A DNA stretch of 64,000 bases from NCBI GenBank assembly GCA_963748625.1, contig CAVVJT010000004.1, positions 288,001-352,000 of the forward strand, given 5' to 3'. The notes below the pieces were generated by a model. That model saw only the letters and a program-made list of their open reading frames with translations. It was not told the DNA's origin and did no database searches. Each line of letters opens with the position of its first letter. Position 1 is the first letter of the stretch. A program made the translations under genes and the position numbers. This DNA is from an uncultured Chloroflexia bacterium (GTDB lineage: Bacteria > Chloroflexota > Limnocylindria > Limnocylindrales > CSP1-4). Below are positions 1 through 64,000 of this stretch, one piece after another.

Positions 1-53
1 CGCTGGGCATCCCGATCAGCGGCACCGCCACGAACCGCAGCCGCTTCTTCTAG
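1..53 (+). CDS. 3' end of a gene truncated by the window edge
   Basis: Frame LGIPISGTATNRSRFF ends in TAG at 51-53, convergent with the next gene. Confidence 0.35.
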   Translation, partial: LGIPISGTATNRSRFF

Positions 54-74
54 CCAGGTGCCGCAGGACGACGG

Positions 75-1139
75 CTACCCTTCGGGACTGTCGAGGTCCC
101 GGGCGAACGCGGGCAGCGCGTCCGGGGCGCTGGGCGCTACGTCCGGGCGCGGCCTCGATCGGGCGGGCATCGTCCGCCACGCACGCTCGTCGAACCCCGA
201 CGCGATCGCCTCCTCGCGCGTCATCACCGCATAGCGCGCGGCCACCGCGAGCGCGTCGAGGGCCGCACGCGCCTCGGCCGGTGTCAGCGATGCAAGTGAC
301 GAGGCATTCGCAAGGCCCACGCGCTCCAGACCCCGTCCGTTGATGGACGCCGCGTACTGGGCGGCCCAGACGAGCTGGGGCGACTGATCACCGAGCGGCC
401 GGCCCGGCGCAGCCGCCAGGGCGGCGCAGACGACCCCGCGCGAGCCAGGGGCCTCCCGCACGAGGTACCAGTTGTCGGGCCCTTCGATCAGGTCCACCAG
501 GACAGACGCATACGGAAGACCGAACACGGATGCACCGCCGAGGCCATGCGCGTCGCCGCCCGGGACAGCCAGCATCAGGTGGAGGTCCGCAGGCTCGCGC
601 AGCAGGCGGCGGTGCGCTCGGATCCATCCATCCCGTGCCTGGGCCGCGCCGATCCCGGTCGCGGCCGGCTCATCGATGATCACGACAGCGCAACCGGCGG
701 CCCGCAGCGCTGCCAGCTCGCCGGCAAGGGATGCTGCAAAGGCCAGGGCCTGCCCGTTGAGGACGGAGAGGTCCCCGCAGGCGCCCCCATCGCGCAGCGC
801 GAGCGTGTACGGGCCCGGTACCACTGCGGCGACGGTCGCGTCGGTGAGCGCCGCAGTCGCATGGAACGTGCGCACCAGCATGCCGTCGGGACCGGTGTCT
901 CCTGCGGCGAGCGCGCCAAGCAGTGCCGCAATGGGGTCGGCCCACGAGACCTGGCCGTCGGAGATGAGATCGAGACCAGCCTCGACCTGGGCGGTGACCG
1001 CCTCGGCCCGGAGCTCCGCCCGCGCGGCGGTCACCGCCTCGGGCGTGACCCGACCGGCCGCCGCCTCGGCCTCGAGCGCGGTCACATCGACCCCGGATGA
1101 CGTGACGCGGGGCCAGGCCCCGCGAAGCATGGCGAACAC
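75..1139 (-). CDS. Cobalamin-independent methionine synthase (MetE/URO-D barrel)-like protein, degenerate
   Basis: AQVEAGLDLISDGQ, VPGPYTLA and IIDEP motifs of the MetE barrel; GTG start 6 nt after TACGAT; Zn ligands not evident. Confidence 0.65.
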   Translation of the reverse strand: MFAMLRGAWPRVTSSGVDVTALEAEAAAGRVTPEAVTAARAELRAEAVTAQVEAGLDLISDGQVSWADPIAALLGALAAGDTGPDGMLVRTFHATAALTDATVAAVVPGPYTLALRDGGACGDLSVLNGQALAFAASLAGELAALRAAGCAVVIIDEPAATGIGAAQARDGWIRAHRRLLREPADLHLMLAVPGGDAHGLGGASVFGLPYASVLVDLIEGPDNWYLVREAPGSRGVVCAALAAAPGRPLGDQSPQLVWAAQYAASINGRGLERVGLANASSLASLTPAEARAALDALAVAARYAVMTREEAIASGFDERAWRTMPARSRPRPDVAPSAPDALPAFARDLDSPEG

Positions 1140-1314
1140 CTTCGGATCGTACCCTCCCATCCGCCGCGCCATGGGCTGCGAAGAGGGGGCGATGGACATG
1201 CTGCTCACTGGCCCGCTCACCACCCACCCGGCCGTCGCGTTCCTCCGTTCCTTCGCGCCCGTGCCCACTCGACCCGCCCTTGGGTATGATCGACCTGCCC
1301 GGCGGACGGGGGAA

Positions 1315-1938
1315 GTGGAGGATCGGTTGCGGCAGCCTGATGACGTGCAGGCGCAGCGGCGCGCGGAGGACGCGGCGCTGCTGGCGCGTATCGTCGACAA
1401 GGATGAGCGGGCCGTGGAGGCGCTGTATGCGCGCTACTCCGGGCCGCTCTACTCGCTTGCCTACCAGGTCACCCACGCCGAGCGCTTCGCCCAGGACGTC
1501 GTCCAGGAGGTCTTCGTCGCCCTCTGGCGCGATGCGAGTCGCTTCGACCCCGCCCGCGGCGCCGTCGCGCCCTGGCTCTTCTCGCTGGCGCGGCACAAGG
1601 CGATCGACCTCGTCCGTCGTGAGGCCAACGTCCGCAAGCACACCGCGGACGTGGACCTCGAGCTGCGTGAGGCCGACGATGACGTGGATCACGAGACATG
1701 GCTCCGGATCCGCCGCGAGCGCGTCCATGTGGCGATCGAGGAGTTGACGCCGGTCCAGCGCGAAGCGCTGGAGCTCGCCTTCTTCCAGGGCCTCACCCAC
1801 GTCGAGGTGTCGGAGCGCCTCGGTATCCCCCTCGGCACGGCCAAGACCCGGATCCGGAGCGCACTGCTCCGTCTCCGCGACGTCCTCGGTGACTCGGTCT
1901 CGGAGCTGCCTGCGGGTGCGGGAGCCCTCGAGCCATGA
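1315..1938 (+). CDS. ECF RNA polymerase sigma factor (SigK-like)
   Basis: Region 2 (AQDVVQEVFVALWR...WLFSLARHKAID) and region 4 (GIPLGTAKTRIRSAL). Confidence 0.9.
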   Translation: MEDRLRQPDDVQAQRRAEDAALLARIVDKDERAVEALYARYSGPLYSLAYQVTHAERFAQDVVQEVFVALWRDASRFDPARGAVAPWLFSLARHKAIDLVRREANVRKHTADVDLELREADDDVDHETWLRIRRERVHVAIEELTPVQREALELAFFQGLTHVEVSERLGIPLGTAKTRIRSALLRLRDVLGDSVSELPAGAGALEP

Positions 1939-2807
1939 TCCACGCCGAGGCCGAAGCACTCCTCGCCGCCGGTGCGGTCCTTGGCGACCTCGACCCTGAC
2001 GAGCAGGCCCGCTACGACACCCATCGCGCCGCCTGCGACGCGTGCCGGTCCCTTGAGGTCGAGCTCGACCACGTCCTCGCCGACCTGGCGCTCGTGGTCC
2101 CCGAACGCGTGCCGCCTCCGGATCTCCTCGACGGCATCCGGGCGGCGATCGCGGCCGACGGAGCACGCGCCGGCGGACCGGTGTCGAGCCCCGTCGACAT
2201 GTCAGCCGTGTCCCCGGGCCGCACGCCCGACGTGGCGCCTGTGGCTCCTGACGTGGAGCCCGTGACAGGCAAGGTCATCGCCTTCGATCCTGCACGCTCG
2301 CGCCGCTCACAACGCCTGCTCGTCTCCTCTCTCGGCCTCGCGGCCGTGCTGGGCATCGTGGCCGTCGGCCTCGGTGTCAGCAACCGCGGCCTGCAGCAGG
2401 ATCTCGCTGCGCAGACCGCACAGGTGACACGCCTGGAGGCAACGGTGGCGAGTGCCGGCAGCGCGATGACCGTCGCCCTGAATCCGTCACACGTCACGGT
2501 CGCCCTGCACGCCGAGCCGCTCGCGCCCGAGGCGGCAGCAGCGGTGATGTACCTGCCCGGATCGACGTCGTCGTGGATCGTTGTCGAGAACCTTCCGGCC
2601 ACACCCGCGGGCCACGGCTACCAGCTCTGGTATGCCGACGCGGCGGGGGTGCACGGCCTGCAGACGGTCGCCTTCGATGGTGAGGGCGCGTTCATGGCCC
2701 CGATCGACGCCGACCTGGCCGACGCGGCAGCCGTCATGATCACCCTCGAGCCGGACGGCGGCGCCACCGGAGAGCCCGGGCCGCAGGTGGTCTTCGGCGA
2801 GCTGTAG
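1935..2807 (+). CDS. Anti-sigma factor, RskA-like, with zinc-binding HxxxCxxC
   Basis: HRAACDAC motif, one TM helix, C-terminal YQLW...ITLEPDGG; ATGA overlap with the sigma gene. Confidence 0.85.
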   Translation: MIHAEAEALLAAGAVLGDLDPDEQARYDTHRAACDACRSLEVELDHVLADLALVVPERVPPPDLLDGIRAAIAADGARAGGPVSSPVDMSAVSPGRTPDVAPVAPDVEPVTGKVIAFDPARSRRSQRLLVSSLGLAAVLGIVAVGLGVSNRGLQQDLAAQTAQVTRLEATVASAGSAMTVALNPSHVTVALHAEPLAPEAAAAVMYLPGSTSSWIVVENLPATPAGHGYQLWYADAAGVHGLQTVAFDGEGAFMAPIDADLADAAAVMITLEPDGGATGEPGPQVVFGEL

Positions 2808-2810
2808 CGG

Positions 2811-4019
2811 CTACCCCGCCCAGTACGCAGCGCCCACGAACCAGAGCGCGACCATCGCCAGCCCGAGCAGTCCCACGCCCGCGAGGCGGATGCCGAACGT
2901 CCCAGCCGTGCCGAACACCGGCACGGTCGTACCCGGTGTGGTACCGGGGCGGCGCCACATCGAGCGTATGGTGGGAACCATCGTGGGCGCGAACAGCACG
3001 CCCAGCCAGAGGCCGGTGACGAGGCCGCCGGCATGCGCCCAGTTGTCGATGCCGGGCATCACGAACCCGTAGATCATGGTGATGGCCGCGGCGCCCACCA
3101 GCTGGCCGATGAACGCGCGGGACGCCCGGTCGATCATGGGCCGGTGGACCATCTCGGCCGCGATCAGCACCCCGAACAGGCCCATGATCGCCCCCGACGC
3201 GCCCACGCTCACCGCGGAGCTCGTGCCCAGCGCAAATGACAGGAGCGAGCCGCCAGCCGCCGCCGCGAGGTACAGGAGCAGGAAGTTGCGCCGCCCGTAG
3301 AGCTGCTCCACGAACGGGCCGGCCAGCCACAGCGCGTACATGTTGAGGCCCAGGTGGAGCAGGCCGCCGTGGACAAGAGTCACGGTCCACAGCCGCCAGA
3401 TCTCCCCGACCGCGACGAGCGGCTTGATGAGCGCGAGGAACTCGAACAGCAGCTCGCCGACCTGGGGCGCGAAGTCCACCGCCATCGAGGTGATCACCGT
3501 GACGCCGATCACGCCGAGCGCGAACGAGAAGCCCCGGTCGCCCCGGGCGCGCGCGAAGTAGCGGCCCGACGCTCCCTGGTCACCCAGCTCCTTCGACAGC
3601 CAGCCCATCCGGTTGGCGATCTCCGGCTTGTCCTCGCTCGGCGCGCGCCGGTCGGCCTCCTTGTAGGCGTCGAGCGCGCCCCGGAGGTTCCCCGCGCGCA
3701 CCCGTGCGGCGGCGACGTTGCGCCACGCGGCGTACGTGTAGTCGTTCTCGGCAAGACGCGTCGCGGCCTCCCACTCGGCGAGCGCCTGGGCGTCGTCGTC
3801 GAGCCGGTGGAACGCCTCGCCCAGGCCGATCAGGGCGGCCGACGTGAGCGCAGGGTCGTCGATCCCCACGATCCGCTGGTAGAGGCGGGCCGCATCCACG
3901 AAGTCCGCCGAGGCCATCAGCTCCGCGGCATGGGCCAGGGCGGCCTGCGCCTCTGCGCGACTCAGCGGCCCCTGGCGACCCATCGCCCCACGGTAGTCGA
4001 ACTCGGATGCGTCACTCAC
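2811..4019 (-). CDS. TPR-containing rhomboid intramembrane serine protease
   Basis: WRL, HLGLNM, GASG and HAGG rhomboid motifs; N-terminal TPR-like helices. Confidence 0.9.
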   Translation of the reverse strand: MSDASEFDYRGAMGRQGPLSRAEAQAALAHAAELMASADFVDAARLYQRIVGIDDPALTSAALIGLGEAFHRLDDDAQALAEWEAATRLAENDYTYAAWRNVAAARVRAGNLRGALDAYKEADRRAPSEDKPEIANRMGWLSKELGDQGASGRYFARARGDRGFSFALGVIGVTVITSMAVDFAPQVGELLFEFLALIKPLVAVGEIWRLWTVTLVHGGLLHLGLNMYALWLAGPFVEQLYGRRNFLLLYLAAAAGGSLLSFALGTSSAVSVGASGAIMGLFGVLIAAEMVHRPMIDRASRAFIGQLVGAAAITMIYGFVMPGIDNWAHAGGLVTGLWLGVLFAPTMVPTIRSMWRRPGTTPGTTVPVFGTAGTFGIRLAGVGLLGLAMVALWFVGAAYWAG

Positions 4020-4148
4020 GCGAGGCAGGGTACCCGAGAAGCGTTGCCTAGGCCGTCAGGCAAGGCCCAGGCCGTCGGGCAAGGCCCGGGCCGTCGGGGC
4101 GTCCGGCCGTCCTCCGCCGTCCGACGACCCGGGCGCTAGACTCGGCGA

Positions 4149-4880
4149 ATGTGCGGACGATTCACCCAGCAGCGCCCGACCTCTGACATCGCGGCCATCT
4201 TCGGCGCCGAGGACCTTGCCGACGATCCCGGCGGCCACTTCAATGTCGCCCCCACCGATCCGGCGGCCGTCGTGGTCCAGCGGGAGGATCGCCGGGCGGT
4301 CGTGCGCTACCAGTGGGGGTTCCAGCCGTCCTGGGCCACCGCCGGCAAGGACGGCCGCCCTCCCCAGCGTCCCTTCAACGCGCGAGCGGAGTCCCTCTCC
4401 ACGAGCGGGCTCTTCCGCGACGCCTTCCGCAAGCGGCGCTGCCTCGTCCCCGTCGACGGCTTCTACGAGTGGCGACGCGAGGGCAAGGCCAGGATGCCGC
4501 TCCACATCCATGACGCCGGCCGCAACATCCTCGCGCTGGCTGGCCTCTGGACCGGGCGCCAGGACGAGGTGACGGGCGAGTGGATCCGCAGCTTCACCAT
4601 CGTCACCACCCGCCCCAACGATTTCATGGCCTCGATCCACGACCGGATGCCGGTGGTGGTCCCACCCGAGTCGTGGGAGCTGTGGCTCGACCCCACCCCA
4701 AAGGACGCCGGCGAGCTGCGTGCGCTCCTGGAGCCAGGCGAGCAGATCGGCCTTGCCGCGTACGCGGTGGGCACGCTCGTCAACAACGCCCGCAACGACG
4801 GGCCCGAGTTGATCCTGCCCGCGGACTCCACCCCCGTGGCGGATGACCGGCCGGAGGACGCCAGCCTCCGCCTCCTCTGA
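4149..4880 (+). CDS. SOS response-associated peptidase (SRAP/YedK/HMCES, abasic-site protection)
   Basis: N-terminal MCGRF, NARAE, GFYEW, IHDRMP. Confidence 0.95.
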   Translation: MCGRFTQQRPTSDIAAIFGAEDLADDPGGHFNVAPTDPAAVVVQREDRRAVVRYQWGFQPSWATAGKDGRPPQRPFNARAESLSTSGLFRDAFRKRRCLVPVDGFYEWRREGKARMPLHIHDAGRNILALAGLWTGRQDEVTGEWIRSFTIVTTRPNDFMASIHDRMPVVVPPESWELWLDPTPKDAGELRALLEPGEQIGLAAYAVGTLVNNARNDGPELILPADSTPVADDRPEDASLRLL

Positions 4881-4915
4881 CGCCCGATGGATCTGCGTCA
4901 CCTGCCTGGCGACGC

Positions 4916-5572
4916 TCAGAGGACCCTCCGCCCGGGGAGCATGCCCTCCGCCATCTCGGAGGCGGCAACGACGTGGCGCCGGTTGAGCAGAGCGAAGGGG
5001 TACCGGCTGATGATCCGCCGGTCGGCGAGTGACCTTGTGCGGACATCTGTGAGGGGGACGAATACGGGATCGGTGGACTCGACCAACGCCGCCAGGTCCC
5101 CGCCGTCCGGCCCATACAGCTCGCCGGTCAGCGTGTGGCCCGGCGTCACGTAGATCATGGCGTGGGTGATCTTGGGGATCCGGAACTCCCTGGCATCCGC
5201 GACGGCGGCGGCCGCCTCCAACTGGCCGAAGATCGTCACCTCCTCGGGGCTGACCCAGATCCGGGCGGCCGTGACCTTCGTCGGCTCGCCGTTGCGCCGC
5301 AGGATCGTCACGTCGTGAAGCGCGAGCATGCCGACGTGGTGGTTCATGAAGTCCGAGAGACGGCTGAACCGGCCGATGTCGAACGTGCCCGTCACCCGCA
5401 TATGCTGGCCCACGAGCTCCACCCGGACCGGGGTTGCCAGGGTCGGGACATGCGGGGCTGCGGCGACAACCTGACCGTCATCCACCAGGTCCTCGAGGTG
5501 GATGGAGACGTCGCCATCCGGGCGCTGGTCGGGGACGACGGCGAAGTCGCGCGCGGCCTCAGATTCGATCAT
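4916..5572 (-). CDS. Hypothetical protein with two similar tandem beta-rich domains
   Basis: Typical GC-rich codon use; halves MRVTGTFD..LSDFMN and HTLTGELY..LAALVE resemble each other. Confidence 0.65.
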   Translation of the reverse strand: MIESEAARDFAVVPDQRPDGDVSIHLEDLVDDGQVVAAAPHVPTLATPVRVELVGQHMRVTGTFDIGRFSRLSDFMNHHVGMLALHDVTILRRNGEPTKVTAARIWVSPEEVTIFGQLEAAAAVADAREFRIPKITHAMIYVTPGHTLTGELYGPDGGDLAALVESTDPVFVPLTDVRTRSLADRRIISRYPFALLNRRHVVAASEMAEGMLPGRRVL

Positions 5573-5737
5573 CGTGGGCACCTGGCTGGCATGGGGCTCT
5601 GACCCGGCCTGAGCCGGTCCCACGATGGTCGGGAGCGCTGGCTTACGAGCGCCATAACGCGGAGTTCCCAGCAGTCCCAGGTGGCCTTGCGCACGTGAAC
5701 CGACGCCCCACCGGATGCGGGGCTGTGCCAACCCGGT

Positions 5738-6388
5738 TCAGCCGTCGCCCGCGACAGGCTCCCAGCCGGCAGCACCCGTGGCGGCGCGCAGGGCATCCTC
5801 GGGCGCGAGCCCGCGATCCAGGCCTGCCGCGATCACGCCCACGAGCGCCCCGAACGCGCCGTCATCGTCTCCCGGCGACCCCAGGACGAGCGCGGAGGCC
5901 GGCACAGACGGCTGGTGCGCACCGTGGGCCAGGACCACGACCAGGCTCGCCCCCGCGAACGCAGCCGCGTCCACGGTGGCCGGGATCACATCCACGGGCA
6001 CCTCGTCTGTGACGACGAGGACGTCGAAGGCGGTGAGGTAGCTCAGGCCGAGGGCGACGTCCGCAGGCTCCAGGAGCGGACCCTCGCCGGCGGCCGAGCT
6101 GGGCGCCGTCGAGGCAGGATCGGCGAACGGATCCTCGTCGTCAGGCTCGGCGGGCAGCTGGCTTCGCCGGGTCGGGCGAACGGGGTCACGAAGGACGGCG
6201 GCGTGACCCACCGACGACCTGGCAAGCGCGATGAGCAGGGCGTTGCCTGCAGCGTCGTCGCCGATCCGGCCGACCAGCTCCACGCGCGCTCCGGCACCGA
6301 CTGCTGCAAGCGCGATCTCACAAGCGCGCCCTGCGGGACCCGACGGTTCCGACGAACGCCAGGCAGGCATCCCGACAACGGTGATCAT
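5738..6388 (-). CDS. PfkB/ribokinase-family-like protein, short and degenerate
   Basis: LVGRIGDDAAG PfkB signature 1; degenerate C-terminal GDDDGAFG. Confidence 0.7.
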   Translation of the reverse strand: MITVVGMPAWRSSEPSGPAGRACEIALAAVGAGARVELVGRIGDDAAGNALLIALARSSVGHAAVLRDPVRPTRRSQLPAEPDDEDPFADPASTAPSSAAGEGPLLEPADVALGLSYLTAFDVLVVTDEVPVDVIPATVDAAAFAGASLVVVLAHGAHQPSVPASALVLGSPGDDDGAFGALVGVIAAGLDRGLAPEDALRAATGAAGWEPVAGDG

Positions 6389-6435
6389 GCCGACAGACTA
6401 CCCCTCACCCGGCATCGGGCGCGGGACCAACGCCG

Positions 6436-7230
6436 TCAGCGCGTGACTGCGTCGTTGTCCGGCGTAGGCGTCGCTTCGGGGTCAGGCGTGTCGGAGGGCC
6501 TCGGCGTCCGCGTCGGCTGGGGCGTGTCCGTCGCGTGCTCGTCGTCCTCGTCCGGCGTGGCCGTGGGCTTGGGGGTTGGCTTGGGGGTGGGCTTCCTCGT
6601 CGGCGAGGCAGTCTTGTTGTCACCCGAGGCGGAGCCGCCGCTGTCGTCGGTCTTGTCCTCGTCGTCCGGCGTCTCAGTCGGCTCGGGCGTCTCGCCCGGC
6701 TCGGCGGACTCGGACGGGGACGGGCTCGGGGACCACTCGGCGGACTCGGACGGCGAGGGGGACGGGCTCGGGGGCGCAGTCGCCTCGGGTGCCTCGCTCG
6801 GATCATCGGTCGCGGTGGGAACCTCGACCGGCGGGGTCGGGCCGCCATCGACAAGGCCGAGGGCGGCTGCAGCCCCGTACGTGACCCCCCCGCCAAGCGC
6901 GACTACCACCAGGACCACGGCGAGCGCTTGGACCCGGACCACGGCCGGGAACCCGCCGCTGAAGGTGACCCGGAAGGCATCGCGGATGGAGGCGAGGAGC
7001 GCGATCAGCGCGGCTGTGCGCAGCGCGTGCCCGGCGGCGCGCGCCGGCGCGGGCAGGGGCTCGGCGCCCACCGCAGCCATGACGCGGTCCGCGAAGCCCG
7101 GCGACGTGGCCACCGGGACGCGGCCGGCCACGGCCTCGAGCTCGCGTGCGAGACGGGCCTCGGCGGCCAGCTCGTCCGGCGTCATGCCCTCGGCACCGTC
7201 CAGCTCGTCAGGGCGGAACGGGCCGCTCAT
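6436..7230 (-). CDS. Probable anti-sigma membrane protein with Pro/Thr/acidic extracellular tail
   Basis: Overlaps the ECF sigma stop; PGFADRVMAAV motif, TM helix, low-complexity tail. Confidence 0.7.
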   Translation of the reverse strand: MSGPFRPDELDGAEGMTPDELAAEARLARELEAVAGRVPVATSPGFADRVMAAVGAEPLPAPARAAGHALRTAALIALLASIRDAFRVTFSGGFPAVVRVQALAVVLVVVALGGGVTYGAAAALGLVDGGPTPPVEVPTATDDPSEAPEATAPPSPSPSPSESAEWSPSPSPSESAEPGETPEPTETPDDEDKTDDSGGSASGDNKTASPTRKPTPKPTPKPTATPDEDDEHATDTPQPTRTPRPSDTPDPEATPTPDNDAVTR

Positions 7231-7868
7231 TGCTCGGTCTCCTCGAGATTGCGCCGGAGGCGCGCGAGGCCGCGGTGCAGGTGGGTCTTCACGGTGCCGA
7301 GGGGACGGTCGGTCGCCTCGGCGATCTCGTTGAGCGAGCGCTCCGCGAAGAAGCGCAGCGCAACGACCTCGCGGTAGGGCTCATCCAGAGCGGCGACGGC
7401 TGCACGAAGCTGGGCGTCGCGCTCGGAGCGCAGGAACGAGTGGGCCGGATCGACCGCCTCGGTGGTCATCGTGGTCCGATAGCGCTCCTGGCCGGGCAGA
7501 TCTCCCTCGGCGGCAAGCGGGTCGAGCCAGGTGACCTGCTTGCGCTGCGAGGAGCGCCGGATCGCCAGACGGACGGCGATGCGAGTCAGCCACGCACCGA
7601 AGGCGCCGTCCGCGCGCCATGACCCCAGCGAGCGATACGCGATCACGAACGCCTCCTGGGACACATCCTCGGCCTCGGCACGATCGCCGAGGACTCGAGC
7701 ACACGCGGCGACGACCGATGGCGCTTCACGCTCCACGAGGAGGCGGAAGGCGTCTCGGTCGCCGGCGAGGACTGCATCCACGATCGTGCGGTCATCGGGT
7801 GTGGCCTCAGCGTCGCTGCGGACGCGCCTGGTGTCGATGGCTTGCGGTTCCTCCGTCCTGCGGGACAC
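7227..7868 (-). CDS. ECF sigma factor (SigW/SigE-like)
   Basis: GDRDAFRLLVER, AEDVSQEAF, PLGTVKTHLHRG; start approximate. Confidence 0.9.
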   Translation of the reverse strand: MSRRTEEPQAIDTRRVRSDAEATPDDRTIVDAVLAGDRDAFRLLVEREAPSVVAACARVLGDRAEAEDVSQEAFVIAYRSLGSWRADGAFGAWLTRIAVRLAIRRSSQRKQVTWLDPLAAEGDLPGQERYRTTMTTEAVDPAHSFLRSERDAQLRAAVAALDEPYREVVALRFFAERSLNEIAEATDRPLGTVKTHLHRGLARLRRNLEETEQ

Positions 7869-7953
7869 CGAGTATGCCCGGTGCGGGCTCCCGGTCGGTT
7901 CCCATCGCAGGACGGAGGTCATGCAGTCTGTCGGCGTTGGTGGCTGATCGCTG

Positions 7954-8577
7954 TCAGTTGCCCGGTGTGGGCTCGGACGTCGGCTCGGCGGTGGCGTCGT
8001 CGTCATCGTCGTGGTCGTCGTCATCGTCGTCGCCGCTGCCCGAGTGGTCGTCGGTCGGCTTCGCGGTGGCGTGGTCGTCATCGTCGTCGCGGTCACCGCC
8101 GTGGTCGTCGGTGGCGCCTGGTGAGGCGCTCGCGTCGTCGTCGTCCATGTCCTCGTCCGAGTCGTCGTCATCGTCGTCGCCGCTGCCCGAGTGCTCGTCG
8201 GTCGGCTTCGCGGTGGCGTCATCGTCCGAGGAAGCGTCGTCGCGGTCACCGCCGTGGTCGTCGGTGGCCTGCTCGGACTCCGGGGTGCCTGTGGGCTCCT
8301 CGGTGGCGTCGTCAGCCTCCGGGGACCCGGTCGGCTCCTCGGACTTGAGCTCGTCGGTCGCCTCGGGCGACCCGCTGGCCTCGGGGGACTCCGACTCGTC
8401 CTCGATCTCCATCGTGGCGTCGTCGGCCGGGTTCGTGGTGGAGGTCGACGCGGGGCTGTCATCGGTCGCGCGACCGCCGCTCACGAAGGTGCTGGTGGCG
8501 AACGTCGCACCGGCAACAAGGAAGACGGCGACAAGCGCAGTGCCGGCCGACCGGACCGTGGTGTGGGTGAGACGCAT
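7954..8577 (-). CDS. Secreted, highly acidic Asp/His-rich low-complexity protein
   Basis: Signal peptide ALVAVFLVAGATFA; duplicated ATDDHGGDRDD...TAKPTD(E/D)HSGSGDDDDDD unit. Confidence 0.75.
   Translation of the reverse strand: MRLTHTTVRSAGTALVAVFLVAGATFATSTFVSGGRATDDSPASTSTTNPADDATMEIEDESESPEASGSPEATDELKSEEPTGSPEADDATEEPTGTPESEQATDDHGGDRDDASSDDDATAKPTDEHSGSGDDDDDDSDEDMDDDDASASPGATDDHGGDRDDDDDHATAKPTDDHSGSGDDDDDDHDDDDDATAEPTSEPTPGN
8014..8267. repeat. Imperfect intragenic direct duplication (~100 bp units about 150 bp apart)
   Basis: gtcgtcgtcatcgtcgtcgccgctgcccgagtg..gtcggtcggcttcgcggtggcgt and gcggtcaccgccgtggtcgtcggtggc each occur twice. Confidence 0.85.
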
Positions 8578-8662
8578 CCGTGAACCTGGCTCTCTGGGTG
8601 GTGTCGTGCGCGGCTCCCTCGGCCGCGTCACACCTCCTGAGGCAGTTGCGCGTGCAAAGGTT

Positions 8663-9930
8663 TCAGGCGGTCTCAGCAGGGTCGGCGGCGACCGGAGCTC
8701 GAGCCGGGAGCGCGCCCGATCCGGCCTCCAGACGGCGCAGCTCGGGCACGAGGACCGCGACCACCATCGTCACCAGCAAGGTGATGACGCACCCGATGAC
8801 CAGCGCGACGGTCGCCGTCATGTGCTCCGCCACCGCACCCGATGCGATGTTGCCGATCGGAATCAAGCCCCAGGACGTGAGGATGTACAGGCTCAGCACC
8901 CTTCCCCGAAGACGGCCGGGGACCAGGACCTGGAGCAGGGTGTTCGACGTGGCGTAGTAGACGACCTGGCACGCTCCAAGGACGGCGAGCGCCGCCATGG
9001 AGACGGGCAGCGACCGCGACACCGCGAACACGATCTCCGCGATGCACGCGATCACGAGGCCGGCCAGCAGGGATCGCCCGCTGCCCCCGGACGGCCGCAG
9101 GATGGCGAGACCGAGGGCGCCCGCGAGCGCACCCACGCCGATCGCCGCGGACAGCATCCCGAGGCCCGTCGCGCCGATCCCGAGGACGTCCCGCGCAAAG
9201 ACCGGCAGGAGCATCAGGTAGTTCAGCAGGAACAGCGCCGGCACACCCGCCAGGAGCACGAGTGTGGCCACGATGCGCCGGCTGCGGACGTAGCGCACGC
9301 CGTCCATGAGGTTCGCCCACAGGGAGGCCGCCTGGGTCCGCGAGGATGCCGACGCCGGGACCCGCAGCCGCCAGAAGATCGTCGCCACCGCGAGCAGGGC
9401 GAATGCGTTGGCCCAGAACGCGATCCCCAGGCCTCCCGCGGCGATGGCCGCACCCGCCAAGGCCGGCCCCAGGATCCGCGAGAGGTTGAACTGGGCGGAG
9501 TTGAGCGCCACCGCGGAGCCGATGGCCTCGCGCTCGACCAGGCTGGGCACGATCGCCTGGTAGGTGGGGTTCTGCATGGCGTTGGCGGTGCCCATCAGGA
9601 AGGCCAGGACCGCCACCTGCCAGAACTGGACGAGACCCGTGGTGACCAGGATCGCGAGCACGAGGGCGAGGGCGGCGCTGGTCAGCTGGGTGGACGCGAG
9701 GAGGCGGCGCCGGTCGAAGCGGTCCGCCGCCACGCCCGCCATGGGCGAGAGCAGCAGGACCGGCAGGATCTGGAGACCCGACACGACGCCCAGGGCCGCA
9801 GGTGAGTTCGTCAGCTCCAGGACCAGCCAGCCCTGGGCGGTCCCCTGCATGAACGCCCCGATCGAGCCGACCATCGCGCCCGCCAGGAACGACCGGAATG
9901 TGGGGTAGGCAAGCGCAGGGAAGCGCCCAC
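8663..9930 (-). CDS. MFS transporter (MFS_3/DUF894 type); 5' end probably frameshifted
   Basis: About 12 TM helices, GVAADRFDRRRLL motif A; conserved-looking FPALAYPTFR lies upstream of the first in-frame ATG (9874); GGAGG+GTG near 9930 is out of frame. Confidence 0.85.
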
Positions 9931-9974
9931 CGGCGCCTCCGGATTGCGTGGACCTGTGCCCCTCGGACGTGGGT

Positions 9975-11378
9975 TCAGCCCTCCGCGGGCGGCACCGGAT
10001 CGGCGTCGCGGATCACGTCGAGCGGTCCCAAGGCGAGGCCATCGAGCTCCACGCCGAACGTGTCGTGATCCCCCACCAGGACGACCGCAGCCCGGTCGGG
10101 CCGGATGTGCTCCTGCGCGACGCGCTGGACGTCGGCGGTGGTCACCGCCTCGATGGCCTCGCGGTAGCGGGCGAGCTCGTCGTCGGGGAGGCGATGGACG
10201 AAGAGGCCCGCGAGTGACCCTGCCACGGGACCCGGGGTCTCGAAACGGAGCGGGAACACGCCGACCAGGAAGTCACGCGCGGCGCGCAGCTCGTCGTCCG
10301 TGACGGCGGTCTCGCGAATGCGCTCCAGTTCGGCGAAGAACTCCCGGAGCGCCGGCACCGTGGCCTCGGAGTTGACGGCCGCACGCGCGCTGAACGGGCC
10401 GGGGGCGCGCCGCAGGTCGAAGCCGGCACTGGCGCCGTACGTGTAGCCCTTCTCCTCGCGCAGGTTGCGATTCAGGCGGGAGTTGAAGAGACCGCCGAGG
10501 ATCATGCTCATGACCGACACGGCATGGAAGTCGGGGCTGCTGCGAGCGAGGCCCGGGTGGCCGATCCGGATCTCGGTCTGGACCGAGCCTGCCCGGTGGA
10601 CGACCCGCACGAAGCGCTCCGCCACGGCGCTCGTGGCGTCGATGGGCGCAGCATTGGCGGTGGGTCCGCCAGCCGGACCCTGCCACGCGCCGAGCAGCGA
10701 CTCGGCGATTCCCAGGGCGTCTTCGGGTTCGACGTCGCCGACGACCACCAGCGCGGACTGCGCAGGATGGAACGCGCGCTCGTGGACGGCCCGCAGGTGG
10801 TCCGGCTCAAGCAGGGCGACGGTCTCCGACGAGCCGCCCGCGGGACGGTGGTATGGGCTGGACGCGGCGTAGATCGAGGAGACGAACGCCTCCTCGGCAC
10901 GACGCCGCGGATCGGCCCTGGCCTGGAGCAGGTCGGTAAGACGCTCCTCCCGGAGGCGGTGCATCTCTGACTCGGGGAACGACGGACGGAGCACGACCTC
11001 AGCGAGGAGCTCCATGGCGGGTGCAAGGCGGCTGGCCGGAACGTCGAGCCCGGCGGACGTCGCATCCCAGCCGGCCTCGGCGTGGAGCGAGGCGCCCAGG
11101 CGCTCGGCAGCATCCGAGAGGGCGATGGCATCGTGGAGCTCCGTGCCCTCGGTGAGGCCGCGGGCGCCAAGGACCGTCGCGCCTCCCAGGGCGGACGGCT
11201 CGTCAGCGGCTCCGTTGCGGATCACGAGGGACGCGGTCACGAGCTCGCGGCCGGCCATCGGGGTCACCACGACCTGCAGGCCGTTGGGGAGCGCGGTGCG
11301 CACGGTGGCCGGGAACTCGTACGGCCGGGGGTCGCCCGGCACCGGGCGCGTGGTGATCATCGGACGCTCGGTGCTCAC
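9975..11378 (-). CDS. M16B (pitrilysin-family) peptidase, non-catalytic subunit
   Basis: LPNGL, SRLNRNLREEKGYTY; no HxxEH. Confidence 0.9.
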   Translation of the reverse strand: MSTERPMITTRPVPGDPRPYEFPATVRTALPNGLQVVVTPMAGRELVTASLVIRNGAADEPSALGGATVLGARGLTEGTELHDAIALSDAAERLGASLHAEAGWDATSAGLDVPASRLAPAMELLAEVVLRPSFPESEMHRLREERLTDLLQARADPRRRAEEAFVSSIYAASSPYHRPAGGSSETVALLEPDHLRAVHERAFHPAQSALVVVGDVEPEDALGIAESLLGAWQGPAGGPTANAAPIDATSAVAERFVRVVHRAGSVQTEIRIGHPGLARSSPDFHAVSVMSMILGGLFNSRLNRNLREEKGYTYGASAGFDLRRAPGPFSARAAVNSEATVPALREFFAELERIRETAVTDDELRAARDFLVGVFPLRFETPGPVAGSLAGLFVHRLPDDELARYREAIEAVTTADVQRVAQEHIRPDRAAVVLVGDHDTFGVELDGLALGPLDVIRDADPVPPAEG

Positions 11379-12748
11379 GCCGCCTCCTCGTCGCCGGCTT
11401 CGCCGCCGCTCGCGTCCCCGCCGGTCCCGCCGGTCTCGCCGCCGCCGGTCCCGCCGTCGGCCGCAGTGTCACCCGCGGCGGCGGGCACGTAGGTCAGGAT
11501 CACGCGGTTGTCCGCGCGGAAGACCTCGCGCGCGGCATCGCGGACCTGCTCGGCGGTGACCGCGAGGTAGCGCGGCAGGAGTGTGTTGATCAGGTCGGGG
11601 TCGTCGAAGAGACCCGCGTACTCCGAGAGGCGGCGCGCGCGCTCCTCCACGCGGGCGAGCGAGCCCAGCTCGTCGGCCTCGGTGAGGGCCTTGGCGCGGG
11701 CCATCTCGTCCTCGCCCGGGACTTCGGCGGCCAGGCGCTCCAGCTCCTCGAAGAAGGCGGCCTCCACCTGCTCCACCGGCACGTCCGACTTGACCGTTGC
11801 CACGCCGAGGCACACCGACGACCCGCCGACGAAACCCCACGTGCCGAGCTCCACGTCCTGCGCGATCCGCTCGTCACGGACGAGGCGCTTGTGGAGGCGG
11901 CTGCTCCGTCCGCCGGTGAGGAGCTGGCAGCCCAGCTCGAGGGCGTCGAGCCGCTCGTCGCCGTAGACGGGTGCCCGGAACCCGATGTAGAGCCGCGCGA
12001 GCGGGACCCGGTCCTCGACGGTCTCGCGACGCTCCTCGCCCAGGAGGGCCGGCAGCGACATGTCGGGCAGCGGCGGGATGGCCGGGTTGGCGGGGATCGG
12101 CCCGAAGTACCGCTCGGCCCAGGCCATGACCTGGTCGTGCTCGCAGTCCCCTACCACGGCGAGCGTCGCGTTGTTGGGCGCGTAGTAGGTGGCGAAGAAC
12201 TCGCTGACGTCCTCGAGCGACGCGGCGTCGAGGTCCTCCATCGAGCCGATCGTGGGATGGTGGTACGGGTGGTCCTCGGGATAGAGGTGGCCGAAGAGCT
12301 TCTGGACCCAGCTGCCGTACGGGCGGTTGTCGTAGCTCCAGCGCTTCTCGTTCTTGACCACGTCGCGCTGGTTGTCCAGGTTCTCCTGGCTGAGTGCGTC
12401 GAGGAGGGTGCCCATCCGGTCGGCCTCCAGCCAGAGCGCGAGCTCCAGCTGGTGCGACGGCAGGGTCTCGTAGTAGTTGGTCCGGTCCAGCCAGGTGGTC
12501 CCGTTGAGCGTGCCACCGGCGGCCTGCACGAGCTGCATGTGCTCTGTCTTGCCGACGTTCGCGGAACCTTGGAACATCACGTGCTCGAACAGGTGCGCAA
12601 AGCCGGTCTTGCCTGGGACCTCGTGTTTCGAGCCGACGTTGTACCAGATGTGGACACCCACGACGGGCGCGAGATGGTCCTCGGCGATGATCACGCGGAG
12701 GCCGTTGGGGAGACGCTCGTCGGTGAACGCGACGACGGGAACGGGCAT
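11375..12748 (-). CDS. M16B zinc peptidase, catalytic subunit
   Basis: GFAHLFEHVMFQGS (HxxEH), DRTNYYE. Confidence 0.95.
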   Translation of the reverse strand: MPVPVVAFTDERLPNGLRVIIAEDHLAPVVGVHIWYNVGSKHEVPGKTGFAHLFEHVMFQGSANVGKTEHMQLVQAAGGTLNGTTWLDRTNYYETLPSHQLELALWLEADRMGTLLDALSQENLDNQRDVVKNEKRWSYDNRPYGSWVQKLFGHLYPEDHPYHHPTIGSMEDLDAASLEDVSEFFATYYAPNNATLAVVGDCEHDQVMAWAERYFGPIPANPAIPPLPDMSLPALLGEERRETVEDRVPLARLYIGFRAPVYGDERLDALELGCQLLTGGRSSRLHKRLVRDERIAQDVELGTWGFVGGSSVCLGVATVKSDVPVEQVEAAFFEELERLAAEVPGEDEMARAKALTEADELGSLARVEERARRLSEYAGLFDDPDLINTLLPRYLAVTAEQVRDAAREVFRADNRVILTYVPAAAGDTAADGGTGGGETGGTGGDASGGEAGDEEAA

Positions 12749-12863
12749 GCGGGCGGGGTTCCTCCGGTGGGGCGGGTACGGGGATTGTACGGGTCGCGGG
12801 CGTCGGCCCCCCGCGGAACACCCGCCGGCCGCCCACATCCGGACGGGGCCCGCCGTCGCCTTC

Positions 12864-12904
12864 TTGACAACGCCTCGGCTCGTGTTAGATGATCATCTAA
12901 CACG
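12864..12904 (+). promoter_or_regulatory. Promoter (TTGACA -35) overlapped by a perfect 24-bp palindromic operator
   Basis: TTGACA at 12864-12869; CGTGTTAGATGA|TCATCTAACACG at 12881-12904. Confidence 0.8.
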
Positions 12905-12925
12905 CGTTCGATCAGTCAGGATGTC

Positions 12926-13999
12926 ATGCGTACAGCCGCCAGGCCTACCCTGCCCGCTGCCCCCTCGCCGGCCCCGCTCCGCCGTGTCGGCGCGATGGCG
13001 GACCTTCCCGCGACATTCGACATCCGCACGGCATTCGACTTCGCGATCAGCCTTGCCGTGGAGGTGGGTGAGCACGACGAGCTGCCCGCCGAAGACCGCA
13101 CCTGGCTTGACCAGGCTCGTGGCTCACTCCCCGAGCGGGTCCGCGCCACCGTCGAGGACGAGCTGTGCATCTTCGCCGCCGGCCTCGTGGTCGATCATCC
13201 CGAGGTGACGGACGCTGCAGGCGTGGTGGACCTCCTCCGCGCCACAGCCGGCGCGACCTTCGCCCGGGCGATCCTCGCCGAGGGCCTGCGCGACCCCGAG
13301 CGCCAGGCGGACGTCGCGGCAGCGCTCGGCGGCGACCGCGACGCGATGGCCCGCGTGACCGACGCCTGGCCCACGTCCAAGCGGGACTGGGTCGGCCGGC
13401 TCGTCGATGATCCCGACAGCCTCGTGGGCGACCTCGTCGAGCTGCTGGACGCCTGGCTCCCTCGCTATCGGGAGATCGAGCCGAGAGTCCGCTCGATCAT
13501 CACCCGCGACGTCGAGCTCCGGGCCGCGGATCGCGCCGCGCTGCCGCCGGCCGAGCTCGTCGAGCGGACCACCAACGGCATCCGCTGGCTGTCCGAACCC
13601 GGCGTGCGACGCGTCGTGCTGGCGCCGTCCTACCTCGTGCGCCCGTACAACTTCACGTTCGCCGGCGGGGACTGGCGGCTCTTCGTGTACCCCGTCGCTG
13701 ATGCCGCCCTGGAGCCTCACGATCCTTACGCCCCACCGGTGGCCCTGCTCCGCCTGCACCGGGCGCTGGGTGACGAGTCGCGGCTGCGGATCCTGCGCCT
13801 GCTGCGGGACCGCGACTGCTACCTGACCGAGATCGCGGAGCGCATGGAGCTGTCCAAGCCCACGATCAAGCACCACCTCGCCCACCTGCGGGCAGCCGGT
13901 CTCGTGACCCTGACCGAGGAGGGCGGGCTCTCCTACTACAGCTTGCGACGCGAACGGCTCGACGACGCCTCGTCGGAGCTCAAGCGCTACCTGGCCTAG
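12926..13999 (+). CDS. ArsR/SmtB regulator with long N-terminal domain (DUF5937-like)
   Basis: C-terminal ALGDESRLRILRLL...TIKHHLAHLRAAGLV winged HTH. Confidence 0.85.
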   Translation: MRTAARPTLPAAPSPAPLRRVGAMADLPATFDIRTAFDFAISLAVEVGEHDELPAEDRTWLDQARGSLPERVRATVEDELCIFAAGLVVDHPEVTDAAGVVDLLRATAGATFARAILAEGLRDPERQADVAAALGGDRDAMARVTDAWPTSKRDWVGRLVDDPDSLVGDLVELLDAWLPRYREIEPRVRSIITRDVELRAADRAALPPAELVERTTNGIRWLSEPGVRRVVLAPSYLVRPYNFTFAGGDWRLFVYPVADAALEPHDPYAPPVALLRLHRALGDESRLRILRLLRDRDCYLTEIAERMELSKPTIKHHLAHLRAAGLVTLTEEGGLSYYSLRRERLDDASSELKRYLA

Positions 14000-14024
14000 C
14001 CGGCCATCAAGGAGGTCCACACCG

Positions 14025-14231
14025 ATGCCTGACCAGCTGAACATCAACGGCACCGACTTCCTCGCCCACGAGCGCGCGGGCGATCTGCGCTCGACGGCAC
14101 ATGAGCTTCACGGCATCCCGAAGCCCCAGGGACTTGCCCATGCCCACGGCGGCCGCGTGCAGCGTGTGCGTGCCACGCTCGGCCGCCGGCTGATCTCCCT
14201 GGGCTCGGCCGTGGCCGGCCACCACGACTGA
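14025..14231 (+). CDS. Small hypothetical protein (68 aa)
   Basis: Strong AAGGAGG RBS before ATG; directly follows the ArsR gene. Confidence 0.7.
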   Translation: MPDQLNINGTDFLAHERAGDLRSTAHELHGIPKPQGLAHAHGGRVQRVRATLGRRLISLGSAVAGHHD

Positions 14232-14270
14232 GGTGGCGCGCCGTGACGGTGACGCGGAGGCCGGAGACAG

Positions 14271-14696
14271 CTAGATCGGGAGCAGCACCAGCAGGACGGT
14301 GAACGGCAGGGCGAGCAGCAGCGAGTCGCGCGTGAGGCGCCCGGCCGCGGCAAGGTCTGCCTTGTGCGCCGCCGTATCAGCCACCGTCTGCATCGACACG
14401 TGGCCATCACCGAAGTTGCTGTTGCCCGAGATGGCGTAGCCGGCGCAGAAGCGGCGCCGGGCCTGGAGCCACGAGAAGAAGCCGCCCCACAGCGGGAACA
14501 GCACCAGCAGACGTGCCCAGGACGGGGCGCCGATGGCCAGGAGCACTCCGAACAACGCTGCCGCGGCCACAAACGCGACGATCGCGAACGCCCGCCGGCG
14601 GCGGATCTCCCACGGCCCGATGTTGCACGCCCCCGCCACGTACTCGTGACCCGGCACCGGCGCGATGGGGGTGATGTTGCTGGACAGGCCTGTCAT
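14271..14696 (-). CDS. Small membrane protein with CNIG and RRRFC motifs
   Basis: GGAGG RBS; YVAGACNIGPWEIRRRR followed by three hydrophobic helices. Confidence 0.75.
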   Translation of the reverse strand: MTGLSSNITPIAPVPGHEYVAGACNIGPWEIRRRRAFAIVAFVAAAALFGVLLAIGAPSWARLLVLFPLWGGFFSWLQARRRFCAGYAISGNSNFGDGHVSMQTVADTAAHKADLAAAGRLTRDSLLLALPFTVLLVLLPI

Positions 14697-14811
14697 GGAT
14701 CCTCCGGAACGGACGCGAACGCTTCCTATGTTCATGTTCGCGCATCGGGAACCGATGGATGGGAGGAGGCTCGCGCACGTCGCGGGCGATCCGCCGGTAG
14801 ACTCCCGGCCC

Positions 14812-15450
14812 ATGAACCGTCGCGTCCCCTTCTTCGCCGTCGCGCTTGGCCTCCTGCTCACGGCCGGGAGCGCCATCCCCGTCCTTGCCCACGCCGAGCT
14901 CGTGACGTCAGACCCGGAGGCGGGCTCCACGGTCTCCGATGTCACCGAAGTGACCCTCGCGTTCAACGAGGCGCTCAAGAGGAGCGTCTCGTCCTTCAAG
15001 CTGATCGGGCCGGATGGGACCACGATCGGCACGGGAACGATTTCCAGTCCCAGGAGGATGTCGTTGTCCGGCCTCTCCCTGGGCCCTGGCGAGCACACCG
15101 TGAAGTGGACAGCCGCGGGCCAGGATGGCCACATCGATCGCGCCAAGTTCACGTTCACCGTCGAGGCCTCGCCCGAGACCGAGCCACCCGCCGCTACCGA
15201 CGCGCCGGCGGCCGCCCCGGCGGCCGGGGTGCCGGTCGCCACCGCGACACCGGCGTCGTCGACCAACGCTCCCACCGCTGCGCCGACGACCTCCGCGCCG
15301 ACCGCCGCGCCGACCGCCGCGCCGAGCGCTGCGCCCGAAACCGCCCCCGCTTCGACGTCCGGCACGGATGTCCTCCTGCCGATTGTCGGCGGCCTCGTGA
15401 TCGTCGGCCTCGTTGGCGCCCTCGTGCTGCGCCGAAGCCGCGCGGCCTGA
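14812..15450 (+). CDS. copC: CopC copper-binding protein with C-terminal membrane anchor
   Basis: Signal peptide then HAELVTSDP (mature His1), DGH motif. Confidence 0.85.
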   Translation: MNRRVPFFAVALGLLLTAGSAIPVLAHAELVTSDPEAGSTVSDVTEVTLAFNEALKRSVSSFKLIGPDGTTIGTGTISSPRRMSLSGLSLGPGEHTVKWTAAGQDGHIDRAKFTFTVEASPETEPPAATDAPAAAPAAGVPVATATPASSTNAPTAAPTTSAPTAAPTAAPSAAPETAPASTSGTDVLLPIVGGLVIVGLVGALVLRRSRAA

Positions 15451-15454
15451 CCGG

Positions 15455-16980
15455 GTGAGCACGGGTCCGCGCGCACTGGTCGCGCGCCTCACGGGAGCGT
15501 CGCTCGCGCTGCTCGCGATCATCGCCCTGCCGGCGACGGTCGCCGCCCACGGCATGTCGCCCGTGTACCAGAGCCCGCTGCCCCTCGCGGTCTACCTGGT
15601 TGGCGCGGGCGCAACCGTCGCGCTCTCGTTCGTGTTCATCCTCGCGCGCAACCTGCGGGCCGCCCCGTACCCGTCACCGGTCCCCGTCCGCGTGCCGCGC
15701 CTGGTCAGGGTCGGGCTACGCGCCCTGGGACTGGCGGCGTGGACCTGGATCATGGTCCAGGGCATCGTGGGCGGCAGCTCGACGGCGGCCGTCGCTCCGC
15801 TGTTCCTGTGGATCTACGGCTGGGTGGGGCTCGCGGTCATCTCGGCGCTCTTCCTGCCGGTCTGGGAGTGGCTCGATCCCTTCGCGACCCTCCACGACAT
15901 CCTCGCCTGGATCGTGCGGCGCATGGGCGTGAAGGCGTGGAAGCCTGCCGCCCTGCCGAGGAGGCTGCGCCACTGGCCGGCCACCATCGGATTCGCCTTC
16001 TTCGTCTGGGTTGAGCTCGTGGCCGCACCCGGAAGCTCCACGCTCACCATCGTGCTCGCGGCGTACACCCTGCTGACGCTGGCCCTCATGGCCCAGTACG
16101 GCCGGGACCGCTGGCGCGGCGAGGGCGAGGTGTTCACCGTGTGGTTCCGCACCCTCAACCGGCTGGCTCCACTCGGTGTGGCCCGACGCGATGCCGCGGG
16201 CGCCGCCGTGCCGGCACGCATCGAGGACACGCCGGATCCCGCGATCCTCGTGCGGAGCGTCGTTCGCCTCGGGCCTGCTCGATGCGGCGTGGACCCCGCC
16301 CGTGATCGTGCTGGTGGCGCTCGGGACGGCATCGATCATCTTCGACGGCGCCAGCCAGACCGTGGTGTTCGCCACCATCTTCGGAGCACCCTCGCTGCTG
16401 GCCAAGACGCTGCTGCTGCTGGCCTGGCTCGGCCTCGTCTCGCTGGCGGCGCTGTGGGTCGCGCGGGCCGTCAGCCCGGGGGCGATCGGCGCGGGTCTGC
16501 TGCCGATCGCGGTCGGCTACCTCGTCGCCCACTACCTGACCTGGCTCCTGATCGACGGCCAGACGATCGTGATCGCGGCCTCCGACCCGGTCCAGCAGGG
16601 CTGGGACCTGTTCGGGACGGCGTTCTACGAACCGTCAGCGGGCTGGCTGCCACCGGGCCTCGTGTGGACCATGCAGCTGGCCGCGGTGGTCGGCGGGCAC
16701 ATGCTGGGCGCGTGGGCCGGCCACGTCACCGCCCTGCGTGACCTCGAGGTGGTCGCGCCAGGCAACGGCAACGGGCACAACCACCGGGACCTCCGCGCAT
16801 CGCACGATCCACGACCCCGCTCCCCTGCCCTCGGCGCGCCACATCCGGGCGCGCGAGATCCCGCTGGCGATCGTGATGGTCAGCCTGACGGTCCTGACGC
16901 TGTGGTCCCTGGGACAGGCGATCGTGATGGATGAGGGCCTTGAAGCCCGCACCGACCCGGGGCTGGCGCTGCGCCGCTGA
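15455..16980 (+). CDS. Polytopic membrane protein ('fenitrothion hydrolase' FedB-like), with two apparent frameshifts (~16257, ~16800)
   Basis: Coding frame moves between ORFs 15413, 16176 and 16738; LLPIAVGYLVAHY, SDP..GWDLFGT and VGGH motifs. Confidence 0.7.
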
Positions 16981-17067
16981 CCCAGGCGTGTTCCCTGGGC
17001 CGATCGGAAGCCGGCCCGGACCGGCGGCGCAGACAGGATCCGGCGGCCGGGACCGGACGCGGGCCGT

Positions 17068-17551
17068 CTACTCGGCGGTGATCCGGTCGAGATGGAGCTC
17101 CGCGTCGAACAGGTTCATGCCGCTGTCCACGAGGTCCAGCAGCGCGGCCATCGTCCGCTCCTCCTCCACCTGCTCCTCGATGAACCACTGGAGGAACTGG
17201 AGGCTGCGATTGTCCTGCGCCTCGCGGGCGGCGTTGCCCAAGCGCCTCGAACTGGGCGGTCACCTTGCGCTCGCTGGCCTGGGCGACCTCGATCGCGGCG
17301 CGGGCCGAGGCATACTCGGTGGGGGCACCGGGCACTGCGGGCAGGGAGAAGGTGACGTCGTTGTCGACGAGGAACTCGATGATCTTGGAGCCGTGCTCGG
17401 CCTCCTCGATCGACTGGTCGCGGAAGAGCTTCGCCCAGCCGTTGAGGCTCTGGCGGGTGAAGTAGATCGAGATGCCCAGGTAGACCTGGTGGGCCCCGAA
17501 CTCGCTGCCCACCTGGGCGATGAGGAGCTTGCGCGGCTGGTCGGCGATCAT
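17068..17551 (-). CDS. ftnA: Ferritin (non-heme), apparent frameshift near 17240
   Basis: E..A...Y, EEAEH, then FLQWFIEEQVEEE in the shifted frame. Confidence 0.85.
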
Positions 17552-17658
17552 CGGGAGCCTCACTGACGGTGCGTGTCCCCCGATGCTACGCCTGCCCGCC
17601 GATGTCGGCCCGCCGGGGGTCACTCCCGTCCCGCCGCCGCGACGCCAGCCCGAAGCTG

Positions 17659-20600
17659 TCAGACGGCCGGCGGCACCCACTCGGTGATCGGGCGGACCTC
17701 GGCGATCCCGTCCTGGATCGCGGGCTCCAACGCCTCGGCGGCAGCGATGCCGGTCTCGATCGCCGTCAGGCAGAGGATGCCCTCGTTGATCGTTGCGAGG
17801 CGGATCTCGGCGGCGTCGCGGACGGCGCCGGAGCGCGGCGTTGGCGTGTTGACCACCAGCCGGACCTTGCCGCCGGCGATCGCGTCGAGGATCGCCTCCT
17901 CGTCGCCCACGGGCGCCTCGCCCAGCTTGGCGACCGGCAGTGCGTCCAGCCCGGCAGCGGCCAGACTGCGCGCGCGTCCCCGGGGTCGCGGCCAGCCGGT
18001 AGCCGGCCCGATCGAGGGCCCGCGCCACCCGCAGGAGGCCCCACTTGTCACGGTCGGCGATGGACAGCAGCGCGACCGGCGCCTCCTCCCCCGCCCCGGC
18101 GCGCGGTGGGACCAGCGCGGCCCCGACCAGCGCCTTGGCCATCGCGACTCGCGGATCCACCGCGATCCCGATGACCTCGCCCGTGGACTGCATGAACGGG
18201 CCGACGGACGGATCGACGCCCTTGAGCTTCGCCGTCGAGAACGCCGGCGCCTTGACGGCGACGAAGGCCGGGGGCGGCATGTGCCCGCGGGCCCAGCCGA
18301 GCTCGCGCAGGGTGGCGCCCAGCGAGATCCGCACGGCCAGCTCCACCATCGGCACACCGGTGACCTTGGACAGGAACGGCACGGTGCGCGATGCGCGCGG
18401 GTTGACTTCGATCAGGTAGACGCCGTCATCGCGGACGATGAACTGGGCGTTGACCAGGCCCCTGGCGCCGAGCGCGAGACAGATGCGCTGCATCGTCTCC
18501 ACGATGAGCGACTGGTCCCCCTCGGACACGCTCTGCGGCGGGAACCACGCGATTGAGTCGCCCGAGTGGATGCCAGCCCGCTCCACGTGCTCCAGGAGCC
18601 CCGGGATCAGGACCTCGGTGCCGTCGCAGACCGCGTCGATGTCCACCTCGATGCCCTCGAGAAACCGGTCGATGCGCACGGGCCGGTCGGGATCGACGAT
18701 GGCGGCCGACGCGAGGTGACGCGCCAGGTCCTCGGGCGAGTAGGCGAAGTCGATGGCAAGCCCGCCGATGACGAAGGACGGACGGACGATGACCGGGTAG
18801 CCGATCCGCTCGGCCAGGGTCAGCGCCTCCTCGATGGTCTCGGCCATGCCACCCTCGGGCTGGGGAATGCCCAGGCGGTCCAGCAGCGCGGAGAAGCGGG
18901 TGCGCTCCTCGGCCTGGTCGATGGCTTCGAGGTCCGAGCCGAGCAGGGGCACACCGGTGGCCACCAGCGGCGCGGCGAGGTTCAGGGGCGTCTGCCCGCC
19001 GAAGGCGACGACTGCCGGTAGGGGGTCCGCCGCATCCGGGCTCTCGAACTCGATGATCGACCGGACGGACTCCACATCGAGCGGCTCGAAGTAGAGGCGG
19101 GTGGATGCGTCGAAGTCGGTGGAGACGGTCTCGGGGTTGGAGTTGACCATCACCGCCGACCACCCCAGGCGGCGGAGGGTGTCGGCCGCCTGCACGGCGC
19201 AGTAGTCGAACTCGATCCCCTGCCCGATCCGGACCGGGCCACTGCCGATGACCAGGGCGGCGGGCCGCAGGACGGGCGGCGCCTCGGGGGGCGAGCCTGC
19301 CGACGCGTAGGTGGAGTAGAAGTACGGGGTCTCGGCCGCGAACTCGGCGGCGCAGGTGTCCACCATGGCGTACCCGGGCCGCAGGCCGAGCGCGTGGCGG
19401 GCGCCGCGCACGGCGGCCTCGTGCATGCCGGAGAGCGCGGCCAGGTCCTTGTCCGCGAACGAGGCCCGCTTCACGGTCGCAAGGAGCGCGGCCGCCTCGC
19501 CATCCTCGGGGTCCACCAGCCGCGCGCCCATCGCCCGCACGTCCGCCTCCAGGCCGATGTTGCGGCCCATCTCGGCGAGGAACCAGGCATTGATCCCGGT
19601 CGCGCGGCGGACCACCTCCTGCGGCACGCCCCGGCGCAGCAGACCGAGGACCCGCCACAGGCGCGAGTCGGACGGCTCCAGGAACCGTCGCAGCACGATC
19701 GGTGCGGCCGAGCGCTGGGCGAGCCGGGTGCTCTCGCAGGCCTGCCCGTCGGCGTCGATCCAGCGGATGGGTGCATCCTCGATCGTGAGCGTGTCGAGCC
19801 CGCCCACGCCCACGCGGATGCCGTCGCCCTCGTCGTCGTGGGCCACCCCCCCGTAGACCCCGGCGAGGTAGTCGAAGGTCGGGCCCCAGGACGGGTCTTC
19901 GCCCATCGGCCCGGCACCCGCCTGCTCCAGGCCCCGGAGCGCCTTGTTGAGCGCGGAGCCGAAGGTGCGGTCGATCGCCATGACCTCGCCGGTGGCCTTC
20001 ATCTGGGAGCCCAGGCGGCGGTCGGCGGTCGGGAACTTGTCGAACGGGAAACGAGGCAGCTTGACCACGACGTAGTCAAGCGCGGGCTCGAACGCGGCGA
20101 CCGTCGTGCCCGTCACCACGTTCGGGATCTCGGCCAGGGTTCGGCCGGCGGCAATCTGCGCCGCGACACGGGCGATCGGGTATCCGGTGGCCTTCGACGC
20201 CAGCGCGGACGAGCGCGACACGCGCGGGTTGACCTCGATCACCGCATAGTCGGTCGAGTCGGGCGAGAGCGCGAACTGGACGTTGCAGCCGCCCTCGACA
20301 CCCAGGCCGCGGATGATCGCGAGCGCCGCGGAGCGCAGTCGCTGGTGCACGGTGTCCGTCAGGGTCTGGACGGGCGCCACCACGATCGAGTCGCCCGTGT
20401 GCACGCCGAGCGGGTCCACGTTCTCCATCGAGCACACGGCGATGCACGTGTCCTCGTGGTCGCGCATGACCTCGTACTCGATCTCCTGCCAGCCCGACAG
20501 GTAGCGCTCGATCATGACCTGCTTGATGGGGCTCGCCCGCAGGCCGGACCGGATGCGCTCCCAGTAGGCCTCGGCGGTGTCGACGATGCCGCCGCCGGTG

Positions 20601-21169
20601 CCGCCCAGGGTGAACGCCGGCCGGATGATCGCCGGCAGGCCGATGAGCTCCAGCGCCACCTGTGCAGAGGCATGCCGGGCCTCGTCATCGGCACCTTCCA
20701 CGATGGCCGACGGCGCGTACGGCTGGCCGAGACGGTCGAGGAGGTCACGGAAGGCCTCGCGGTCCTCCGCCATGTGGATCGCCTCGAGCGGCGTGCCCAG
20801 CAGGCGCACATTGTGGCGCTCCAGGACGCCGGCCTGGGACAGCGCCATCGCCAGGTTCAGCGCGGTCTGGCCGCCGAGGCCCGCCAGGAGCCCCTCGGGC
20901 CTCTCGCGCGCGATCACCGCCTCGATCGCGGGCACGGTGAGCGGCTCCAGGTACACGGCGTCCGCCACGGTCGGGTCGGTCATGATCGTGGCCGGGTTGG
21001 AGTTCACGAGGATCGTGCGAACGCCCTCGGCGCGCAGCGCGCGGCACGCCTGGGTGCCCGCGTAGTCGAACTCCGCCGCCTGGCCGATGACCACCGGGCC
21101 GGAACCCAGGATCAGCACGGACGCGGGCTTCGGCCGGTGGGCGCGCGCCGGAGGTTGCGGCAGCGTCAT
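17659..21169 (-). CDS. carB: Carbamoyl-phosphate synthase large subunit; apparent frameshift near 17970 in the MGS domain
   Basis: GSGPVVIGQAAEFDYAG, NSNPATIMTD, EVNPRVSRSS, second ATP-grasp; C-terminus continues in ORF 17659-18357. Confidence 0.95.
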
Positions 21170-22335
21170 GCGCCGCCCTTCCCGGCCGTCCGGCAGGCAT
21201 CCACGAACCGGTCGAACACGGCGAGCGCGTCGAGCGGCCCAGGCGCGCCCTCGGGGTGGTACTGCACGGACTCGATCGGCTTGGTGGCGTGGCGGAGACC
21301 CTCGACGGAGCGGTCGTTGAGGTTGACCTGGCTCACGCGGAACCCGGACGCCGCCGGGAGCGAGTCCGCGATGACCTGGACCTCGTGGTTCTGCGCGGTC
21401 ACCTGCACGTACCCCGTGTCGAGGTCCTGGACCGGGTGGTTCGCGCCGTGGTGCCCGAACCGCAGGCGGCGGGTCTCGGCGCCGGCCGCCCGGCCGATGA
21501 TCTGGTGGCCCAGGCAGATGCCCAGGAGCGGGCGGCCGTCCTCGATGATCGCGCGCGCCAGCGCGACCGGGCCGTCGAGCCGGGCCGGGTCCCCGGGGCC
21601 GGGCGACAGCACGACGCCGTCCACGTCGGCCGCGAGGACCTCCTCGGGCGAGGACGTGTGGGGCAGGATCCGGACGCGCGCACCGCGACGGCGCAGGGAG
21701 TTGATGATGTTGGCCTTGAGCCCGAAGTCCACGATCGCGACGAGCGGGCCCTCGTCCCCCACCTCGCGCACGGCCGCCGGCGAGACCTGGGCCACGAAAT
21801 CCTGCTCCTCCCATGCGGGGAGGCTGCGTGCGCGCTCAACGGCAGCGGTGGCATCCGTGAAGCCGGGCTCCGTGATCAGCGCGCGCTGGCAGCCGGAGCT
21901 CCGCATGTGGCGGGCGAGGGCGCGGGTGTCCACACCGGCGATGGCCGGGATGCCGTTGTTGCGCAGCATGGTGGCGAGCTGGCGCGCGTCGTCGAGCACC
22001 GCGGCCGTCGCATGCGCGACCACCAGGCCCCGGAGCCAGGGCTGCTCGCTCTGGTCGTCCGCCACGAGCCGGCCGTAGTTGCCGATCAGCGGATATGTCA
22101 TGACCACAACCTGGCCCGCGTACGAGGGATCGGTGGCGATCTCCTGGTAGCCGGTCTGGGAGGTGTTGACCACGAGGTCACCGCCCGAGGCAACGGGCGC
22201 GCCGAAGGCGATGCCAGGGAACACGCTCCCGTCCTCGAGCGCGAGCAGCGCCGGACCGGCGTCACCGACCCGCGGGTCGACGAGCGCGTCGGCGCGCGGC
22301 AGCGGCGGTTGAGGAGACAGCGGTGGGATGGACAC
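21166..22335 (-). CDS. carA: Carbamoyl-phosphate synthase small subunit
   Basis: TGYQE..TDPSY, SPGPGDP, GICLGHQ, QYHPE. Confidence 0.97.
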   Translation of the reverse strand: MSIPPLSPQPPLPRADALVDPRVGDAGPALLALEDGSVFPGIAFGAPVASGGDLVVNTSQTGYQEIATDPSYAGQVVVMTYPLIGNYGRLVADDQSEQPWLRGLVVAHATAAVLDDARQLATMLRNNGIPAIAGVDTRALARHMRSSGCQRALITEPGFTDATAAVERARSLPAWEEQDFVAQVSPAAVREVGDEGPLVAIVDFGLKANIINSLRRRGARVRILPHTSSPEEVLAADVDGVVLSPGPGDPARLDGPVALARAIIEDGRPLLGICLGHQIIGRAAGAETRRLRFGHHGANHPVQDLDTGYVQVTAQNHEVQVIADSLPAASGFRVSQVNLNDRSVEGLRHATKPIESVQYHPEGAPGPLDALAVFDRFVDACRTAGKGGA

Positions 22336-22392
22336 TCAGGCCCCGGCGGGCTGCGGCGGGCGGGCGCCACAGGCGGGCATGCGCATGCGCAA
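22336..22392 (-). CDS. Putative 18-aa leader peptide (MRMRMPACGARPPQPAGA) abutting carA
   Basis: AGGAGG (22399-22404) 6 nt before TTG; TGA directly followed in frame by the carA GTG. Confidence 0.5.
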   Translation of the reverse strand: MRMRMPACGARPPQPAGA

Positions 22393-22404
22393 GTTCGACC
22401 TCCT

Positions 22405-22452
22405 AGCCGGCCTCTCTGGACCGGTACGCCAGCCTCACGGGACCGGCCTTCA
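22405..22452 (-). ncRNA. Tandem PyrR-binding stem-loops (pyrimidine regulatory leader)
   Basis: Minus strand CCGGUCCCGUGAGGCUGG and CCGGUCCAGAGAGGCCGG match the PyrR loop consensus UCCNGNGAGGY; located upstream of carAB. Confidence 0.85.
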
Positions 22453-22483
22453 GGAACGGGCGAAGGGTACCACGCGACAGACG

Positions 22484-23899
22484 TCAGCCGGGCAGGATGT
22501 CAGGCGAGCCCGTGGGATCCGACGGTGCCGGCGGGAGCGTGCTGCGGGCGGCGGGAAGCTCAACGCGGAAGACCGCGCCACCGTCCGGGCGGTTCGCGAC
22601 GCCGATGCGCCCGGCGTGACGCTCGGTGATCCATGACGCGATCGAGAGGCCCAGGCCCGTCCCCCCGGACGGCGCGCCAGGTGCCCTCCAGAAGCGGTCG
22701 AAGACGTGGGCCATGTCCTCCGGGCGCACGCCGGGCCCACGATCCGCGACGTCGATCCAGGCGGTGGCGTTGGCCGCACGGACCGTCACCTCGACAGCAC
22801 TGCCCCGCGGGCTGTGCCGGACGGCATTGTCCACGAGGATCGTGATCAGCTGACGCAGCCGCATCGGGTCGCCCACGACCATCGCCGGCTCCGGGTCCAC
22901 CTGGACCGCCACGCCCCGGGTCTCTGCGATGCGTCCCAGCGCGGAGGCGGCCTCGAAGGCGATGTCGCCCAGGTCGAGCGGCACCCGGTCGAGGGCGATC
23001 GCACCGGAGTCCGAGCGCGCCAGCAGCAGGAGGTCGTCCACGAGGGTCGCGAGGTGGCCGACCTCGGCGTCGATGTCGTCGAGTGCCTCCTGCGACACGC
23101 GGACCGGCTCGTCACGGTGCCGCTGCAGGTGCTCCACCGACGAGCGGATGACGGTGAGGGGCGTGCGCAGCTCGTGGCTCGCATCGGCGGCGAACTCCCG
23201 CTGGCGGCGCAGGGCCGTGCGCTGGGCCGCGAGCGACTCGCGGATGGGCACCATGGCCCGGCGCGCGTAGAGCGTCCCGAACCCGACGGACACGATGATC
23301 ACGAGCAGGCCACCGACCACCAGCACGAGCAGCAGGGCGTCAAGCGTGGAGACCTCGGTTGAGCGGTCCTGGAGCACCTGCACGAAGTAGGTTGCCCCGT
23401 CGTGGCCCACCAGGCTGCGGGTCAGGATCCGGATCGGGACCTCGCGGGAGGTCTCACGCGACTCGATCACGAGGACATCGGTGCGCACGTCGCGCCCGTC
23501 AGCGCGGGCAGCGGCGATCCCTTCAGGCTCCGGCAGGCCGCGCGGGATGACGACCTGGCGCTCGCCCTGGATGGGGGTGCCGGCGTCGTCGAACAGGTAG
23601 AGCAAGGTGTTGCCGCCGCCGAACTCGAACCCGAACTCGGGGCGTCCGCCGGTCGGGTCCTCGACGAGTCGAACCACCTGCTCGGCGCGCTGGTCGAGCT
23701 GGGCGATCGAGGCGGCCGCCAGGGTGTTCGCCACCACCGCGTACAGGACCGCGGCGAGGACGAGCAGCACGAGCATGGTGGAGGCACCGCTCCACGCCAC
23801 CAGGCGCCAGCGGACACGCCTGAGCAGGGCGGCCTCACCGGCAAGCGCGGCCTGTTCAGGCCCGTCATCGGTGGTGGCGAGGCGGACCCCGTCAGCCAT
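22484..23899 (-). CDS. Sensor histidine kinase (MprB-like)
   Basis: Two TM helices, FAADASHELRTPL, DNAVRH, DRGPG, GTGLGL. Confidence 0.95.
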   Translation of the reverse strand: MADGVRLATTDDGPEQAALAGEAALLRRVRWRLVAWSGASTMLVLLVLAAVLYAVVANTLAAASIAQLDQRAEQVVRLVEDPTGGRPEFGFEFGGGNTLLYLFDDAGTPIQGERQVVIPRGLPEPEGIAAARADGRDVRTDVLVIESRETSREVPIRILTRSLVGHDGATYFVQVLQDRSTEVSTLDALLLVLVVGGLLVIIVSVGFGTLYARRAMVPIRESLAAQRTALRRQREFAADASHELRTPLTVIRSSVEHLQRHRDEPVRVSQEALDDIDAEVGHLATLVDDLLLLARSDSGAIALDRVPLDLGDIAFEAASALGRIAETRGVAVQVDPEPAMVVGDPMRLRQLITILVDNAVRHSPRGSAVEVTVRAANATAWIDVADRGPGVRPEDMAHVFDRFWRAPGAPSGGTGLGLSIASWITERHAGRIGVANRPDGGAVFRVELPAARSTLPPAPSDPTGSPDILPG

Positions 23900-24569
23900 C
23901 GGCCAGCCGGTAGCCCACCCCGCGCACGGTCTCGATCCGCGAGCCGGCGTCACCGAGCTTCGTGCGCAGGTAGTGGATGTAGGCGTCCACCGCGTTCGGG
24001 GTCACGGCCACGCTGAACGGCCACGCATGGTCGAGCAGCTGGTCGCGGGTGAGGACCTGGCCGACGTGGCGCAGGAGCGCCTCGAGGAGCGAGAACTCGC
24101 GCGGTGAGAGCTCCACGGTCCTGCCGTCCACCAGGACCCGGCGAGCGGCCTCGTCGAGGACGATCGGCCCGGCCACGAGCTGCGGAGCAGGCCGGCGCGG
24201 TCCGGTCTCCGCCCGGCGCCCGAGCGCCCGCAGGCGTGCCGCCACCTCGGCATAGGCGAAGGGTTTCACGACGTAGTCGTCGGCGCCGGCGTCGAGTCCC
24301 ATGACCCGGTCGTTCACGGTGTCGCGGGCGGTCAGCATCAGGATGCTGACGTCGATTCCCGCCGACCGGATACGCCGGGCCACGTCGAGGCCCGACATGT
24401 CCGGCAGCCCGATGTCGAGAATGACGGCGTCCAGACCTGAGATCGCCTGCGCCAGCTCGAGGCCGGTCCGGCCGTCGGGCGCGTGCTCGACGATGTGCCG
24501 GTCCTCCTCGAGGAGGCGGGTCAGCGCGCGGGCGAGCCGGTCGTCATCCTCGACCAGGAGCAGGTGCAT
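23892..24569 (-). CDS. OmpR-family response regulator (MprA-like)
   Basis: VEDD, LDIGLP, KPF, IETVRGVGY. Confidence 0.95.
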   Translation of the reverse strand: MHLLLVEDDDRLARALTRLLEEDRHIVEHAPDGRTGLELAQAISGLDAVILDIGLPDMSGLDVARRIRSAGIDVSILMLTARDTVNDRVMGLDAGADDYVVKPFAYAEVAARLRALGRRAETGPRRPAPQLVAGPIVLDEAARRVLVDGRTVELSPREFSLLEALLRHVGQVLTRDQLLDHAWPFSVAVTPNAVDAYIHYLRTKLGDAGSRIETVRGVGYRLADG

Positions 24570-24588
24570 GGGTGGGCCTCGGATGGCG

Positions 24589-25371
24589 TCAGGGTACGAC
24601 CGTCACGTCGCCGGCCGTGCCGAGCGTGATGCTTCCATCGTCGCCCCGGGTGACCTGGTCGGGCCGGACGCCCTCGCCCAGCTCCACCTGCACCGTCGAG
24701 CCCGCCTTGACGTCCGACGCGCTGGCGGCGACCTGCTGATGGTACGTCGTGGAGCCGTCGAGCCCGAAGGTCACGGTCTGGCCGTTGGCGAGCGAGACGG
24801 TGATCGAGTCCGCGTCCACCGCCGTGACCGTGCCGGTCAGGCCGCCCGGGCCGACGCCCCGCCCGAACCCGCGGTCGAAGCCCACGCCGTGGTCGGGGTC
24901 GCCCTCGAAGCCGCCGTCGCCATTGCCGTTGAGGTCGAAGCTTGCGCCCGGCCCACGACGCGTGAGCGGGCCACCCTGGCCGTTGCCGTCGGTGACGCCG
25001 TTGTCGTCGCCGTTCGAGACGCCCGACCCGGTGGTTGCGGACTCCGGCGAGCTGCTGGCGCGCCCCGCCGCGAAGGACACGCCGACCGCGCCCAACAAGA
25101 GAGCGCCGACCAGGGCGACCGTGAGCACGTTCGATGTGCCCTTGGGACCACCCTTCGAGATGGCGGCCGGCTGCGCCGCGTGGGCGGGTTCAGGGGCGAC
25201 CGGCATGAACGCCGGCGCGAGCTGAGGGGCCGGGGCCACACCTGGCACCGGTGCGGATGCTGCAGGCACGGGCGGGACGGGCGGCTGGGCTGGCGGAAAC
25301 GGCGGCTGGGCAACCGGTTCGGTCACGCTGCCGGGCTCCGGATCGACCGGCCGGAAGTCGGGATACGTCAC
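24589..25371 (-). CDS. Membrane-anchored Gly-rich protein with C-terminal OB-fold (DUF5666-like)
   Basis: Pro-rich N-terminus, TM helix, GTVTAVDADSITV...DVKAGSTVQV. Confidence 0.7.
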   Translation of the reverse strand: MTYPDFRPVDPEPGSVTEPVAQPPFPPAQPPVPPVPAASAPVPGVAPAPQLAPAFMPVAPEPAHAAQPAAISKGGPKGTSNVLTVALVGALLLGAVGVSFAAGRASSSPESATTGSGVSNGDDNGVTDGNGQGGPLTRRGPGASFDLNGNGDGGFEGDPDHGVGFDRGFGRGVGPGGLTGTVTAVDADSITVSLANGQTVTFGLDGSTTYHQQVAASASDVKAGSTVQVELGEGVRPDQVTRGDDGSITLGTAGDVTVVP

Positions 25372-25473
25372 GGGCGTCTCCTGTGGTGCCAAGGGGCGGC
25401 ACCACGCGCTTTCGATCGGGCTGGGCGGCACGCCGGGCAGGGACCTGGCGCGCCAGCATCGTCGCCCGTGCTC

Positions 25474-25490
25474 GTGAGAACCCGCTGAGA
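25474..25490 (-). promoter_or_regulatory. MprA-box-like direct repeat
   Basis: TCTCAG-cgggt-TCTCAC upstream of the DUF5666/RR/HK operon. Confidence 0.75.
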
Positions 25491-25530
25491 GCGCCCGACG
25501 AGCGCCCTGCCATCCTCGGGCGCCCCTGCC

Positions 25531-26472
25531 TCAGGCGCCCTGGGCGCGGGCCTCGTCCACGAGCTCGAGGGCATCGCCGATCGGGATGGCGAACCCGAGC
25601 CCCTGCGCGATCGTCGAGACGGCTGTGTTGATCCCGATCACCGCTCCGGCGGCATCGAGCAGCGGTCCGCCGCTGTTGCCCGGGTTGATCGCGGCGTCCG
25701 TCTGGATCAGGTTGCGCAGCGTGACCGGGGATCCGCTGACCTCGTCGGTGACGGTGACCTCCCGCCCCAGGCCGGACACGATGCCCCGGGTCACGGTCTC
25801 GGTGTACGTGCCGAGCGGGCTGCCGATCGCGATCGCCGTCTGACCCACCTCCAGCATGTCGGACGTCCCGATCTGCGCTGCGGACAACCCTCGGGCCGTC
25901 ACCTTGACGAGTGCGAGGTCGTTCGAGGTGGACGCGTGGATGAGACGGGCGCTGAGCAGCTCGCCGGTGTGCAGTGCGACCGTCAGGGTCTGCGCACCCT
26001 CGATCACATGGCGGTTGGTCAGGATGTACCCGTCGGACGTGAGGATGATCCCGGAGCCGACGCCCTGGATCGGATGCCCGAATGGCAGGAACCCACCGGT
26101 GCTTGCGCCGTCGGCGGTGATGGTCACCACCGTCTCGCGCGCGTCAGCGACAACCTCGGTGAGGTCCACAGCCTGCACGGTGGTGCCCGCCGCGGTGGTG
26201 GTCGCCGTGGGCAGGGCGCGGACGGGGGCGATCGGCTCGGGAAGCAGCCGATCGACGGCGAACGCCGTGCCCGCCGATGCCAGCACTGCCGACAGGACAG
26301 CCGCGAGGAGGATGCTGCCGAGCCCGCGGGACGGACGATCCGGCGACGTGGACGCAGCCGCGGGGGCCACGGGCGATGCCGGCTCAGGGGCAGGCTCCGG
26401 CAGGGGCTCCACATCCGCTGCCTCGGGCATGGGCCACTCCGGCATGGTGGACGGATCGTGGGGGGCGGTCAT
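25531..26472 (-). CDS. HtrA/PepD-like trypsin serine protease without PDZ domain
   Basis: GSG, TNRHV, DLA, IQTDAAINPGNSGGPL; TM anchor. Confidence 0.93.
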   Translation of the reverse strand: MTAPHDPSTMPEWPMPEAADVEPLPEPAPEPASPVAPAAASTSPDRPSRGLGSILLAAVLSAVLASAGTAFAVDRLLPEPIAPVRALPTATTTAAGTTVQAVDLTEVVADARETVVTITADGASTGGFLPFGHPIQGVGSGIILTSDGYILTNRHVIEGAQTLTVALHTGELLSARLIHASTSNDLALVKVTARGLSAAQIGTSDMLEVGQTAIAIGSPLGTYTETVTRGIVSGLGREVTVTDEVSGSPVTLRNLIQTDAAINPGNSGGPLLDAAGAVIGINTAVSTIAQGLGFAIPIGDALELVDEARAQGA

Positions 26473-26569
26473 GCGGAAGCTCCAGCCTGGACGCGACGCT
26501 GCTGCGTGTCCCAAGAGTGCCCCATGTCGGGCAGCCGCGCTTGCGAGCGCCCGGGAGGCACCACGGCAC

Positions 26570-27370
26570 TCATCCGGTCGTGCCCGGATCCAGGAGGTCG
26601 GCCAGCATCGGCGTCCAGACGATGCGCCCCTCATCGGTGATGCCGAGGGCGCCGAACCCGGGCTGGCGCGCCACCCAGCCGATCCCCGCCTCCCCCATCG
26701 CGAAGCCCGCCGTCGCGAACGCGTCGGTCGTCGCCAGGTCGGGCCCCACGACCGTCAGGCTGCGGAGCCCGGTCGGCGCGGACCCGCTGTGCGGATCGCG
26801 GATGTGGGCGCCCCGCTCGTACAGGCCCGATGTCGCGACCGCGAGGCCGCGCACCAGCAGCACGGCCGCCACGGCGCCCGCGTCGTCCGGGTGGCGCACG
26901 CCGACACGCCACGGCCGCCCTGGCTCGGGCTCACCGAGCGCGATGAGGTCGCCGCCGGCGACCACCTGCACATTGCGTGCACCGGCGACCCGGAGCCCGG
27001 CGATCGCCTCGTCGACCGACCAGCCCTTGACCACGCCCGTGGGATCCGGCCGGCCGTCGTCGCGGTGGCCACGCGGGTCGAAGTAGCCGTCCGTGCGCTC
27101 GCGCAGGCGGTCGGCGAGGGTGAACATCGAGCGGACGTCAGCGTCGGCGGCGTCGAAGGGAAGGTCGCCGCTGCCGACACGCGTGACCTGGCTGTCCTCC
27201 CGGTACGGCGAGAACCGCCGGTCCACGTCGTGGAACCACGCGATCGCCGCGTCGAGCGCGGCCTCGTCCACGAACGGGTGCCGGACGTCGATCGTGACCG
27301 TGGTGCCCATCACCGGCTCCACGCGCAACTGCCGCTCAGCCATCGGAACGGTCGTCCCGGTGCCGGCCAT
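26570..27370 (-). CDS. apbE: FAD:protein FMN transferase
   Basis: MGT, DPTGVVKGW, GGD, ATSG, HIRDP, DAFATA. Confidence 0.93.
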   Translation of the reverse strand: MAGTGTTVPMAERQLRVEPVMGTTVTIDVRHPFVDEAALDAAIAWFHDVDRRFSPYREDSQVTRVGSGDLPFDAADADVRSMFTLADRLRERTDGYFDPRGHRDDGRPDPTGVVKGWSVDEAIAGLRVAGARNVQVVAGGDLIALGEPEPGRPWRVGVRHPDDAGAVAAVLLVRGLAVATSGLYERGAHIRDPHSGSAPTGLRSLTVVGPDLATTDAFATAGFAMGEAGIGWVARQPGFGALGITDEGRIVWTPMLADLLDPGTTG

Positions 27371-27373
27371 GCG

Positions 27374-27817
27374 TCATGCCCCTGCCGAGTCGAGCGCGGC
27401 CTGGAGCGACCGGGCGTAGGCCGTGCTGGTGTACGTCGCGCCCGAGAGGCCGTCGATGCTGGCGCTCTGGGCGTCCAGGGCCTGGCTGCGGAGGACCGGC
27501 TCCACCCGCTGCGAGATCTGGAGCGAGCGGCGGTCACCGTCAGGCAGCTGGAGGGCGGTGACGTCGGTGATGGCGCCATCCTGCAGCGTGACGGACACCT
27601 GGACGACGCCCCAGCGGGTGGAAACCGCGGGTCCGGTGACCGTCTGTGTGGTGGACTCGTCCGTACCGCCCGCGGCGGGTGCACCGGCGATCGCACCGGC
27701 GCGATCGAGCGTGGTCGTCCCGGTCGCAGGATCAATGCCGCCCGGGTCGCGGAAATTGAGGAGCAGGACGAGCGCAAGGGCCGTCAGCGCGAGGGCGGTG
27801 GCTCCACGCTTCGGCAT
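27374..27817 (-). CDS. Extracytoplasmic FMN-binding (flavinylated) protein
   Basis: Signal/TM segment; IDGLSGATYTS flavinylation motif. Confidence 0.92.
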   Translation of the reverse strand: MPKRGATALALTALALVLLLNFRDPGGIDPATGTTTLDRAGAIAGAPAAGGTDESTTQTVTGPAVSTRWGVVQVSVTLQDGAITDVTALQLPDGDRRSLQISQRVEPVLRSQALDAQSASIDGLSGATYTSTAYARSLQAALDSAGA

Positions 27818-27873
27818 TGTGAGGACTCCTTTCGGGTGGCGGGCCGGGGGCAGGCGCAAGGTCGGGGGTGGGG

Positions 27874-29247
27874 TCAGAAGGTGAAGCGTTCGGCGTGCAC
27901 GTGGCGCGCCGGCACGCCGGCCTCGGCCAGCGAGCGCTCGACACGCGCCATGAAGTCATCTGGGCCGCACAGGAACACATCCTGGTCGGCGATGTCGGGG
28001 ACGAGGCTGCGGAGGGTGGCGGCGGTCATCGGGTCGGGCGGGACCTCCACTCCGCGCCTGCCCACGAGGTAGTGCACGGTGGCGCCGCGCGCCTGCGCGA
28101 GGAGGTCGATCTCCGAGCGCAGGGCAAGGTCCTCCACCAACGCCGCGCGGTAGAGCAGCGTGAGCTCTCCCGGGCGCGCCGCGAGCGACTCGAGGAGGGC
28201 CCGCATCGGCGCGATGCCGATTCCCGCGGCGATCAACGTCACGCGGGGCCTGGTTCGCACGGCGCCCGACAGGATGCCGTAGGGGCCTTCGAGGAAGGTC
28301 TTCGTGCCGACGGGGATCTCCCCGATCCGGGCCGAGTCATCCCCGAGCGCCTTGACCGTGAACCGCAGCCACTCGCCGTTGGGGGCGGACGAGATCGAGT
28401 ACGGGTGGGCCCGCCACCAGGTGCGCCGGGTCATGAACCGCACGACGAAGTACTGGCCGGAGCGGACCGCGAGCCGGTCGAGGTCACGTCCGCCGAGGTA
28501 CACGGAGGTCACGCCCGGCCCCTCGGCCACCACGGCGCTCACTCGCAGGTGGTGGCGCTGGTTGAGCACGACGGGCGCCCCGAACCGGAACACCACGACC
28601 AGGACGGCGGCGAGGATGTAGAGCGCGATCCAGTACAGGGCGGCCAGCGGGTCACGGGTGAAATCCGCACCGACGAAGAGCTGGTGGAGGAACGCGAGGG
28701 CGACGCCCAGGTAGGCGTACCAGTGCAGCCAGTACCAGGTCTCGTAGGAGACCCGGCGCCGCACGGCACGCATCGAGGTCACGCCCACCAGGAGGAACAT
28801 CGCGAACCCGACGAGCGCCCACAGGACGTACGGGAAGCTGCCAAGCAGGTCGGCCACCTCCGCGAGCAGGTCGCGCCCGTCGGCGAGCGCCCAGCCGGCC
28901 AGCGTGAACGACACGTGCGCGCTGATCAGCCAGACGGTGCCGAACCCGAGCCAGCGATGCAACCATGCGAGACGGTCCGGACCGAACGCCTCGTCAAACC
29001 AGGGGCTGCGACCCATGAGCACGAGCTGGATCAGGGCAAGGTACGTGCCGAGGAGCGCGGTCAGCTGGCCCGCCGCCGTCAGGACTCCCGCAGGCGTGCC
29101 GAGCTGCTCGAGCCCCCCGTGGCGGATCCACATCAGGACGATGAACAGCCCGTTCCCGGCAAGGAGCAGCCCGATGTCACGCGAGGTGACGCCCCAGTGG
29201 CGGGGCAGCGGTGCCGACCTGGGCCGGGCAGCGGGAGCGGAGGCCAT
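27874..29247 (-). CDS. Ferric-reductase-like TM domain fused to FAD/NAD(P)-binding reductase domain
   Basis: Four TM His (LHRW, AHV, LHWY, LHQ), HPYS, EGPYG, AAGIGIAP, CGP, AERF. Confidence 0.92.
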   Translation of the reverse strand: MASAPAARPRSAPLPRHWGVTSRDIGLLLAGNGLFIVLMWIRHGGLEQLGTPAGVLTAAGQLTALLGTYLALIQLVLMGRSPWFDEAFGPDRLAWLHRWLGFGTVWLISAHVSFTLAGWALADGRDLLAEVADLLGSFPYVLWALVGFAMFLLVGVTSMRAVRRRVSYETWYWLHWYAYLGVALAFLHQLFVGADFTRDPLAALYWIALYILAAVLVVVFRFGAPVVLNQRHHLRVSAVVAEGPGVTSVYLGGRDLDRLAVRSGQYFVVRFMTRRTWWRAHPYSISSAPNGEWLRFTVKALGDDSARIGEIPVGTKTFLEGPYGILSGAVRTRPRVTLIAAGIGIAPMRALLESLAARPGELTLLYRAALVEDLALRSEIDLLAQARGATVHYLVGRRGVEVPPDPMTAATLRSLVPDIADQDVFLCGPDDFMARVERSLAEAGVPARHVHAERFTF

Positions 29248-29269
29248 GGGGCGATGGTCGGGCGCCGCC

Positions 29270-29286
29270 ATGAGAAGCCCCTGAGA
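29270..29286 (-). promoter_or_regulatory. MprA-box-like direct repeat
   Basis: TCTCAG-gggct-TCTCAT upstream of the ferric reductase/FMN-binding/apbE operon. Confidence 0.75.
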
Positions 29287-29296
29287 GCGACCCGGG

Positions 29297-31234
29297 TCAG
29301 CGGGCGCCCGAGCAGTCGTAGAGCTGGGCCGACACGCCGGCCACCGGGGAGCAGGCCGCCTGCACCCAGGCGGCACGCGCGCCGGCCGTGTTCCCCTGGC
29401 CGTCACCTCCGAAGAACCCACCGGGCCCTCCCCCGCCGAAGCCGCCCAGGAGGACGAAGCGGAGACGGCCGTCGGCCACGAAGCGCTGCAGCTGCTCGAG
29501 GGTGGGCGCCGGGTCGGAGCCCATGAAGCCGCCCATGGCCATGACCGGCACACCGGTTGCGAGCTGGAGGGGTCCGGCCTGGTTGGCCGACGCGACCGCC
29601 ACCAGCCAGGACTCGTCGCCGTGATTGGCGAGCAGGTAGGCCGCAACCCCGGGGTCGGCAGCGTCGCCCCAGAACCCGCCCGGGCCGCCCGGACCTCCCC
29701 CGAAGCGGGCGTCGCCCGGACCCGCGACCGGGTCGCCGCCCGCGATCGGACCGCTGATGGTCTCGGCTGCGTACAGCACGGGCCCCACGAGCATGGCACC
29801 AAGACCGATCGTGAGCGCCCACGCCCCCAGGCGCGGGGACCGCGGATCGCTCACGAACGCCGCCGTCACCAGCACGATCGACGCCGCGATCGCGACGGAC
29901 AGGGCGCCCAGCCCAGCGCCCGGCCAGAAGTCCGGCGTGCGCTCCAGCAGCTGCCAGCCGACCGCGGCGGACGCGACGATGATCAGCGCGAGCCCGATGC
30001 TGGCCCACGGCCGGCGATCCCGCAGGGCCCACAGCTCGGCGATCCCGCCGCCTGCCAGGGCTGCGGCGGCCGGTGCGATCGCAACCGCGTAGTACGGGTG
30101 CGCGATCCCGCTCATCAGCGAGAACACCAGGACATGGACGAGGGCCCACGTCCCCCACAGCAGGAACGCCGCACGACCTGGATCGGTGCGCGGTGCGCGC
30201 AACCGGCAGGCCAGTCCCGCCACGAGGCCGATCGCCGCAGCGGGCAGCAGCCACGCGACCTGGCCACCCCACTCCGCGTTGAACATGCGCAACAGGCCCG
30301 GACTGCCTCCGAAGCCACCAGGCCCGCCGGGTCCGCCACCGCGGCCGATCCCACCCGCCGCTCCCTCCCTGCCGAAGATGCGCCCGAGACCGTCGTACCC
30401 GAGGACCAGGTCGAGCGCGGTGTTATTGGTGCTCCCGCCGATGTAGGGCCTGGATGCCGCCGGCACGAGGTCCACCACGGCGACCCACCACGCCGAAGCG
30501 CCCACCACCGCGACCGCCGCGGCGGCCAGACCTCCGATCCGTCTGGTCACGCTCCCGGGCGCCGCCACGAGCCAGGCGAGCAGGAACGCCGGGAGCACCA
30601 GGTAGGCCTGGAGGTACTTGGTGAGGAACGCGAAGCCAACGAGCACGCCGGCCAGGACGGCCCAGCGGATCCGGCCCCGGTCAAGGCCCCGGACCACCGC
30701 CCATGCCGCCGCCACGAGGATGGCGACGAGGATGGCGTCGGGGTTGTTGTAGCGGAACATCAGGACGGCCACCGGCGTGAGCGCGAAGAACCCGCCGGCG
30801 AGCAGGGCGGCGAGCCGCCCCAGCTGGCGGCGGACCGCGTCCCACAGCAGCAGCACGGCCACCACGCCGCACAGGGCCTCCGGCACGAGGACCGATAACG
30901 GGCTCAGCCCGAACAAGCGCACCGACAACCCCATGAGCCAGAGCGAGACCGGGGGCTTGTCGACCGTGATGAAGCCCGCGGCGTCGATCGAGCCGAAGAA
31001 GAGGGCTCCCCAGTCCCGGGATCCGGCCTGCGCCGCAGCCGAGTAGTAGGTGTTGGCGTACCCGCTCACGTCGAGGTTCCACAGGTACAGCACCCCAGCC
31101 AGGACGGCGAGAGCGAACGGGACGAGGCGCCACGCTCGCTCGACGCCCGGGCGCTGGAGCGGGGCGGGCTCGGCGCCCGGACCGGCGCCCGGGTCCCCGG
31201 TCGATGCGGGTCCGGCGCTGGGCGGCTGGGTCAC
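29297..31234 (-). CDS. ArnT/PMT (GT39)-family glycosyltransferase, YkcB-like
   Basis: ANTYYSAA, ITVDKPP, MFRYNNPDA, many TM helices, GGFMGSDP. Confidence 0.9.
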   Translation of the reverse strand: MTQPPSAGPASTGDPGAGPGAEPAPLQRPGVERAWRLVPFALAVLAGVLYLWNLDVSGYANTYYSAAAQAGSRDWGALFFGSIDAAGFITVDKPPVSLWLMGLSVRLFGLSPLSVLVPEALCGVVAVLLLWDAVRRQLGRLAALLAGGFFALTPVAVLMFRYNNPDAILVAILVAAAWAVVRGLDRGRIRWAVLAGVLVGFAFLTKYLQAYLVLPAFLLAWLVAAPGSVTRRIGGLAAAAVAVVGASAWWVAVVDLVPAASRPYIGGSTNNTALDLVLGYDGLGRIFGREGAAGGIGRGGGPGGPGGFGGSPGLLRMFNAEWGGQVAWLLPAAAIGLVAGLACRLRAPRTDPGRAAFLLWGTWALVHVLVFSLMSGIAHPYYAVAIAPAAAALAGGGIAELWALRDRRPWASIGLALIIVASAAVGWQLLERTPDFWPGAGLGALSVAIAASIVLVTAAFVSDPRSPRLGAWALTIGLGAMLVGPVLYAAETISGPIAGGDPVAGPGDARFGGGPGGPGGFWGDAADPGVAAYLLANHGDESWLVAVASANQAGPLQLATGVPVMAMGGFMGSDPAPTLEQLQRFVADGRLRFVLLGGFGGGGPGGFFGGDGQGNTAGARAAWVQAACSPVAGVSAQLYDCSGAR

Positions 31235-31253
31235 GCGGGCGTTGGCTCCTGGC

Positions 31254-31995
31254 TCAACCCTGGCCGCGCGTGAGCTGCAGCTGGATCTCCAGGATCCCCT
31301 GGTCCTCCACGGACAGCACCATCATCGACTGGGGCTTCGCAATGCCGAAGTCCGCGAACTTGATCGGCAGCGAGCCCGCGACAGTGACGACATCCCCAGC
31401 CAGGCGGGCCTGGAGCGGGATCTCGACGGACTTGGTGACGCCGTGGAGCGTGAGGTCACCCGTCGCGGTCGCCTCGACCGTCGCCCCGTCGGCCGGCACG
31501 GAACCGAGATCGATCGGTGCCGTGAGCGTGAACGTGGCCGTCGGGAACCGGCCGGTCTCGAGCGCCTGGCCCTCCAGCTGCCCGTCGCGCCGGGAGTTGT
31601 CGCTCTTCAAGGTGGTCAGGTCCGCGGTGAACTCGGCAGCCTCGATGGTGCTGCCGTTGAGGGTGATGCTCCCCGTGACATCGGGTGTGCGACCCACGGC
31701 CTCGGTCGCGCCAATGTTGGCGAGCGTCTCCTTCACGCGGTAGCCGACAAAGGAGCCCGAGAAGTCCGAGAAGGAGCCGACCGACGGATCCACGGTCCAC
31801 ATGCCGTCAGCACCCTCCGCCGGAGGCGGTTCCCGGGGTGGCAACGGGCGCGGGCGTCCCGAGCGACACGGGGGCCGGTCCCGAAGGACGCAGGAAGAGG
31901 TACCAGAGGCCACCTGCCGCCACGAGGAGGACGGCGATGACCGCGACGATGCCGATGAGCGGCTTCCTGTTGGACGCGGGACGCTGGGTTGTCAC
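31254..31995 (-). CDS. YceI-family lipid/isoprenoid-binding protein; apparent frameshift near 31813
   Basis: Signal anchor in ORF 31807-31995; GYRVKE, SDNSRRD and GDLTLHGVTK in ORF 31254-31913. Confidence 0.85.
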
Positions 31996-32077
31996 CTGGG
32001 GGCTCCCCTACTGCCGGCTTGGGACGACGGCCACGGCCACCGTCGCAGGTAACCGTTGCTTAGTCAACTGACCCTTC

Positions 32078-32094
32078 GTGAGAGGTCCCTGAGA
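32078..32094 (-). promoter_or_regulatory. MprA-box-like direct repeat
   Basis: TCTCAG-ggacc-TCTCAC upstream of the yceI/GT39 operon. Confidence 0.75.
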
Positions 32095-32097
32095 GCG

Positions 32098-32572
32098 TCA
32101 GGCCCCGGCCTTGTACGGGTAGGTCACCCAATCGTGCACGGTGTCGGCGTAGAAGTCCGGCGCGCCGCCGACCCGCGAGCGCCCGGGCTTGTAGTGGATG
32201 ACCGCGGAGACGGGGGTGCCGCCGGCGGCGCGCACCCGGGCGAGCACTTCGGTCATCGTCTCGCCGGTCTCCCAGACCTCGTCCACGACCAGCACCCGGC
32301 GCCCGTCGAGGAGCGCCGCCTCTGGGAAGTGGCTGATCACCGGCGCATCGTGGGTCCCGCCCTCCGGCAGGTAGAACACGGCACCCGCGACCAGGATCTC
32401 CCGCAGGTCCAGCCGATAGGCCAGCATGCCTGCCGGCACGAGGCCGCCGCGCGTGATGGCCAGCACGACGTCATGGTCCCGGCCGCAGCGGTCGGCGAGA
32501 CGCGCGACGAGGGCGTCGAGCGCCTCCCAGGTGACGATCAGCGTGTCCGGCATGGTCCCATCATCGGGCATG
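32098..32572 (-). CDS. Purine phosphoribosyltransferase-like protein (type I PRT)
   Basis: AITRGGLVPA, VLVVDEVWETGET PRPP loop, WVTYPY; start approximate. Confidence 0.85.
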
Positions 32573-32593
32573 GCTGACACGACGTGCGTTGCG

Positions 32594-33331
32594 TTACGGA
32601 GCCGATGTGGCCTCCGCCTCCGGCGACGCTGCAGCCGAGGCTGCGGGCGCCGGGGTCGCGAGGATGTTGTGGCACAGCGTGCAGGTCTCCTCCTCGCGCA
32701 ACGCGTGGTCGATCGGGAGGGCGCCCGCCTGGCTCGACTGGTGGCACGAGCGGCAGGTCAGGTTCTGCGGATCGGGGTGCGGCTTGGCGGGCGGCGGAGC
32801 GGGGTTGGGCTTGTGGCACAGCCAGCACTCGTCCTGGTTGCGCCCGACCATGCTGGACGGCAGGTGCGCGACCGTGCCATGGCAGTCGAGGCATGGCTCG
32901 TGCAGGTCGGCGTGCGCCTGCGTGATCGCCGGCCCGTCGGGCGCCACTTTGTGGCAGTTGAGGCACTCGGTCTCGGCAATACCGGTATGGCCCGGCGCCT
33001 TGCGGCCCAGGTCCTGGTCGTCGTGGCAGGTGAGGCAGGCGGTCCAACCCTCGATCTGGTGGCCGATGGCCGGGATCGGCTTGAGGTCGGCGGCACCGCC
33101 CTTCTCGTGGCACAGGAGACAGCTGTTCGAGGTAGGGATGTGGGCCAGGCCCATCTGCATCGTCTCGGGCGTCGCAGAGGCCAACGGGGCGACCGACTCT
33201 GCCGCCGTACCGCGCGCGGGGATCACGTGCAGCCAGTCGAGCACCATGGTCAGCGCGAGGAGCCCCACCACGACCAGGTTGAGCGCGATGAGCAGCCGTA
33301 GCGTGCGGTCGAACCTCGATCGTCGTTTCAT
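32594..33331 (-). CDS. Membrane-anchored heptaheme cytochrome c
   Basis: Seven CxxCH motifs (CLLCH, CLTCH, CLNCH, CLDCH, CWLCH, CRSCH, CTLCH); N-terminal TM helix. Confidence 0.92.
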   Translation of the reverse strand: MKRRSRFDRTLRLLIALNLVVVGLLALTMVLDWLHVIPARGTAAESVAPLASATPETMQMGLAHIPTSNSCLLCHEKGGAADLKPIPAIGHQIEGWTACLTCHDDQDLGRKAPGHTGIAETECLNCHKVAPDGPAITQAHADLHEPCLDCHGTVAHLPSSMVGRNQDECWLCHKPNPAPPPAKPHPDPQNLTCRSCHQSSQAGALPIDHALREEETCTLCHNILATPAPAASAAASPEAEATSAP

Positions 33332-33876
33332 GCGTGCGCCCCTGTCGTCTGGGTGGGTGAGCCCGCCGCGATGCGGTGGGCTGCGATCTGCTCATCCATC
33401 ACACGGAGCTCGTCACGCACCGTCCCGATCGTCCGAGGCAGAGCGGCCGCGACAACGGGCGAGAGCCCCGTCCCGAATCCGGTGTTGACCACCTCGACCC
33501 CGACCAGCGCCACAGGCTCCGGGAGCCAGCCCATCAGGCGGGCCATGGCCAGCAGCTCGGCGACGGAGTTGGGCGCCTGCCCGGGTGCCCCGTCCGCCTG
33601 GACGATGGCATCGCCGTGCAGGACCGACACGGAACCCTCTGGCCCGCCCAGATGGAGCGCGTCCACCAGCACGAGGCCCCTGGCGTCGCGGACTGCGTGC
33701 AGCAGGTCCATCAGCAGCGTGCCGCCGTCCACGAGCCACGTGTGCTCGGGCAGCGCGACCGGGTCATGCTCCTGGATCTCGCGCAACGCCTCGATCACGC
33801 GCACGCCGATCGCGTCGTCGCGAAGCAGCACATTGCCCACGCCGATCACGACGAGCGGGCGGGTGGGCTCGCTCAC
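33328..33876 (-). CDS. hyaD: Hydrogenase maturation protease (HyaD/HybD family)
   Basis: GVGNVLLRDDAIG, DGGT, LVDA. Confidence 0.88.
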   Translation of the reverse strand: MSEPTRPLVVIGVGNVLLRDDAIGVRVIEALREIQEHDPVALPEHTWLVDGGTLLMDLLHAVRDARGLVLVDALHLGGPEGSVSVLHGDAIVQADGAPGQAPNSVAELLAMARLMGWLPEPVALVGVEVVNTGFGTGLSPVVAAALPRTIGTVRDELRVMDEQIAAHRIAAGSPTQTTGAHA

Positions 33877-34679
33877 GGCTCGGTCCGCTCCAGCAGCTCG
33901 GGGCCGCCGTCACGCGAGGCCACGACCTGGTGGCGGGTGGGGAACTTGTAGCCGTTGATCATCGAGGACACCAGGCCGTTCTGCTCGATGTGGTCGACCA
34001 GCACGCAGCTGTAGACGTGGAACAGCGCGATCGCGAGGATCACCCACATCGCGAGGTGATGGATCACGCGCAGCATCTGGGCTCCGAGCAGGTCACGCAG
34101 CCAGCCGAACATCGTCGCCCCGGGCTCGGCACCCATGAGGCCGTCGAGCGCGAAGCCCGTGACCGTCTCCGCGAGCAGCAGCACGAACAGCACGACGTAT
34201 GCCGTGGCGGCCAGCTGGTTGTGGCCGAGGACCTCGGGAATCTCCTTGCGGAAGAACCCGTAGAACCCGGCCTGGCGGTACAGCTCGGTCGCCTGGTAGC
34301 GGCTGGTCGGGATGAACGCCGTCCAGCGGGCGAACCGGTTGCCGAAGATCAGCATCCACGTCCGGACGAGACCCGACACGAGGAAGGTGAGCGCCGCGAT
34401 GATGTGGAGCAGCCGCACGTTGCTCATGAGGGCCCCGCCGGCCGGGATGAGGAAGGGATCCGCGATGTACATGCCCGAGATCGCGAGGATCACGATGCAC
34501 GCGGCGGTCACCCAGTGCGTGACCCGCACGGGCACCTGCCAGATGTAGAGCCGGACGCGGCGGCCCGGATCCTCGATGTGGTGCGCGGCGTCGGCGTGGG
34601 CACCAGCCGTCGGGACGGTGGCCGGGACGGCGGCCTCGGCGGACGCCGCGCCGGGAAGGGTCTCCTGGGCGACGGTCAT
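33873..34679 (-). CDS. hyaC: Ni/Fe-hydrogenase b-type cytochrome subunit
   Basis: WQVPVRVTHW, RLLH, GHNQL, IHH, FHVY. Confidence 0.92.
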   Translation of the reverse strand: MTVAQETLPGAASAEAAVPATVPTAGAHADAAHHIEDPGRRVRLYIWQVPVRVTHWVTAACIVILAISGMYIADPFLIPAGGALMSNVRLLHIIAALTFLVSGLVRTWMLIFGNRFARWTAFIPTSRYQATELYRQAGFYGFFRKEIPEVLGHNQLAATAYVVLFVLLLAETVTGFALDGLMGAEPGATMFGWLRDLLGAQMLRVIHHLAMWVILAIALFHVYSCVLVDHIEQNGLVSSMINGYKFPTRHQVVASRDGGPELLERTEP

Positions 34680-36454
34680 CGGACGGCCTCCGGGGCGGTT
34701 GCGCGGACGCTGACGACGGTGTCGCCGCCCGCTCGTGGATCGTGGACATGCGCCGCGCATGCGGCGCATGGGGCGATGGAGTGGACGACCCGCAGGATCT
34801 CCAGCGGCTGCGCGGCATCGGCGACCGGCGTGCCAACGAGCGAGGACTCGAGGGGGCCGGCCATCGCGAGCACGTCGCGAGGCGAGGCGTTCCAGGTGGA
34901 GCCGTCGACGACCTGGTAGGCGTCGACGTACTTGTTCTTGACGTGGACCCAGTGGTTGACGGAGCCGCGCGGGCCCTCTCCGGCCGACCAGCCGGCGAAC
35001 TCGTCGGGCCACGCGTTGGGATCCCACAGCTCCACGCTGGCGACCGAGACATCGCCCGTCGCAAGGCTGGAGCGAAGCTCCCAGACCCAGCCGTCGAGCT
35101 CGCGGCTCAGGACGTCGGTCTCGACCGCACGGGCCAGCATCCTGCCGAGCACGCCGGTGGTGCCCTTGGGGCCGAGGCCGGTGCGCTCGAGCAGCCGGGC
35201 CAGCGCCAGGCGGATCTCCGTCTGGCCGTTGGCGGCCCCCACCAGCACCCGGGCGAGGGGGCCGGTCTCCATCGGCAGCCCGTTGTACCGCGGCGCCTTG
35301 GACCAGGTGTACTTCCCATCCCCGTCAAGCTGCGTGAGCGGGAGCGTGGCGGTGAACATTGGGTCGGTGAGGCCGTCGACCGGGCGGGTCAGCGCATCGT
35401 CACCGTTGGGGTACGTGTACCAGGCGTGCTGGACCGACTCGCCGATGTCCTCGTGGCTCACCGGCTGGGAGCCCTCGAGGTTGCCTTCCATGAGGCGGCC
35501 GGCCGGGAAGAACATGACGGGTTTGGCGCTCTGGTCCTGCGGGAACTCCCCGTTGCACAGGTAGTTGCCCGGCCCGGCCCCAATCGTGGCGTACTCGGGA
35601 TAGGCGTTGGCGAGCATGACCGTGTCAGGGACGAACACCTGATCGACGAACATGCGAGCGCCCTGGATGAGGCCCGCCAGGAGGTCGAGGCCCTCCTGAC
35701 TCAGCGGCGGGGGTGCGTTGCGATCCGGGACCTGCGGGTGCTGGCGGGTCTGCGATGCGGCCGGACCACCCCACGGCGGGGCGACGGCCATGCCGCCCAC
35801 CAGGAATGTCTGGGGGTGCGGGTCCTTGCCGCCCAGGAGGGCTTCGAGCCGCAGGAAGTCCGCCTGCCAGTCCAGCGCCTCGAGCATGTGCGCGGCGAGG
35901 AGCAGGCTCTGCTCCGGGGTGAGCCGGTAGGCCGGATGGCCGGCCCAGCCGCCGCCGAACGGGTTCCGCTGCTCGCTTCCGAGGACGCCGGCAAGGCGGT
36001 CCTTGACCTCCTTGAACCACGCCGATGTCGAGTTCGCCCACGCGCTCTGACCCGTGGCCAGGCGCGCGGTCGCCACCGGATCCGCGGTCACGGCGAGGGA
36101 GATGTCCATCCAGTCCGAGAGGGACCGCTGGTACAGGACCATGACGTGATCGCGGACCATCATGGACGCCGCCATGATGCTGCGGATGAGGCGCGCATTG
36201 ACCGGGATCACGATGCCCAGCCCCTGCTCGACCGCACGTACGGACGCGAGCGCGTGGACGCCGGTGCAGGTCCCGCAGATGCGCTGGGCCAGCAGCCATG
36301 CGTCGCGCGGATCACGGCCCACGAGGACGGTCTCGATGCCGCGGAACGTGCCGGCCGACACCCAGGCCGACCCGACGTAACCGCCGACGGTCTCGGCATC
36401 GACGCGCATCTGGCCGTTGGCCCGGGTGACGGGATCGACGACGATGCGGGTCAT
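34676..36454 (-). CDS. hyaB: Group 1-type [NiFe]-hydrogenase large subunit, divergent active-site environment
   Basis: RICGTC and PCAACAAH Cys pairs, GRDPRDAW, GPRG, TWNASPRD; C-terminal extension after His. Confidence 0.92.
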   Translation of the reverse strand: MTRIVVDPVTRANGQMRVDAETVGGYVGSAWVSAGTFRGIETVLVGRDPRDAWLLAQRICGTCTGVHALASVRAVEQGLGIVIPVNARLIRSIMAASMMVRDHVMVLYQRSLSDWMDISLAVTADPVATARLATGQSAWANSTSAWFKEVKDRLAGVLGSEQRNPFGGGWAGHPAYRLTPEQSLLLAAHMLEALDWQADFLRLEALLGGKDPHPQTFLVGGMAVAPPWGGPAASQTRQHPQVPDRNAPPPLSQEGLDLLAGLIQGARMFVDQVFVPDTVMLANAYPEYATIGAGPGNYLCNGEFPQDQSAKPVMFFPAGRLMEGNLEGSQPVSHEDIGESVQHAWYTYPNGDDALTRPVDGLTDPMFTATLPLTQLDGDGKYTWSKAPRYNGLPMETGPLARVLVGAANGQTEIRLALARLLERTGLGPKGTTGVLGRMLARAVETDVLSRELDGWVWELRSSLATGDVSVASVELWDPNAWPDEFAGWSAGEGPRGSVNHWVHVKNKYVDAYQVVDGSTWNASPRDVLAMAGPLESSLVGTPVADAAQPLEILRVVHSIAPCAACAAHVHDPRAGGDTVVSVRATAPEAVR

Positions 36455-37731
36455 GCTTCGGGCTCCGCGGTCGTGGGCTGGGATTCGGGGGGCGTGGTGA
36501 CCGCAGCGTGGTCATCCGGAGGGGTGACGACCGCGACTTCGGCGGCTTCCGCGGCGGCCGGTGGCTGCGGGTCAGCCTCGGTGGCAAGCGCCTGCGGGTC
36601 AGCCTCGCCGGCCGCGGAGCCTCCCGCGCTGGCGGCTTCGGCGGCAGCTGCGGCCTCCGCCCTCGCGATCCGCTTCCGGCGCTTGAAGCGCATCCCCATC
36701 CCGGTCGCGTGAACGGCGACGACGCCGGCGATGCCGCCGACCATGGCCACACCGATCGTGTCCACCGTCAGGTTCGGCAGCGGCGGGACGGGCGCGGGGA
36801 GCCGGGCGTACGCCGGTCCCATCGCATCCCACGACGACGGGGTCATGCAGCCGATGCACCCCTCCCCTGCCCGGACGTTCCAGCTGACCCCGCCGCCGTA
36901 GCGGACGGTCGGGCAGTTGGCCATCGTCTCGGGTCCCTTGCAGCCGACCTTGTACAGGCACCAGCCCCGCTGGGCACCCTCGTCACCCCAGGACAGCGCG
37001 AACTCGCCGAACTCGAAGTGGGGGCGCCGCTCGCACTGGTTGTGGACCAGGTTGCCGTAGGCCGAGAGTGGGCGGCTCATGAGGTCCGTGGGCGGCCACT
37101 CGCGGAAGGTCAGCCAGTGGATGAGCACCGAGACGAGCGTGACCACGTTGAGCGGGCATCCCGGCAGCGCGATGTACTGGGCGTTCCCGATGTAGCCCCT
37201 GATGCCCTCGGCGTCGGTGAGGTTGTTCCTGGCCGCCGAGATGCCGCCGTCACAGGCGCAGGATCCTGCCGCGATCACCGCGATCGCCCCGTCGGCGACC
37301 TCGCGCAGGACATCGGCTGCCGGCCGCCCTTGGATCAGGCAGTAGCCGTCGCCGCCGCGAGGGAGGCTTCCCTCCACGACCAGGACGTAGCCGCCCGGGT
37401 AGCGCTCCATCGCATCGGTGAGCGCCTGGCCTGCCCCGGCGCCCGAGACCGCGAGGAACGAGTCGTGGTACTCGATGGAGACCGTCTCGAGGAAGAGCTG
37501 CGACACGGAGGGGTCGATCGAGCGCAGGGTCGCCTCGGTGTTGCCACCGCAGGTCTGCGTGCGGAGCCAGATGACCGGCAGGCGGGGGGCGGCTTCGACG
37601 GCTGCAGCGATGCGCGGGGCGTAGGTGGTCGGCAGCGCGAGGGCAGCGGCCATGGCGGTCGAGAATTGGAGGAACGACCTCCGGGACATCCCGCGCCGCA
37701 CCAGCGCGCCGTACAGCCCTCCGTCGTCCAT
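36451..37731 (-). CDS. hyaA: [NiFe]-hydrogenase small subunit, Tat-exported, with C-terminal TM anchor
   Basis: SRRSFLQF Tat motif; PGCP, HNQC, CLYKVGCKGP, GCIGC. Confidence 0.92.
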   Translation of the reverse strand: MDDGGLYGALVRRGMSRRSFLQFSTAMAAALALPTTYAPRIAAAVEAAPRLPVIWLRTQTCGGNTEATLRSIDPSVSQLFLETVSIEYHDSFLAVSGAGAGQALTDAMERYPGGYVLVVEGSLPRGGDGYCLIQGRPAADVLREVADGAIAVIAAGSCACDGGISAARNNLTDAEGIRGYIGNAQYIALPGCPLNVVTLVSVLIHWLTFREWPPTDLMSRPLSAYGNLVHNQCERRPHFEFGEFALSWGDEGAQRGWCLYKVGCKGPETMANCPTVRYGGGVSWNVRAGEGCIGCMTPSSWDAMGPAYARLPAPVPPLPNLTVDTIGVAMVGGIAGVVAVHATGMGMRFKRRKRIARAEAAAAAEAASAGGSAAGEADPQALATEADPQPPAAAEAAEVAVVTPPDDHAAVTTPPESQPTTAEPEA

Positions 37732-37967
37732 CACTCTCTCTCGTTGTGCTGTCGCGACGGGCCGACCGGAGGCCAGGCAACGGCCGCGACGTGGCTATGG
37801 GAACGCCGGTACCCATGCTCGTCGACGCGCATGCCCCCCGACGCCTGTCGGAAGTCGCCGCGCTGCATGGCGAAGGGCACTGTATTGCGGCCCGTATGGC
37901 TTGTCGGCGTACCTGCTTGTCGGCCCGGGCAACGGGGGTCACGGAGCCTGTCGGTCGGCTCTGGGCC

Positions 37968-38312
37968 TCAGGCGAAGGCGACGAAGGGGTCGCGCTCCGA
38001 CAGCCTCCGCGCGAACGACCGACGCTCCAGGCAGGAGAGAACCGACACCGGGAGATGGTCGGTCCAGACCGCCGCAAGCTCTGGGTCCTCGATGCGGCTG
38101 GCGAAGTCCACGAGGGCCATCACGGTCTCCGCGAGCTCGGGCGGGACCATCCACTCGTCTGCCGTGACGCGTGTCTCCAGGAGCTGCCGGCGGCTGCGCT
38201 GGCGGGGCGTCATGACGGTGGCGGCAGGATCACGCCGCCGTTCGACGAGGCACAGGTGGTCGAAGGCACCGAGCGCCTGCTCGCACAATCGTCCGGACGA
38301 CGTCCCGTGCTC
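37968..38312 (-). CDS. Hypothetical protein
   Basis: Protein-like ORF (VEHGTSSG...DPFVAFA) between kimA and the hydrogenase operon; start uncertain. Confidence 0.5.
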   Translation of the reverse strand, partial: EHGTSSGRLCEQALGAFDHLCLVERRRDPAATVMTPRQRSRRQLLETRVTADEWMVPPELAETVMALVDFASRIEDPELAAVWTDHLPVSVLSCLERRSFARRLSERDPFVAFA

Positions 38313-38430
38313 CACGACCGTGGCCTCCAAGGTGCCCGCCGGGCGGCGCAGGCTGTGCCCTGATGGTAGCGATGGCGGAGGCTCGCCGTGCCTGCGCCGG
38401 GCGACATCTGCGCTGGCCCGGCTGCGGGGC

Positions 38431-40494
38431 TCAGGCGGCCCGGCCTTCGTCGCCCTCCGGGGGCACATCGTCGTCCCCGAGCTGGTGATCGTCGCGCCGG
38501 TAGGGCACGTCCACCACCACGGTGTGCTGCCGGCCGAGCAGGATCGTCCGCAGGCGGCGCGCCGACTGGTTGTAGAGGATCCGCTCCCACCAGTGGCGTG
38601 CGACGTACTCGGGCACCACGACGAACGTGATCGGCTCGGGCTTGTCGGGCGGCCACGCGCGGTCGAGCACGTCGAGGTAGGCCATGAGCGGCCCCGCGAG
38701 CGCCCGGTACGGACTCTCCACGATCACGAGCGGCACACCCGGGACCTGGCGCTCCCAGCGCTCGCGCATCCGCGCGGAATGCTCGGGATCCTCGCTGATG
38801 TAGACCGCGCTCACGTCCTCGGTGATCGAGCGGGCCACGTTGACCGCCCGGACGACCGCCCGGTTGAGCGACGGCACCGGGATGATGGCGCGCTCCTGGC
38901 GGGTGAGTGGCGGCATCACGAAGTCGTGCGGGATGGCGAGCTGGCGACTGGACGCCGTGTACTGGCGATTGATGAACAGCATCCCGCCGACCAGCATCGG
39001 GATCAGCACCGCGACCACCCATGCCCCGTGCTCGAACTTCTCGGTCAGGACGATCAGCAGGACCACGCCGGTCAGGAGCGCGCCAAACGCGTTGACGATC
39101 ATCCGCCACCGCCAGCCCGGGGCGCGGGTGCGGACCCAGTGACGGACCATGCCGCCCTGGCTCAGCGTGAAGCACACGAACACCCCGACCGAGTACAGCG
39201 GAATCAGGCTGGTCGTGTTGCCCTGGAAGACCACATACAGGCCGGCGGCCACGGCGGCCAGCAGGACGATGCCCCAGCTGTACGCGAGCCGGTCGCCGCG
39301 GAAGGTGAACTGGCGCGGGAAGTAGCCGTCCTCGGCCAGGATCGCCGCAAGCCGGGGGAAGGCATTGAAGCTGGTGTTCGCGGCCAGGAACAGGATCAGG
39401 GCTGTCGCGAGCTGGAACACGTAGAACAACGGGCTGTCCCAGCCGAACACCGTGCTCGCCACCAGCGCGATGACCGTCGGCCCGCCCGACAGCGCCACCG
39501 ACGGGACGATGTCATAGGCGCGCGAGATGATCGTGACCCCGATGAAGATGACGCCCAGCAGGACGGCCATCGCCAGCATCGTGTTCGCGGCGTTCTTCGC
39601 CTCCGGCGGCTTGAAGGCGGGCACGCCGTTGGCGATCGCCTCCACGCCGGTCAGCGCGACCGAACCGCTGGCAAACGCGCGCAGGATCAGCACCAGGCCC
39701 AGCGTCTCCGTGCCCAGCGGGACCGCCTGTTCCTGGGGCGACATCGGGACGGCCTGACCGGTGGCAACCCGGTAGAGGCCGATGACCACGATGACCAGCG
39801 CCAGGCTCACGAAGAGGTAGGTGGGAATGGCGAACGCGTTGCCCGCCTCGCGCAGGCCGCGCAGGTTGCCCACCGTGATGAGGGCGATCACCGCCACGGC
39901 AACCTCGATCCGGACGAAGTCCAGCCCCGGCATGATCGAGATCAGCTGGTCCATGGCGGACGACGTGGACACGGCCACGGTCATCACGTAGTCGATCAGC
40001 AGTGCCGCAGCCGCCACCAGGCCGAGGATCGGCAGCAGCTCCTGGCGGGCGACCGCGTAGGCGCCACCGCCCTGCGGAAAGGCGTTGCACACCTGGCGGT
40101 AGGAGACCGCCACCACGGCCAGCAGGACCGCGATCGCAATGGCGATCGGCACGGACACCATGAGTGCGCCCGCACCTGCAAGGACGAGGACCCGCAGGAT
40201 CTCCTCCGTGGCGTAGGCCGAGGACGAGATCGCATCGGACGAGAAGATCGGCAGGGCGAGCCGCTTCGACAGGCGCTCGCCGATCTCCTCCTCGGAGGCC
40301 ATCGGACGTCCGATGAACCAGGCCTTGGCCCGCTGCACGCCACGCCCGAACCCGGAGCGTGGCGTCGACGCCGCGGCCTTCGCGACCAGCTGGTTGGGAC
40401 CCGTGTACCTGAAGTAGGCGGAGTGCGGACGTTCGACACGGACCCGCTTGTCACCCGGCTTGCGGCCGCTGATGGGCTTGCGGCCGCCGATCAT
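38431..40494 (-). CDS. kimA: KimA/YdaO-like APC-fold potassium transporter
   Basis: FSSDAISSSAYATEE, GGGAY, LTGVEAIANG, ANTSF..FPRL, ESPYR, WWERILYNQS. Confidence 0.88.
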   Translation of the reverse strand: MIGGRKPISGRKPGDKRVRVERPHSAYFRYTGPNQLVAKAAASTPRSGFGRGVQRAKAWFIGRPMASEEEIGERLSKRLALPIFSSDAISSSAYATEEILRVLVLAGAGALMVSVPIAIAIAVLLAVVAVSYRQVCNAFPQGGGAYAVARQELLPILGLVAAAALLIDYVMTVAVSTSSAMDQLISIMPGLDFVRIEVAVAVIALITVGNLRGLREAGNAFAIPTYLFVSLALVIVVIGLYRVATGQAVPMSPQEQAVPLGTETLGLVLILRAFASGSVALTGVEAIANGVPAFKPPEAKNAANTMLAMAVLLGVIFIGVTIISRAYDIVPSVALSGGPTVIALVASTVFGWDSPLFYVFQLATALILFLAANTSFNAFPRLAAILAEDGYFPRQFTFRGDRLAYSWGIVLLAAVAAGLYVVFQGNTTSLIPLYSVGVFVCFTLSQGGMVRHWVRTRAPGWRWRMIVNAFGALLTGVVLLIVLTEKFEHGAWVVAVLIPMLVGGMLFINRQYTASSRQLAIPHDFVMPPLTRQERAIIPVPSLNRAVVRAVNVARSITEDVSAVYISEDPEHSARMRERWERQVPGVPLVIVESPYRALAGPLMAYLDVLDRAWPPDKPEPITFVVVPEYVARHWWERILYNQSARRLRTILLGRQHTVVVDVPYRRDDHQLGDDDVPPEGDEGRAA

Positions 40495-40543
40495 CGCCCG
40501 TCCTCCCGGCCCTGCTGCCGGTGGGGACGGACTGTTGGCCGGT

Positions 40544-40798
40544 TCATGCGGTGATGGCCTCCACGAGGACGTCGAACCGGTCGGGACGCGAGGTCGCGAT
40601 CGTGCGCAGGCGGGTACCGGACTCGAGGGCGAAGCGCATGCACAAGTCTCGGACCACCTCGCCGTGGGCGAGGCCGGCGACGAGCACGCGCCGCGAGGCC
40701 CCCGAATTGACGAGCAGGATGGCCTCGCGCACGAGGCGCTCCTCACCGGCCCAGGGGCTGGGGAAGACGGCGTCGTCCAGGGCGATGGCGGGTTCCAT
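40544..40798 (-). CDS. Small hypothetical protein (84 aa)
   Basis: GGAGG RBS then ATG; lies just upstream of kimA on the same strand. Confidence 0.6.
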   Translation of the reverse strand: MEPAIALDDAVFPSPWAGEERLVREAILLVNSGASRRVLVAGLAHGEVVRDLCMRFALESGTRLRTIATSRPDRFDVLVEAITA

Positions 40799-40854
40799 GC
40801 CTCCACCATCGCAGGCACGCCCAAGAGGGAACGACACCGCGAACGCCCCCGGCG

Positions 40855-40872
40855 CCTAAGGTTTCCCTAAGG
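40855..40872. promoter_or_regulatory. CCTAAGG-N4-CCTAAGG direct repeat (11-bp period), candidate KdpE-type site
   Basis: Exact 7-bp repeat upstream of the small-ORF/kimA unit. Confidence 0.45.
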
Positions 40873-41598
40873 ATTGGCGCCCAGGTCGCGGATCCGGTAG
40901 CCCACTCCCGGTTCGGTGCGGATCAGGTCGTCGAGCGTGCCATCAGGGTCGGAGGCCGCGAGCTTGCGGCGCAGCTGGCTCACGTGCACGTAGACGTAGC
41001 TGTCCTCGCCCTGGTACGCCTCGCCCCAGACGGCCCGGAGCAGGCGGCCCTTGGTGACGACACGGCCGCGATGGGTGAGCAGGATGCGCAGGAGCTCGAA
41101 CTCGCGCGGGGTCAGGTCCACGCGCCGTCCGTCGACCGTCACCTCGTGCGTGGCGGCGTCCAGGACGAGCGGGCCCGTCGCGATCCGGCCGGCGGCGTCC
41201 CCGCCGGGCCCGACGGCCCGGCGCAGCGCCACCCGGAGGCGGGCCCGGAGCTCGTCCACCCCAAAGGGTTTGGTCACGTAGTCGTCCGCTCCCCGGTCGA
41301 GCGCCTCGACCTTCTCGCGCTCCTCGTACCGGCCCGACAGGATCACGATCGGGGTGGCCGCCTCCCGGCGCATCGTGCCGACGAGCGTGAGCCCGTCCAT
41401 GTCCGGCAACCCGAGGTCGAGCAGGACGAGATCCGGCCGACGCGCTGCCCAGCGCTCCAGGGCCGTCCGGCCGTCGGGCGCCTCCACAACGGTGTAGCCG
41501 CCCGAGGCGAGCTCCCGGACGAGCGCCGCGCGCGTCTCGGCATCGTCCTCCACGACCAGGATCGTGGGCCCGGTGCCGGGTGCGGGGCTGCGCATCAT
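40867..41598 (-). CDS. kdpE: KdpE-like response regulator
   Basis: LLDLGLPDMDG, EKVEALDRGADDYVTKPFG, IRTEPGVGY. Confidence 0.88.
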   Translation of the reverse strand: MMRSPAPGTGPTILVVEDDAETRAALVRELASGGYTVVEAPDGRTALERWAARRPDLVLLDLGLPDMDGLTLVGTMRREAATPIVILSGRYEEREKVEALDRGADDYVTKPFGVDELRARLRVALRRAVGPGGDAAGRIATGPLVLDAATHEVTVDGRRVDLTPREFELLRILLTHRGRVVTKGRLLRAVWGEAYQGEDSYVYVHVSQLRRKLAASDPDGTLDDLIRTEPGVGYRIRDLGANP

Positions 41599-43199
41599 GC
41601 GGGCGTCCGGGCGTACAGGCCTGCCTCGCCGTCGGCGGCCTGTGCGACCTCACCGTCGGCAGGCGCCTCGCCGGGGAGTGCGCCCGCGGGCAGGTCGATG
41701 TCCACGGCCAGCCCGCCCAGCGCGCCCCGCCGCGCGGCCACCGCGCCCCCCATCGCCTCGATCAGGCCGCGCGTCACCGCGAGCCCGATGCCGGTCCCCT
41801 CCCTCGATCGCCTGCCCGAGCCCGGGACGCGGTAGAACTTCTCGAACAGCCGGTCCAGGTGCTCGGGGGCGACGCCGGAGCCGTCGTCCTCCACGGTGAG
41901 GCGCACGCGCTCCGGATCGAGGTCCCGCGCCGTGACCAGGATGCGGGCGCCGTCGGGCGTGTGCTTCAGGGCATTGTCGAGGACGTTCGTCACCGCCTCA
42001 TCCACGAACACCGCGTCCACCACGACCGGGGCGGAACGCAGGTCGGCCTGGAGGGTGCGCGCGCCGAGGCGCTGGCGGGTGCTGTCGAGCGCGCGCGCGA
42101 GGAGGTCGTCGAGGTCGAACAGCTCGCGGTTCGCCCGTAGCGCGCCCGCCTCGATCCGGGAGAGGTCGAGCAGGTTGGTGACCATCCGGTTGAGGTACTC
42201 GACCTCACGCTCGATCGCGTCAGCGCTGGCGCGGCGGTCCTCGTCCGACAGGCTCGTGCCCGGGCGCAGGCTGCCGGCCGCCGCGCGGATGGTGGCGAGC
42301 GGCGTGCGCAGGTCGTGCGACACGGACTGGAGGAGCGCGCTCTTGAGGGCGTCGCTCTCCCGCGCGATCTCGGACGCGCGGACCCGGTCCTCGACCATGT
42401 CGTGCGCGAGCGCCTGGCCCACCTGGTCCGCGACCGCGGCCATCAGCCGCGTGCCCACTGCGTCCGGCTCGCCGAGCACGCGGGGGCGCTCGGCCCACAG
42501 CGAGCCGAGGGGCTCGCCGCTCGCCTCGATGCGGACGCGGTAGGTGTCCACGGGACCGGCAGTACGGCGGCCCGCCTCAGGGCGCTGGACGATCGACCAG
42601 CGCGCCGGCTCATCACCGGGCGTCCGCTGGAGGACCCGGTGGCGGGCGGGCAGCGCGGGCGGACGGGCAGCGCCGGTGTCCGCGAGCACCGTCTCCGCCG
42701 CCGGATCCGGACCAGTGGCGATCCAGGCGCGCTCGAGCCCAACCTGCGCCCGGAGCGACCCCAGGATGGCGCTCGTGGCCTCCGCCATCGACGTGCGGGT
42801 GGCGAGGGCGCGGCTGGTGCCGAACAGCGCCCGGGCCTCCAGGGCGGCGGCGTCCGCAGCATCGGCACGACGTCGCTGGAGGGCGGCGAGCTCACCCACC
42901 GTCACGCCCACGAACAGCAGCAGCACCACGCTGAGCAGCACCCCCGAGTCATGGATCGCGAAGGTGAACCGGGGCTCGGTGAACCAGAAGTTGTACAGGG
43001 CGGCTGAGCCGACCGCCGTCACGACCGCACCGCCGGTGCCGACGAGCAGGGCGGCGAGGACGACGGCGACGAGGTAGGCGGACGAGGCGTTGGCCACGCC
43101 GACGGCATGCTCCAGGGCCGCGACGGCCAGCGTGGCGGCGGCCAGCAGTGCCAGGACGATGAGGACGGCGCGTATCGCGCGCCAGAGAGGACCGTGCAT
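41595..43199 (-). CDS. kdpD: KdpD-like sensor kinase (DUF4118-GAF-HisKA), lacking the N-terminal KdpD/USP domains
   Basis: YNFWFTEPRFTF, SVSHDLRTPL, DLSRIEAG, GTGIGL. Confidence 0.85.
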   Translation of the reverse strand: MHGPLWRAIRAVLIVLALLAAATLAVAALEHAVGVANASSAYLVAVVLAALLVGTGGAVVTAVGSAALYNFWFTEPRFTFAIHDSGVLLSVVLLLFVGVTVGELAALQRRRADAADAAALEARALFGTSRALATRTSMAEATSAILGSLRAQVGLERAWIATGPDPAAETVLADTGAARPPALPARHRVLQRTPGDEPARWSIVQRPEAGRRTAGPVDTYRVRIEASGEPLGSLWAERPRVLGEPDAVGTRLMAAVADQVGQALAHDMVEDRVRASEIARESDALKSALLQSVSHDLRTPLATIRAAAGSLRPGTSLSDEDRRASADAIEREVEYLNRMVTNLLDLSRIEAGALRANRELFDLDDLLARALDSTRQRLGARTLQADLRSAPVVVDAVFVDEAVTNVLDNALKHTPDGARILVTARDLDPERVRLTVEDDGSGVAPEHLDRLFEKFYRVPGSGRRSREGTGIGLAVTRGLIEAMGGAVAARRGALGGLAVDIDLPAGALPGEAPADGEVAQAADGEAGLYARTPA

Positions 43200-43712
43200 G
43201 GCGCCGATCCTACCCCTCAGGTCGGACGCATTCCCGACCGCGGGGTGCCTCAGTCGCCATGTGCGCGCCGCCCCGCTGTCTCCGGCACACGGGGGGACGC
43301 CCGTCCCCGGGGACGCCGACGGAGTGTGCGGGCCCGAGCTACCCGGCGCGCGTTGCCCCGGGGACGAGGGCGCCCGACCTCCCCCTGGGAACGTCTGGCG
43401 CGTCACCATCGTGCGCGTCGTCACTTATGCGCCGCTTATCTCGCTCCACCGGTCTGGCACCGTGCATCGCTGGCGGATCACCGTGGTACGCCGGGGGTGC
43501 CACGACGCGCACGCCCCACCCCGGGGGCGTTTCGGAGTCCCTTCCGCACGCGGTGCGCTCGTAACCCGGGGTTTCGCCCCCGGCTCGTGCTCAGACGGCC
43601 GCGAAGCGGCCCCCACGTGGGGCGAGACGCGACACATGCACCCGGTGAGCGGCGCCTGCCACCCTCCTGCCGGCTGTGCCTACGCGGGGCCAGCCGATGA
43701 CGAGGAGGCGGC

Positions 43713-43960
43713 GATGACCGGCGCCGGCCTACGTCATTGCGGAGCGGTCGATGGAGCTCGCAGCACGTTCGCGACCTGGTCCACAAGCCACGACAGGTCC
43801 TCGCCTGCCGCTAGGAGCGTCGTCGCGGCGAAGTGCTGGAGCCGCGTCCTCGCAAACACGTCCGTCACGACGACGGCCAACTTCTACGGCCACGTGCAGC
43901 CCGCGATGCTCAAGTGGTCCGCGAACAGGTTGGCCAAGCTCATGCGCGAGGTGTCGGGGA
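43713..43960 (+). pseudogene. Relic of a tyrosine integrase C-terminus next to tRNA-Lys
   Basis: GLRHCGA, STFAT and SVTTTANFYGHVQPAML resemble the integrase box II and catalytic-Tyr segment; no N-terminal part. Confidence 0.55.
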
Positions 43961-43998
43961 CCAGGCCTGAGGGTACGCACGTGGTGGCGGCCGACAAG

Positions 43999-44031
43999 AA
44001 GCCCCCTCCCGGCAATGCCCGGAGGGGGCTT
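43999..44031 (-). terminator. Hairpin downstream of tRNA-Lys
   Basis: AAGCCCCCTCC...GGAGGGGGCTT inverted repeat. Confidence 0.65.
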
Positions 44032-44046
44032 CCAACGTTCAGGAGT

Positions 44047-44121
44047 TGGTGAGCCGGCAGGGATTCGAACCCTGAACCTAGTGATTAAGAGTCACTTGCT
44101 CTACCGTTGAGCTACCGGCCC
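44047..44121 (-). tRNA. tRNA-Lys (CTT)
   Basis: GGGCCGGTAGCTCAACGGTAGAGCAAGTGACTCTTAATCACTAGGTTCAGGGTTCGAATCCCTGCCGGCTCACCA: cloverleaf, CTT anticodon, encoded CCA. Confidence 0.97.
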
Positions 44122-44425
44122 GGAACCGCGGGAGAGGATAGCGCACATCGGCTTGGTCGCGCGACGGTAGCGGCGCGGCGGGCTGTCTCCGGGTTCGTGG
44201 CGCGCGCCACGTGACGGGTGGTCACGATGGCGCTCGTGCTCGCGTAGCAATACCTTGCCGGTTCCGTGTCGTCGCGTTCTCGAGGTGGCAACGGCAGAAC
44301 GGTGTATGGGGACAGTTCGGGCGTAAGAGGGTCGTGCTGTTGCTCGGGCAGTAACAATGCGGCAGGACGAGGGCGATCTATTGCCTCGCGCGCACGGCGG
44401 TCCCAGCGCGCGGCCCCCGCGCCAC

Positions 44426-45661
44426 TCAGACCCGCTCGACCGCCATCGCCACCGATCCGCCGCCGCCCAGGCAGAGCGTCGCCAGCCCGTACCGCCCGCC
44501 ACGCCTCGCCAGCTCATGGACAAGCGTCGCCATGATCCGCGCACCGGATGCCCCGATCGGATGCCCGAGTGCGATCGCGCCCCCGTTCACGTTGACCTTC
44601 GCCCAGTCCAGGCCGAGCTCCCGGCCATCGGCGAGGACCTGGGCCGCGAACGCCTCGTTGATCTCGACGAGGTCGTAGTCCGCGGGCGCCAGGCCCGTCC
44701 GCCGCTCCAGTTCGCGGACCCCCTTGACGGGCGCGAGGAACAGCCACTTGGGCTCAACCTCCGCCTGGGCATACCCAACGATCCGTGCCATCGGCGTGAG
44801 GCCGTGCCGCTCGACGGCCCGCTCCGACGCGACGACCACCGCCGCTCCACCGTCGGTGATGCCGGGCGCGTTGCCGGCCGTGACGGTCCCCACCTGCGCA
44901 TCGCCGCGGTCATCACCTGTGGGCAGGTCGAACACGGGCGCGAGACGGGCCAGCGCCTCCACGGACGAATCGCGTCGGGGCCCCTCGTCCAGCGTCACGA
45001 CGGTCTCGCGGCCCTTCGCATCGCGGATGGTCACGGGCGCCATCTCGGCATCGAATCGGCCGGCATCCTGGGCCGCGACGGCACGCTGGTGGCTCTCGAG
45101 CGCGAACCGGTCCTGGTCCTCGCGCGACACGCCCGCCTTGATCGCCACGCGCTCCGCGTGCGTGCCCATGTGGCAGTCGTCCACGGCGCACCAGAGACCG
45201 TCCGCGACGGCCGAGTCATCGAGCGATCCGGCGCCGAGCCGGTAGCCGAAGCGCGCCTTGCGCAGCATGTAGGGCGCAAGATTCATCGACTCCATGCCGC
45301 CCGCGACATACAGGTCGCCGTCACCCGCGCGGATGCCGGCGGCGGCCAGCATGATCGCCTTGAGCCCCGAGCCGCAGACGCGGTTGATGGTGGTCGCCGG
45401 GGTGGATGTGGAAAGGCCGGCGCGAAGCAGCGCCTGCCGCGCAGGTGCCTGGCCGGCGCCACCCTGGAGCACCTGGCCCATCAGGACCTCGTCGAACGGG
45501 GCGTCCAGGGCCAGGCCGGCACGCTCCACCGCCGCGCGGATCGCCACGGCGCCCAGCTCCACTGCGGGCACCGCTGCGAGCGATCCGCCGAACTTGCCGA
45601 TGGGGGTCCGCGCCGCGCTCACGATGTAGACGGCGCCGTTGGGTCCTGCTGCATGCTCCAT
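44426..45661 (-). CDS. Acetyl-CoA C-acetyltransferase (thiolase)
   Basis: NRVCGSG, GGMESM, NEAFA, GHPIGASG, CLGGG. Confidence 0.97.
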   Translation of the reverse strand: MEHAAGPNGAVYIVSAARTPIGKFGGSLAAVPAVELGAVAIRAAVERAGLALDAPFDEVLMGQVLQGGAGQAPARQALLRAGLSTSTPATTINRVCGSGLKAIMLAAAGIRAGDGDLYVAGGMESMNLAPYMLRKARFGYRLGAGSLDDSAVADGLWCAVDDCHMGTHAERVAIKAGVSREDQDRFALESHQRAVAAQDAGRFDAEMAPVTIRDAKGRETVVTLDEGPRRDSSVEALARLAPVFDLPTGDDRGDAQVGTVTAGNAPGITDGGAAVVVASERAVERHGLTPMARIVGYAQAEVEPKWLFLAPVKGVRELERRTGLAPADYDLVEINEAFAAQVLADGRELGLDWAKVNVNGGAIALGHPIGASGARIMATLVHELARRGGRYGLATLCLGGGGSVAMAVERV

Positions 45662-45684
45662 CTCGCGACTCTACACCGGAAGGG

Positions 45685-46731
45685 GTGCGGAGCCGGTGGC
45701 GCCGGGCGGTAGCATCAGCCGGACAGCCCGCCCCACCGAGGCCCGTCGTGCCCGAACCGGAACCCGTCGCGCCCGTCGCGCCGCTCGCACCGCACGCGTC
45801 GCCCGATCCGCACGAGCTGCTGCGCGACGCGTCTGCCACCCTTGATGCCGACGGTCGTGTCCGAGGCTGGAATGCCGCAGCGGCCATGCGTTTCGGCGTC
45901 CGCCCTCCCGACGCTGTCGGGCGAAGCCTGGAGGAGCTCGGTGCACCCGGCGCGGACCCGTCGCTGGCGCGGCTGCCGCTGGCCCGGGGAGGCACGCTCG
46001 CCGTGTGGCACGCCGATGAGCCGCCGGGCAACGAGCAGATCCTGCTCGCGAAGGCCCGCGCGCTCGAGTTCCTCGCAGGACCGGTCAGGCACGATCTCTC
46101 GAACCCGCTCAACGCCCTCCTGCTGTTCGCGAGCCTGGTCAAGCTCGAGGGCGGGGTCCCCGAGGACATGACCGGCGAGATGGATGCCGTCGCGGAGGCG
46201 GCCGGCCGTGCCCACCGTCTGATGTCGCTGGACCTGGAGCTCATGCGCCACCGCGCGGCGGTCGTGGCGCCCGTACGGCCGGCCACGCTGGTCGGTGAGG
46301 TGCTCGACCTGGCGGGCTATCTCCTGGTGGACGTGGACACCGCGGTCGACGTCCCCGAGGACCTCCCCGACGCGGAAGCCGATCCGGGCGGTGTCCGCCT
46401 CGCGCTGGTGCTGGTGCTGCTGAACGCGGTCCGTGCGCTGGGTGGCCCGAAGGCCACGGGTCGCCTCTGGATCACCGGGCGGGTCGTCGGACAGGCCGCA
46501 GCCATCGAGATCGTGGTTGCCGACGACGCCGCCGGCGTCAGCGCTGAGGAGCGGCCCCACCTGTTCGACGCCCTGCCGCCGGTCCGCGCAGGTCGGGCGG
46601 GGGCGGATCTCGCTGTCGCGCGGACCCTGCTCCGCCGCGACAGCGGAGAGCTGCGCTTCGAGTCAGGCCCTGATGGCGCCAACCGCTTCGTCCTGGCCGT
46701 GCCACAGCTGGGCCACCAGGCGTCCGCCTGA
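45685..46731 (+). CDS. PAS-HisKA-HATPase-like protein with degenerate ATP-binding boxes
   Basis: WNAAA PAS fragment, RHDLSNPL H-box, LLNA N-box; G1/G2 boxes altered; start approximate. Confidence 0.7.
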   Translation: MRSRWRRAVASAGQPAPPRPVVPEPEPVAPVAPLAPHASPDPHELLRDASATLDADGRVRGWNAAAAMRFGVRPPDAVGRSLEELGAPGADPSLARLPLARGGTLAVWHADEPPGNEQILLAKARALEFLAGPVRHDLSNPLNALLLFASLVKLEGGVPEDMTGEMDAVAEAAGRAHRLMSLDLELMRHRAAVVAPVRPATLVGEVLDLAGYLLVDVDTAVDVPEDLPDAEADPGGVRLALVLVLLNAVRALGGPKATGRLWITGRVVGQAAAIEIVVADDAAGVSAEERPHLFDALPPVRAGRAGADLAVARTLLRRDSGELRFESGPDGANRFVLAVPQLGHQASA

Positions 46732-46734
46732 CCC

Positions 46735-47595
46735 CTACCGCGGGTAGGTATGGAACCCCCGGCCCGTCTTCTGGCCCAGGTGCCCCTCCGCGACCAGCCG
46801 CTCCAGGACAGCCGGCGCCGCGAACTGGGGCCCGCCGATGCCCTCGTCGAGCACCCGCATGATCCCGAGGCACACGTCGAGGCCGATGAAGTCCGCGAGC
46901 TCCAACGGGCCCATCGGGTGGTTCAGGCCCACCTTCGCCCCAGTGTCGATGTCGTCGGCTGAGCCGACGCCTTGCTCGTAGGCGCGCATCGCCTCGCCCA
47001 GGAACGGGATCAGGATCCGGTTGACGATGAACCCCGGCCGGTCGGCCGACACGATCACCTGCTTGCCGAGCTCCCCTGCGAGAGCACGGACCGCCTGCTC
47101 GGTGGCATCGTCGGTCGCGGCGCCCCGGATCAGCTCCACGAGGGGCATCACGGGCACCGGGCTGAAGAAGTGCATGCCCAGGAACCGCGTGCGACGTGCC
47201 TCGCCCACCGAGGCCGCCAGCTGGTCGATCGCGATCGACGACGTGTTCGACGCGAAGATGCACTCAGACCGGGCGACGGCATCCAGCTGCGCCCACAGGC
47301 GAGCCTTGACGTCGACGTCCTCGAACACGGCCTCGATGACGAGGTCCGCATCCTCGGCCTGCCCGAGATCGGACGTGCCGGTGAGCCGGGTCAGGATCGC
47401 CGCACGGGCCTCGTCGGTCAGCTTGCCCTTGGCGACCGCGCGCTCGAGATTGCCGGCGATCCGCGCGATGCCCGCCTCGGCACGCGCAAGGTCGGGCTCG
47501 TAGACCGTCACCTCCTTGCCGGTGGCGGCATGGACCTGCGCGATGCCGTGGCCCATGAGGCCGGCCCCCGCGACGAAGACGCGCTCGACGGACAT
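46735..47595 (-). CDS. hbd: 3-hydroxybutyryl-CoA dehydrogenase
   Basis: GAGLMGHG, ASNTSS, GMHFF, PGFIVNR, HPMGP. Confidence 0.93.
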   Translation of the reverse strand: MSVERVFVAGAGLMGHGIAQVHAATGKEVTVYEPDLARAEAGIARIAGNLERAVAKGKLTDEARAAILTRLTGTSDLGQAEDADLVIEAVFEDVDVKARLWAQLDAVARSECIFASNTSSIAIDQLAASVGEARRTRFLGMHFFSPVPVMPLVELIRGAATDDATEQAVRALAGELGKQVIVSADRPGFIVNRILIPFLGEAMRAYEQGVGSADDIDTGAKVGLNHPMGPLELADFIGLDVCLGIMRVLDEGIGGPQFAAPAVLERLVAEGHLGQKTGRGFHTYPR

Positions 47596-48614
47596 CAGGA
47601 CTCCTTGCGTTCGATCGCGGCGAGCAGGAGGTCGGCTGCCGCGTACGGATCGAGGGTGTGCTCGGCGACAGCCTCGATGGCCTCGGCGGTCAGCCCGGCG
47701 GCCCGCGGATCGAGCAGGCGTGCCCATACCCGCTCAGCGACCAGGGCCCTGACCTGCGCCTCTGCACGGGCTCGGCGCGCAGCGCGGGTCGGGCCGTTAG
47801 AGCCCGCCGCATGGTGGCGGTCCAGCGCCACGAGCAGCGCGGGCACGCCATCGCCGGTGGCTGCCGTTGTCACCAGGACTTCGGGCCGCTTGGGCCGGTG
47901 GGCCGCAGCGTCGCTGGCCCCGGCCCCGGCAGGCTGCATCGGCGGCACCAGCATCGCGCGCAGTTGCGCCGCGGTCCGCTGGGCGCCCGGCCGGTCGCCC
48001 TTGTTGACCACCACGATGTCGGCCACCTCGAGCAGCCCTGCCTTGATCGCCTGGATCTCGTCGCCCATCTCGGGCGCCTCGAGGACCACCGTCGTGTCGG
48101 CGGCGGCGGCCACCTCGACCTCGCTCTGTCCCGTGCCGACCGTCTCGAGCAGCACCATGCCGAACCCGGCCGCCGCGAGGACGGCAGCCGCCGCGGCCGA
48201 CGTTGACGCCAGGCCCCCAGCGTGGCCGCGGGACGCCATCGAGCGGATGAAGACGGCGTCGTCCGACGCGTAGGCCTGCATCCGGACGCGGTCACCCAGC
48301 AGCGCGCCGCCGGTGATCGGAGACGACGGATCGACGGCGACCACGGCCACCGACCGGTCCTGCGCCCGCAGCTCGGCGATCAGCGCGGCCACCAAGGTGG
48401 ACTTGCCGGCCCCGGGCGGCCCGGTGATCCCCACCAGGTGGGAGCGGCCGGCCTCCGGGTAGAGCAGGCGCAGGGCGTGCTCGGCGACGGGCGTGTGGTT
48501 CTCGACGGCGGTGAGCAGGCGTGCCAGGGCCCGGCGGTCGCCGGCGCGGGCGGCGTCCGCGAGGAGCGCGGCTCGCTCGGCAGGGGTGGACCCGGCCGTT
48601 CGTGCGTCGGTCAT
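47595..48614 (-). CDS. meaB: Acyl-CoA mutase-associated GTPase MeaB
   Basis: GPPGAGKST, VDPSSP, GALLGDRVRM, ETVG.GQSE, NKGD. Confidence 0.95.
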   Translation of the reverse strand: MTDARTAGSTPAERAALLADAARAGDRRALARLLTAVENHTPVAEHALRLLYPEAGRSHLVGITGPPGAGKSTLVAALIAELRAQDRSVAVVAVDPSSPITGGALLGDRVRMQAYASDDAVFIRSMASRGHAGGLASTSAAAAAVLAAAGFGMVLLETVGTGQSEVEVAAAADTTVVLEAPEMGDEIQAIKAGLLEVADIVVVNKGDRPGAQRTAAQLRAMLVPPMQPAGAGASDAAAHRPKRPEVLVTTAATGDGVPALLVALDRHHAAGSNGPTRAARRARAEAQVRALVAERVWARLLDPRAAGLTAEAIEAVAEHTLDPYAAADLLLAAIERKES

Positions 48615-48659
48615 GCGGTCATCGCAGCGGTCATGCGGTCGGCGCAGCCATGCCCGACG

Positions 48660-49064
48660 TCAGTCAAGGGTCCGCGCGTTCGCCCTGATGAAATCGGCCA
48701 CCTCTCGGATGGTGGTGCCCGGGCCGAACACGTCCGCCACGCCCGCGGCCTTGAGCGGCTCGATGTCGTCGTCGGGAATGATCCCGCCCACGGTGACGAG
48801 CACGTCGTCCAAGCCGCGCTCGCGCAGCTGGGCGCACACCCGCGGCACCAGGGTCATGTGGGCGCCGGACAGGATGGACAGGCCGACGACGTCGACGTCC
48901 TCCTGCAGGGCGGCGGTCACGATCATCTCGGGTGTCTGGCGAAGGCCCGTGTAGACGACCTCGAAGCCCTCGTCCCGCAAGCCGCGGGCGAGGACCTTGG
49001 CCCCGCGGTCGTGGCCGTCGAGGCCGGGCTTGGCGATCAGCACCTTGAGCGGTCGGTCGGTCAT
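48660..49064 (-). CDS. Acyl-CoA mutase small (cobalamin-binding) subunit, IcmB-like
   Basis: [12 protein letters not shown] (DxHxxG), SILSGAH, GGIIP. Confidence 0.95.
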
Positions 49065-49164
49065 GGCGGGATTGTAGAGCGCGCGCGAACGCAGAGACAC
49101 CCGGGACCCGGCGATCGTCTCGCGAGGTCCCGGGTGTCGGCAGATGCGGCCGGTGGCAGCCGTG

Positions 49165-50226
49165 CTACGGCATGATCGCGAGCACCTGGCCGTTCGGCAT
49201 CACGCTCATGTTCGTCACGTACACGGTGCCGTTGCGGGCGACGGCAACGTCGGCCGGAGCCGTCAGCTCGCCCTCCGCAAGCTCGTGCCGCTGGCCGTCG
49301 TGGACGCGGATCAGCGCCCCGGTCGGGTCGCCGCCCGTGAACAGCGCCATCAGGCCCGCCTTCGCCATCTCGACCACGTACAGGCTGCCATCCCGGCCGA
49401 AGTCGATGCCGGTGACCGACGTGAATCCGTCAGCAAAGAGCGAGCAGCCGTCGGACGTGTCGTCGTCACAGACGGCGCCGTTCGCCCACCGCTCGATCCG
49501 CCAGATGCGGGACGCGCCCGGCGTGAACGGGAAGCCCGTGAGCTCGCCCACGTAGTAGGCGCCATCGGGGCCGATCGCCACCGTCGTGGGAACCGCCTCT
49601 GCGGGCACCTCGGGCGGTAGCCCCATCTCGGGCGGCAGGTGGGAGGTGGACACCACGTGCAGCGGGATCGTCGCAAGTGTCCGCTTCACGCCACGCGGGC
49701 CGAGCAGCAGGACATCGTTGTTGGCGGCGTCGGTCACCACGAACCGGCCCGACCCGACGGCGACAAGGCCGTACGGGTTGGACTCGATCGGGTTGCCGTC
49801 CTTGTCCTGCGGATCGGGGTCTGTCGCCTGGTACGCCCCGATGTCGGCGACCTGGTAGCGGTGGCCGGACACCCTGCGCAGGGTGCCGAACCGCGGATCC
49901 CCAGCGCCCTCGCCAACGAGCGCGAACACGTTGCCGTTGCCCGTGATCGCCACGTTCACCGGACCCGAGACCTCGCCCTCACCAAGCTCGGCAACCGGCA
50001 GGCCGGAGACGATGGCGGTCGCCGTGCCGTTGGCGATCCGCGAGATCTCGCCGCTTCCGGCCTCGGCGACGAGGATGCGGCCGTTGGCGCCGATGTCGAT
50101 GCCGCGCGGATTGTTGAGACCCGAGGCGACGACGGCCGTGTCGGCCGCCCCGGCGCCGCCGGCGGCGAGGCTGGCCAGGAGCAACGCCGGTATGGCGGCT
50201 CCGAGAATCCTGTGCTGCGCCTTCAT
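49165..50226 (-). CDS. Secreted ScyD/ScyE-family beta-propeller protein
   Basis: Signal peptide; [36 protein letters not shown]. Confidence 0.85.
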
Positions 50227-50420
50227 GCGGGCGCGTCCTCCCATGCAGCGGCGAGCCGGGTTCGCCATTGGCTCGGCGCGACCGGGATGGCGATCCATGT
50301 AGGACGCGGTCACGTGTCAGGGCCTCTCGCGCGCAAGGACGGATGATTGCAGGGCGTCCCTCTCACGGGGAGGGTGATTTACCCAGATTCTGTGCCAGTC
50401 GGGCGTTTGTCACGCGTTTG

Positions 50421-51116
50421 TCATGCGCCGGGCGAAGGCCGTCCGATGTGCGCGAAGAACTCGGCGCGAGTCTTGTCGTTGCGCCGGAACAGGCCCAGGA
50501 CTGCGGCGGTCGTCATCACCGTCCCAGGCTTCTGGACCCCGCGCATCGCGGCGCACAGGTGGGTCGCCTCGAGGACCACACCGACCCCCTTGGGCGCCAA
50601 CGTCTCCATCAGGAAGTCGGCGATCTGCTGTGTCATCCGCTCCTGGACCTGGAGCCGGCGTGCGTACATCTCCACGATCCGCGGGATCTTCGAGAGGCCG
50701 ATCACCCGGCCCTCGGGCACGTAGGCGACATGCGCCGTACCGAAGAACGGCAGGAGGTGGTGCTCGCACAGCGAGTAGAACGTGATCTCCTTCACGACGA
50801 CCATCTCGCTGTAGCCGACGTTGAAGATCGCGCCGTTGACGAGACGCTCCGGGTCCACGTGGTAGCCGGCGGTGAGCTCGTGGTACATCCGGTGCATCCG
50901 GTCCGGTGTCGCGCGCAGGCCCTCGCGATCGGGATCCTCCCCCACCTCCAGCAGGATCTGGCGCACGGCCGCCTCGATGCCGCCCGCGGAGGCCGGGACC
51001 GCACCAGGGGGTGTGGCCGGGTGCGGGTCCGCCTCGTCGTCGATGTCGTGCTCGATCTCGTCAACGATGCGACGGACGGTCTCAGACAGATCGCGGTGGT
51101 CGGCAGGCTCGGTCAT
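50421..51116 (-). CDS. folE: GTP cyclohydrolase I
   Basis: [30 protein letters not shown]. Confidence 0.97.
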
Positions 51117-51180
51117 GGTGAGGCGATGGTACGCGAACGGCAGGCGCCGCTCAGGACGGTGCCGGCGCCCGCCCCCGCGC

Positions 51181-52158
51181 TCAGCCCGCTTCCAGGATTG
51201 ACGCGGTCACGTCCGCGGGCCGGTAGCGCGGCAGGTTGTGGCCGAGGCCCGGAAAGCCCGAGACACGCATCGGGCCACCTCCGGCTGCCGCGCGGGCATC
51301 CGCCGCCCGGCGAAGCTCAGCGAGACGCATGTCGACATCGCCCGCACCCAGGGCCACCAGGGCCGTCACCGGCGCCGCCACCGCGGGCAGCCCGTCGAGA
51401 GCAGCGGGATCCCAGGCGAACATGGTGCGCACCAGGGCATCCACGACATGCGGCCGGACCGCCCGGACGACGTGCCCCGCGGCCGTCTCGACCACGGCGT
51501 CACGCGCGGCGCGCTCCTGGTCCGCATCGAAGCTCCCCGGATCGAAGGCGCGCCGGTCCGCGAGGAAGGCGTCCATCGAGCGCAGCACCTCGGGCGGCTC
51601 GTCGAGGCCGCGCAGGAACTCGTCCACATCGAGGTCGGTGACGGTCTCGATGCGCTCCCAGCCGCCGTCCACGAGGACGAGGGCCGCGCACCGCTCCCCA
51701 AGCGCCGCGGCGGCTGCCGCCGCCACGATCGCCCCGAACCCGATGCCAGCCACGACCACCCGCCCGTCGGCCGTGAGCAGGCCGGAGCCCTCGGCCACCG
51801 CGATGATGTCACCAGCCAGCGTTGTGAGGTCGTAGCCCGTCATCGGCGAGTCGGACAGGCCCTGGCCCCGCAGGTCGGTGGCGACCACCCGGCGTGCCGC
51901 TGCGAGGCGGCGGGCCACGGGCGCCAGGATCGAGGCGGGCTGGACGAGTCCAGGCACCAGCAGGACTCCATGTCCGCCGCCGTCGGCGGCGTCGGTGGCA
52001 TCCGCAGCGACCGACGGACCGCCCCAGTCGAGGAAGTGGATCCGTGTCCCGTCATCGGCTGTGACCACGTACCCCTCGGGCTCCAGGGCCAGGTCGGGCG
52101 GCGGAGCAAGGGCGACGTCCGGCGCCCTAGGTTCGATCGCCGGTCGGTCGGGGGTCAT
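51181..52158 (-). CDS. Alpha/beta hydrolase-fold protein lacking the nucleophile Ser
   Basis: [14 protein letters not shown] in place of GxSxG, C-terminal GHNL. Confidence 0.8.
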
Positions 52159-52179
52159 GGCGGCTAGGATACGGGCGCC

Positions 52180-52596
52180 ATGGTGAAACACCGCAGGGGA
52201 TCCCGAGCCGCCGCCCGCCAGCCGCGCGCCCGCCACGAGCGGTTCGACCGGCTCATCGACCGGGCAATCGCCGGAATCCCGTCTCCCTTCCGAGAGGCGC
52301 TCGACCGGATGGCCATCGTGATCGCCGACGAGCCTTCCCCCGAGCTCCTCCGCGACGAGGGCCTCGAGCCTGACGACACGCTCTACGGCATCTACCAGCC
52401 ACCCGTCGATGCGCTGTACAGCTGGGGGGACGCGTTCGAGCCGGAGCGGATCGTGATCTTCCGCCTCCCGCTCGAGGAGGACTTCCCGGATCCCGACGAC
52501 CTTGCCGAAGAGGTCCGGATCACTATCCTCCACGAGCTGGCGCACGCCCTGGGCATCAACGACGAGGACCGCCTCGCAGAGCTCGGGATCGACTGA
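52180..52596 (+). CDS. Zincin-like metallopeptidase (DUF1025)
   Basis: LYGIY, ILHELAHALG. Confidence 0.85.
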   Translation: MVKHRRGSRAAARQPRARHERFDRLIDRAIAGIPSPFREALDRMAIVIADEPSPELLRDEGLEPDDTLYGIYQPPVDALYSWGDAFEPERIVIFRLPLEEDFPDPDDLAEEVRITILHELAHALGINDEDRLAELGID

Positions 52597-52658
52597 CTCG
52601 CAGGCGACATCGCGGCCGTGCCCGAGGTGCACCCGGGGATCGCCGACCCCTCGGTCGG

Positions 52659-53825
52659 TCAGCCGCCCAGCGAGATGAGGCCCGCGACCATCGCCACCAT
52701 CGCGAGCGCCGCGCACGCGGCGAGTCCCTTGGTGAACCAGGGGTCCCAGGGCCGCCGCCCACCGGCCGGTGCCATGCGCCCCACTTCCAGCCCATGCGTG
52801 TAGTGGGTCAGCGCCTCGAAGGCGTGCACCGCGGGGGCGGCGGCGATCGCCTCCACGATGAACGTCAGCGTGCCCAGCGCGAACACCAGCGCGGCCACGA
52901 CCGGCACGACCAGCACCGACGGAACGCTGGCGCTCAGCCCGGAACCCTCCACGGCCCGGGCGACGAGGTCCACGCCGGCGCTCAGGCCGAAGACCACGAT
53001 GAACTGGCCGAACACGCCGAAGAGGGTTACCACAATCGCCATGCGCTTGCGCAGCCGGACGAGGCGCAGGGAACGCCCGATCGCTTCGAACACGTCCACC
53101 TCGCCCAGCACGATCCCCGACGCGGCGTAGACGAACGGCATGCTCACCAGCAGCGAGATCAGGAGGGACACGCCTCCGTCGATGAACGTGACGGGGCCCA
53201 TGACCAGGAGGACCGCCAGCGATGCGACGGTGCTCACCGTCGCGCTCAGGAAGCCGAAGAGCAGCTGCACACCGAGCACTCGCCAGAACCGCCGTCTCGA
53301 GACGGCGATCGACTCGCGCAGGCGCAGCGGCCGACCTTCGATCCGGCCCCCGATCACAGCGGTCGCCATGACCCGCGCCTCGGTGGCGGCAGCCATGTAC
53401 CCCAGGTACGCCGGGATCGCTGCGACCATGGCCCACAGGAACCAGGCCGGCGGACCCGGGCTGCCGTAGTCGAACAGGAACTCGCCCTGCTCGACCAGGC
53501 CGACGCCGACGAGGACGGCGGCCGGGCCGACGGTGACGAGCATCATCAGCCCGATGTAGAACGATGCCGCACGCAGGCCGTTGTCGGGGCGGGTCAGCAG
53601 GTCCAGCGCCTGGCGGAGCAGGTCGCGGGTGCCGAGCGGGATCGCGAGGACCTCCGCAGTGACCTCGGGGAGCACGGGACCGGCGGGTGTCGGAGGTGGC
53701 GGCGGCAGGGGCGGCGCAGGCGGCTCGAGGGCCGGCGACGTCTGCGGGATGGCCGGCGGCGGGGGCGGCAGGGGCACGAACGCGTCCCCCGGGCGCAGGG
53801 GCTCCTCCCCGTCCCCAATCATCAC
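52659..53825 (-). CDS. Hypothetical polytopic membrane protein
   Basis: Pro-rich N-terminus, about 7 hydrophobic helices; overlaps the upstream gene stop. Confidence 0.75.
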   Translation of the reverse strand: MMIGDGEEPLRPGDAFVPLPPPPPAIPQTSPALEPPAPPLPPPPPTPAGPVLPEVTAEVLAIPLGTRDLLRQALDLLTRPDNGLRAASFYIGLMMLVTVGPAAVLVGVGLVEQGEFLFDYGSPGPPAWFLWAMVAAIPAYLGYMAAATEARVMATAVIGGRIEGRPLRLRESIAVSRRRFWRVLGVQLLFGFLSATVSTVASLAVLLVMGPVTFIDGGVSLLISLLVSMPFVYAASGIVLGEVDVFEAIGRSLRLVRLRKRMAIVVTLFGVFGQFIVVFGLSAGVDLVARAVEGSGLSASVPSVLVVPVVAALVFALGTLTFIVEAIAAAPAVHAFEALTHYTHGLEVGRMAPAGGRRPWDPWFTKGLAACAALAMVAMVAGLISLGG

Positions 53826-54838
53826 CGTGGCGCCGGGATCGGGGCCGCCTGCATGAGGAAGTCGCCGAGGCGCTCGATGTCAACGTTGCCGCCCGAGAGG
53901 ATGACCGCCACGCGGTCGCCGTTGCGCAGCGGCACGGCACCCGTGAGCACGGCCGACAGTGCGGCGGCGCCGGCCGGTTCCAGCACCTGCTTGAGACGCT
54001 CGAAGGCGAAGCGCATCCCGGCCAGGATTGTCGCGTCCTCCACGAGGACCAGATCCTCGAGGTAGCGCCGGGCCACGCTCAGGGCGTGGACGCCGGCGAT
54101 CGGACCGTTGAGCCCGTCCGCGATGCTGACCGGCGTGATCCGGACCGGGACGCCGGTCTCCATCGCCTGGCGCAGGCAATCAGACCCCGCGGGCTCAACG
54201 CCGAAGACCCGGATCTTCGGGCGCGTCTCGCGCAGCGCCACCGTGACGCCGCCCAGCAGCCCGCCGCCGCCCACGCCGACGACGACGACATCCACGTCGG
54301 GCAGATCCTCCAGGATCTCCAGGCCGCAGGATCCGTTGCCCAGGAGGACCTCGGGATCGTCGTAGGGATGGACGAGCGTCAGGCCCTGCTCGGCACGCAG
54401 GTGCTCCATGTGCGCCATCGCCTCGCCGACATGGGCTCCGTGGAGCACCACCCGCGCGCCGTACTCGCGGCATCCGGCCACCTTGGACTCAACCGCGCCC
54501 AGCGGCATGACGACGGTCATCGGCACGCCTGCCTCGCGGGCCGCCCAGGCGTAGGCCTGGCCAGCGTTGCCGGCACTGATGGTGATGGCGCCACGCGCCC
54601 GTTCGTCGGGCGTCAGGGACGCGATCCTGGCCATTGCCGCACGGGGCTTGAAGGAGCCCGTCTTCTGGAGGTGCTCGGCCTTGAGGTACAGGCGCCCGTC
54701 CGCCAGGCGCACTCGGGTTGCCTCGCCGGCGACCCTGGCAGCCGTGGATGAGGAGAGCAGCGGCGTGTGGTGGACGTGACCCACGAGCTGCTTGCGGGTC
54801 TCCTTGATCGCGGCGAGCGAGATCGGTGAATGGCTCAC
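53822..54838 (-). CDS. PLP-dependent threonine/serine dehydratase (fold type II)
   Basis: KAEHLQKTGSFK, SAGN, GGGGL, LSGGN. Confidence 0.92.
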   Translation of the reverse strand: MSHSPISLAAIKETRKQLVGHVHHTPLLSSSTAARVAGEATRVRLADGRLYLKAEHLQKTGSFKPRAAMARIASLTPDERARGAITISAGNAGQAYAWAAREAGVPMTVVMPLGAVESKVAGCREYGARVVLHGAHVGEAMAHMEHLRAEQGLTLVHPYDDPEVLLGNGSCGLEILEDLPDVDVVVVGVGGGGLLGGVTVALRETRPKIRVFGVEPAGSDCLRQAMETGVPVRITPVSIADGLNGPIAGVHALSVARRYLEDLVLVEDATILAGMRFAFERLKQVLEPAGAAALSAVLTGAVPLRNGDRVAVILSGGNVDIERLGDFLMQAAPIPAPR

Positions 54839-55124
54839 AGCCGGAGTATGCCGTCCAACTGGCCCCGCTGGCGCCTGTTGGTCGGATTCGCGCCAGGTGG
54901 GCGCTATCGGGCGCTTCGTGCGCAGATCCGCGCCCGGTGCGACCTGCAATCTCGACGCAGCCGCCCGACCGCCATACGCCCCCCGGGTGGGAGCAAGCGC
55001 CTCTTCTGACCGGATGACATCCGCTCGCGCCCACCTGGTGCGAAGTTGCGAACCGCGGGCGGGACCTCAGGCTCCGTCGCCAGCGTGACTTGCGTCCTTG
55101 CGCAAACAATGAGAGACTGGGCCC

Positions 55125-55418
55125 GTGATCGATACCACCAGCACCGAGGACGAGCGGGTCCGCTTCGCGGCCGTCGCCCGAGCCCTCGGCGACGCCAAGC
55201 GCCTGTGCGTCCTCGAGTCCCTTGCGGACGGGGAGGCATCGGTGGGCGAGCTCGCCTCGCGCGTCAGCTGCCAGGTCCCGAACATGAGCCAGCACCTCGC
55301 GGTGCTGCGCTCCGCCGGACTCGTCACGGCCCGTCGTGACGGCAGCACCGTGTACTACCGCCTCGCGGACCCGAAGGTCCTCGAGGCCTACCAGCTACTC
55401 CAGGACATCGCCCGCTAG
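55125..55418 (+). CDS. ArsR/SmtB-family regulator
   Basis: ALGDAKRL, SQHLAVLRSAGLV, YYRL; TTGCG-N6-CGCAA inverted repeat at 55090-55105. Confidence 0.9.
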   Translation: MIDTTSTEDERVRFAAVARALGDAKRLCVLESLADGEASVGELASRVSCQVPNMSQHLAVLRSAGLVTARRDGSTVYYRLADPKVLEAYQLLQDIAR

Positions 55419-55467
55419 CCGGGCGTCACGTCGCTCGTCCGGCTCGGCCGGAGAAAGGGTTCGCCAC

Positions 55468-55812
55468 GTGGCGGAGATCAAGCACGCAACCGATGCCACC
55501 TTCGTTGACATGGTCGTCAACAACGAGAAGCCGGTCATCGTGGACTTCTGGGCGGCCTGGTGCGGTCCGTGCAAGATGGTCGCGCCGGAGCTCGAGAAGC
55601 TCGCGACGAAGTACGACGGCGTGGTCGAGGTGGTCAAGGTCGACGTTGACGCCAACCCGGGGCTCTCCCAAGCGTTCCAGATCATGTCGATCCCGATGAT
55701 CGCGTTCTTCCAGCCGGGGCAGCAGCCGCAGGGCCTGCCGGGCTTCCGCACTGCCGAGCAGTACGAGCAGATCTTCAACCTGCAGGCGCTCGCGGCGGCC
55801 AAGGCATCCTAG
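55468..55812 (+). CDS. trxA: Thioredoxin
   Basis: DFWAAWCGPC, SIP. Confidence 0.95.
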   Translation: MAEIKHATDATFVDMVVNNEKPVIVDFWAAWCGPCKMVAPELEKLATKYDGVVEVVKVDVDANPGLSQAFQIMSIPMIAFFQPGQQPQGLPGFRTAEQYEQIFNLQALAAAKAS

Positions 55813-55882
55813 TCCCGCCACCTGCGACCGCGCTCCTCCGGCCCCGGCCCTCAAGCCGGGGTCGTTCCATGTCCGCGGCCTG

Positions 55883-56317
55883 TCAGCCTTGGAGCGCCCG
55901 TCGGTGTGCCGATCGGAGCCACGCCTCCGCGCGGTCCAGGGCGAAACGGTCGACCTCTTCGGGCGTGAACGCGATCCATCCCTTGCCACGGGCGGACGGC
56001 ATGGTCCCGGGCGTCCTGAGCGCCGCCGCGGCCACGGTCGGGTCCAGGGCGGCTTCGAGCAGGTCCGGCATGAGGATCGCGAAGATGCGCCCGTTCGCGA
56101 GGTAGCTGACCGACTCGCCCTCGCGCGCCCGCTCAACGCCGACGAGGTCCTCGATCACCGTCTCCACGCGCTCGTCCAGTGTCTCGTCCACATCGGCCTC
56201 CGCCGCGGCGGCAGCCTCCTGGGCCTCGTCGACGGACAAGGGCGCGTCGTCATCGAGCAGCTCGTCGTCGAGCGCGTCGTCGGAAAGCCGGCCGTTGCCG
56301 GTGGTCTCGTGGGTCAT
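55883..56317 (-). CDS. Hypothetical protein (YjbR/TfoX-like C-terminus)
   Basis: Acidic N-terminus; GRIFA...GWIAF...WLRSAHR. Confidence 0.6.
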   Translation of the reverse strand: MTHETTGNGRLSDDALDDELLDDDAPLSVDEAQEAAAAAEADVDETLDERVETVIEDLVGVERAREGESVSYLANGRIFAILMPDLLEAALDPTVAAAALRTPGTMPSARGKGWIAFTPEEVDRFALDRAEAWLRSAHRRALQG

Positions 56318-56607
56318 CAGGCGGTCTCGCGGTGCGGTCATCGGCAGTGGGCGCCGTCAGCGGCTCCAACGAGTATGGCATCGGCCGACGCCATGGTGCC
56401 GCGCGCCGGAGGAAGAACAGGCCCCAGTGGCAGCGGCCGAGCGCGGTCACATGACGCGCGGTCATGACGGCGCCGGCCCACGTGGTCACTCTGGCATCGA
56501 GACCCGAGCTGTCGTCTGCGGATTCCAGCGTGGGGTGAGCGCCATCCCCGCGTCCACGACAGCCACCGTGCGCGGAGGGGCCCGCAGTGATCACAAGGAG
56601 ATATGCC

Positions 56608-57480
56608 ATGCGACGAATCGCAACTATCGGTCTGGCGGCCCTCGCCGCGGTCACCCTGGCGGGGACCGTCCTCGCCGCCTCGTCGGTCAACCTCGGCACG
56701 GCCAAGAGCTTCGCCGTGCTCGCCGCCACCACCATCACGAACACGGGGAGCACGACGATCACCGGCGACGTCGGGCTGCATCCCGGCGATGCCGTCACCG
56801 GCTTCGCCGACGTCACGGTCCACGGAGCGCAGCACATCGGCGACGCGGTCGCGCTCGACGCCAAGAACGACCTGATCGGCGCCTACAACGACGCCGCAGG
56901 CGCCACGCCCGTCAACCAGGTGCCCACCGAGCTCGGCGGCACGACCCTCAAGCCCGGCGTCTACGCCTCGGCCACCCTCGGACTGACCGGGACACTGACC
57001 CTCGACGGCGAGGGCGTCTACATCTTCCAGGCCGGATCCACCCTGATCACGGCCCCGGGCAGCAGCGTGAAGCTCATCAACGGCGCCTCGGCCTGCGAGG
57101 TCTACTGGCAGGTCGGCAGCTCGGCGACGCTGGACACCAGCACCAGCTTCAAGGGCACGATCCTGGCCCTCACCTCGATCGCACTCAAGAACGGCGTGAC
57201 GCTCGAGGGCCGGGCGCTGGCCCGCAACGGCGAGGTCACGATGATCAACGACACCATCGACAGCTCATCGTGCGCGGCACCCGGCCCGACCGCCACCCCG
57301 AAGCCGGGCGCCACCTCGCGTCCGAGGGTGACGGCTCCGCCCACCGACACGCTGGCCCCCACACCGGCCTCGGTCACCGATCCGGTCTCCGCGCCCGTCC
57401 TCATCCTCATCACGCTCGCGACCGTCGCTTTCGCCGGCGCGGTCCGCTTCGCAGCGATGCGGTCCCGCCCGCGCGCCTGA
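56608..57480 (+). CDS. DUF3494 ice-binding-like protein with C-terminal membrane anchor
   Basis: VNLGTAKSFAVLA, ITNTG.T.ITGDVG, LGGTTLKPGVY, YIFQ, WQVGSSATL, LEGRALA; AAGGAG RBS. Confidence 0.9.
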   Translation: MRRIATIGLAALAAVTLAGTVLAASSVNLGTAKSFAVLAATTITNTGSTTITGDVGLHPGDAVTGFADVTVHGAQHIGDAVALDAKNDLIGAYNDAAGATPVNQVPTELGGTTLKPGVYASATLGLTGTLTLDGEGVYIFQAGSTLITAPGSSVKLINGASACEVYWQVGSSATLDTSTSFKGTILALTSIALKNGVTLEGRALARNGEVTMINDTIDSSSCAAPGPTATPKPGATSRPRVTAPPTDTLAPTPASVTDPVSAPVLILITLATVAFAGAVRFAAMRSRPRA

Positions 57481-57555
57481 TCGCGTGAGCGGGTCGCGGT
57501 GTATCCGTTGCCGGCCGGGCTCAGCCCGGCCGGACGGCTGCGGGACCCGCCTCCG

Positions 57556-58044
57556 CTACCCCTGCGCCGCCTCGAGGATCGCCGCGAGCTCCTTGCTGTG
57601 CTCCTCGTAGTGCTCGGTCGTCTCGCCGAAGAAGTACTCCTGGTGGCCCGAGTCCTTGATCCAGCGAACCTCGGGCACGACCGTCAGGTAGCCGCGCAGC
57701 TCGCCCGCCACCGTCCGGAACGTCGCGCGCACCTCGTCCATCGGCATTTCGCGGAAGCGCGCGAGCCCGGCGGCGTTCATCGCGTCCCCCGCCTCCGGCG
57801 AGCCCGCCCACTGGGCCTCGAGGCGCTCCATCGTGGCACTCGTGGACCCCACCGCCAGCTCCTTCGCGGTGGCGAGGGCGGCCTCCTGCCACAGGATGAT
57901 GTGCCCAAGGAGGTCCCGGCCCGACCAGCCGCCGGCGGCCTCGACCGGCAGGTCCAGCTGCTCGTCGGTCAGGTCGAGCAGGCGCTCGTACGGGCGGAGG
58001 GCGTCACGTTCGTCTTCGAGGAAGGAGAGGGCATCGAGGTACAT
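57556..58044 (-). CDS. DinB/MDMPI-like four-helix bundle protein
   Basis: GGWSGRDLLGHI..WQ and EHYEEH His triad. Confidence 0.85.
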   Translation of the reverse strand: MYLDALSFLEDERDALRPYERLLDLTDEQLDLPVEAAGGWSGRDLLGHIILWQEAALATAKELAVGSTSATMERLEAQWAGSPEAGDAMNAAGLARFREMPMDEVRATFRTVAGELRGYLTVVPEVRWIKDSGHQEYFFGETTEHYEEHSKELAAILEAAQG

Positions 58045-58267
58045 GTGCGCATCGTAGTCGGCCGCGCAAGACCCGGTGGTCGGCGGGACCAACGGCTCTA
58101 CACCTGCGCTGCCCGCACGTAGCACGCTCGCCCCAGCGTCCCGCCAGCCAGTACGGCTGGACCGGCTCCACGAGGACGGTGCCGCACGGACGGCTGCGGC
58201 GCCGCACCGGTCCCGCCACCCAGTGCGCGACCCGCCGTCCCGCGCAATCGGGGACGGGGTGGTTCGC

Positions 58268-60955
58268 GTGCAGGTCGGGACCCGGACGGGCACAGACAGG
58301 TCGTCGCGCATCCTCGCGCTTGCAGTCGCCACAGCGCTGGTGGCATCGCTGGGTGCCGCGGTAACGCCCGAAGCCACCCGGGCCTGGACTGACGGCGCCA
58401 CCCACATCAACGTCGGCCCCGGCTATCCCGACGCCGGCGTCTACCCGCCGGTCGCGGGCCAGCCGCTGATCGTCGAGGTCGCGCCAGCGGACACGCAGTA
58501 CCTGGCGGGCAACTTCACGGACACCGTCCGCATCTCCACGACGGACCCCCAGGCCACGGTGCAGATCGTCCCCGGGGGACCCTCCTCCTCCCTGCCGTTG
58601 AACTACGGCTTCGACTGCGTCATCCCCTACATCGGCTGCAACGACTTCTTCGGGCATGACTTCACCTTCACGTTCCGGACGGCGGGCCCCCAGACGATCT
58701 CGGTCTACGACGTGTCGGCCCCATCGATCGCCGGGTCCTGGGCGATCAACGTGGCGCCCGGGGCCGCCAGCTCGTTGACGTTGTCGAACCTCCCGGCCAC
58801 CTCCACGGCGGGTGCCCTGACACCGGTCAAGGCCACGGTCAAGGACGCGCTCGGGAACGTCGCCACCAACTACACGGGCACCGTTCGCATGTCCAGCACG
58901 GACCCGTCGGCGGTCCTGCCCGTGGATCACGTGTTCACCACCGCGGAGCAGGGCGTGGCCTGGCTTGACGTGCGCCTCATGAGCACCGGCTCCCGATCGG
59001 TGACGGTGGCCGACATCGCGAACGCCTCGCTGACGAACACGAAGTCCACGACCGTCACCACGGCCGCCCACATCAACTTCGAGATCACCGCGCCGGACAA
59101 CATCTTCGCCGGGTACTACATCGGCGGGCTGCTCCAGGCGATGACGTCGGCCAACGTGCTCGATCCTGCCTACCGGGGCACCGTGCACTTCACGTGCTCC
59201 GATCCGTTGGCCGAGCTCCCCGCCGACTACGCCTTCACCGCGGGGGCCGCGGGCTCCGACAACTTCATCCTTGGCGAGGTCAAGTTCAAGACCGCGGGCC
59301 GCCACACCCTGACGGCGACCGACACCGCCAACCCGTTGATCACGGGCAGCGTGGTGATCGACGTCAAGGGCGGCACGGTGGCCTCCATCGCCTTCGAGAA
59401 TCTGCCCGGCACCATGACCGCCGGCTCCACCCCGACCTTCACGGTGGTCGTGCGCGACGCCTACGGGAACCTCGCCCAGGACATCAAGAAGGTCCACTTC
59501 ACCAGCACCGATGCCCAGGCGGCGCTGCCTGTCGACTTCACGTTCCACGCCGCCGACTACGGCCGCCACCAGTTCACCCTCGGACTGCGGACGGCCGGGT
59601 CGCAGACGCTCACGGGCGCGATCGTGGGCTACCCGGCGATCAACACCAACCGCTCCGTCGCGGTCCTGCCCGGCAGCACGGCCGCACTCGCCGTGTCCGG
59701 TCTGCCGTCCACGGTCACCGCCGGCGAGGCCAACGCGCTCACCGTGCAGGCCCGTGACGCTTGGGGCAACGCCGCCTACGGCTATACCGGGACGGTCCAC
59801 TTCACCTCGACCGATCCGTCGGCCACCCTGCCGGCCAACTACGCATTCACCCTGGCCGACCATGGGGCCAAGGGCTTCCTGGTCACACTGCGCGCAGGCG
59901 GCACGCGGTCGGTGACGGCAGCCGATATCGGCAATGCGGGGATCACCGGCACGCAGGCGGGCGTCACCGTGTCGATCACGGACACATCAGCGCCCACCGC
60001 AACGGTCACCACCCCTGCTGCAGCCACCAGGGCGACCGACGTCGTGTACACGGTCGCCTTCAACGAGACGGTCACCGGGCTGGCCGCGGGCGACTTCACG
60101 CGGACCGGAACGGCGACCGGGTGCACGGTGGGCGCGCCTGCGGGCTCCGGCAGCTCGTACATGGTCACGGTCACCGGCTGCTCCGAGGGCACGCTCGGAC
60201 TCGCGCTGAACGCCAACTCGGTGGTCGACGCGGCATCGAACACGGGTCCGACAGCCAACGTGGCGGGCACCCCCGGCGTGACGCTGGACCGCTCCGGGCC
60301 GGTCATCTCCGACCTCAGGATCCGGCCGGTGGTGGGTGCGAGGCTCTCCGGCACGGCCGTACCCGTCGTGCTGACCTGGCTGGGCTCGGATGTGACTGGC
60401 ATCGACTCGTACGCGGTGCTGCGCAGCACCGACGGTGGCGCGAGCTGGATCACGCTGACCGGCGACCACCAGGCGACCTCCTACACCACCACGGTCGCGA
60501 CCACGGGCTCAGTCCGGTTCGGCATCGCGGGCATGGACACGTTGTCCACCTCCGGCGCCACGACAAGGACCGCCACCTTCTCGCCCAGGCTGGTCCAGCA
60601 GTCGTCGAGCGCGGTCTCGTGGGGCGGCACGTGGAAGAAGGCCACCGGCCCGTCCTGGTCGGGAGGCTCGGCGAAGTACGCCTCCACCAAGGGCCGGAGC
60701 GCGACGTACAAGGTCACGGGGAGGGCCGTCGCCCTGGTGGCGCTCAAGGCGCCAAATCGGGGCAAGCTCAAGATCTACGTCGGAGGCACGTATCAGACCA
60801 CGATCGATCTCTCCAAGGTGTCTGCAGCGGCCTACAGGACCGTGGTCTGGCAGGCGACCTGGCCCACTGTCCGGACGCGCACGATCAAGGTGGTGGTGGT
60901 CGGCACGGGTTCCCACCCCCGGGTTGACGTGGACGCGTTCGTGGCCTTCAAGTAG
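58268..60955 (+). CDS. Large secreted Ig-like repeat surface protein
   Basis: Signal peptide; about 5 repeats of Y.GTVHFTSTD..A.LP.DY.FT; basic C-terminal beta domain; start approximate. Confidence 0.8.
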   Translation: MQVGTRTGTDRSSRILALAVATALVASLGAAVTPEATRAWTDGATHINVGPGYPDAGVYPPVAGQPLIVEVAPADTQYLAGNFTDTVRISTTDPQATVQIVPGGPSSSLPLNYGFDCVIPYIGCNDFFGHDFTFTFRTAGPQTISVYDVSAPSIAGSWAINVAPGAASSLTLSNLPATSTAGALTPVKATVKDALGNVATNYTGTVRMSSTDPSAVLPVDHVFTTAEQGVAWLDVRLMSTGSRSVTVADIANASLTNTKSTTVTTAAHINFEITAPDNIFAGYYIGGLLQAMTSANVLDPAYRGTVHFTCSDPLAELPADYAFTAGAAGSDNFILGEVKFKTAGRHTLTATDTANPLITGSVVIDVKGGTVASIAFENLPGTMTAGSTPTFTVVVRDAYGNLAQDIKKVHFTSTDAQAALPVDFTFHAADYGRHQFTLGLRTAGSQTLTGAIVGYPAINTNRSVAVLPGSTAALAVSGLPSTVTAGEANALTVQARDAWGNAAYGYTGTVHFTSTDPSATLPANYAFTLADHGAKGFLVTLRAGGTRSVTAADIGNAGITGTQAGVTVSITDTSAPTATVTTPAAATRATDVVYTVAFNETVTGLAAGDFTRTGTATGCTVGAPAGSGSSYMVTVTGCSEGTLGLALNANSVVDAASNTGPTANVAGTPGVTLDRSGPVISDLRIRPVVGARLSGTAVPVVLTWLGSDVTGIDSYAVLRSTDGGASWITLTGDHQATSYTTTVATTGSVRFGIAGMDTLSTSGATTRTATFSPRLVQQSSSAVSWGGTWKKATGPSWSGGSAKYASTKGRSATYKVTGRAVALVALKAPNRGKLKIYVGGTYQTTIDLSKVSAAAYRTVVWQATWPTVRTRTIKVVVVGTGSHPRVDVDAFVAFK

Positions 60956-61147
60956 GACCGGCGGGCTCGCGGCGCCATCGAGACGACCGGCACACGACAT
61001 GGCGCCCGACATCCCTCCGGCGGCCACCGGCGAAGAGAAGGCAGGCACAACCGTCGCCAGTCCATTCCTCCAGCAGTGCTAGAGTCCGCCCCGTGAGCGC
61101 CGATCTTCCCTTCAACCTCCCGCCTGTCGATCCATCCGCCGCAGCTG

Positions 61148-61795
61148 ATGTCCCCACGGACGTCGCTCTCGCCCGAGCTGCTCGCCGGCCTCCTTGCCGA
61201 CGGTGACGACGAGCTCGCCGCCTGGACGCTGCGCCATGCCCTCGAGGAGCGCTCCCGCGCAGAGGTCTTCGACGGCATCCTCCGCCAGGCGATGGCCCTC
61301 GTCGGCGAGCGCTGGCGGACCGGCCAGTGGACGATCGCCGAGGAGCACCTGGCATCCCGGACGCTCCTCCGCACGCTGGAGCGGATCCGGCCCGAGTTGA
61401 GCCCGGAGGGGCGCGTCGGCCCCATGGCGGTGCTGGCCGGCGTCGCGGGCGAGCATCACATGATCGGCCTGGTCTGCCTGGAGCAGGTGCTCGCGGAGGA
61501 CGGCTGGACCGTCGCCAACCTGGGAGCCGACCTGCCGGCGACGGACCTCGGCACGTTCGTGCGACGCAACGAGGTCGACCTCGTCTGTCTCTCCGCCACC
61601 CATCCGGATCGTGTCGGCCAGCTCGCCGATTCCGTCGAGGCGGTCCGCGCTGCCGGCGGTACACGGGAGATCGCGGTGCTCATCGGCGGTCACATCGCCG
61701 GGGTGCCCAACCTCGCCTCAACGCTCGAGGTCGAGGTGGTCCACTCGGTCGGCGAAGCGGTGCGGGCCGCGGCGAGGCATCGCCCGAGCGCCTGA
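61148..61795 (+). CDS. Stand-alone cobalamin-binding protein (CarH/AerR-type B12 module)
   Basis: Wx9EH (WRTGQWTIAEEH) plus EHHMIG and Rossmann domain; no HTH. Confidence 0.88.
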   Translation: MSPRTSLSPELLAGLLADGDDELAAWTLRHALEERSRAEVFDGILRQAMALVGERWRTGQWTIAEEHLASRTLLRTLERIRPELSPEGRVGPMAVLAGVAGEHHMIGLVCLEQVLAEDGWTVANLGADLPATDLGTFVRRNEVDLVCLSATHPDRVGQLADSVEAVRAAGGTREIAVLIGGHIAGVPNLASTLEVEVVHSVGEAVRAAARHRPSA

Positions 61796-61812
61796 CCACG
61801 CCTCGGGCCCGA

Positions 61813-63591
<1,779 letters not shown>

Positions 63592-63648
63592 GGTCCGGCG
63601 ACGCTACCACATCGCGCGTCCCGTGCCGCGCCCGCGCTGCCCGCGGCG

Positions 63649-64000
63649 TCAGCGGTCGCCGAAGAGCTCAAGCAGGCCGGCGATCCGGGCGTCGCCCATG
63701 TTGGCAGCCAGCAGTGCGAAGACGCGGCCATCCGCGGGCGAGGACCAAGCCACGACGGTTTGCGCAGACCCGTCCGCACCGACCACATCCAGGCGCACGG
63801 CCGGCCTGCCGGCGACGGTGACGTCGCTCACCTCGTACGTGTCGGCACTCCGCAGCGCCCGAGCGCCGGCCTCGTAGAACTCCACCATCTGCTCGGGATC
63901 GAGACCGTCAGCATCGAACACGGCGACCGTGAACCCACTCGCCCCGCCGGTCTCCCAGGTCGCCCCTCCGAACCTGAGCTCCTCGATGCCGTGGGTCGCC
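63649..64000 (-). CDS. Hypothetical protein, 5' part outside the window
   Basis: Open frame running to the window edge, ends ...LELFGDR. Confidence 0.55.
   Translation of the reverse strand, partial: ATHGIEELRFGGATWETGGASGFTVAVFDADGLDPEQMVEFYEAGARALRSADTYEVSDVTVAGRPAVRLDVVGADGSAQTVVAWSSPADGRVFALLAANMGDARIAGLLELFGDR

Follow-up and report, generated by a model that had tools for sequence, protein, structure and literature searches.

Current models of how [NiFe] enzymes work are built around a proton gate of Cys and Glu and a pendant Arg, both of which are regarded as universal. In E. coli Hyd-1 the gate is E28, an apparently universal residue adjoining C576, and the R509K variant is about 100-fold slower (PMC8020662). 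The canopy Arg is described as essential for fast H2 oxidation (PMC8020662, PMC11134402). In T. roseopersicina HynL, mutagenesis pointed to Arg487, Asp103, His104 and Glu436, which are proposed as an alternative proton chain, and about 50% of the activity measured in vitro remains in the E14Q variant (PMC3325256). The E28Q, R509K and D574/D118 variants engineered in Hyd-1 affect the same positions that have changed naturally in the lineage described here, but these are single changes within a canonical shell, whereas in the lineage they are accompanied by a new, invariant Asp, by an insertion and by changed tunnel residues. A. vinosum Hyn (3myr), a close relative of the T. roseopersicina enzyme, is one of the two top solved matches to our large subunit, yet in it the Glu, the Val-Pro of the pocket and the canopy Asp are all retained.

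The nearest canonical relatives are the group-1 uptake enzymes of Limnocylindrales, Ktedonobacterales, Roseiflexus, Acidobacteriota and Geobacteraceae, which have the same architecture of Tat-exported small subunit, large subunit, HyaC-type cytochrome b and protease. Their large subunits are 43-48% identical to ours, they form sister and neighbouring clades, and they share an Asn or Asp in place of the second proximal Cys; however, they have RIEGH, VPSTWN, SFDPC and the full His-rich motif, without the 17-residue insertion or the heptaheme gene. Desulfovibrio-type periplasmic hydrogenases pass electrons to the bis-His multiheme cytochrome c3, and our locus likewise pairs a periplasm-facing enzyme with a multiheme partner, although here the cytochrome is membrane-anchored, carries seven hemes and is encoded within the operon alongside a cytochrome b. 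NrfC/NrfD quinone modules carry heptaheme paralogues of about 40% identity but no hydrogenase. The regulatory, H2-sensing hydrogenases of group 2b are cytoplasmic and kinase-coupled, with neither a Tat signal nor a C-terminal extension; in contrast, Tat signal, membrane helix, cytochrome b, tail and protease are all present here.

The locus lies in a window of 64,000 nucleotides, the whole stretch of DNA that was analysed, where five intact open reading frames occupy positions 32594-37734 of the minus strand in the order small subunit, large subunit, cytochrome b, protease and seven-heme cytochrome c. Consecutive genes are joined by 4-nt overlaps at all four junctions (ATGA three times, GTGA once). 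The proteins were named by Pfam and NCBIfam matches (5/5 genes), with the cytochrome b start set at MTVAQ. Together, the open frames, overlaps and family matches bear out the intact, translationally coupled operon proposed in the initial annotation. Its genes are:

36451..37734, minus strand: [NiFe]-hydrogenase small subunit, 427 aa (TIGR00391 354 bits, PF14720, PF01058, TAT signal)
34676..36454, minus strand: [NiFe]-hydrogenase large subunit of the Glu-less lineage, 592 aa (PF00374 533 bits)
33873..34679, minus strand: HyaC-type b-type cytochrome, the membrane quinone-reactive subunit, 268 aa (TIGR02125 127.5 bits, PF01292)
33328..33876, minus strand: HyaD/HybD-type maturation endopeptidase, 182 aa (TIGR00072 104 bits, PF01750)
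32594..33331, minus strand: membrane-anchored heptaheme cytochrome c, 245 aa (7 CxxCH; multiheme c families)

The operon is not coupled to any kinase or regulator, and between it and the closest two-component genes, at 40867-43424, lie other genes.

The large subunit covers positions 1-508 of the 508 in the PF00374 profile, at 533 bits against 774 bits for the canonical paralogue of the same genome, and among solved structures it matches 3myr_B and 4c3o_A best, at about 1e-134 (3myr 2e-134). Residue positions were mapped by a phmmer alignment of query residues 3-569 with residues 18-582 of the E. coli Hyd-1 chain. In this alignment N13 takes the place of E28, Q15 of H30, V106 of H122, D517/G518 of V530/P531 and A561 of D574. 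The five replacements, all read by eye in the initial annotation, are thus confirmed against a solved structure and by direct translation (PVTRANGQ, VVDGS, HSIAPCAACAAH), and sequencing error is excluded, since the substitutions recur across hundreds of homologues and are not one-off. Both CxxC pairs (C60, C63, C563, C566) and the Arg (R496, equivalent to R509) are kept as had been claimed, as is D102 (D118), and the C-terminal H569 is followed by a 23-residue tail, a cleavable extension. The altered sites discussed below are:

36416..36418, minus strand: Asn13 codon, at the proton-gate Glu position (Hyd-1 E28; alignment and translation PVTRANGQ)
36269..36271, minus strand: Thr62 codon, between the two N-terminal Ni cysteines (CGTC, canonical CGVC)
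35729..35779, minus strand: 17-residue lineage-specific insertion PPWGGPAASQTRQHPQV, residues 226-242 (translation)
34904..34909, minus strand: Asp517-Gly518 codons, in place of Val-Pro (Hyd-1 V530/P531; translation VVDGS)
34772..34774, minus strand: Ala561 codon, at the canopy Asp position (Hyd-1 D574; translation HSIAPCAACAAH)

Of the features expected of a group-1 enzyme, the locus has a full-length PF00374 domain, two CxxC pairs, a tail with its endopeptidase, a Tat-type small subunit and Hyp genes. The proton-gate Glu is replaced by Asn13 and is found in none of the 238 family members, while of the expected Arg and two Asp, R496 and D102 are present and the second Asp (D574) is Ala561. 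Around the metal site the changes affect the proton gate, T62 and R110 at the two gas-tunnel bottlenecks, the D517/G518/V499/G494 pocket and the His-rich motif. Hyd-1 V530/P531 line the pocket of the Fe diatomic ligands. A literature search for Val500/Leu482 as CO-pocket residues returned nothing. Mapped by offset, Thr62 would correspond to V74 of D. fructosovorans, whose role as gas-tunnel bottleneck is described together with those of L122 and R476 (PMC11134402). An AF2 model of the large subunit, built from a 27-row alignment, reached a mean pLDDT of 73.6, with values below 50 at residues 10-14, 60-64, 210-245 and 564-592. The model is unreliable across the insertion at 226-242.

We compared 238 full-length relatives of the large subunit, here called the family, with a canonical set of 66 rows. 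The initial annotation had allowed that close homologues might all retain E28; at this position the family has Gly in 203 members, Asn in 22, Asp in 6, Ser in 4, Thr in 2 and Glu in none. The V530 position is Asp in 238/238 family rows and Val in 66/66 canonical rows, and that of Thr62 is mostly Thr (137), Ser (48) or Ala (31) in the family as against Val in 100% of the canonical set. The insertion is absent from all 66 canonical rows; within it W228, G230, P231 and H239 are each present in at least 97% of the family, W228 and H239 in 238/238. Lineage-specific invariants of the large subunit are limited to these four and D517, and the invariance of Asp517 ranks it first among candidates for a newly functional residue.

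Alongside these novelties, the family and the canonical enzymes have 79 columns in common at a level of 90% or more. The four Ni-Fe cysteines are kept in 222-237 of the 238 rows (C76 237, C576 236, C579 237), the E57-equivalent in 237, E445 in 238 and H103 in 233, and the C-terminal tail is found in 179. The Mg-site Glu (E41) is present in the window's large subunit. Other classical positions turn over: 47 of the 238 rows lack the canopy Arg (R509) and 43 lack D118, the C79 position is Asp in 12 rows, and the numbers of state changes within the family are at least 17 for R509, 7 for D118, 6 for C79 and 9 for H582. Near the ligands P531 has become Ala or Gly, L512 Val, and A507 Gly or Ser. On these alignments, the repeated loss of the 'strictly conserved' Arg, and also of D118, C79 and H582, within one lineage is new here. 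In the subclade to which the window belongs (119 rows), R509, D118, tail and protease are all retained. For D574, where the family has Asp in 112 rows, Ala in 87, Asn in 19 and Ser in 13, the loss itself stands in our protein but its weight had been overstated: basal members keep the Asp, and [NiFeSe] enzymes naturally carry Ser at this position (PMC8020662).

In our tree the Glu-less proteins form one clade (support 100), sister to canonical Limnocylindrales hydrogenases, and loss of E28 needs a single change on the 248-row tree, so that by this reconstruction the lineage is of single origin. It probably arose inside the Chloroflexota, in a Limnocylindrales-like organism, from a canonical group-1 ancestor of the HydDB 1f type; the 1f label rests on the neighbouring organisms in the tree, Roseiflexus and Acidobacteriota. 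Both are among the organisms reported to have 1f hydrogenases (PMC6776052, PMC5900883). Group 1m was considered as an identity and rejected, being an actinobacterial relative of 1h/1l (PMC9561532). The literature searched yielded no Glu-less group-1 clade, no characterised subgroup with such motifs and no hydrogenase-linked heptaheme cytochrome in Chloroflexota. The main text of a Chloroflexi-supergroup preprint, in its available portions, does not mention a Glu-less clade, and its supplements may classify such genes.

The genomic setting was compared through related loci recovered by an alignment-based search, a single-protein search having given none. Synteny with the multiheme gene proved to be conserved: it follows the hydrogenase in 12/15 variant loci as against 0/37 canonical loci, and is also linked at locus L094. 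Selection was estimated by NG86, which gave dN/dS of 0.24-0.36 for the variant and 0.21-0.29 for canonical sister genes. These estimates show the operon to be under purifying selection, with no visible sign of the relaxation that the initial annotation had raised for a decaying gene. The check for a canonical paralogue was positive, a group-1 enzyme being encoded at 964660-966210 of contig C7, and such coexistence was found in 6/7 relatives as well (assigned there by Pfam score class). Of the hypABCDEF genes whose presence was to be checked, HypC, HypD and HypF were searched with profiles and all three were found, on contig C10 (96, 495 and 751 bits, respectively). In the genome one HypD and one full HypF were found for six hydrogenases, and two more copies of the protease, each adjoining other hydrogenases.

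In the small subunit a Tat signal is accompanied by sites for three Fe-S clusters, and the protein has a C-terminal membrane helix as well as a tail of low complexity. Its cluster ligands are all kept except the second proximal Cys, which is Asn65 (CGGN), a replacement also seen in 50/59 canonical neighbours (Asn 34, Asp 16). A Cys two residues past the proximal-cluster Cys159 was considered as a compensating ligand and rejected, as the position varies (F 9, C 5, V 1; n=15). The lineage-specific positions N232, E241 and Q255 adjoin distal-cluster ligands.

The cytochromes are more conserved than the large subunit: identities among the cytochrome b proteins of 12 variant loci are 60-78%, and cytochrome b and the heme protein together show 60-79% identity to the proteins of the window, against 48-64% for the large subunit. 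The heptaheme protein consists of an N-terminal helix, seven CxxCH motifs and a Pro/Ala-rich tail. All seven motifs and seven His residues (H64, H91, H115, H140, H156, H185 and H209) are invariant in a 30-sequence alignment, and this set of motifs and distal His points to a role in pure electron transfer. Its domain matches c7/c3/NrfB-like Pfam families, and the ESM Atlas returned generic c7/c3/NrfB-like clusters only (0.88-0.90). Paralogues of about 40% identity occur in clusters with 6-heme, 4Fe-4S NrfC-like and NrfD-like proteins in related genomes, with no hydrogenase nearby. The AF2 model has a pLDDT of 47.9, helix 3-36 being its sole confident part. A predicted complex of small subunit, cytochrome b and heptaheme protein scored 0.03, a value obtained without controls that speaks neither for nor against binding.

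We give about an even chance to the reading that the operon encodes a NiFe uptake hydrogenase that still matures, lets protons out by another route and has gained a heme wire as a further output. The enzyme would be Tat-exported, membrane-bound and still functional; it would receive the standard NiFe(CN)2CO cofactor and still split H2, with protons no longer leaving via the Cys576-Glu28 gate. They may instead exit by the retained R496-D102-H103-E445 chain, by a path involving the new Asp517 and the insertion, or by both. Electrons would pass through the three Fe-S clusters to cytochrome b and the quinone, and also to a membrane-anchored, all-bis-His seven-heme wire acting as an extracytoplasmic outlet, which the canonical paralogue of the same genome does not have. 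A working hydrogenase is supported by the intact operon and by the retention of the Ni-Fe cysteines, Mg-site Glu, His and tail, protease and hyp genes. R496, D102, H103 and E445, all four present here, align with Arg487, Asp103, His104 and Glu436 of HynL, and the His residues missing here are those whose mutation left T. roseopersicina activity unaltered (PMC3325256). The initial annotation was correct that the near-universal proton residue E28 is lost; however, the activity of about 50% in T. roseopersicina E14Q indicates that such a loss need not abolish catalysis (PMC3325256). Counted against the preferred reading is that nearly all functional elements near the metal site are altered, that the canopy Arg, D118, C79 and H582 turn over within the family, and that the cytochromes are better conserved than the large subunit.

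A changed function is the main rival, a possible but clearly less likely explanation. The four cysteines would then still hold a Ni-Fe-type site, but selection would no longer act on classical H2 oxidation; Asp517 and the His/Trp of the insertion would form a new ligand sphere or catalytic apparatus, and cytochrome b and the heptaheme protein would carry the electrons. The chemistry could involve a different substrate, a changed metal environment or an H2 mechanism of a very different kind. The confinement of lineage-specific invariants to D517, W228, G230, P231 and H239 fits this, as do polar or variable residues at both gas-tunnel bottlenecks and the variability or loss of residues that hold CN/CO or activate H2 (R509, D118, P531, L512, A507). 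The turnover of Arg, D118, C79 and H582 is not what one would expect were classical H2 activation the selected function, and coexistence with a canonical enzyme implies that the variant adds something rather than replacing it. However, the window's own subclade retains R509, D118, tail and protease, the single HypD and full HypF imply the same Fe(CN)2CO unit for all six hydrogenases, and we know of no reaction of an Fe(CN)2CO-type cofactor besides H2/H+ chemistry. A bolder reading, also possible but clearly less likely, is that the lineage has naturally re-invented the active-site shell, with an invariant Asp in the pocket of the Fe ligands, a new Trp/His loop and a polar gas tunnel, the Glu gate being dispensable and the Arg likewise in roughly one member in five. 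H2 would then be activated without the Glu gate or the Arg, or a Ni-Fe scaffold would perform non-H2 chemistry, wired to a seven-heme outlet.

The superior conservation of cytochrome b and the heme protein would also suit a non-catalytic conduit, in which the large subunit is scaffold only and the small-subunit clusters, cytochrome b and seven-heme protein link the quinone pool to extracytoplasmic partners; the paralogues in hydrogenase-free clusters imply that such heme wires are used with other quinone modules. We consider this improbable, as a scaffold has no need of four metal cysteines (93-99%), a Mg-site Glu, a tail (179/238) or an operon protease. That the complex is an H2 sensor, a slow regulatory-type hydrogenase, is very unlikely: sensory hydrogenases may resemble it in an altered gas-tunnel bottleneck and a slowed proton path, but the export, membrane and maturation features listed above in the contrast with group 2b, and the lack of an operon-coupled kinase or regulator, argue otherwise. 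Decay of the variant as a paralogue has the canonical copy in the same genome in its favour, together with one related locus (L016) where a deletion has taken the end of the large subunit, cytochrome b, protease and most of the heme gene, but we find it barely credible and, as far as sequence can show, refuted, given the open frames, the synteny in 12/15 loci, the 79 shared columns and the near-canonical dN/dS.

A natural lineage that lacks the Glu everywhere and the Arg repeatedly provides an experimental system for alternative proton routes and for the role of the Arg. Through the seven-heme partner, electrons from H2 or from the quinone pool may reach extracytoplasmic acceptors; the literature searched contained no description of such a route in Chloroflexota. 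Since such genes are annotated as 'Ni,Fe-hydrogenase I large subunit', metagenome surveys would count these variants as ordinary H2 oxidisers. If their function does differ, inferences about H2 cycling by Limnocylindrales-type Chloroflexota would need correcting.

The operon lies in a window of about 72% G+C and comprises five consecutive ORFs on the minus strand, named by Pfam and NCBIfam and joined at all four junctions by 4-nt start/stop overlaps:

36451-37734 (-), [NiFe]-hydrogenase small subunit
34676-36454 (-), [NiFe]-hydrogenase large subunit (LSU)
33873-34679 (-), b-type cytochrome, start set at MTVAQ
33328-33876 (-), maturation endopeptidase
32594-33331 (-), c-type cytochrome of 245 residues with seven CxxCH motifs

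This is the intact, coupled five-gene operon with a 7-heme cytochrome described in the initial annotation. Downstream of it (31254-32580, minus strand) lie two genes, one with a phosphoribosyltransferase domain and one YceI-like, which are syntenic with the operon in most related loci (73-84% identity for the former).

The LSU was compared with solved structures by phmmer, and residue letters were checked by codon translation. E. coli Hyd-1 aligned end to end (chain 18-582 with query 3-569). The changes previously read by eye (E28 to N13, H30 to Q15, H122 to V106, V530/P531 to D517/G518 and D574 to A561) were all confirmed, as was the retention of the four metal cysteines and R496 (R509 in Hyd-1). 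D102 (D118), H103, the Mg-site Glu (E41, identified by offset) and H569, followed by a 23-residue C-terminal tail, are also kept.

Among the best 120 clusters matching this LSU (52-100% identity), the changes are common to almost all. These, 119 clusters retrieved with the basal member L029 as query and one representative gave a family set of 240, from which two proteins shorter than 520 residues were left out. None of the 238 full-length proteins has Glu at the E28 position (G 203, N 22, D 6, S 4, T 2, gap 1) and every one has Asp at V530, in agreement with the earlier claim that the motif changes are not sequencing errors. All 238 also carry Glu at E445 (window numbering) and a 17-residue insertion after GGM, in which Trp228 and His239 are invariant. 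Compared with 66 canonical relatives, which retain the Glu, only D517, W228, G230, P231 and H239 are lineage-specific invariants; 79 further columns are common to both. On these alignments, the Glu-less LSU is a lineage and not an accident.

A 164-row FastTree was built from the window protein and the canonical paralogue of the same genome, together with the full-length proteins of the homologous clusters P0002-P0120 sampled at every fourth entry, those LSUs from 80 related loci that reach 520 residues, and representatives at 50% identity that are 500-660 residues long. In this tree the Glu-less proteins fall into a single clade (support 100*), which meets RIEGH-bearing canonical enzymes from Limnocylindrales MAGs (L023-L026) at an unresolved node. 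Further out are Ktedonobacterales, Dormibacterota and the paralogue, followed by Roseiflexus, Acidobacteriota and Geobacteraceae. Loss of the Glu requires a single change on a 248-row tree. Because group 1f is assigned to Roseiflexus/Chloroflexales and Acidobacteria in PMC6776052 and PMC5900883, the ancestor of the lineage was probably 1f-like, judged by these neighbouring organisms. NG86 dN/dS was 0.24-0.36 for variant pairs versus 0.21-0.29 for canonical sister pairs, values that are rough because dS is 0.5-0.9 and third codon positions have extreme G+C. A literature search for a published description of the Glu-less lineage found none.

By residue comparison, the surroundings of the metal site have been remodelled in the lineage. 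The canonically invariant Val between the N-terminal cysteines becomes Thr, Ser or Ala, three invariant His of the His-rich motif are changed, and N211 becomes Asp, A494 Gly/Ser, L499 Val, V517 Asp and P518 Gly/Ala. At position 110 the window LSU has Arg in place of the canonical Leu, and the family as a whole has R 83, A 53, L 26, Q 25 and S 24. We take positions 499 and 517 to be the Leu and Val that in D. vulgaris hydrogenase enclose the CO ligand; a published source for this role was looked for in the literature and none was found. Mapped by offset, positions 62, 110 and 496 would correspond to V74, L122 and R476, the gas-tunnel bottleneck residues of D. fructosovorans named in PMC11134402.

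The small subunit keeps all Fe-S cluster ligand positions, with Asn or Asp in place of the second proximal Cys (CGGN at residues 62-65 of the window protein, instead of CxxC). Since 50 of 59 canonical neighbours share this substitution, it characterises the wider group rather than the Glu-less lineage. Lineage-specific changes cluster around the distal-cluster ligands (N232, E241, Q255). All 15 variant small subunits have Asp162 (region 159-164). Residue 286 (window ~36875-36877) adjoins the medial cluster and is Pro in 59/59 canonical and Asn in 12/15 variant proteins; the Pro has a role at that cluster, and its replacement might alter the cluster. Beyond the membrane helix the protein continues in a long low-complexity tail rich in Ala, Pro and Glu (residues ~356-427; 36451-36670, minus strand), whereas most homologues are considerably shorter at this end.

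Beyond what the initial annotation had noted, the classical catalytic residues are, as the family alignment and tree have it, unstable inside the Glu-less lineage. The pendant Arg (R509) is absent in 47 of the 238 proteins (G 39, K 4, others 4), with at least 17 state changes on the tree, D118 in 43 (at least seven), bridging Cys79 in 16 (Asp in 12; at least six), H582 in 20 (Gln in 18; at least nine) and the C-terminal tail in 59 (at least six). The subgroup of the window protein (119 rows) has the Arg, D118 and the tail and lacks D574, which is present in basal members. The P0390-P0413-type subgroup (e.g. L029:4548-6239) stops at the C-terminal His without a tail, mostly lacks D118 and often the Arg; in its operon the heme gene and the cytochrome b gene have no protease gene between them.

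The LSU motif is canonical in all 65 of the 80 related loci other than L009-L022 and L029. A screen of 52 loci (15 variant, 37 canonical) for CxxCH-rich ORFs placed a multiheme gene downstream of the hydrogenase in 12/15 variant loci (by tblastn) versus 0/37 canonical loci, two of which have multiheme ORFs elsewhere in the locus. Eleven of the 12 genes encode all seven motifs, and the other runs off the end of its contig; in the three remaining variant loci, two contigs stop too early and L016 has a deletion. At L016:3436-5242, from a related MAG, the LSU stops at residue 550 and fuses to the last 60 heme-protein residues, with cytochrome b and protease absent, reflecting either decay of this copy or an assembly artefact. 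The LSU is less conserved (48-64% identity) than cytochrome b (60-78%) and the heme protein (54-80%). Because all seven CxxCH motifs and seven further His are invariant in 30 homologues, a protein with seven bis-His hemes fits, acting as an electron wire rather than a catalytic heme. It has 481 homologous clusters, yet its range is narrow, with matches in 10/401 sampled genomes of the phylum and 8/23 genomes of the source organism's family. One homologue from the same genus (G349:C1:884197-884907) contains an in-frame TGA. Paralogues of ~40% identity occur in clusters without hydrogenase (L091:8982-12588 and L092:5539-9218), in which the 7-heme protein is encoded together with a 6-heme cytochrome, a 4Fe-4S protein resembling NrfC and a membrane protein resembling NrfD; such clusters could represent a second heme-wire module linked to quinone in related bacteria.

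The source genome (4.6 Mb, 10 contigs) carries six [NiFe] LSU homologues on C4, C5 and C7 (loci L001-L008): besides the variant there are one canonical group-1 LSU, three that are group-3-like and one that is group-4-like. As the check proposed earlier had sought, hypF, hypC and hypD are present (one HypD only was found), together with the canonical C7 operon, which encodes a small subunit, an LSU, a cytochrome b and a protease but has no heme-c gene. Among seven related genomes with a high-identity heme protein, Pfam score class assigned a variant-type LSU to all seven (one cut by a contig end) and a canonical-type LSU to six, the motif being read directly in one, G253 (L094). HypD was found in six; in G221 (94% complete) neither a canonical-type LSU nor HypD was found.

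PMC8020662 describes E28 as an apparently universal proton gate adjoining C576, and reports that R509K slows the enzyme ~100-fold. In T. roseopersicina HynL, according to PMC3325256, E14Q keeps ~50% of in vitro activity, the His residues lost in the window lineage are dispensable, and mutagenesis supports an Arg487-Asp103-His104(-Glu436) proton chain, all four residues of which have counterparts in the window LSU. A changed function of the lineage stays a serious rival, because the Arg has been repeatedly lost elsewhere within it. The most economical reading is nevertheless that the window LSU would be a matured NiFe enzyme with a rerouted proton exit, in which protons would leave via the Arg-Asp-His(-Glu) chain, a new Asp517-based route, or both, and the heme wire would serve as an added electron outlet.
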